A DNA stretch of 64,000 bases from Escherichia coli (GTDB lineage Bacteria; Pseudomonadota; Gammaproteobacteria; Enterobacterales; Enterobacteriaceae). Shown here in pieces: positions 1-64,000 of this stretch (its first letter is position 1; every line of letters starts with the position of its first letter). The stretch lies in the NCBI RefSeq assembly GCF_003334765.1, contig NZ_QOWT01000019.1; one strand, given 5' to 3'. The notes below the pieces were generated by a model, which saw nothing but the letters and a program-made list of their open reading frames with translations, was not told the DNA's origin and made no database searches. The position numbers and the translations under genes are program-made.

Positions 1-75
1 TTATCGTGAGAGTAATTCATCGGCACGTTAAATCATATCAGGCGTAATACCACAACCCTTAAGTTAGCGCTTATG
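1..75. mobile_element. Terminal segment of an IS186-like insertion sequence (element continues beyond the left window edge)
   Basis: Bases ~51-75 read CAACCCTTAAGTTAGCGCTTATG, which I recognise as the IS186 terminal inverted repeat; it abuts GGGATGTTTCCCCCAC, the GC-rich palindromic IS186 hotspot in the lon promoter. Recalled from memory, not searched. Confidence 0.55.
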
Positions 76-91
76 GGATGTTTCCCCCACA

Positions 92-104
92 TTCAACGCC
101 GAGA
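92..104 (-). promoter_or_regulatory. Remnant -35 region of the lon sigma32 heat-shock promoter, separated from its -10 by the insertion
   Basis: Minus strand reads TCTCGGCGTTGAA followed by GTGGGGGAAACATCCC; the expected CCCCATATA -10 is replaced by IS-like sequence. Confidence 0.4.
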
Positions 105-111
105 ATAGAGG

Positions 112-145
112 AAAAATTAAAGGGGAGATAAAATCCCCCCTTTTT
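112..145 (-). terminator. Intrinsic terminator downstream of clpX (hairpin usable in both directions)
   Basis: GGGGAGATAAAATCCCC stem-loop flanked by an A-tract on one side and T5 on the other, 30-60 bp past the clpX stop. Confidence 0.6.
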
Positions 146-173
146 GGTTAACTAATTGTATGGGAATGGTTAA

Positions 174-1448
174 TTATTCACCAGATGCCTGTTGCGCTTC
201 CGGCTTGCCATAAATCAGCAACGGTTTGCTTTGACCATCAATTACCGACTCGTCGATAACCACTTTTTCGACGTCTTCCATGGACGGCAGATCGTACATG
301 GTATCGAGCAGTGCGGCTTCTACGATGGAACGCAGGCCACGGGCACCGGTTTTACGCGCCATCGCTTTCTTAGCGATAGCATCCAGCGCCTCGTCACGGA
401 ATTCCAGATCCACGCCTTCCAGATTAAACAGCGCCTGATACTGCTTGGTCAGGGCGTTTTTCGGCTCTTTGAGGATCTGAATCAGAGCTTCTTCGCTCAG
501 TTCATTCAACGTTGCGACAACCGGCAGACGACCAATAAACTCAGGGATAAGACCAAACTTGATCAGATCTTCCGGTTCAACCTGCGCCAGCAGCTCGCCT
601 TCGCTTGCTTTGTCGGACTTCGCTTTTACCGTCGCGCCAAAACCAATGCCGGAGCCGGTTTCTACACGGTGGGAAATCACTTTATCCAGACCGGCAAACG
701 CACCGCCACAAATAAACAGGATCTTAGAGGTATCAACCTGCAAGAATTCCTGCTGCGGATGTTTACGCCCACCTTGCGGTGGAACAGCAGCTACCGTACC
801 TTCGATCAGTTTCAACAGTGCCTGCTGTACGCCTTCACCGGAAACGTCTCGGGTAATGGACGGGTTGTCTGACTTACGAGAAATCTTGTCGATTTCATCG
901 ATGTAGACAATACCACGCTGTGCTTTCTGGACATCGTAGTCGCATTTCTGCAACAGCTTCTGAATGATGTTTTCAACGTCTTCACCCACATAACCGGCTT
1001 CGGTCAGTGTAGTCGCGTCGGCCATGGTGAACGGAACATCCAGCAGGCGCGCCAGCGTTTCAGCCAGCAGCGTTTTACCGGAACCGGTCGGACCGATCAG
1101 CAGAATGTTACTTTTGCCCAACTCGACGCCATTGCTGGTATCGCCGTTGCGCAGACGTTTGTAATGGTTGTATACCGCGACCGCCAGCACTTTTTTCGCC
1201 TGTTCCTGGCCGATAACGTAATCGTCCAGGTGGTTGCGAATTTCATGCGGCGTCGGTAGCGCACTGCGTTCACGATGCGGTGCAACTTCTTTAATCTCTT
1301 CGCGAATGATGTCGTTACATAAATCAACACATTCGTCGCAGATATACACGGATGGACCGGCAATCAGCTTGCGCACTTCATGCTGGCTTTTGCCGCAAAA
1401 AGAGCAATACAGCAATTTGCCTGAGCCATCTTTGCGTTTATCTGTCAT
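174..1448 (-). CDS. clpX: ATP-dependent Clp protease ATP-binding subunit ClpX
   Basis: 424-aa ORF; N-terminal zinc-binding cysteines (CSFCGK...CDEC), Walker A GPTGSGKT; directly downstream of clpP. Confidence 0.97.
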
Positions 1449-1573
1449 GGGTCAAAACCTCTTCTTTGTTCTTTGTGCCGCACACGACGACGCAAATGCC
1501 ATTCTCAGGCGCAAGCCGCTTACAGCGTTGTGCCGCCCTGGATAAGTATAGCGGCACAGTTGCGCCTCTGGCA

Positions 1574-2197
1574 TCAATTACGATGGGTCAGAATCGAATC
1601 GACCAGACCGTATTCCACCGCTTCAGGGGCGGAAAGGAAGCGATCGCGCTCGGTATCACGTTCAATCTGTTCTAATGATTGACCCGTATGAAGCGCCATA
1701 AGTTCATTCATGCGCCCTTTAACTTTCAGAATTTCACGGGCATGAATTTCGATATCGGTCGCCTGGCCCTGGTAGCCGCCCAACGGTTGGTGAATCATCA
1801 CGCGCGAATTCGGCAGGCAAAAACGTTTACCTTTTGCCCCTGCGGTCAGCAAGAAAGCGCCCATCGAGGCCGCCTGGCCCATACAGATGGTGCTGACATC
1901 AGGCTTGATAAACTGCATGGTGTCATAGATAGACATCCCGGCAGTGATCACCCCGCCTGGGGAGTTAATGTACAGATAGATATCTTTTTCTGGGTTTTCC
2001 GCTTCCAGGAACAGCATCTGCGCCACAATCAGGTTAGCCATGTGGTCTTCAACCTGGCCAGTCAGAAAAATGACGCGTTCCTTAAGTAGACGAGAATAGA
2101 TATCAAAAGAGCGCTCACCGCGTGAGGTCTGTTCAATGACCATCGGCACCAGCGCCATATGGGGTGCAAAGTTATCTCGTTCGCCGCTGTATGACAT
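1574..2197 (-). CDS. clpP: ATP-dependent Clp protease proteolytic subunit ClpP
   Basis: 207-aa ORF; serine protease motif GQAASMGA; clpP-clpX operon arrangement. Confidence 0.97.
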
Positions 2198-2275
2198 TTC
2201 CGTCTCCTGGATAAAATTGAAAAAACCTGCTGTACCGATTGTAACCTTATGGACGGATTATCAGCTAGTCCCTGT

Positions 2276-2306
2276 GTTATGGGTACGGCATCACCATATT
2301 TCAAGC
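2276..2306 (-). promoter_or_regulatory. Candidate sigma32 heat-shock promoter of clpP
   Basis: Minus strand reads CTTGAAA, ~15 nt spacer, CCCATAAC, about 80-110 nt upstream of the clpP start; matches the sigma32 consensus. Confidence 0.5.
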
Positions 2307-2376
2307 ATAACAATCTTTTGTTGTTACGCTAACACCGAAAGAGGCTTTTCGCACGGTTCCATGCAAAATTCATGAC

Positions 2377-2408
2377 AAAAAAAAGCCCACCACCTGGCGG
2401 TGACGGGC
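2377..2408 (-). terminator. Intrinsic terminator downstream of tig
   Basis: GC-rich imperfect hairpin (GCCCGTCACC/GGTGGTGGGC) followed by T8 on the minus strand, ~35 nt past the tig stop. Confidence 0.7.
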
Positions 2409-2442
2409 CTTTGTGCGAATTTAGCGCGTTATGCTGCGTAAA

Positions 2443-3750
<1,308 letters not shown>

Positions 3751-4001
3751 TCAAAAAATCACAGTGCTCGGTCAACTCTTACCCCGCAAGCACAGGTTGT
3801 TGGCTTCGCGGAACCGGGATGTTCTTATAATCAATCACATTCCCTGTTACCAGAATCATCCCGAAAGCATTCAAATAGGACGCGGCATTATAGCGGCATC
3901 ACTTTTATGAGTCGAGAACGGTTATTGCGCGCTGTCGCGTATTTTTTCACAATTCCCGGGCAATTTTCGTCTGAATGCTGGGCAAAAAGCGCAAAATCCA
4001 G

Positions 4002-4027
4002 ACAAAACAAAACGGCCCGCAGGCCGT
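4002..4027 (-). terminator. Intrinsic terminator downstream of bolA
   Basis: ACGGCCCGCAGGCCGT hairpin followed by a T-rich run on the minus strand, ~60 nt past the bolA stop. Confidence 0.65.
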
Positions 4028-4084
4028 TTTTCATAAAATCTTTAGCAACATACTGGAAAAGCGCCGACAGTTGCAAATGCGTTT

Positions 4085-4402
4085 TTACGCGATGCTTCCT
4101 GCTCCACGACAGGGAGGAGAGGCAAAGACGGTGTCCTGCAACCCTTCCCACTCCTTAATAGTGTAAGTATGCAGAGCCAGCGCATGAACGGTAGTAGAGA
4201 GTTCCTCCGCTAAAGTACTGTAAATCATTCGATGACGATTCAGAAAACGTTCACCCGTAAAACGATCGCTGACCAGCACAACTTTAAAATGGCTTTCAGA
4301 GCCGGCTGGGACATTGTGACGATAGCTTTCATCCACTACTTCGAGGAATACGGGTTGGAACGCCGCCCTTAATTTTTCTTCTATCCGCTCACGTATCATC
4401 AT
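4085..4402 (-). CDS. bolA: DNA-binding transcriptional regulator BolA
   Basis: 105-aa product starting [10 protein letters not shown]; start placed at the internal ATG of the 116-aa track ORF. Confidence 0.9.
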
Positions 4403-4706
4403 GAAATATCTCCTCCGACAACGCTGAGATGTCATCCATCCCTTTAAATACTAGCCGCTTTTACCGTTTCCATTGCAGCTTAACAACAAATATTTAGGTT
4501 TCGTCCTGGTTTTTCCGTCAAGCGTATGAAGTTTACTGATTTAAAGATTGAAACACAGGCCTCGCATCAGTGTTTCTTTTACCAGGGGCGATTATTTCGT
4601 CAACATGATGAATTTACATGCCTTACCCACTTCCCCTCGCCGTTGGCAATGTTATGATGGCGGGAATTTTTACCAAACACGCTTAAGAGTCTCTGAGAGC
4701 CCGAAC

Positions 4707-5285
4707 ATGTTCAAAAAAATCCTCTTCCCGTTAGTTGCTCTGTTTATGCTTGCAGGATGCGCAAAACCGCCAACAACTATTGAAGTTTCCCCGACGATTA
4801 CACTGCCACAGCAGGATCCAAGCCTGATGGGCGTCACCGTAAGCATTAATGGTGCCGATCAGCGTACCGATCAGGCGCTGGCAAAAGTCACCCGCGATAA
4901 TCAAATCGTTACCCTGACCGCCTCCCGCGATCTGCGTTTCCTGCTGCAAGAAGTGCTGGAAAAACAGATGACCGCGCGTGGTTACATGGTTGGTCCGAAT
5001 GGCCCGGTTAATCTGCAAATCATCGTTAGCCAACTGTATGCTGACGTGTCCCAGGGCAACGTGCGCTACAACATCGCGACCAAAGCGGATATCGCCATCA
5101 TCGCTACCGCGCAGAATGGCAACAAAATGACCAAAAACTATCGTGCCAGCTACAACGTTGAAGGTGCGTTCCAGGCCTCCAACAAAAATATCGCCGATGC
5201 GGTTAACAGTGTGCTGACCGATACCATCGCTGATATGTCTCAGGACACCAGCATCCACGAATTCATCAAGCAGAACGCGCGTTAA
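4707..5285 (+). CDS. yajG: Lipoprotein YajG
   Basis: 192-aa product from the internal ATG at 4707 (MFKKILFPLVALFMLAGC); signal peptide with lipobox LAGC. Confidence 0.9.
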   Translation: MFKKILFPLVALFMLAGCAKPPTTIEVSPTITLPQQDPSLMGVTVSINGADQRTDQALAKVTRDNQIVTLTASRDLRFLLQEVLEKQMTARGYMVGPNGPVNLQIIVSQLYADVSQGNVRYNIATKADIAIIATAQNGNKMTKNYRASYNVEGAFQASNKNIADAVNSVLTDTIADMSQDTSIHEFIKQNAR

Positions 5286-5328
5286 TTTCTGCCCTCTGGC
5301 CCGGTGCAAGCCGGGCCTGTAGACGCCC

Positions 5329-6804
5329 ATGTCCAGTCAATATTTACGTATTTTTCAACAGCCGCGTTCAGCCATATTGCTGATCCTGGGTTTTGCTTCC
5401 GGGCTACCGCTCGCCCTGACATCCGGTACCTTACAGGCCTGGATGACGGTCGAGAATATTGATCTCAAAACCATTGGTTTCTTCTCTCTGGTAGGCCAGG
5501 CTTACGTTTTTAAATTCCTCTGGTCACCGCTGATGGACCGCTACACGCCTCCATTTTTTGGGCGGCGACGCGGTTGGCTGCTCGCCACGCAAATCCTGTT
5601 ATTAGTCGCCATTGCGGCGATGGGTTTTCTCGAACCAGGCACCCAACTCCGCTGGATGGCGGCGCTGGCGGTGGTGATCGCTTTTTGCTCTGCCTCCCAG
5701 GATATTGTCTTCGATGCGTGGAAAACCGATGTGCTCCCGGCAGAAGAACGTGGTGCGGGCGCGGCAATCAGCGTTCTGGGTTACCGTTTAGGGATGCTGG
5801 TTTCCGGCGGCCTAGCCCTGTGGCTGGCAGATAAATGGCTGGGCTGGCAGGGCATGTACTGGTTGATGGCGGCGCTGTTGATCCCCTGTATTATCGCGAC
5901 GTTGCTTGCACCAGAACCGACCGACACCATTCCTGTGCCAAAAACGCTGGAACAAGCGGTTGTTGCACCTCTGCGAGATTTCTTTGGTCGCAATAATGCC
6001 TGGCTTATTTTGCTTCTTATCGTGCTGTATAAGCTGGGCGACGCATTCGCCATGAGCCTGACAACCACGTTTTTGATTCGCGGCGTCGGGTTTGATGCGG
6101 GTGAAGTAGGCGTGGTTAACAAAACGCTTGGCTTACTAGCGACCATTGTTGGCGCATTGTACGGTGGGATTTTGATGCAGCGCCTGTCACTGTTCCGGGC
6201 ACTGCTGATTTTCGGCATTTTACAAGGTGCGTCTAACGCCGGTTACTGGCTGCTGTCGATTACTGATAAGCATCTCTACAGCATGGGCGCAGCCGTCTTT
6301 TTCGAAAACCTCTGTGGCGGGATGGGCACATCAGCCTTTGTCGCGCTGTTAATGACGCTATGTAATAAGTCATTTTCCGCTACTCAATTTGCCCTGCTCT
6401 CAGCGCTTTCTGCTGTAGGGCGAGTTTATGTCGGCCCCGTGGCGGGTTGGTTTGTTGAAGCACACGGCTGGTCGACATTCTATCTATTCTCCGTCGCCGC
6501 TGCCGTACCAGGGCTTATTTTGCTGCTGGTTTGCCGCCAGACGCTTGAATATACACGAGTAAATGACAACTTTATCTCCCGTACCGCATATCCGGCAGGT
6601 TATGCCTTTGCCATGTGGACACTGGCGGCGGGCGTCAGCCTGTTGGCCGTGTGGTTACTGCTATTGACGATGGACGCGCTGGATTTGACGCACTTCTCTT
6701 TCCTGCCTGCTCTGCTGGAAGTCGGGGTTTTAGTCGCCCTTTCTGGCGTCGTGCTTGGTGGTTTGCTGGATTATCTGGCGCTACGAAAAACGCATCTGAC
6801 GTAA
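5329..6804 (+). CDS. ampG: Anhydromuropeptide permease AmpG (MFS transporter)
   Basis: 491-aa polytopic membrane protein; immediately downstream of yajG. Confidence 0.95.
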   Translation: MSSQYLRIFQQPRSAILLILGFASGLPLALTSGTLQAWMTVENIDLKTIGFFSLVGQAYVFKFLWSPLMDRYTPPFFGRRRGWLLATQILLLVAIAAMGFLEPGTQLRWMAALAVVIAFCSASQDIVFDAWKTDVLPAEERGAGAAISVLGYRLGMLVSGGLALWLADKWLGWQGMYWLMAALLIPCIIATLLAPEPTDTIPVPKTLEQAVVAPLRDFFGRNNAWLILLLIVLYKLGDAFAMSLTTTFLIRGVGFDAGEVGVVNKTLGLLATIVGALYGGILMQRLSLFRALLIFGILQGASNAGYWLLSITDKHLYSMGAAVFFENLCGGMGTSAFVALLMTLCNKSFSATQFALLSALSAVGRVYVGPVAGWFVEAHGWSTFYLFSVAAAVPGLILLLVCRQTLEYTRVNDNFISRTAYPAGYAFAMWTLAAGVSLLAVWLLLLTMDALDLTHFSFLPALLEVGVLVALSGVVLGGLLDYLALRKTHLT

Positions 6805-7260
6805 TCTGTAAATATTATTTAGCTGTAGTAATCACTCGCCGTAATTATTACGGCTAAATAAACATCAGTATCGCTTATTAATATTTGTTCTTTTGTGCGG
6901 CTTAGCGTTTGGAAATTATTGGCGCCATTTATAAATTCTATTTTTCTTACACGATTCAGCTAATGAGTCTTTATTTTCTCATCACCCAGTTGTCACTCTA
7001 ATGATAATTATTTGTTAAATAATTGTTTTATTTCACATTGGTTATACCAATTGCCCGCCCAGACTCCTTCAGCACTCCCCTTTTGTTATAACGCCCTTTT
7101 GCAACAGCTTCTTAAAATCAACCTGATATGTTTTGCAACATATGTGACCTGGCAGCCAAATCCAAGTAACAGGAATTTAATCATGTTTACAGTAATGTAA
7201 CCTTCCCGTAAAATGCCCACACACTTTAAACGCCACCAGATCCCGTGGAATTGAGGTCGT

Positions 7261-8211
<951 letters not shown>

Positions 8212-8220
8212 AGGGGTTGA

Positions 8221-11157
<2,937 letters not shown>

Positions 11158-11168
11158 GAGCGGCGGTT

Positions 11169-12059
11169 ATGATGTTTAAGCAATACCTGCAAGTAACGAA
11201 ACCAGGCATCATCTTTGGCAACCTGATCTCGGTGATTGGGGGATTCCTGCTGGCCTCAAAGGGCAGCATTGATTATCCCCTGTTTATCTACACGCTGGTT
11301 GGGGTGTCACTGGTTGTGGCGTCGGGTTGTGTGTTTAACAACTACATCGACAGGGATATCGACAGAAAGATGGAAAGGACGAAGAATCGGGTGCTGGTGA
11401 AAGGCCTGATCTCTCCTGCTGTCTCGCTGGTGTACGCCACGTTGCTGGGTATTGCTGGCTTTATGCTGCTGTGGTTTGGCGCGAATCCGCTGGCCTGCTG
11501 GCTGGGGGTGATGGGCTTTGTGGTTTATGTCGGCGTTTATAGCCTGTACATGAAACGCCACTCTGTCTACGGCACGTTGATTGGTTCGCTCTCCGGCGCT
11601 GCGCCGCCGGTGATCGGCTACTGTGCGGTAACCGGTGAGTTCGATAGCGGCGCAGCGATCCTGCTGGCTATCTTCAGCCTGTGGCAGATGCCTCACTCCT
11701 ATGCCATCGCCATTTTCCGCTTTAAGGATTACCAGGCGGCAAACATTCCGGTATTGCCAGTGGTAAAAGGCATTTCGGTGGCGAAGAATCACATCACGCT
11801 GTATATCATCGCCTTTGCCGTTGCCACGCTGATGCTCTCTCTTGGCGGTTACGCTGGGTATAAATATCTGGTGGTCGCCGCGGCGGTTAGCGTCTGGTGG
11901 TTAGGTATGGCTCTGCGCGGTTATAAAGTTGCTGATGACAGAATCTGGGCGCGCAAGCTGTTCGGCTTCTCTATCATCGCCATCACTGCCCTCTCGGTGA
12001 TGATGTCCGTTGATTTTATGGTACCGGACTCGCATACGCTGCTGGCTGCTGTGTGGTAA
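11169..12059 (+). CDS. cyoE: Heme O synthase (protoheme IX farnesyltransferase)
   Basis: 296-aa product starting [14 protein letters not shown]; UbiA-family membrane prenyltransferase; last gene of the cyo operon. Confidence 0.95.
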
Positions 12060-12074
12060 CAAAACCTCTCTATT

Positions 12075-12099
12075 AAAAAGGTGCTACGGCACCTTTTTT
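12075..12099 (+). terminator. Intrinsic terminator downstream of cyoE
   Basis: AAAAAGGTGCtacgGCACCTTTTTT: hairpin with flanking A and T tracts, ~15 nt after the cyoE stop. Confidence 0.7.
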
Positions 12100-12207
12100 C
12101 TTAGCATTAGAAACATATCCCTCTCGAAATATTTACTAAAAAATCCGCATGTTTACCCCATTCGTTTGCCGCTTTACACTAGTCGCGAATTTAAAACAGA
12201 GGTGGTA

Positions 12208-13572
12208 ATGAACGATTATAAAATGACGCCAGGTGAGAGGCGCGCGACCTGGGGTTTAGGGACCGTATTCTCGTTGCGCATGCTGGGCATGTTTATGGTT
12301 CTGCCGGTTCTGACCACGTACGGCATGGCTCTGCAAGGTGCCAGCGAAGCATTAATCGGTATTGCCATTGGTATTTATGGTCTGACTCAGGCCGTTTTTC
12401 AGATTCCGTTTGGCCTGCTTTCCGACCGCATTGGTCGCAAACCATTAATTGTCGGTGGGCTGGCGGTGTTTGCCGCCGGTAGCGTTATCGCTGCGCTTTC
12501 CGACTCCATCTGGGGAATTATTCTGGGCCGGGCGCTACAAGGCTCTGGAGCAATTGCCGCCGCCGTTATGGCGCTGCTTTCCGATCTCACGCGCGAACAA
12601 AACCGCACCAAAGCGATGGCGTTTATCGGCGTGAGCTTTGGCATTACCTTTGCCATTGCGATGGTGCTTGGCCCGATCATCACTCACAAACTTGGGCTGC
12701 ACGCGCTGTTCTGGATGATCGCTATTCTGGCAACGACCGGCATTGCGTTGACCATTTGGGTTGTGCCCAACAGTAGCACTCACGTACTTAATCGTGAGTC
12801 CGGAATGGTGAAAGGCAGTTTCAGTAAAGTGCTGGCGGAACCGCGGCTGCTGAAACTCAACTTTGGCATTATGTGTCTGCATATTTTGCTGATGTCGACG
12901 TTTGTTGCCCTGCCCGGACAACTGGCTGATGCAGGGTTCCCGGCGGCTGAACACTGGAAGGTCTATCTGGCGACAATGCTAATCGCCTTTGGCTCGGTCG
13001 TGCCTTTCATTATCTACGCTGAAGTTAAGCGCAAAATGAAGCAAGTCTTTGTCTTCTGCGTCGGGTTGATCGTGGTTGCGGAAATTGTGTTGTGGAACGC
13101 GCAAACGCAGTTCTGGCAACTGGTGGTCGGCGTGCAGCTTTTCTTTGTGGCGTTTAATTTGATGGAAGCCCTCCTGCCCTCACTTATCAGTAAAGAGTCG
13201 CCAGCAGGTTACAAAGGTACGGCGATGGGTGTTTACTCCACCAGCCAGTTTCTTGGCGTGGCGATTGGCGGTTCGCTGGGCGGCTGGATTAACGGCATGT
13301 TTGACGGTCAGGGGGTATTTCTCGCTGGCGCAATGCTGGCCGCAGTGTGGCTGACAGTCGCCAGTACCATGAAAGAACCGCCGTATGTCAGCAGTTTGCG
13401 CATTGAAATCCCGGCGAACATTGCCGCAAACGAGGCGTTAAAAGTGCGTTTGCTAGAAACTGAAGGCATCAAAGAAGTGTTGATTGCAGAAGAAGAACAT
13501 TCAGCTTATGTGAAAATCGACAGCAAAGTGACGAATCGCTTTGAGATAGAACAGGCAATTCGTCAGGCATAA
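12208..13572 (+). CDS. yajR: MFS transporter YajR
   Basis: 454-aa product starting MNDYKMTPGERRATWGLG; internal start of the 520-aa track ORF. Confidence 0.92.
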   Translation: MNDYKMTPGERRATWGLGTVFSLRMLGMFMVLPVLTTYGMALQGASEALIGIAIGIYGLTQAVFQIPFGLLSDRIGRKPLIVGGLAVFAAGSVIAALSDSIWGIILGRALQGSGAIAAAVMALLSDLTREQNRTKAMAFIGVSFGITFAIAMVLGPIITHKLGLHALFWMIAILATTGIALTIWVVPNSSTHVLNRESGMVKGSFSKVLAEPRLLKLNFGIMCLHILLMSTFVALPGQLADAGFPAAEHWKVYLATMLIAFGSVVPFIIYAEVKRKMKQVFVFCVGLIVVAEIVLWNAQTQFWQLVVGVQLFFVAFNLMEALLPSLISKESPAGYKGTAMGVYSTSQFLGVAIGGSLGGWINGMFDGQGVFLAGAMLAAVWLTVASTMKEPPYVSSLRIEIPANIAANEALKVRLLETEGIKEVLIAEEEHSAYVKIDSKVTNRFEIEQAIRQA

Positions 13573-13587
13573 AAAACGCGGCGAATT

Positions 13588-13677
13588 GCCTGCTGCGCTA
13601 CGCTTATCAGGCCTACAAAGTTTCTGAATTACAAACCTTTGTAGGCCGAATCAGGCGTTCATGCCGCATCTGACATG
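13588..13677. repeat. REP / BIME-type palindromic repeats between convergent yajR and yajQ
   Basis: GCCTGCTGCGCTACGCTTATCAGGCCTAC followed by an inverted REP-like unit (GTAGGCCGAATCAGGCG...). Confidence 0.6.
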
Positions 13678-13699
13678 AACAAAACGCACATAGTCGCGA

Positions 13700-14191
13700 T
13701 TAATCGCGGAAGTTTTTGAACTGGAACGGCTGACCGAGATCGCCACCACGTACCATCGCCATGACAGCCTGCAAATCATCACGAGATTTGCCCGTTACGC
13801 GGATTTCATCGCCCTGAATTTGCGCCTGCACTTTCAGTTTGCTGTCTTTGATCATCTTGACGATTTTCTTCTGGGTCGCGCTCTCAATGCCCTGTTTCAG
13901 TTTCGCTTCCACAAACCAGGTTTTACCGCTATGAACGATATTCTCCGGTACATCCAGCGAACTGCCTTCAATGCCGCGCTTCAGCAGCTTGGCACGCAGA
14001 ATATCCAGCAACTGATTGACCTGGAAATCGGACTCGCTCAACACTTTGATGGTTTTGCTGGCGTCGTTCAGCTCAAATGAGGCTTCAACGTTACGGAAGT
14101 CAAAACGGGACTCCACTTCGCGGCTCGCGTTATCGACCGCGTTACGTGCTTCCTGAAGATCAACTTCAGAGACAATATCGAAAGATGGCAT
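13700..14191 (-). CDS. yajQ: Nucleotide-binding protein YajQ (UPF0234 family)
   Basis: 163-aa product starting [19 protein letters not shown]; internal ATG of the 219-aa track ORF. Confidence 0.92.
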
Positions 14192-14269
14192 CTTTTCCTC
14201 TCCCTTCATTTTTGATGCGAAGCATAATACCCGCAAAGTTAAATAACCGACAGTCCTGCACCAGGACGT

Positions 14270-14313
14270 ATCCCTTAATTGTGCATAGTCGCAACAGCAT
14301 GCACAATTAAGGG
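14270..14313. promoter_or_regulatory. Perfect 16-bp inverted repeat with 12-bp spacer in the yajQ-panE divergent control region
   Basis: TCCCTTAATTGTGCAT-N12-ATGCACAATTAAGGGA, 46-89 nt upstream of the panE ATG; no flanking T-tract. Confidence 0.4.
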
Positions 14314-14358
14314 ATAGCCTTATTGAACACCCGGAGTGGTTGCGGGTGAGGAGGAACA

Positions 14359-15823
<1,465 letters not shown>

Positions 15824-15839
15824 TGTCGGATGCGGCAAA

Positions 15840-15863
15840 CGTCGCATCTGACCAGATGCGACG
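15840..15863. terminator. Bidirectional hairpin between convergent yajL and thiI
   Basis: Perfect palindrome CGTCGCATCTG-ac-CAGATGCGACG in the 53-bp spacer between the two stop codons; REP-like flank. Confidence 0.55.
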
Positions 15864-15876
15864 TAAAAACCACAAA

Positions 15877-17325
15877 TTACGGGCGATATACCTTCACATT
15901 GTTAAAGCCCTGCTCGCGCAGATAGAGCGCCTGCAGACGGCTCATCACCCCGCGCTCACACCACAGCAGCCAGGTTTTGTTCTGGTCGAGATCGCCAAAT
16001 TTGGTGCTCAGTTTATAGAACGGCAGAGAAACCACATCAATCCCTTCGACTTTCAGTGGCTTATCTTCCTGTTCATCGATAGAACGGATATCGAGGATCA
16101 CGTCGTTCGGGCCGAAGCCATTGACGGTTTCCACTTCCACCACTTCCTGCTCGGTCTGCTGGGCGATTTCGCGGATATCAACGTTATTCGCTTCCTCAAC
16201 CACTTTATCGAGAATGCTGAAGTCGAACTTCTCTTCTTCCGCTTCAATCTTCGATTTAACTGCTTTCACCGTCGGGCTTTTGGAGATCACACCACAATAT
16301 TCCGGCATCGTGCGAGCAAAGTCTTCGGTGCCAATCTGGCGGGCCAGGTTGATGATGTGCTCTTTGTCGTAAGAGATCAGCGGACGCAGGATCAGCGTGT
16401 CGGAGACGTTATCAATCAGGCGCAGGTTGGTCAGCGTCTGGCTGGACACCTGGCCGAGCGCTTCGCCGGTGACCAGCGCCTGTACGCCGTAACGTTCAGC
16501 CACTTTAGATGCGGCACGCACCATCATACGTTTGAGGATAACGCCCATCTGACCGTCGTCGATTTTCTCGAGAATTTCCCCGACGACCGGTTCGAAATTA
16601 ATAGCGACAAAACGCACGCGGTGGGAGCTGCCAAAGCGGTTCCACAGATAATGCGCCACCTGACGCACGCCAATTTCATGCGCCGCGCCGCCGAGGTTAA
16701 AGAAGCAGTAATGCACGCGGCAGCCGCGACGCATCAACATATAACTGGAAACACCGGAGTCGAAACCACCGGAAATGAGCGACAGCACATCTTCCTGGGT
16801 GCCGATCGGGAAACCGCCAATACCTTCGTAGCGGCCTTTAATCAGCAGGAGACGATCGTCTTCCACTTCCAGATGGACAGTCACATCCGGATTGGTCAGC
16901 TTCACGCGCGCGGATTCAATATGCTGATTTAAACCGCCGCCGACGTAACGTTCCACATCAATCGAGCTAAAATCATGTTTGCCACGGCGCTTCACGCGTA
17001 CGCAGAAGGTTTTGCCTTCCAGCTGATCGCGATACTGAACCAACGCTTTCTCGAAAATATCGTGCATGTCGGTAAACGGCACGTCTTCGACTTCGAGAAT
17101 ATGGTGGATACCCGGAATACGGGTCAGAGCGTCGCGAATAGCCAGACGCTGGTTTTCATCTTTTGCGCGAACTTCGATGTTATCCCAGTGGCGGACGACA
17201 GCGAGCGTCTCATCATAGTGCTTTAAAACGTTACGAATGTTCCCGGTAAGGATTTTTATAAAGCGCAAGCGCACAGATTGGCTTTTGATGGTGATTTCCG
17301 GGAACAATTTAATGATAAACTTCAT
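15877..17325 (-). CDS. thiI: tRNA uracil 4-sulfurtransferase ThiI
   Basis: 482-aa ORF; PP-loop motif SGGFDS; C-terminal rhodanese-like domain. Confidence 0.96.
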
Positions 17326-17530
17326 GGCGGCAATGGTTCGTTGGCAAGCCTTAAGCGACTTGTATAGGGAAAAATACAGCAGCCCACACCTGCGGCTGCA
17401 TCCAGGCGCGGAAGTATACCACTAACATCGCTTTGCTGTGCACATCACCTTACCATTGCGCGTTATTTGCTATTTGCCCTGAGTCCGTTACCATGACGGG
17501 GCGAAAAATATTGAGAGTCAGACATTCATT

Positions 17531-43124: not shown

Positions 43125-46100
43125 AAATTCTCAGCCTGCGCCTGAAAAACCTGAACTCATTAAAAGGCGAATGGAAGATTGATTTCACCCGCGAGCCGTT
43201 CGCCAGCAACGGGCTGTTTGCTATTACCGGCCCAACAGGTGCGGGGAAAACCACCCTGCTGGACGCCATTTGTCTGGCGCTGTATCACGAAACTCCGCGT
43301 CTCTCTAACGTTTCACAATCGCAAAATGATCTCATGACCCGCGATACCGCCGAATGTCTGGCGGAGGTGGAGTTTGAAGTGAAAGGTGAAGCGTACCGTG
43401 CATTCTGGAGCCAGAATCGGGCGCGTAACCAACCCGACGGTAATTTGCAGGTGCCACGCGTAGAGCTGGCGCGCTGCGCCGACGGCAAAATTCTCGCCGA
43501 CAAAGTGAAAGATAAGCTGGAACTGACAGCGACGTTAACCGGGCTGGATTACGGGCGCTTCACCCGTTCGATGCTGCTTTCGCAGGGGCAATTTGCTGCC
43601 TTCCTGAATGCCAAACCCAAAGAACGCGCGGAATTGCTCGAGGAGTTAACCGGCACTGAAATCTACGGGCAAATCTCGGCGATGGTTTTTGAGCAGCACA
43701 AATCGGCCCGCACAGAGCTGGAGAAGCTGCAAGCGCAGGCCAGCGGCGTCACGTTGCTCACGCCGGAACAAGTGCAATCGCTGACAGCGAGTTTGCAGGT
43801 ACTTACTGACGAAGAAAAACAGTTAATTACCGCGCAGCAGCAAGAACAACAATCGCTAAACTGGTTAACGCGTCAGGACGAATTGCAGCAAGAAGCCAGC
43901 CGCCGTCAGCAGGCCTTGCAACAGGCGTTAGCCGAAGAAGAAAAAGCGCAACCTCAACTGGCGGCGCTTAGTCTGGCACAACCGGCACGAAATCTTCGTC
44001 CACACTGGGAACGCATCGCAGAACACAGCGCGGCGCTGGCGCATATTCGCCAGCAGATTGAAGAAGTAAATACTCGCTTACAGAGCACAATGGCGCTTCG
44101 CGCGAGCATTCGCCACCACGCGGCGAAGCAGTCAGCAGAATTACAGCAGCAGCAACAAAGCCTGAATACCTGGTTACAGGAACACGACCGCTTCCGTCAG
44201 TGGAACAACGAACCGGCGGGTTGGCGTGCGCAGTTCTCCCAACAAACCAGCGATCGCGAGCATCTGCGGCAATGGCAGCAACAGTTAACCCATGCTGAGC
44301 AAAAACTTAATGCGCTTGCGGCGATCACGTTGACGTTAACCGCCGATGAAGTTGCTACCGCCCTGGCGCAACATGCTGAGCAACGCCCACTGCGTCAGCA
44401 CCTGGTCGCGCTGCATGGACAGATTGTTCCCCAACAAAAACGTCTGGCGCAGTTACAGGTCGCTATCCAGAATGTCACGCAAGAACAGACGCAACGTAAC
44501 GCCGCACTTAACGAAATGCGCCAGCGTTATAAAGAAAAGACGCAGCAACTTGCCGATGTGAAAACCATTTGCGAGCAGGAAGCGCGCATCAAAACGCTGG
44601 AAGCTCAACGTGCACAGTTACAGGCGGGTCAGCCTTGCCCACTTTGTGGTTCCACCAGCCACCCGGCGGTCGAGGCGTATCAGGCGCTGGAGCCTGGCGT
44701 TAATCAGTCTCGATTACTGGCGCTGGAAAACGAAGTTAAAAAGCTCGGTGAAGAAGGTGCGACGCTACGTGGGCAACTGGACGCCATAACAAAGCAGCTT
44801 CAGCGTGATGAAAACGAAGCGCAAAGCCTCCGACAAGATGAGCAAGCACTTACTCAACAATGGCAAGCCGTCACGGCCAGCCTCAATATCACCTTGCAGC
44901 CACTGGACGATATTCAACCGTGGCTGGATGCACAAGATGAGCACGAACGCCAGCTGCGGTTACTCAGCCAACGGCATGAATTACAAGGGCAGATTGCCGC
45001 GCATAATCAGCAAATTATCCAGTATCAACAGCAAATTGAACAACGCCAGCAACTACTTTTAACGACATTGACGGGTTATGCACTGACATTGCCACAGGAA
45101 GATGAAGAAGAGAGCTGGTTGGCGACACGTCAGCAAGAAGCGCAGAGCTGGCAGCAACGCCAGAACGAATTAACCGCGCTGCAAAACCGTATTCAGCAGC
45201 TGACGCCGATTCTGGAAACGTTGCCGCAAAGTGATGAACTCCCGCACTGCGAAGAAACTGTGGTATTGGAAAACTGGCGGCAGGTACATGAACAATGTCT
45301 CGCATTACACAGCCAGCAGCAGACGTTACAGCAACAGGATGTTCTGGCGGCGCAAAGTCTGCAAAAAGCCCAGGCGCAGTTTGACACCGCGCTACAGGCC
45401 AGCGTCTTTGACGATCAGCAGGCGTTCCTTGCGGCGCTAATGGATGAACAAACACTAACGCAGCTGGAACAGCTCAAGCAGAATCTGGAAAACCAGCGCC
45501 GTCAGGCGCAAACTCTGGTCACTCAGACAGCAGAAACGCTGGCACAGCATCAACAACACCGACCTGACGACGGGTTGGCTCTCACTGTGACGGTGGAGCA
45601 GATTCAGCAAGAGTTAGCGCAAACTCACCAAAAGTTGCGTGAAAACACCACGAGTCAAGGCGAGATTCGCCAGCAGCTGAAGCAGGATGCAGATAACCGT
45701 CAGCAACAACAAACCTTAATGCAGCAAATTGCTCAAATGACGCAGCAGGTTGAGGACTGGGGATATCTGAATTCGCTAATAGGTTCCAAAGAGGGCGATA
45801 AATTCCGCAAGTTTGCCCAGGGGCTGACGCTGGATAATTTAGTCCATCTCGCTAATCAGCAACTTACCCGGCTGCACGGGCGCTATCTGTTACAGCGCAA
45901 AGCCAGCGAGGCGCTGGAAGTCGAGGTTGTTGATACCTGGCAGGCAGATGCGGTACGCGATACCCGTACCCTTTCCGGCGGCGAAAGTTTCCTCGTTAGT
46001 CTGGCGCTGGCGCTGGCGCTTTCGGATCTGGTCAGCCATAAAACACGTATTGACTCGCTGTTCCTTGATGAAGGTTTTGGCACGCTGGATAGCGAAACGC

Positions 46101-46267
46101 TGGATACCGCCCTTGATGCGCTGGATGCCCTGAACGCCAGTGGCAAAACCATCGGTGTGATTAGCCACGTAGAAGCGATGAAAGAGCGTATTCCGGTGCA
46201 GATCAAAGTGAAAAAGATCAACGGCCTGGGCTACAGCAAACTGGAAAGTACGTTTGCAGTGAAATAA
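43121..46267 (+). CDS. sbcC: Nuclease SbcCD subunit C (Rad50-like SMC ATPase)
   Basis: 1048-aa ORF; Walker [11 protein letters not shown]-rich coiled coil, zinc hook CPLCGS, signature LSGGESF, Walker B LFLDEGFG; overlaps sbcD stop by 4 nt. Confidence 0.97.
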
Positions 46268-46392
46268 CTATTCAGCAGGATAATGAATACAGAGGGGCGA
46301 ATTATCTCTTGGCCTTGCTGGTCGTTATCCTGCAAGCTATCACTTTATTGGCTACGGTGATTGGTAGCCGTTCTGGTGGTTGTGATGGTGGT

Positions 46393-47577
46393 ATGAAAAA
46401 AGTCATTTTATCTTTGGCTCTGGGCACGTTTGGTTTGGGGATGGCCGAATTTGGCATTATGGGCGTGCTCACGGAGCTGGCGCATAACGTAGGAATTTCG
46501 ATTCCTGCCGCCGGGCATATGATCTCGTATTATGCACTGGGGGTGGTGGTCGGTGCGCCAATCATCGCACTCTTTTCCAGCCGCTACTCACTCAAACATA
46601 TCTTGTTGTTTCTGGTGGCGTTGTGCGTCATTGGCAACGCCATGTTCACGCTCTCTTCGTCTTACCTGATGCTCGCCATTGGTCGGCTGGTATCCGGCTT
46701 TCCGCATGGCGCATTTTTTGGCGTCGGAGCGATCGTGTTATCAAAAATTATCAAACCCGGAAAAGTCACCGCCGCCGTGGCGGGGATGGTTTCCGGGATG
46801 ACAGTCGCCAATTTGCTGGGCATTCCGCTGGGAACGTATTTAAGTCAGGAATTTAGCTGGCGTTACACCTTTTTATTGATCGCTGTTTTTAATATTGCGG
46901 TGATGGCATCGGTCTATTTTTGGGTGCCAGATATTCGCGACGAGGCGAAAGGAAATCTGCGCGAACAATTTCACTTTTTGCGCAGCCCGGCCCCGTGGTT
47001 AATTTTCGCCGCCACGATGTTTGGCAACGCAGGTGTGTTTGCCTGGTTCAGCTACGTAAAGCCATACATGATGTTTATTTCCGGTTTTTCGGAAACGGCG
47101 ATGACCTTTATTATGATGTTAGTTGGGCTAGGGATGGTGCTGGGAAATATGCTAAGTGGCAGGATTTCAGGACGTTATTCACCACTGCGCATTGCAGCAG
47201 TGACTGACTTTATAATTGTACTGGCACTGCTGATGCTCTTTTTCTGCGGCGGCATGAAAACAACGTCGCTTATTTTTGCTTTTATTTGTTGCGCGGGATT
47301 ATTTGCCCTTTCAGCACCGCTACAAATATTGTTACTACAAAACGCCAAAGGCGGAGAGTTATTAGGTGCCGCAGGTGGGCAAATAGCGTTTAACCTCGGT
47401 AGCGCCGTCGGCGCATATTGCGGAGGTATGATGCTGACGCTGGGACTGGCATATAATTACGTGGCGCTGCCTGCCGCCCTGCTTTCGTTTGCTGCGATGT
47501 CGTCGTTGCTGCTGTATGGTCGCTATAAGCGCCAGCAAGCGGCGGATACTCCGGTGCTGGCGAAACCACTGGGGTAG
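46393..47577 (+). CDS. araJ: MFS transporter AraJ
   Basis: 394-aa product starting MKKVILSLALGTFGLGMAEFGIMGV; internal ATG of the 422-aa track ORF. Confidence 0.9.
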   Translation: MKKVILSLALGTFGLGMAEFGIMGVLTELAHNVGISIPAAGHMISYYALGVVVGAPIIALFSSRYSLKHILLFLVALCVIGNAMFTLSSSYLMLAIGRLVSGFPHGAFFGVGAIVLSKIIKPGKVTAAVAGMVSGMTVANLLGIPLGTYLSQEFSWRYTFLLIAVFNIAVMASVYFWVPDIRDEAKGNLREQFHFLRSPAPWLIFAATMFGNAGVFAWFSYVKPYMMFISGFSETAMTFIMMLVGLGMVLGNMLSGRISGRYSPLRIAAVTDFIIVLALLMLFFCGGMKTTSLIFAFICCAGLFALSAPLQILLLQNAKGGELLGAAGGQIAFNLGSAVGAYCGGMMLTLGLAYNYVALPAALLSFAAMSSLLLYGRYKRQQAADTPVLAKPLG

Positions 47578-47605
47578 GTTATAGTCTCGGTGCTCATTAC
47601 TTATT

Positions 47606-47695
47606 GCCGGATGCGGCGTGAACGCCTTATCCGCCCTACGCGGTTCTGGCACATTTTGCAGGCCTGATAAGACGCGGCAAGCGTCGCATCAGGCA
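47606..47695. repeat. Pair of REP elements between convergent araJ and mak
   Basis: GCCGGATGCGGCGTGAACGCCTTATCCGCCCTAC and GGCCTGATAAGACGCGGCAAGCGTCGCATCAGGC. Confidence 0.8.
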
Positions 47696-47719
47696 TGATG
47701 CGCCAATTGCCTACGTTTT

Positions 47720-48628
47720 TTACTCTTGTGGCCATAACCACGCAGCGCCGCGTACGCCGCTGGAATCACCGTGCTTCGCCTTACGCACCGGCGTTTCACA
47801 TTCGCCGCCGAAGACAAATTGTTTAATCAACTGCCCAACCGTTTGATATAAACGGTCTACATTGCTCATCCCGCCCCCCAGGACAATCACATCCGGATCG
47901 AGAATATTCACGACATGTGCCAGCGATTTTGCCAGCCGCAGCTCGTAGCGACGCAATGCCAGTTCCGCTACCGGATCGCTTTCTTCAACCAGGCGGATAA
48001 TTTCACTGCCTTTCAGCGCATGTCCGCTCAAACGACGATAATCCATCGCGAATCCCGTGCCCGAAATAAAGGTTTCAATACAACCTTGTTTACCGCAATA
48101 ACAAGGGACTTCCTCGCGATAACGCAGTTCGTCTTCGTCCATCCACGGTAGCGGATTGTGTCCCCACTCACCTGCCGTGCCATTGCCGCCGATATGCGCC
48201 CGCCCATTGAATGCCACGCCCGCGCCGCATCCCGTGCCGATAATCACGGCAAATACCGTCTGCGCTCCCGCTGCCGCGCCATCTACTGCTTCTGAAACCG
48301 CCAGACAGTTAGCGTCATTTGCCAGCCGCACTTCCCGCTGCAACCTCGCGCTTAAGTCTTTATCGAATGGCTGACCGTTGAGCCAGGTTGAATTGGCATT
48401 CTTCACCACACCGGTGTAAGGCGAAATTGAGCCAGGAATGCCCATACCTACCGTTCCGCGCTGCCCCGTCGCCTGCTCCGCCATATCAACCAACGTGGCG
48501 ATCGTTTCAATAGTCTGCCGGTAATCATCACGCGGCGTGGGCAGACGATGGCGGTACAACTGCTCCCCTGCATCGCCCAGTGCAATCACTTCAGTTTTGG
48601 TGCCGCCTAAATCGATACCTATACGCAC
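47720..48628 (-). CDS. mak: Fructokinase / manno(fructo)kinase Mak (ROK family)
   Basis: 302-aa product starting at a GTG (V)[13 protein letters not shown]; ROK-family glycine-rich ATP motif. Confidence 0.9.
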
Positions 48629-48752
48629 GGTACTCTCCTTATTTTTTTCAATATTAATAGCGTAGAGACGGACAACCGGATTGGCAATGCAAGGCCGCCG
48701 ACAATTCGTTATCATGCCCGCTAAATTTAACGACAAGGCCGTGGAAATTATC

Positions 48753-49664
48753 ATGCTGTGGTTCAAAAATTTAATGGTTTACCGTCTTAGCCGCGAGATT
48801 TCGCTGCGTGCAGAAGAGATGGAAAAACAGCTAGCCTCGATGGCATTTACCCCATGCGGCAGCCAGGACATGGCGAAGATGGGCTGGGTTCCTCCGATGG
48901 GATCGCACAGCGATGCGTTAACGCACGTTGCCAATGGTCAAATTGTTATCTGCGCGCGCAAAGAAGAAAAAATCCTCCCGTCTCCGGTGATTAAACAGGC
49001 GCTGGAAGCGAAAATCGCCAAACTGGAAGCGGAACAGGCGCGTAAGCTGAAGAAAACCGAAAAAGATTCGCTGAAAGACGAAGTGCTGCACTCTCTGCTG
49101 CCGCGTGCTTTCAGCCGTTTTAGCCAGACAATGATGTGGATCGACACGGTTAACGGTTTGATTATGGTGGACTGCGCCAGTGCCAAAAAAGCGGAAGATA
49201 CGCTGGCATTACTGCGTAAAAGCCTGGGGTCGTTACCGGTTGTACCATTGAGCATGGAAAACCCGATTGAACTGACGCTGACCGAATGGGTTCGCTCCGG
49301 TAGTGCGGCACAGGGCTTCCAGCTGCTTGATGAAGCCGAGCTGAAATCGTTGCTGGAAGATGGCGGCGTGATCCGCGCGAAGAAACAAGATCTGACCAGC
49401 GAAGAGATCACCAATCACATTGAAGCCGGAAAAGTGGTGACTAAACTGGCGCTCGACTGGCAGCAGCGCATTCAGTTTGTGATGTGCGACGATGGTTCGC
49501 TCAAGCGTCTGAAGTTCTGCGACGAGCTGCGCGATCAAAACGAAGATATCGACCGTGAAGATTTCGCCCAGCGTTTTGATGCCGATTTCATCCTGATGAC
49601 TGGTGAACTGGCAGCGTTAATTCAAAACCTGATTGAAGGATTAGGTGGCGAAGCACAACGTTAA
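48753..49664 (+). CDS. rdgC: Recombination-associated protein RdgC
   Basis: 303-aa product starting [18 protein letters not shown]; internal ATG of the 327-aa track ORF. Confidence 0.93.
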
Positions 49665-49682
49665 TTGCTGATTTTCCTTTAA

Positions 49683-49720
49683 TGCCGGATGCGACGCCTG
49701 CCGCGTCTTATCCGGCGTAC
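49683..49720. repeat. REP element downstream of rdgC
   Basis: TGCCGGATGCGACGCCTGCCGCGTCTTATCCGGCGTAC. Confidence 0.75.
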
Positions 49721-49821
49721 GAAGCCACACCAGGCATATAATTATTCGCTACGGCGAGCAATAATTTTTAGCGCAGCAATATTATGCGTTTTACGCTGTA
49801 ACTTGCTCCATGGACGTTGTG

Positions 49822-50103
49822 TCATTGTTTTTCCTCAAGCCGGTGACGCGCTTCACTGCGAATTTTCCGCGTTGCCCCGGTTTTCACTAAATCACGTAAC
49901 AGCGAAAGATCGGGTTGTTCGACAAATAAGAGTAATGATGGATCCTCTTTTAACCACGCCGTTTTCACATCGGCAGCCAGCTGTGGATTATTAATAGCCA
50001 GCGACCGATCCTGAGGCTCAGTCAATGTCGTTAACAACAACGCCGGGGTATGTGCGTTGCGCAATGCCGTTTGGCGTAAATGATCATTGCGACTTTGCAG
50101 CAA
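49822..50103 (-). CDS. Hypothetical protein, ykiA-like; possibly a gene remnant
   Basis: 93-aa ORF starting at a TTG; the reading frame stays open ~23 codons further upstream with no ATG or GTG; position between rdgC and ppnP matches the ykiA locus. Confidence 0.4.
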   Translation of the reverse strand: MLQSRNDHLRQTALRNAHTPALLLTTLTEPQDRSLAINNPQLAADVKTAWLKEDPSLLLFVEQPDLSLLRDLVKTGATRKIRSEARHRLEEKQ

Positions 50104-50310
50104 TGCACGCCACCATTCATCATCTGATTTATCTTTTATCGTAGCCAGTTCCGCAACAATATCTGGAGATCTTCACTGATATTTATATCAACCTTGATAA
50201 ATTATGAATATATCGGAAATTGAAAAAATCGCAGCAAAGGAAATATTATTATGGGCTAAAGAAAGGATATTTCAGAAAAATGCCCTCCCGTTCAAGGGGA
50301 AGGCGAGGAA

Positions 50311-50595
50311 TTACAGATAGCGGCACAGATAAGAGGTGGGTTCGGCAACTTGCAGATGAAACTCACTGTGACCGGGAACATTAAACACCGAACCGGCTTC
50401 ATACACCTGCCAGTCGGTCGCGTCAGGCAGTAACACATTCAGCGCGCCACTGATTACCGTCATCTCTTCCGGCTCAGCGGTGCTGAAGGTGTATTCGCCT
50501 TCAACCATAACACCCACGCTGGCGCGACCAGTGCTGCTGCTGGAAAAGCCGATTGATTTCACTTTGCCGGAAAAGTACTCATTACTTTGAAGCAT
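50311..50595 (-). CDS. ppnP: Pyrimidine/purine nucleoside phosphorylase PpnP (YaiE)
   Basis: 94-aa ORF starting [19 protein letters not shown]. Confidence 0.93.
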
Positions 50596-50666
50596 AAACT
50601 GGCCCTGTTTGGTAGTTGAACATCTACTTCACTATAGGGGCCAGAGGCGCTGGCTGTCACGCAAAA

Positions 50667-51344
50667 TTACACCAGTAATTCCGCAGCCAGCCGTGCAATC
50701 AATACGTTAGACAGCAAGACAGGAACATCGAGCTGTTTTTGCAGTAAATCGCGATGACGTTGGTGAAATCCTAAACAATCCAGCATGATGACATCAGCCC
50801 CTTTTGCCAGTAATTCTTTCCCGGCATCAATGATTTTTTGTTCTGAATCATGAATGGGGTTACCCAATGAAAATACCGGCGATTTCTGCAAAATTTGCCA
50901 TTTTTGCGCCTGAACGGGCAGCATCTCCTCAACCGGAACGATAACCCCCACCTGATGATCTTCAACAATAGAGGAAACCAGTGGAGGCAATATTCGCGAC
51001 GGCTCAAGAAAGATCGTATTACGCGCAGTCATACTACTAATGTTTGCTGTACTCATTAATAAAATGACGTCATAACCCTGATTATCGAGCACTTCAACCA
51101 CACCTTGCAGGTCACGCTCCACTTTGCGACGCGAAACATGGGCCAGCTGGTTGTCATTTAATAATGTGAGAATGGTGTCTTCGCCTGCTTCTGGCGCGTA
51201 CTCCGCCATCACTTCTTCACGACTTAACTTCCCCAGCAGGCTATGATGGGAAATATTATCTTCGTCAATGTATTCCGTCAGGAGCGGCAAAACTTCCTGC
51301 ATAGGTACAATGCCGATGGTCAGGATCGCCAACGACGCACTCAT
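50667..51344 (-). CDS. aroM: AroM family protein
   Basis: 225-aa ORF; position downstream of aroL-yaiA. Confidence 0.9.
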
Positions 51345-51601
51345 TGTTCATCCACCTTACTTTTCTTTCGTCGTTAATTACCGGGCAAGTGTGAAGCACC
51401 ACTGCTGACACTTACTTGTGCTACAAATGACAAAAAGCGTAGCAGCAGACGTGCACGGCATAATGTAAAGATTCCAAATGATTCCAGTAATGGATTGTTA
51501 TTGTTTAATATTCTAATTATTAGAAAAACATGAATTATGAAAAATGTGACGCAGATCCCTTGTAGTGGCACTCAGAATCCCTTCCGAGCAGTCTGATGCG
51601 G

Positions 51602-51802
<201 letters not shown>

Positions 51803-51842
51803 TTATTTCACGGGATGAACGTTAAGTATAGGCGCTCGAAAA

Positions 51843-52367
51843 TCAACAATTGATCGTCTGTGCCAGGGCGCTGCGAATTTCAGAAATCACCTGGCTGGGT
51901 TCGTTTGTTGCGTCGATGATAATATGCGCAACTTCGCGATATAGCGCATCGCGTTCTTCCAGCACTTCCTGAACTTCTTCGCTCAGCGGTTTTCCCGTTA
52001 AGGTTGGCCGTAAATCTTCTTCCGGTGCAGCTTGCAGTCGGTTAACCAGGACTGATACTGGCGCACACAAATAAAACACGATCCCGTTATTTTGCATGAA
52101 GTGACGATTAAATTCCGTCAGAATAATGCCGCCGCCTGTAGCGATAACGGTGGATGGCGCAGTTACCGCTTCCAGCGCCGCCGTTTCTCTGGCGCGAAAT
52201 CCCGCCCACTCTTCCCTTTCGACGATCTCCGCGACCGTCATATTGAGCTGTGATTGCAACCACTGATCGGTATCGACAAACCGACGGTTAAGCGAATCGG
52301 CAAGGGCCATTCCGACCGTTGTTTTACCACAGCCCCGAGGCCCGATCAGAAAAAGAGGTTGTGTCAT
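51843..52367 (-). CDS. aroL: Shikimate kinase 2
   Basis: 174-aa ORF; Walker [10 protein letters not shown]. Confidence 0.96.
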
Positions 52368-52435
52368 CGTGGGTTTTCCCCAATAGGTCGCAATGCGGCG
52401 AAAGCCGGTGTCATGAGAATAGCGATCATACCATC

Positions 52436-52548
52436 AAACTAGTACAATTTCGATTGTAAAGAAAAAATTCCACTTAAAGTGAAAATCTCAATACACCCCT
52501 TACTATACCAATAAATATTCAAGAATGAAGTGTAAATAATAAATTACA
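52436..52548 (-). promoter_or_regulatory. aroL control region with TyrR-box-like and TrpR-like operator sequences
   Basis: TGTAAATAATAAATTACA (near TGTAAA-N6-TTTACA) at ~52531-52548, TGTAAAGAAAAAATTCCA at ~52453, and ACTAGTAC (TrpR half-site) at ~52437; aroL is a known TyrR/TrpR target. Confidence 0.45.
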
Positions 52549-52549
52549 T

Positions 52550-53008
52550 TTAGCCACGACTACGTTGCACTTCCAGCCACCACTTCTCCAGCTCCGCGGC
52601 AAAGGCCTGGCGGTCACGTTGTGAAAGGCTATCTGGTCCGCCGGTCTGGATCCCACTGGCACGTAAGGTATCCATAAAATCGCGCATCGTCAGGCGCTCA
52701 CGAATGGTCGCTGGCGTGTAACGTTCGCCGCGCGGATTAAGCGCCGCAGCGCCTTTCTCGATGGCTTCAGCAGCCAAAGGTATATCTGCGGTGATCACCA
52801 AATCGCCCGCTTCACACTGCCGGACAATTTCGTTATCGGCAACGTCGAAACCTGCCGCGACGCGCAGCGTACGAATAAATCGCGATGGCGGCACGCGTAA
52901 ACTCTGGTTTGCTACCAGTACCAGCGGCATCTGCATACGTTCCGCCGCGCGATACAAAATCTCTTTAATTACATTGGGACACGCGTCGGCATCCACCCAA
53001 ATTGTCAT
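52550..53008 (-). CDS. yaiI: UPF0178 protein YaiI
   Basis: 152-aa product starting [24 protein letters not shown]; internal ATG of the 192-aa track ORF. Confidence 0.88.
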
Positions 53009-53127
53009 AAAGTCATCCTTTGTTGGGTAATCCTCTATTGTGTCGCGCTTTTGCCTTCCGGCATAGTTCTGTTTATGCTTCTGCCAGCGATTATCAAAAC
53101 AATGAATTTCACGGCAGGAGTGAGGCA

Positions 53128-53937
53128 ATGGAAAAGAAAATCGGTTTTATTGGCTGCGGCAATATGGGAAAAGCCATTCTCGGCGGTCTGATTGCCAGCG
53201 GTCAGGTGCTTCCAGGGCAAATCTGGGTATACACCCCCTCCCCGGATAAAGTCGCCGCCCTGCATGACCAGTTCGGCATCAACGCCGCAGAATCGGCGCA
53301 AGAAGTGGCGCAAATCGCCGACATCATTTTTGCTGCCGTTAAACCTGGCATCATGATTAAAGTGCTTAGCGAAATCACCTCCAGCCTGAATAAAGACTCT
53401 CTGGTCGTTTCTATTGCTGCAGGTGTCACGCTCGACCAGCTTGCCCGCGCGCTGGGCCATGACCGGAAAATTATCCGCGCCATGCCGAACACTCCCGCAC
53501 TGGTTAATGCCGGGATGACCTCCGTAACGCCAAACGCGCTGGTAACCCCAGAAGATACCGCTGATGTGCTGAATATTTTCCGCTGCTTTGGCGAAGCGGA
53601 AGTAATTGCTGAGCCGATGATCCACCCGGTGGTCGGTGTGAGCGGTTCTTCGCCAGCCTACGTATTTATGTTTATCGAAGCGATGGCCGACGCCGCCGTG
53701 CTGGGCGGGATGCCACGCGCCCAGGCGTATAAATTTGCCGCTCAGGCGGTAATGGGTTCCGCAAAAATGGTGCTGGAAACGGGAGAACATCCGGGGGCAC
53801 TGAAAGATATGGTCTGCTCACCGGGAGGCACCACCATTGAAGCGGTACGCGTACTGGAAGAGAAAGGCTTCCGTGCTGCAGTGATCGAAGCGATGACGAA
53901 GTGTATGGAAAAATCAGAAAAACTCAGCAAATCCTGA
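53128..53937 (+). CDS. proC: Pyrroline-5-carboxylate reductase
   Basis: 269-aa product starting [20 protein letters not shown] (NADPH-binding GxGxxG). Confidence 0.96.
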
Positions 53938-53945
53938 TGACTTTC

Positions 53946-53998
53946 GCCGGACGTCAGGCCGCCACTTCGGTGCGGTTACGTCCGGCTTTCTTTGCTTT
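53946..53998 (+). terminator. Candidate proC terminator hairpin embedded in the adrA 3' coding end
   Basis: GCCGGACGT ... ACGTCCGGC arms with a ~23-nt loop, then TTTCTTTGCTTTG; starts 9 nt after the proC stop. Confidence 0.4.
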
Positions 53999-55069
53999 GT
54001 AAAGCGCCAAATCTGCCGATTTCAACCACTCACGATAGTGACTCATTTGTGGGTTCAGCGGCGCAACCCCCACACTAATCCGTAAAGTTACCTGTGGCGT
54101 ATTCGGCAAACGTAATGTATTTAGCCCTTCATGCACCCGTAACATGGCGGTAATGGCGCTCTCAGCTGGCGTACCGGACATGATTACTGCAAACTCATCG
54201 CCGCCAAACCGACCAATCACATCGCTACCGCGCAGGGTAATTTGTAACTGTCGGGTAAGCGCCACAATCGCTTCATCGCCCACATCATGGCCCCAGGTAT
54301 CGTTGATGCTCTTGAAATGGTCGATATCGATAATCAGTAACGTTGCATCGCGATTATGCCGCCGACAGTTATCAAATTCATTGCGTAACATAGTTTCCCA
54401 ATGACGTCGGTTATACACGCCCGTCATGCCGTCGCGGGTACTCATGACCTGCAACCTGCGTTTATGTTCCGCCAGTTTGGTTGCCGTCTGGTAGCTGACC
54501 CAGCCAAACAGCAGAGGATAAATGACAATAATGGGAAGGGAGAGCCACCATTCCAGCGGCGCACTATTGAACGACACGGTAATGCCCGTCAGCTCGAGGG
54601 TGACAAGGCAGGAAACCACCATCAACACCAGACCCGCGACAAACAGACGGGGGCCGCCTGCCCCCATCAAATTCAGACACATAATCATCAACATCGCGGT
54701 GGAAGGCAGCACGTTTACGCCCATTACGCCTACCCACATTCCCGCTAATACTGCATCGGTTTTTAAGTTGTAAATTTCCCGGCTAAGCGGATCGACGGCC
54801 CTGCTCGCTATCTGCCAGGCTAAATGCGGCCAGACGAACGCCCAGCCGACCAACACCAGCCACCACCAGCCCGGCGGCGGGTGTGAAACCAGCGTTGAAG
54901 CAATCGGTAAGAACATGCCAGCCAGGCCAACCGCACGGGGTAGTCTGACGCGACGGGCGAAGCGCAGCCCGGACCGCTGATGTTCGTTTTGAGGAGTTAA
55001 AGGAGGTTCCTCCCCGTGCGCCGCCGCTTTTTTGAAAAAGTTTTCATCATTCATTATTTTTGGGAACAT
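53954..55069 (-). CDS. dgcC: Diguanylate cyclase DgcC (AdrA / YaiC)
   Basis: 371-aa ORF; N-terminal multi-TM domain; GGDEF active site RFGGDEFAV. Confidence 0.95.
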   Translation of the reverse strand: MFPKIMNDENFFKKAAAHGEEPPLTPQNEHQRSGLRFARRVRLPRAVGLAGMFLPIASTLVSHPPPGWWWLVLVGWAFVWPHLAWQIASRAVDPLSREIYNLKTDAVLAGMWVGVMGVNVLPSTAMLMIMCLNLMGAGGPRLFVAGLVLMVVSCLVTLELTGITVSFNSAPLEWWLSLPIIVIYPLLFGWVSYQTATKLAEHKRRLQVMSTRDGMTGVYNRRHWETMLRNEFDNCRRHNRDATLLIIDIDHFKSINDTWGHDVGDEAIVALTRQLQITLRGSDVIGRFGGDEFAVIMSGTPAESAITAMLRVHEGLNTLRLPNTPQVTLRISVGVAPLNPQMSHYREWLKSADLALYKAKKAGRNRTEVAA

Positions 55070-55170
55070 TCAGAAACAATTTTCCCAAATTATAGAGACG
55101 GAGCTAAAGGCAGAAGTATGATATTTCGGGTGAGCCATTTTCGTAGCTCACCCGTTAGCACTATCAGGTA

Positions 55171-64000: not shown

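Follow-up and report, generated by a model that had tools for sequence, protein, structure and literature searches.

The clpX-lon spacer of this Escherichia coli chromosome breaks off from its familiar sequence before lon is reached, which raises the questions of what has been joined to the lon -35 element, what this would mean for lon expression, and whether the chromosome belongs to the lineage in which such an arrangement is best known. These questions were addressed in a 64-kb window, by which we mean the whole stretch of DNA analysed (64,000 nucleotides). The orientation of the window is opposite to that of the usual K-12 map. Given that clpX (174..1448; intact, 424 aa, no internal stop, from sequence and annotation), clpP (1574..2197, annotation) and tig (2443..3741, annotation) all lie on the minus strand, the spacer between clpX and lon corresponds to 173..1, with lon itself expected left of position 1. 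Within this spacer, a terminator scan detected an intrinsic-terminator-like hairpin for clpX at 143..119 on the minus strand, consisting of an 11-pair stem and a T-rich tail. The left edge of the window is confirmed to lie inside an IS186 copy within the lon promoter hot spot.

The identity of the element is established by its terminus. The minus-strand sequence of positions 1..75 is identical at 75/75 positions to nt 1-75 of MG1655 IS186, the transposase-proximal (left) end of the element; this identity test spans the 75 nt inside the window, the other 1,264 nt lying left of position 1. At 75..53 (minus strand) the window carries an exact match to the 23-bp IS186 terminal inverted repeat, CATAAGCGCTAACTTAAGGGTTG, which is identical to both ends of the annotated MG1655 copy. 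Even when 3 mismatches were tolerated, this 23-mer occurred once in the 64-kb window, and 100 shuffles of the sequence gave 0 matches. The presence of an IS186 terminus at the lon hot spot is not attributable to chance. In MG1655 (NC_000913), IS186 is annotated at 608007-609351, with inverted repeats that bound 608010-609348 (1,339 bp), and its gene insL2 is annotated as 'IS186/IS421 transposase'. The opposite end of the MG1655 element agrees with window 75..1 at 35/75 positions and has only the 23-bp repeat in common with it. Further inside the element, the transposase start ATGAATTACTCTCACGATAA, with its ATG at 20, provides six codons (MNYSHD) and 2 nt (20..1, minus strand) before it runs off the left edge. 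This reading frame is co-directional with clpX and lon, and an identical CDS start is annotated in record CP097884. The full transposase, taken from comparator genomes with the same junction, matches the IS4 family model NF033592 (133 bits, cut-off 115) and Pfam DDE_Tnp_1 (PF01609, 3.6e-26).

The position of the insertion relative to the lon promoter can be read from genomes in which the site is empty. MG1655 and strain H3 both have an uninterrupted spacer, ...GTTGAATGTGGGGGAAACATCCCCATATACTGACG..., in which the empty site is GGGGGAAACATCCCCATATACT; here TATACT is found 18 nt after TTGAAT, overlapping CCCCATAT. From established promoter knowledge, we take TTGAAT to be the lon -35 and CCCCATAT and TATACT to be the overlapping sigma32 and sigma70 -10 elements. 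Ungapped collinearity of the window with the MG1655 and H3 spacers stops exactly at position 75, beyond which the sequence is that of IS186. The -35 hexamer TTGAAT is retained at 96..91 (minus strand), split from its -10 and from lon, and the expected -10, CCCCATATACT, was not found in the window after TTGAAT. Since the empty site is intact in MG1655 and H3, IS186 parts the lon -35 from its -10.

The G/C-rich IS186 hot spot GGGGGAAACATCCC lies immediately at the junction (88..75, minus strand), and comparison with the empty site identifies GGGGGAAACATCC(C) at 75..88 (minus strand) as its retained half. By reference to the same-junction comparators, the target-site copy is the 11-bp GGGAAACATCC at 76..86 on the minus strand (alternatively 10 bp, 76-85), and a second copy is expected beyond the element. 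The empty site of MG1655 and H3, GGGGGAAACATCCCC, fits the IS186 target consensus GGGG(N6/N7)CCCC as quoted in PMC6925257. Elsewhere in the window there is one further potential IS186 target, GGGGCCGCCTGCCCC at 54650-54664, the sole intact GGGG(N6/7)CCCC site and an unoccupied one; about one such site is expected by chance.

The preliminary description, made from the sequence alone, had recognised an IS186 terminal inverted repeat running off the left edge in place of the expected lon -10, with the -35 element and the hot spot still present. All of this stands: the repeat belongs to a 75/75 match to annotated IS186 and is unique in the window, the transposase reading frame is cut at position 1, and positions 1-75 are not collinear with the uninterrupted K-12 clpX-lon spacer. 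As IS186 is a multi-copy repeat, a repeat-induced misjoin of an IS186 end to clpX could also produce a junction of this kind, and one comparator assembly (FELIX_MS533, discussed below) does contain an odd join. However, the breakpoint coincides with the known hot spot to the exact base, half of the target is retained, and the identical breakpoint is present in several independently assembled complete genomes. An assembly artefact is thus very improbable.

We turn to the lineage of the chromosome. The lon promoter::IS186 allele of E. coli B was reportedly the subject of work by saiSree, Reddy and Gowrishankar in 2001 (J Bacteriol 183:6943). B strains are Lon-deficient owing to IS186 in the lon promoter (PMC3446290, PMC7377907). 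The preliminary description had identified the junction in the window with this arrangement, stated that it lowers lon expression and suggested that the chromosome is of the B lineage. The lowering of Lon by this type of insertion is supported by published work (PMC4618355, PMC3446290), but the assignment to B fails on both orientation and background. The reading has a basis, in that the lon::IS186 alleles of REL606 and BL21 share with the window the same element (1,339 bp, 0 differences), hot spot, clpX-side breakpoint and separation of -35 from -10, and on the clpX side no difference appears before the end of the 23-bp inverted repeat. REL606 and the B genomes follow the window to position 53, the end of this repeat, and then diverge. 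The IS186 transposase gene of REL606 lies on the strand opposite clpX and lon and reads away from lon, whereas that of the window reads towards lon; in a direct BLAST comparison, the part of the REL606 copy with which window 1-77 aligns is the end nearest lon. The element of the window is thus turned around in comparison with every B-derived record, REL606 and BL21 included: in REL606 and 40-odd B derivatives the site is the same but IS186 faces the other way, and all the B derivatives listed share the REL606 orientation and divergence point. Four BL21 derivatives (CP084683, CP083274, CP083273 and CP081489) match 238/260 nt of a B-type junction query and diverge about 30 nt inside the element past the repeat.

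The flanking haplotype also argues against a B chromosome. Over 64 kb, the window has 523 mismatches to REL606 (about 0.8% different) and 22 differences from MG1655, with which it is fully collinear. The B-specific structural markers are missing: the REL606 2.4-kb island between yajR and cyoE is absent from the window, as is the REL606 IS1 adjoining rdgC, and tsx and acpH, which are pseudogenes in REL606, are intact. Taken together, orientation and flanking haplotype have already refuted the reading of this junction as the B lon::IS186 allele on a B-lineage chromosome, and we assign that reading a vanishingly small probability.

Eleven of the 22 differences from MG1655 are clustered in ampG, and there is in addition a difference in REP copies. 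The ampG cluster comprises 11 SNPs in 480 bp (window 5460-5940) within 25 kb of surrounding sequence that is otherwise identical to MG1655; it looks like a small recombination patch, and the same ampG allele occurs in natural isolates such as strain H3. In the araJ-mak spacer (window ~47600-47700), the REP/BIME-type repeat of the window is longer than that of MG1655 by about 90 bp, with a few substitutions nearby. This strain, isolated from human faeces in Mexico, has an empty site and matches the window without a difference from 75 to at least 6563. More generally, the records whose flanks are identical come from natural isolates (human, pig and poultry), all of them without the insertion. 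Judging from bit scores, no position in 76-25000 separates the window from IS-free isolates, whereas IS-bearing strains differ from it at 11-13 positions; no record identical to the window across the junction was found among 5,426 complete E. coli genomes. On the evidence of its sequence, the host chromosome is that of a K-12-like, phylogroup-A-type strain of natural type rather than that of a B strain. Given that its closest sequenced relatives carry an empty site, the insertion in the window is probably a recent event at a known hot spot, separate from the other sequenced cases.

How IS186 is arranged at this position in other genomes bears on what lies beyond the window edge. An IS186 repeat abuts this lon spot in 56 of the 5,426 complete E. 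coli genomes. The B orientation is found in 49/56 records, about 40 of them B-lineage laboratory strains and the rest including JM109, HB101, TUM24566, NDM6, B-1109, XH2172 and DX6. Among these, the laboratory strains JM109 (CP117962), HB101 (CP178859) and TUM24566 (CP188161) combine K-12-type flanks with a lon-site IS186 in the B orientation, so orientation alone is not diagnostic of lineage. The orientation of the window is found in the other 7/56 records, which represent six strains: CP097884, CP097881, FAHZZU7007, H32 (two records), 2020N08-094 and FELIX_MS533. Five of these six strains contain a complete 1,339-bp IS186 flanked by a duplication of 10-11 bp (GGAAACATCC or GGGAAACATCC), followed by an intact -10 and lon. 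The duplication is 11 bp in CP097881, FAHZZU7007, H32 and 2020N08-094, and also in REL606 with its other orientation; it is 10 bp in CP097884. CP097884 and CP097881 are 'MG1655' records from the same laboratory, and their target duplications (loci 6024-6035 and 3524-3536) are one G apart, which could reflect either two independent insertions or a homopolymer error.

The sixth strain, FELIX_MS533 (CP137696; locus 2186-4260), has the exact clpX-IS186 junction of the window, but beyond its IS186 comes the sequence that borders the resident 609-kb copy on the entD side. Essential genes would be lost in a simple deletion of 459-608 kb, and a translocation or misassembly is the more likely origin of this join. 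Because FELIX_MS533 has the junction with no adjoining lon, the junction alone does not prove that lon is adjacent. The IS186 end in the window could in the same way mark a larger IS186-mediated rearrangement (deletion, translocation or inversion through recombination with a second IS186 copy), with lon not directly beyond; PMC6307192 also cites a paper by Nicoloff and Andersson (2013) whose title mentions translocation of lon. The five other strains with this junction are nevertheless simple insertions with lon adjoining, and the 64 kb on the other side of the junction retain the MG1655 order throughout. These comparisons make a rearrangement in the window unlikely. In view of the entD far side in FELIX_MS533, a simple insertion with lon directly beyond IS186 is likely but not certain.

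We consider it highly probable that IS186 transposed into its preferred G/C-flanked target between the lon -35 and -10 elements of a K-12-like strain and that Lon was lowered as a result. According to this model, IS186 (IS4 family, 1,339 bp, DDE transposase) would have inserted in the G/C-flanked lon promoter target, with the clpX-side junction kept in the window; for a simple insertion, the far end, left of the window, would read CAACCCTTAAGTTAGCGCTTATG-GG(G)AAACATCCCCATATACT-lon. The -35 would then be shifted by about 1.34 kb from the -10, the transcription start and lon. Such a displacement would be expected to destroy both the heat-shock and the housekeeping promoter of lon and to cause Lon protein to fall, as promoter anatomy and the literature both suggest. 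Loss of Lon would in turn stabilise RcsA, leading to mucoidy; SulA, leading to filamentation after DNA damage; MarA and SoxS, leading to low-level multidrug resistance; and IS transposases, leading to more transposition. Published observations agree with several of these steps. In K-12 (NCM3722 derivatives), spontaneous insertions arise at this single site in either orientation (PMC3045373), and macrophage-evolved MG1655 clones with the insertion are mucoid, show more IS mutagenesis and revert when the element excises precisely (PMC3861542). Stabilisation of MarA and SoxS upon Lon loss gives low-level multidrug resistance (PMC6307192).

The orientation of the element in the window would allow a different outcome, namely that a genuine insertion leaves Lon largely unaffected, owing to transposase read-through or to a hybrid promoter formed by the retained -35 and the IS end. 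By inspection only, TCCCATAA, positioned after TTGAA with a 13-nt spacer, keeps 5/7 specified positions of the sigma32 -10 CCCCATnT. In addition, transposase transcription would be directed towards lon, and a promoter/terminator scan of CP097884, read on the lon strand from the end of the transposase gene to the beginning of lon, found no strong terminator-like site there and none at the far end of the element. Given that the transposase reads towards lon and that a strong far-end terminator was not detected, some read-through expression of lon is conceivable. In contrast, neither the junction nor the element contained a promoter-like site in a sigma70 consensus scan. Moreover, a single selection for lon promoter mutations yielded insertions in either orientation (PMC3045373), and Lon protein was strongly reduced on western blots of MG1655 folA-replacement derivatives with the insertion, for which the orientation of the element is unstated (PMC4618355). 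Substantial residual or heat-inducible lon expression therefore appears unlikely, and an insertion of little consequence for Lon improbable.

A more elaborate scheme can be envisaged in which IS186 insertion and precise excision act as a reversible Lon switch in a wild K-12-like strain, affecting mucoidy, drug tolerance and transposition rate, while the retained -35 and TCCCATAA place the transposase under residual heat-shock control and supply lon by read-through. We regard this scheme as quite improbable and prefer an insertion that simply lowers Lon.

If Lon is lowered as we propose, the strain from which this DNA derives is predicted to be Lon-deficient, which would be useful for strain annotation. 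Expected traits include mucoidy, sensitivity to filamentation, low-level multidrug resistance based on stabilised MarA/SoxS, increased IS activity and improved yields of unstable proteins. The locus also has a bearing on how lineages are assigned. On the clpX side, the two orientations cannot be told apart until the 23-bp repeat ends. Finding IS186 at lon is therefore not enough to assign a lineage, which has to be judged by the flanks and by what follows the repeat.

The lon hot spot, its use in both orientations and its effect on Lon are already known from publications, and the window is most usefully compared with these earlier cases. The spontaneous K-12 plon::IS186 insertions (PMC3045373, PMC4618355, PMC3861542) are at the same site as that of the window. 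The window is, however, not any of these K-12 genomes, as it has the 11-SNP ampG patch and differences common to natural isolates. The two 'MG1655' records from Brisbane, CP097884 and CP097881, reproduce the junction of the window base for base in a K-12 background; these two records, the best full-length hits to the window, depart from it at 11 positions of the first 25 kb, every one of them in ampG, where they carry the K-12 allele. The clinical isolates FAHZZU7007, H32 and 2020N08-094 agree with the window in junction and orientation; their IS186 is complete, with an 11-bp duplication and lon following it, and about 12-13 positions differ from the window in the first 25 kb. Because these isolates differ from the window in their flanks while IS-free isolates are identical to it, sequence comparison does not indicate common descent of the insertions. 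Finally, the resident IS186 of MG1655 (608010-609348, by entD) is identical in sequence and occupies the same type of target, GGGGAGTAATCCCC, with a 10-bp duplication, but it lies at another location and disrupts no known promoter, whereas the copy in the window separates the lon -35 from its -10.

Follow-up and report, generated by a model that had tools for sequence, protein, structure and literature searches.

Cleavage by RNase III destabilises the message in the case of the pnp and rnc leaders and frees the ribosome-binding site in the case of the adhE leader; the minimum helix for the enzyme is often quoted as about 22 bp. In all three (cited in PMC5371410), RNase III cuts a long stem-loop in the 5' leader, which alters the fate of the downstream message, and the panE-yajQ spacer of Escherichia coli is alike in this. 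A site named 'Intergenic (panE-yajQ)' was reported there, at NC_000913.3 444573, by Gordon, Cameron and Pfleger (2017, mBio, PMC5371410) and assigned to a hairpin in the yajQ 5' UTR. Coverage ratios (rnc mutant over wild type) at 444573 were 48 and 32, in vitro transcripts were cleaved by purified RNase III, and 5' RACE gave several cuts within the predicted long double-stranded region (PMC5371410). The half-life of the yajQ mRNA was approximately 6 minutes in the wild type versus approximately 3 minutes in the rnc mutant (PMC5371410); unlike the pnp and rnc messages, it is stabilised when RNase III is present, by a mechanism that a later review lists as not elucidated. The authors also pointed out that a complementary hairpin could form in panE-sense RNA, and stated that their RNA-Seq was unstranded (PMC5371410), so that the cut in vivo carries no strand assignment.

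A perfect palindrome in the same spacer, singled out in a first-pass annotation of the DNA analysed here (a stretch of 64,000 nucleotides, called the window), is the already described RNase III site of 2017. The stretch has the same sequence as the reverse strand of E. coli K-12 MG1655, and published coordinates were converted to window positions as 458874 minus the coordinate for NC_000913.3, and as 458098 minus the coordinate for U00096.2 (checked against gene coordinates). NC_000913.3 444573 corresponds to window position 14301, which is base 3 of the right arm; the site in PMC5371410 has the very same sequence, and the object itself is no different. The annotation's statement that no described regulator acts here is overturned by that publication, and its alternative of a structured 5' leader element is borne out, the palindrome being a published RNase III site within the 267-nt leader of the distal yajQ transcript. 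What is added to PMC5371410 are strand-resolved transcription starts (from other data sets), promoter-like hexamers in the arms, the taxonomic distribution of the element and its invariance within the population. According to the primer table of PMC5371410, the T7 templates used in vitro, each of which includes the hairpin, map to 14146-14910 (panE sense) and 14497-13760 (yajQ sense). On the other side of yajQ, REP-type palindromic units are found between yajR and yajQ (13572-13690), with a weak, sub-threshold Rfam match to naRNA4 at 13644-13680; REP40a is associated with yajQ in one published table. The features of the locus are collected in Table 1.

Table 1. Positions of genes, transcription starts, predicted promoter elements and RNA structures at the yajQ-panE locus (window coordinates; starts from Cappable-seq data for the yajQ strand)
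Feature	Position	Strand	Details
yajQ CDS	13700..14191	-	
Proximal yajQ start	14216	-	U00096.2 443882, score 63.7, 25-nt leader
Proximal yajQ -10	14229 to 14224	-	TATTAT
Small hairpin GTCCTG-cac-CAGGAC	14253..14267	.	from sequence and folding
Left arm of palindrome	14269..14286	.	TATCCCTTAATTGTGCAT; 3' arm of the hairpin in yajQ-sense RNA
Middle yajQ start	14271	-	U00096.2 443827, score 43.2, 80-nt leader; outer end of left arm
Putative core promoter of the 14271 start	14278..14306	-	-35 TTGTGC (14306 to 14301), 17-nt spacer, -10 CACAAT (14283 to 14278)
Putative panE core promoter	14279..14307	+	-35 TTGTGC (14279-14284), 17-nt spacer, -10 CACAAT (14302-14307)
Loop of palindrome	14287..14298	.	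AGTCGCAACAGC; two extra loop-closing pairs predicted
Right arm of palindrome	14299..14316	.	ATGCACAATTAAGGGATA; includes 14301, the published RNase III site (NC_000913.3 444573)
Sense/antisense dsRNA zone, long yajQ leader with panE mRNA	14322..14661	.	p19-captured RNase III products
panE CDS	14359..15270	+	
Distal yajQ start	14458	-	U00096.2 443640, score 35.9, 267-nt leader; inside panE
Distal yajQ -10	14465..14470	-	TACAAT; panE codons TAT-TGT-AGC (Tyr-Cys-Ser), the TGT Cys codon supplying -11A

An inverted-repeat search gave two arms of 18 nt each, 100% complementary, around a loop of 12 nt, the outer edge of the right arm lying 43 nt upstream of the panE ATG. The repeat is thus perfect, as first annotated, with arms longer than the 16 bp given then. 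It stood alone in the 64 kb window as a long, closely spaced perfect inverted repeat; in shuffled versions of the window (n = 60) no perfect inverted repeat had arms of more than 13 nt, and by analytic calculation approximately 5e-5 repeats with arms of at least 18 nt are expected per window. An origin of the palindrome by chance is excluded. The stem folds on either strand (z of -5.9 and -7.1 relative to dinucleotide shuffles), with an energy of -27 to -36 kcal/mol for the palindrome segment, and it was present in both the MFE and the centroid structure of the 267-nt yajQ leader, with a mean pair probability of 0.97. Adding the two predicted loop-closing pairs to the 18 perfect pairs gives a helix of about 20 bp, so that the stem, at 18-20 bp, is slightly shorter than the often quoted RNase III minimum of about 22 bp. 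The smaller hairpin noted at first reading is likewise present. In the yajQ transcript with its start at 14271 it comes 4 nt after the 5' end, and in the long yajQ leader it follows closely on the RNase III cut. The region 14100-14450 held no terminator-like site on either strand, in agreement with the earlier view that the palindrome is not an obvious terminator; an intrinsic terminator was rejected as an explanation, a G+C-rich stem followed by a U run being missing there on both strands. A known RNA family was rejected as well, as a search of 13400-14700 with Rfam covariance models returned only chance-level matches (E of 6-8), none of them on the palindrome.

Cappable-seq captures triphosphorylated ends only, and on the yajQ strand the data (PMC4782308) give three substantial yajQ-sense starts, all with a purine as the first base. 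The distal start is the only one mapped there that transcribes both arms, and the share of its promoter in the capped yajQ 5' ends is about a quarter (35.9/142.7). No panE-sense start is mapped upstream of the arms in E. coli, the panE 5' end being taken from RNA-Seq coverage; the SMRT-Cappable-seq list contains neither gene. As tabulated in PMC7373196, Conway et al. place a promoter at U00096.2 443641, with a 142-nt overlap with the divergent panE operon, and the 5' end of that operon at U00096.2 443783 (window 14315); the dsRNA locus MS-115 of Lybecker et al. (2014), classed as 'Divergent', covers 443638-443836 (window 14262-14460). From p19 capture, Huang et al. (2020, PMC7373196) reported an RNase III-dependent duplex cluster (cluster 46) at 443437-443776, that is, window 14322-14661, ending 6 nt from the foot of the hairpin. 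The long leader of yajQ thus also contains antisense sequence to the panE mRNA, over the 5' part of the latter. The dsRNA of MS-115 and cluster 46 represents this head-to-head overlap of the yajQ leader with panE and is a second substrate of RNase III, in vivo; it is an intermolecular duplex next to the palindrome, whereas the helix of the palindrome is intramolecular.

The substrate in vivo might be the duplex between the yajQ leader and the panE mRNA, the hairpin being cut only in vitro. Such a reading is consistent with the duplexes of 21-22 nt that p19 captured over 14322-14661 (PMC7373196), with the 'Divergent' class of MS-115, and with the unstranded nature of the RNA-Seq in PMC5371410. 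We consider it unlikely, since the coverage ratio in vivo peaks at 14301, in the hairpin, and the p19 cluster stops at 14322, outside it, and since single in vitro transcripts were cut without a partner RNA. Cleavage of the intermolecular duplex and cleavage of the hairpin are not mutually exclusive, and the action of RNase III on the adjoining sense/antisense duplex could explain part of the effect seen in vivo.

The palindrome is, very probably, the stem-loop at which RNase III processes the long leader of yajQ. Of the three yajQ promoters, one fires from within panE (start 14458), and its 267-nt leader crosses the panE start in antisense orientation before taking in both arms, which are predicted to fold into the perfect 18-bp helix, or about 20 bp with the two loop-closing pairs. 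By cutting this helix, RNase III would remove the panE-antisense part of the yajQ leader, and the remaining yajQ mRNA would begin in the 3' arm, just upstream of the GUCCUG/CAGGAC hairpin; yajQ mRNA is approximately twice as long-lived with RNase III as without it. The rnc-dependent change in coverage at 14301, within the right arm (PMC5371410), speaks in favour. We infer both that the cut in vivo falls on the yajQ strand and the way in which cleavage may stabilise the mRNA. The size of the effect is a point against: it is two-fold on yajQ mRNA as a whole, which is large when the distal promoter supplies about a quarter of the capped 5' ends.

Folding was also used to ask whether cleavage relieves an occluded ribosome-binding site, as in adhE, and this explanation was rejected. 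In the MFE fold of K-12, the yajQ Shine-Dalgarno sequence pairs with the antisense of its panE counterpart in the long leader, and it is predicted to be mostly paired in all isoforms; its accessibility was 0.15 +/- 0.09 with the upstream segment shuffled, versus 0.15, and the Shine-Dalgarno pairing probability drops to 0.08 with the allele of most E. coli strains. An 8-nt perfect complement, ACCCGCAA/TTGCGGGT (14229-14236 and 14340-14347), encloses both hairpins in the predicted folds. The common E. coli allele C14232T gives an A.C mismatch in this helix on the yajQ strand; being polymorphic in E. coli and missing from the short panE mRNA, the long-range helix is probably non-functional. A separate hairpin, CACCCG-N9-CGGGTG (14328-14348), ends at the panE Shine-Dalgarno sequence GAGGAGG (14348-14354). 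Its arms read CACCTG/CAGGTG in 41 of the orthologous spacers, the compensatory CACCCG/CGGGTG in five (the E. coli window included) and the intermediate CACCTG/CGGGTG, with G.U on the panE strand only, in another five; these compensatory and G.U variants suggest that the panE leader has a structure under conservation.

Within E. coli, the spacer was single-copy in 5,425 of 5,426 complete genomes, and the 48-nt hairpin, loop included, was identical in 5,384 of the 5,425. The common SNPs at 14232 (C to T) and 14249 (G to A) lie just outside it, and near-invariance in 5,384 genomes while flanking bases vary argues for constraint on the hairpin. One arm variant, G14312A, turns the pair into G.U in RNA of the yajQ strand and into C.A in RNA of the panE strand. 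In E. coli 13TMH22 (L083, NZ_CP019256.1), a copy of IS1203 (IS3 family) sits in the right arm at approximately 14307/14308, directly after ATGCACAAT, and separates panE from the palindrome. Since one strain tolerates this insertion, an intact palindrome is not essential, which counts against the processing reading. In a further genome (NZ_LT883142.1, E. coli, H40) the spacer matches two places with a best coverage of 69%, which suggests another disruption of the spacer, near 14245.

These population data also bear on whether the palindrome could be what is left of a mobile palindromic repeat (REP, ERIC, RSA or MITE-like), or a miniature of one, with no function of its own. The segment that bears the hairpin does behave as an indel of about 50-60 nt confined to Escherichia and the Citrobacter freundii complex, and at one orthologous locus (L072) a 152-nt dispersed repeat with superficially similar ends occupies the same spot. 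An origin of this kind is nevertheless extremely improbable, the element being single-copy in every E. coli genome and the hairpin near-invariant between variable flanking bases. Each genome gave two matching places because the palindrome matches on both strands, so that there is one locus in each of the 5,425 genomes, which upholds the first-pass description of the element as unlike REP. No other copies were found in the 64 kb window, in phages or in true plasmids, and the plasmid matches that were obtained come from megabase-sized replicons. Local alignment to the ends of the 152-nt repeat scored no higher than shuffled controls in 11 of 12 comparisons and marginally higher in one (27, against a shuffled maximum of 26); descent of the palindrome as a collapsed copy of that repeat is not supported. 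The 152-nt repeat itself is an imperfect palindrome (L072:1284-1436) inserted after TATACTTA with an apparent duplication of TTA. Its family has a median of five full-length copies per E. coli genome (88-90% identity), such as the one between qseG and qseE, and occurs also in Klebsiella, Citrobacter, Salmonella and Pantoea; it has a weak Rfam match to Xanthomonas sX9, below the gathering score. It resembles the 152-bp 'RSA' repeat of enterobacteria.

Comparison was extended to 80 orthologous loci from Enterobacteriaceae, among which spacer length was bimodal. A perfect stem was found only in Escherichia (E. coli, E. albertii and E. whittamii), and a homologous but degraded stem in nine species of the C. 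freundii complex; the stem was absent from Salmonella, C. koseri, C. sedlakii, C. amalonaticus, Enterobacter, Klebsiella, Kluyvera and others among the 80 loci. The nine Citrobacter species carry one-sided transitions at five arm positions, all of them giving G.U on the panE strand, together with one compensatory pair (A-U to G-C). Pairing in the Citrobacter stem amounts to 88% on the panE strand versus 77% on the yajQ strand, and in 9 of 9 species the panE-strand stem is the more stable one, by 6-10 kcal/mol. Preservation of the homologous stem thus favours the panE strand, a point against a role on the yajQ strand. All non-Escherichia spacers contain, with minor variants, a GCGCTATACT box (-10-like TATACT on the panE strand). 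At 14251-14260 of Escherichia, GTCCTGCACC replaces GCGCTATACT and forms the small hairpin, which implies that the panE promoter was relocated in this genus. The strand bias agrees with a putative panE start downstream of the TATACT box, from which the Citrobacter stem would lie in the panE leader. An orthologous spacer of 170 nt from a MAG (L023) has a different insertion of about 46 nt, TCCCCCAAATAATTCGAGTTGCAGGAAGGCGGTGACGGAGTCACTC, at another position and unrelated to the palindrome.

The distal yajQ promoter has a similar distribution. Its -10 TACAAT occurs in Escherichia and in one species without the hairpin; among the 80 loci, this position (panE sense) reads ATTGCA in 36 and ATTGTA, the E. 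coli state, in 3, and most other genera use the Cys codon TGC, which removes -11A. The perfect stem and the distal promoter therefore co-occur, although the co-occurrence is of little statistical weight because it amounts effectively to one phylogenetic event.

The same comparison weighs on the proposal of the first-pass annotation that the palindrome is the operator of a dimeric regulator, together, in the form considered here, with the small hairpin. NtrC is the sole candidate with data: a gSELEX peak at 443,846 (U00096.2; window approximately 14252) has 41% intensity, TGCAC-type half-sites lie at 14257, 14281 and 14300, and a TGCACCA half-site in the small hairpin is close to the peak. The dyad TGCACCA-N3-TGGTGCA found no match in the spacer at up to three mismatches, nor did a sigma-54 promoter (TGGCAC-N5-TTGCA) at up to two, matches to the sigma-54 motif across the window being at chance expectation; the NtrC signal is one of binding in vitro. 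The five asymmetric arm changes in Citrobacter break the symmetry of the DNA and keep G.U pairs on one RNA strand, which argues for RNA rather than DNA constraint, and the element is missing in most Enterobacteriaceae, where both genes are kept. An operator is thus very unlikely and the proposal finds little support.

A role at the DNA level is suggested by the arms themselves, each of which holds hexamers resembling promoter elements. For the capped start at 14271, CACAAT ends at -7 and TTGTGC lies 17 nt upstream of it, both within the palindrome. The mirror position for panE predicts a start at 14314, 1 nt from the 5' end of Conway et al. (14315) as tabulated in PMC7373196. In this arrangement each -35 overlaps the -10 of the other promoter, with 43 bp between the starts. 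Agreeing with the consensus at 7 of 12 positions, the hexamers are weak and fall short of the scan threshold, and the scan found no strong sigma-70 consensus site around the palindrome. As the 5' end at 14315 is a boundary of RNA-Seq coverage, we infer the mirror promoters rather than report them as a result: the arms appear to act as two weak outward sigma-70 promoters, for yajQ at 14271 and for panE at about 14314. RNA made from either of them lacks the hairpin. The cores of the hexamers (ATTGT/ACAAT) were invariant in 12 of 12 Escherichia and Citrobacter sequences, and the yajQ-strand promoter reads TTGTTC-18-TACAAT in Citrobacter. The mirror promoters might also be sensitive to supercoiling, as the arms that hold their hexamers could form a cruciform between the two divergent genes. 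Symmetric bidirectional promoters with overlapping -10 elements and starts about 18 bp apart have reportedly been described by Warman et al. in 2021. As in that class, the symmetry of the DNA would give divergent transcription from a single site; unlike it, the -35 here overlaps the -10 and the starts are 43 bp apart.

It is conceivable, though we hold it doubtful, that this is the selected function of the palindrome: fully overlapping mirror promoters would admit RNA polymerase in one orientation at a time, and the hairpin with its cleavage by RNase III would be a by-product of read-through from the distal promoter. The correct spacing of the capped start from both hexamers and the near coincidence of the panE 5' end with the mirror position would both be accounted for, as would the fact that ATTGT/ACAAT is the invariant part of the arms in 12 species, with a better -10 (TACAAT) on the yajQ strand in Citrobacter. 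Loss in Escherichia of the TATACT box of other genera points the same way, since panE needs another promoter there. Promoters would require the hexamers only, but in Escherichia perfect complementarity takes in the outer 8-10 bp of the arms as well, and pairing of the outer arms is kept in Citrobacter through G.U and compensatory changes; the low number of consensus positions and the reliance of the panE start on an RNA-Seq boundary also tell against it.

RNase III processing of the long yajQ leader remains the preferred reading, and a wider one that includes it is put forward tentatively. The palindrome may be an Escherichia-specific three-way device, in which competing mirror promoters would couple the output of panE and yajQ and the RNase III site, in RNA that comes only from a third promoter created by a synonymous Cys codon within panE, would uncouple the yajQ message from its panE-antisense part; the Citrobacter version, older and imperfect, would lie in the panE leader, downstream of TATACT.

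Having been mapped and biochemically tested in 2017 (PMC5371410), the stem-loop is not an orphan element. The new observations (mirror hexamers at mapped 5' ends, a perfect stem specific to Escherichia and the strand bias in Citrobacter) are modest and in part inferential. The comparative pattern supplies natural mutants for testing how cutting of the leader hairpin stabilises yajQ mRNA, whether it affects panE and whether the arms serve as mirror promoters: the stem is perfect only together with a good distal -10, degraded in Citrobacter and absent elsewhere.

Follow-up and report, generated by a model that had tools for sequence, protein, structure and literature searches.

A probable Rho-independent terminator of proC embedded in the last codons of the convergent adrA (dgcC) gene

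Described 3'-end structures and the proC-adrA junction

Canonical Rho-independent terminators of Escherichia coli combine a G+C-rich stem-loop with an immediate U-rich tail just past the stop codon, and the element that follows proC resembles them: it has a stable G+C-rich stem-loop, a U-rich (not ideal) tract directly after the stem, and a position downstream of the gene on the proC sense strand. In one of two published datasets an RNA 3' end lies, as in such terminators, 6 nt past the stem, and exonucleases may nibble the tail. However, the proC stem is long (17 pairs, two bulges), its U tract UUUCUUUG is interrupted by C and G, all of the element but the 5' arm is antisense to the coding sequence of another gene, and a second mapped end falls inside the stem. 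Terminators overlapping the coding end of a convergent neighbour are routine in bacteria. In LB at OD 0.4, 99 ends were classed as both primary and antisense (Adams et al. 2021, PMC7815308), an 'antisense' class that includes ends within 50 bp outside a gene, so that not all 99 lie inside coding sequence; the proC end is itself listed in this dataset, as one of many.

Other described systems share some of these properties. Bidirectional terminators of convergent pairs (Ju et al. 2019, cited in PMC7815308) have U's past the hairpin on both strands, whereas the E. coli proC hairpin is one-directional: the adrA strand past the hairpin reads GAAAGUCAUCAGG, which is no U tract, and adrA-sense read-through is bicyclomycin-sensitive (PMC7815308 data). 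One relative (locus L034) shows an A-run/T-run arrangement and looks like the bidirectional A-tract/hairpin/U-tract type. The proC element also shares with REP elements, and with further 3' stem-loops acting as blocks to PNPase and RNase II, a stable hairpin at the 3' end of a message, and the proC-side end at position 53992 depends in part on these two enzymes. Unlike REP elements, the proC element is not dispersed, has a U tract and has its sequence fixed by the codons of the neighbouring gene; a 63-nt query of the element occupies one place per genome (median 1 copy, highest 2, across 5,426 E. coli genomes), which rules out REP identity. RNA structures within coding sequences likewise show excess synonymous conservation limited to the paired codons, but the proC structure works in the opposite-strand transcript, for another gene. 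No curated family in Rfam 15 matches the element, the only hit in 53000-55300 being a chance-level miRNA elsewhere (E = 0.15), and searching the literature for a paper devoted to a proC/adrA terminator gave only noise, since 'proc' matches journal abbreviations.

The DNA analysed, referred to as the window, is a 64,000-nt stretch from E. coli, and the segment considered here is its aroL-yaiI-proC-adrA(dgcC/yaiC)-psiF-phoA region. A 2-kb query across proC and adrA finds a match in every one of 5,426 complete E. coli genomes; the annotation there names the products as pyrroline-5-carboxylate reductase (proC) and diguanylate cyclase AdrA (adrA). In the MG1655 record, dgcC occupies 403703-404818 (+) and proC 404835-405644 (-); MG1655 positions (m) are obtained from window positions (w) as m = 458772 - w. 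An earlier note on this DNA had claimed that proC and adrA/dgcC converge with 16 bp between their stops, and both the open reading frame (ORF) list and the annotation bear this out, with a 16-nt spacer at 53938-53953. The terminator-like hairpin that it had described is real, although its coordinates are here refined to 53946-53986, and the loop and 3' arm lie, as claimed, within the last 15 adrA codons (357-371), as does the T tract. The features are listed below in window coordinates.

53128-53937, + strand: proC coding sequence, 269 codons from ATG (MEKKIG...) plus stop, from the ORF list and RefSeq annotation; the start at 53128 is calculated from the annotated gene length of 810 nt
53935-53937, + strand: TGA stop codon of proC, which precedes the base of the hairpin by 8 nt, from the ORF list and RefSeq annotation
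53938-53945, + strand: unpaired part of the spacer, varying freely between species and within E. coli
53946-53954, + strand: outer-stem 5' arm GCCGGACGT, non-coding up to its last base, with which the adrA stop triplet begins as read on the + strand; from the fold
53954-53956, - strand: adrA/dgcC stop codon (TGA on the - strand, = TCA), covering the last outer-stem pair and the CA bulge
53954-55069, - strand: adrA/dgcC coding sequence, a MASE2 + GGDEF diguanylate cyclase, whose last 15 codons hold most of the probable proC terminator
53957-53977, + strand: inner stem-loop GGCCGC-C-AC UUCG GU-GCGGUU, antisense of adrA codons N365(part)-R-T-E-V-A-A371; from the fold
53978-53986, + strand: outer-stem 3' arm ACGTCCGGC, antisense of adrA A362-G363-R364, a conserved GGDEF C-terminal motif
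53987-53999, + strand: U-rich tail UUUCUUUGCUUUG, antisense of adrA K358-A359-K360-K361 plus one base of Y357

The interpretation favoured here, with a probability of about 0.8, is that the element is an ordinary Rho-independent terminator of proC and a stem-loop protecting the 3' end of its message, embedded in adrA. Because only 16 bp separate the two stops, most of this terminator would consist of sequence antisense to the final 15 adrA codons.

Hairpin structure and published RNA 3' ends

The hairpin at 53946-53986 contains 17 pairs, two bulges and a UUCG loop at 53966-69. Its outer stem, GCCGGACGU/ACGUCCGGC, comprises 9 bp that join 53946-54 with 53978-86, the CA bulge at 53955-56 is part of the adrA stop codon, and the inner stem consists of 6+2 bp flanking one bulged C. 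Past the stem, the tail at 53987-53999 reads TTTCTTTGCTTTG (also given as UUUCUUUGCUUUG). The sole non-coding stretch of the hairpin is 53946-53953; the adrA stop and last ten codons lie under the hairpin, and four more codons under the U tract. The GGDEF Pfam match ends at residue 366 of the 371 residues of AdrA, so the conserved domain end (…LYKAKKAGRNR) contains the U tract and the outer 3' arm, and the short tail past it contains the greater part of the inner stem-loop.

In a 65-nt context the folding energy is -28.1 kcal/mol (z = -3.5), and 1 of 200 dinucleotide shuffles folds as well; the hairpin alone has an energy of -26.7 kcal/mol and its inner part alone -8.6 kcal/mol. A scan of both strands of the 64-kb window for single hairpins of -18 kcal/mol or stronger, abutting a tail with at least five T in 8, returned 15 terminator-like hits, a count in which neighbouring registers are entered separately, and the proC hairpin ranks strongest among them. 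The same scan on four dinucleotide-shuffled windows returned 1-8 hits. The proC hairpin is absent from the list produced by a simple consensus terminator scan of the window, because that scan disallows bulges and the outer stem seems to it a 23-nt loop; its silence was therefore dismissed as evidence of the hairpin's absence.

The earlier note had named the mapping of proC 3' ends as a check on the hairpin, and published ends do fall inside the element, at window positions 53981 (PMC7815308) and 53992 (PMC10667835), both of which are also inside adrA codons. The first comes from Term-seq in M63 glucose, where an end at 404791(-) has 24,962 reads and is classed 'primary: proC; antisense: dgcC' (Adams et al. 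2021, PMC7815308, supplementary file 1). It corresponds to 53981 (…GGUGCGGUUACGU), within the outer 3' arm and 4 nt past the inner hairpin, a position that is not predicted by release at the U tract. A coordinate offset was ruled out by checking the sequence column against sgrS and dapD: the column spans -50 to +10, and position 51 of 61 is the 3' end, although its caption speaks of 40 nt upstream. Another candidate explanation of 53981 is that the real terminator is the inner hairpin by itself (-8.6 kcal/mol, then UUACGU); because the outer stem and U tract are conserved, this was judged less likely than trimming or alternative release.

The second end, 404780(-), is listed in Table S3 of a SEnd-seq re-analysis, and Table S7 of that work takes it as an operon boundary (PMC10667835). 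It corresponds to 53992, in the U-rich tail, so that the dominant proC end differs by 11 nt between the two published datasets (53981 vs 53992). It makes up 51.7% of local 3' ends in the wild type, a share that falls to 0 when pnp is mutated and to 0.143 when rnb is mutated, and for both PNPase and RNase II it is placed in the class 'end in WT' (PMC10667835). The decrease in both mutants suggests that much of the 53992 end is made by trimming longer RNAs, and this partial dependence on PNPase and RNase II indicates that the hairpin may be an exonuclease barrier as well as a terminator. TERMITe (PMC12207403) holds no proC entry.

Bicyclomycin data place two Rho termination regions near the junction, one at 404394(-) with a score of 8.0, in the proC sense and antisense to dgcC, and one at 404769(+) with a score of 6.6, in the adrA-sense direction (PMC7815308); these windows are 800 nt wide, overlap proC itself, and neither resolve the hairpin site nor measure its read-through. 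The 404394(-) region shows that some proC-sense transcription passes the hairpin or begins beyond it. Together, the two regions are consistent with Rho clearing whatever passes the hairpin in both directions, and they also fit adrA lacking an intrinsic terminator of its own.

The mutant and Rho data bear on an alternative in which the hairpin is mainly a 3'-exonuclease barrier, with Rho stopping the proC RNA some hundreds of nt downstream in antisense adrA and with PNPase and RNase II trimming it back. The behaviour of the 404780 end (0.517 in the wild type, 0 in pnp and 0.143 in rnb; PMC10667835) is as this alternative expects. However, RNase II nibbling a few nt off truly terminated tails would yield an identical mutant signature; in Table S4, RNase II is seen to trim over distances of 3-9 nt (PMC10667835). 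Similarly, the dgcC-antisense Rho region at 404394(-), which scores 8.0 (PMC7815308), speaks for termination further downstream, but the 800-nt windows overlap proC and give no measure of read-through at the hairpin. A ribosome might disturb co-transcriptional folding of a hairpin only 8 nt from the proC stop, which would also favour a barrier over a terminator. On the other side, a U-rich tail lies directly past the hairpin in every species (4-6 U in 8 nt), and a pure barrier needs none. We consider a role mainly as a barrier unlikely; it is compatible with the terminator reading, from which it differs only in emphasis.

Conservation of the hairpin among relatives and codon constraint in adrA

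A single scan of GTDB species genomes with ProC returned 80 loci, and adrA is convergent to proC with a gap of 14-17 bp in 18 further loci (a second E. coli, E. albertii, S. enterica arizonae, eight Citrobacter, five Enterobacter including one MAG, Leclercia, Lelliottia and one unclassified Proteobacteria MAG). The same hairpin fold is present in all 18 loci with this tight junction. In the resulting alignment of 19 sequences, 18 of them distinct, 95.8% of the pair cells form standard pairs, a figure that drops to 26-40% if the 3' partners are shifted by 1-3 columns, and RNAalifold returns the same helix; the sequences are related, and these counts are not independent events. Seven pairs are invariant and seven change on one side only, and the sole pair changed on both sides, 53951:53981, occurs as A-U (11), G.U (4) and G-C (3). 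The covariation is therefore modest, and support for the helix comes mostly from wobble intermediates and conservation.

Three arguments are stronger than covariation. First, the majority-base fraction among the 18 distinct sequences is 0.90 in the non-coding 5' arm, compared with 0.45 in the eight adjacent spacer bases. Second, 45 wobble cells are G.U or U.G in the proC-sense RNA, and hence C.A mismatches in the adrA-sense RNA, vs 4 of the reverse kind, and the element pairs at 95.8% as proC-sense RNA (+) and at 82.4% as adrA-sense RNA (-). This asymmetry speaks for RNA rather than a DNA dyad, and for the transcript of proC rather than that of adrA. Third, the U's are kept, with 4-6 U in the first 8 nt past the stem in 18 of 18 distinct sequences and 6 U in E. 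coli. Of 5,427 E. coli records, 3,203 share an identical 63-nt element, and in three sampled variants the changes lie in the unpaired spacer or immediately beyond the T tract, with 0 in the stem; locus L002 has one change in the stem.

The adrA codons of L025 are altered (GGC GGC CGT), and its spacer arm is re-matched to them. In L034 the hairpin is rebuilt with a spacer arm fitting its own altered codons, and an A run and a T run flank it, so that it could act in both directions. The hairpin is missing in L028, L035, L029 and L051, the last of which has a proC-adrA gap of 2 bp and no longer has the spacer arm. In relatives where adrA does not lie downstream, such as L016 and L037, proC is followed by an ordinary intergenic hairpin. 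As a separate observation, REP-like palindromes occupy the proC-adrA spacer in L025, L028, L034 and L035.

The earlier note had expected excess synonymous conservation across the last 15 codons of adrA, and the expectation holds for the hairpin codons and fails for those of the T tract. In a codon alignment of 18 orthologues, synonymous identity over the last 10 codons is 0.80 vs a gene mean of 0.50, ranking 5 of 362 windows, and the only windows scoring higher lie within the first 15 codons. In the same alignment, synonymous identity is not raised at the T-tract codons (0.40-0.74), and the U-richness of the tail is attributed to the Lys codons. S. arizonae (L004), whose adrA is split between two frames, was left out of the codon analyses.

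Codon retention was then expressed relative to E. coli at same-residue positions, with totals summed from per-species rows. Across the 15 non-Escherichia species with a tight junction, the E. coli codon is kept at 113 of 134 positions (84%) in codons 362-371, and retention in the rest of the gene is 35-47%, or about 42% gene-wide. The codons of the inner stem-loop are nearly invariant among species with a 14-17 bp junction. Where adrA lies more than 60 bp from proC (L025, L028, L029, L034 and L035), the codon is kept at 17 of 39 positions (44%), which equals the background. In Phytobacter (L029), with adrA 1.66 kb away, the same residues R-T-E-V-A-A are encoded with five of the six codons changed, the hairpin is absent, and the E. 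coli codon is retained at 2 of 9 positions. The constraint on the hairpin codons is thus tied to adjacency to proC and is lost when the genes do not adjoin, which upholds the proposal that the C-terminal codons of adrA double as RNA structure.

The same comparisons weigh against a role of the structure for adrA itself, whether as an mRNA-stabilising 3' stem-loop or through an effect on translation or transcription termination, with the place after proC being incidental. The codon constraint is gone once adrA is apart from proC, though the tail residues stay the same (2 of 9 in L029), and 45 wobble cells pair in the proC-sense RNA only, against 4 in the adrA-sense RNA. The palindrome does fold in adrA-sense RNA (-24.9 kcal/mol, z -3.1), but GAAAGUCAUCAGG rather than a U tract follows it on that strand, and the adrA stop is inside the hairpin, which ribosomes must unwind to get there. 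The Rho region for adrA-sense RNA at 404769(+) adjoins the element (PMC7815308), and adrA-sense read-through into proC is limited by Rho, not by the hairpin. The L034 hairpin, with its A run and T run, could work both ways and is in keeping with a function for adrA; for the element as a whole, we regard such a function as very improbable.

Least credible is the absence of any RNA function, the palindrome being either a by-product of GGDEF C-terminus conservation and chance complementarity of the spacer, or a protein-bound DNA dyad. The 3' arm and T tract do lie in the strongly conserved YKAKxAGRN within the GGDEF Pfam match, so part of their nucleotide conservation is expected anyway, and both-sided change is seen at one pair only. 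However, protein conservation would not account for a non-coding 5' arm at 0.90 next to 8 nt at 0.45, nor for constrained synonymous sites that depend on proC adjacency. An equal fold arises in 1 of 200 shuffles, the wobble pairs point to RNA and against a DNA dyad, and RNA 3' ends map in the element.

Proposed mode of action and consequences of the overlap

In the terminator reading, RNA polymerase leaving proC would first copy the spacer arm and next the adrA tail in antisense, and the 17-pair hairpin would form in the nascent proC-sense RNA. The U-rich stretch, antisense of Lys-Ala-Lys-Lys, would weaken the RNA-DNA hybrid, with release a few nt into the stretch. Subsequently, 3'-to-5' exonucleases would trim the tail back to the hairpin, which would shield the proC message, and Rho would stop escaping transcripts further into antisense adrA. 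The data show the hairpin and its conservation, the bias towards one strand, the constraint on codons and where the mapped 3' ends lie; that release takes place at this site, beyond mere trimming, and how efficient termination is, we infer, as we do the evolutionary route. A ribosome terminating at the proC stop, 8 nt before the hairpin, could hinder the hairpin.

The evolutionary route may have begun with the protein sequence. The U tract (K-A-K-K/N) and the 3' arm (A-G-R) would have come free from the conserved end of the GGDEF domain, the spacer would have acquired a complementary 5' arm, and the five-residue tail T-E-V-A-A past the domain, together with R366, would have given the self-complementary inner stem-loop.

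The overlap also means that the proC mRNA tail is perfectly complementary to the last 36-46 nt of the adrA mRNA. A stable, hairpin-capped proC-sense tail, or read-through, could in principle exert cis-antisense control of adrA and so link a housekeeping proline gene to c-di-GMP and cellulose production, and read-through might be adjustable because the hairpin is 8 nt from the proC stop and a ribosome could hinder its folding; such control is quite improbable in our estimation. In a milder reading, the conserved T-E-V-A-A tail would have no protein function and would be dictated by the neighbour's terminator, with which the codon data are compatible.

The feature itself is already known, in that the proC transcript end is on record in published genome-wide tables. 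The junction is a clear example of dual constraint with no new mechanism, and its importance is small beyond that of a clean example. The contribution of the present analysis is the evolutionary footprint of the dual use, which shows how a terminator can be assembled where convergent genes leave almost no spacer. Measures of selection at the 3' end of adrA are accordingly not to be taken as protein-level constraint. In addition, synonymous recoding, C-terminal tagging or clean deletion of adrA/dgcC will damage the probable proC terminator, and such damage may alter proC mRNA stability and antisense transcription.

Ends of the convergent proC and adrA transcripts

The dominant proC 3' ends of two published datasets lie 11 nt apart, at 53981 in the Term-seq data of Adams et al. 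(PMC7815308) and at 53992 in the SEnd-seq re-analysis (PMC10667835). The Term-seq end, obtained in M63, falls inside the outer stem of the proC hairpin, on the U partner of the covarying A53951, and could arise from release after the inner hairpin, from trimming into the partly opened stem, or from endonucleolytic cleavage.

On the opposite strand, a mirror-image candidate of the proC element is found in the adrA-sense RNA beyond the adrA stop:

53900-53937 (-), hairpin candidate within the last codons of proC

It consists of a weak 4-bp hairpin (UCAG/CUGA) over the proC stop, extended to 5 bp in Citrobacter and Salmonella, followed by GUUUUUCUGAUUUUU, which is the antisense of proC Glu/Lys codons. 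For the adrA-sense RNA, Adams et al. (PMC7815308) report a Rho termination region at 404769(+) of MG1655 and give no Term-seq end; therefore, adrA seems to depend on Rho.

Variation of the proC-adrA junction

Among the proC loci of relatives recovered by a ProC scan of GTDB species genomes (L numbers), the junction varies in both width and structure. In Salmonella enterica subsp. arizonae CCUG 6322T (L004, 3328-4436), two reading frames share adrA, and the break near residue 260 is due to a frameshift or to an error in the assembly; neither the proC-proximal hairpin nor the U tract is disrupted at this locus. L044, L046, and L053, from Atlantibacter and from a strain that bears the label Citrobacter freundii M-21, have a junction of about 30 bp and a longer, altered AdrA tail (…TEVYTVR), and carry a different hairpin, GTCAGATGAGCG…CGCTCATCTGAC, which forms a perfect 13-14 bp stem across the adrA stop and is followed by no U tract on either strand. 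In L025, L028, L034, and L035, REP-like palindromes, such as GTAGGCCCGGTAAGCGTAGCGCCACCGGGC and GGTGGATGGCG…CCTATCCACCCTAC, have been inserted between the two genes, widening the spacer to 67-125 bp. Only 2 bp separate the two stops in Enterobacter sp. ENT03 (L051). Here, the spacer arm is absent, the inner stem is also broken, different codons encode the AdrA tail (T-E-I-A-A), and a longer T run (TTTTTTGG) is present.

Two E. coli records also stand out, NZ_CP049112.1 and NZ_CP195335.1. Strain WF5-5-T2 carries an insertion of an IS4-like IS421 within the proC-adrA stretch, and its annotation includes a second "pyrroline-5-carboxylate reductase family protein". A 43-kb plasmid harbors a 277-bp segment that matches the 5' part of adrA exactly, adjoins cynR and is annotated as a MASE2 domain protein.

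Other hairpins and the 5' end of adrA

Three further features lie on the minus strand:

55575-55604 (-), terminator-like hairpin downstream of phoA (-25.0 kcal/mol), followed by GTTTTTTT
54646-54668 (-), G+C-rich 9-bp hairpin GATGGGGGCAGGCGGCCCCCGTC followed by TGTTTGT, on the sense strand inside adrA
55025-55069 (-), first ~15 codons of adrA

The first ranks second in strength among the terminator-like hairpins of the window and presumably serves as the terminator of phoA, upstream of psiF. The second was picked up by the consensus terminator scan. The third holds the maximum of synonymous identity in adrA among 18 enterobacterial orthologues, reaching 0.88 at codons 1-10 against a gene mean of 0.50. 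This conservation hints that the adrA 5' end may be under RNA-level constraint, for example through a structure, an effect on translation initiation, or a regulator site.
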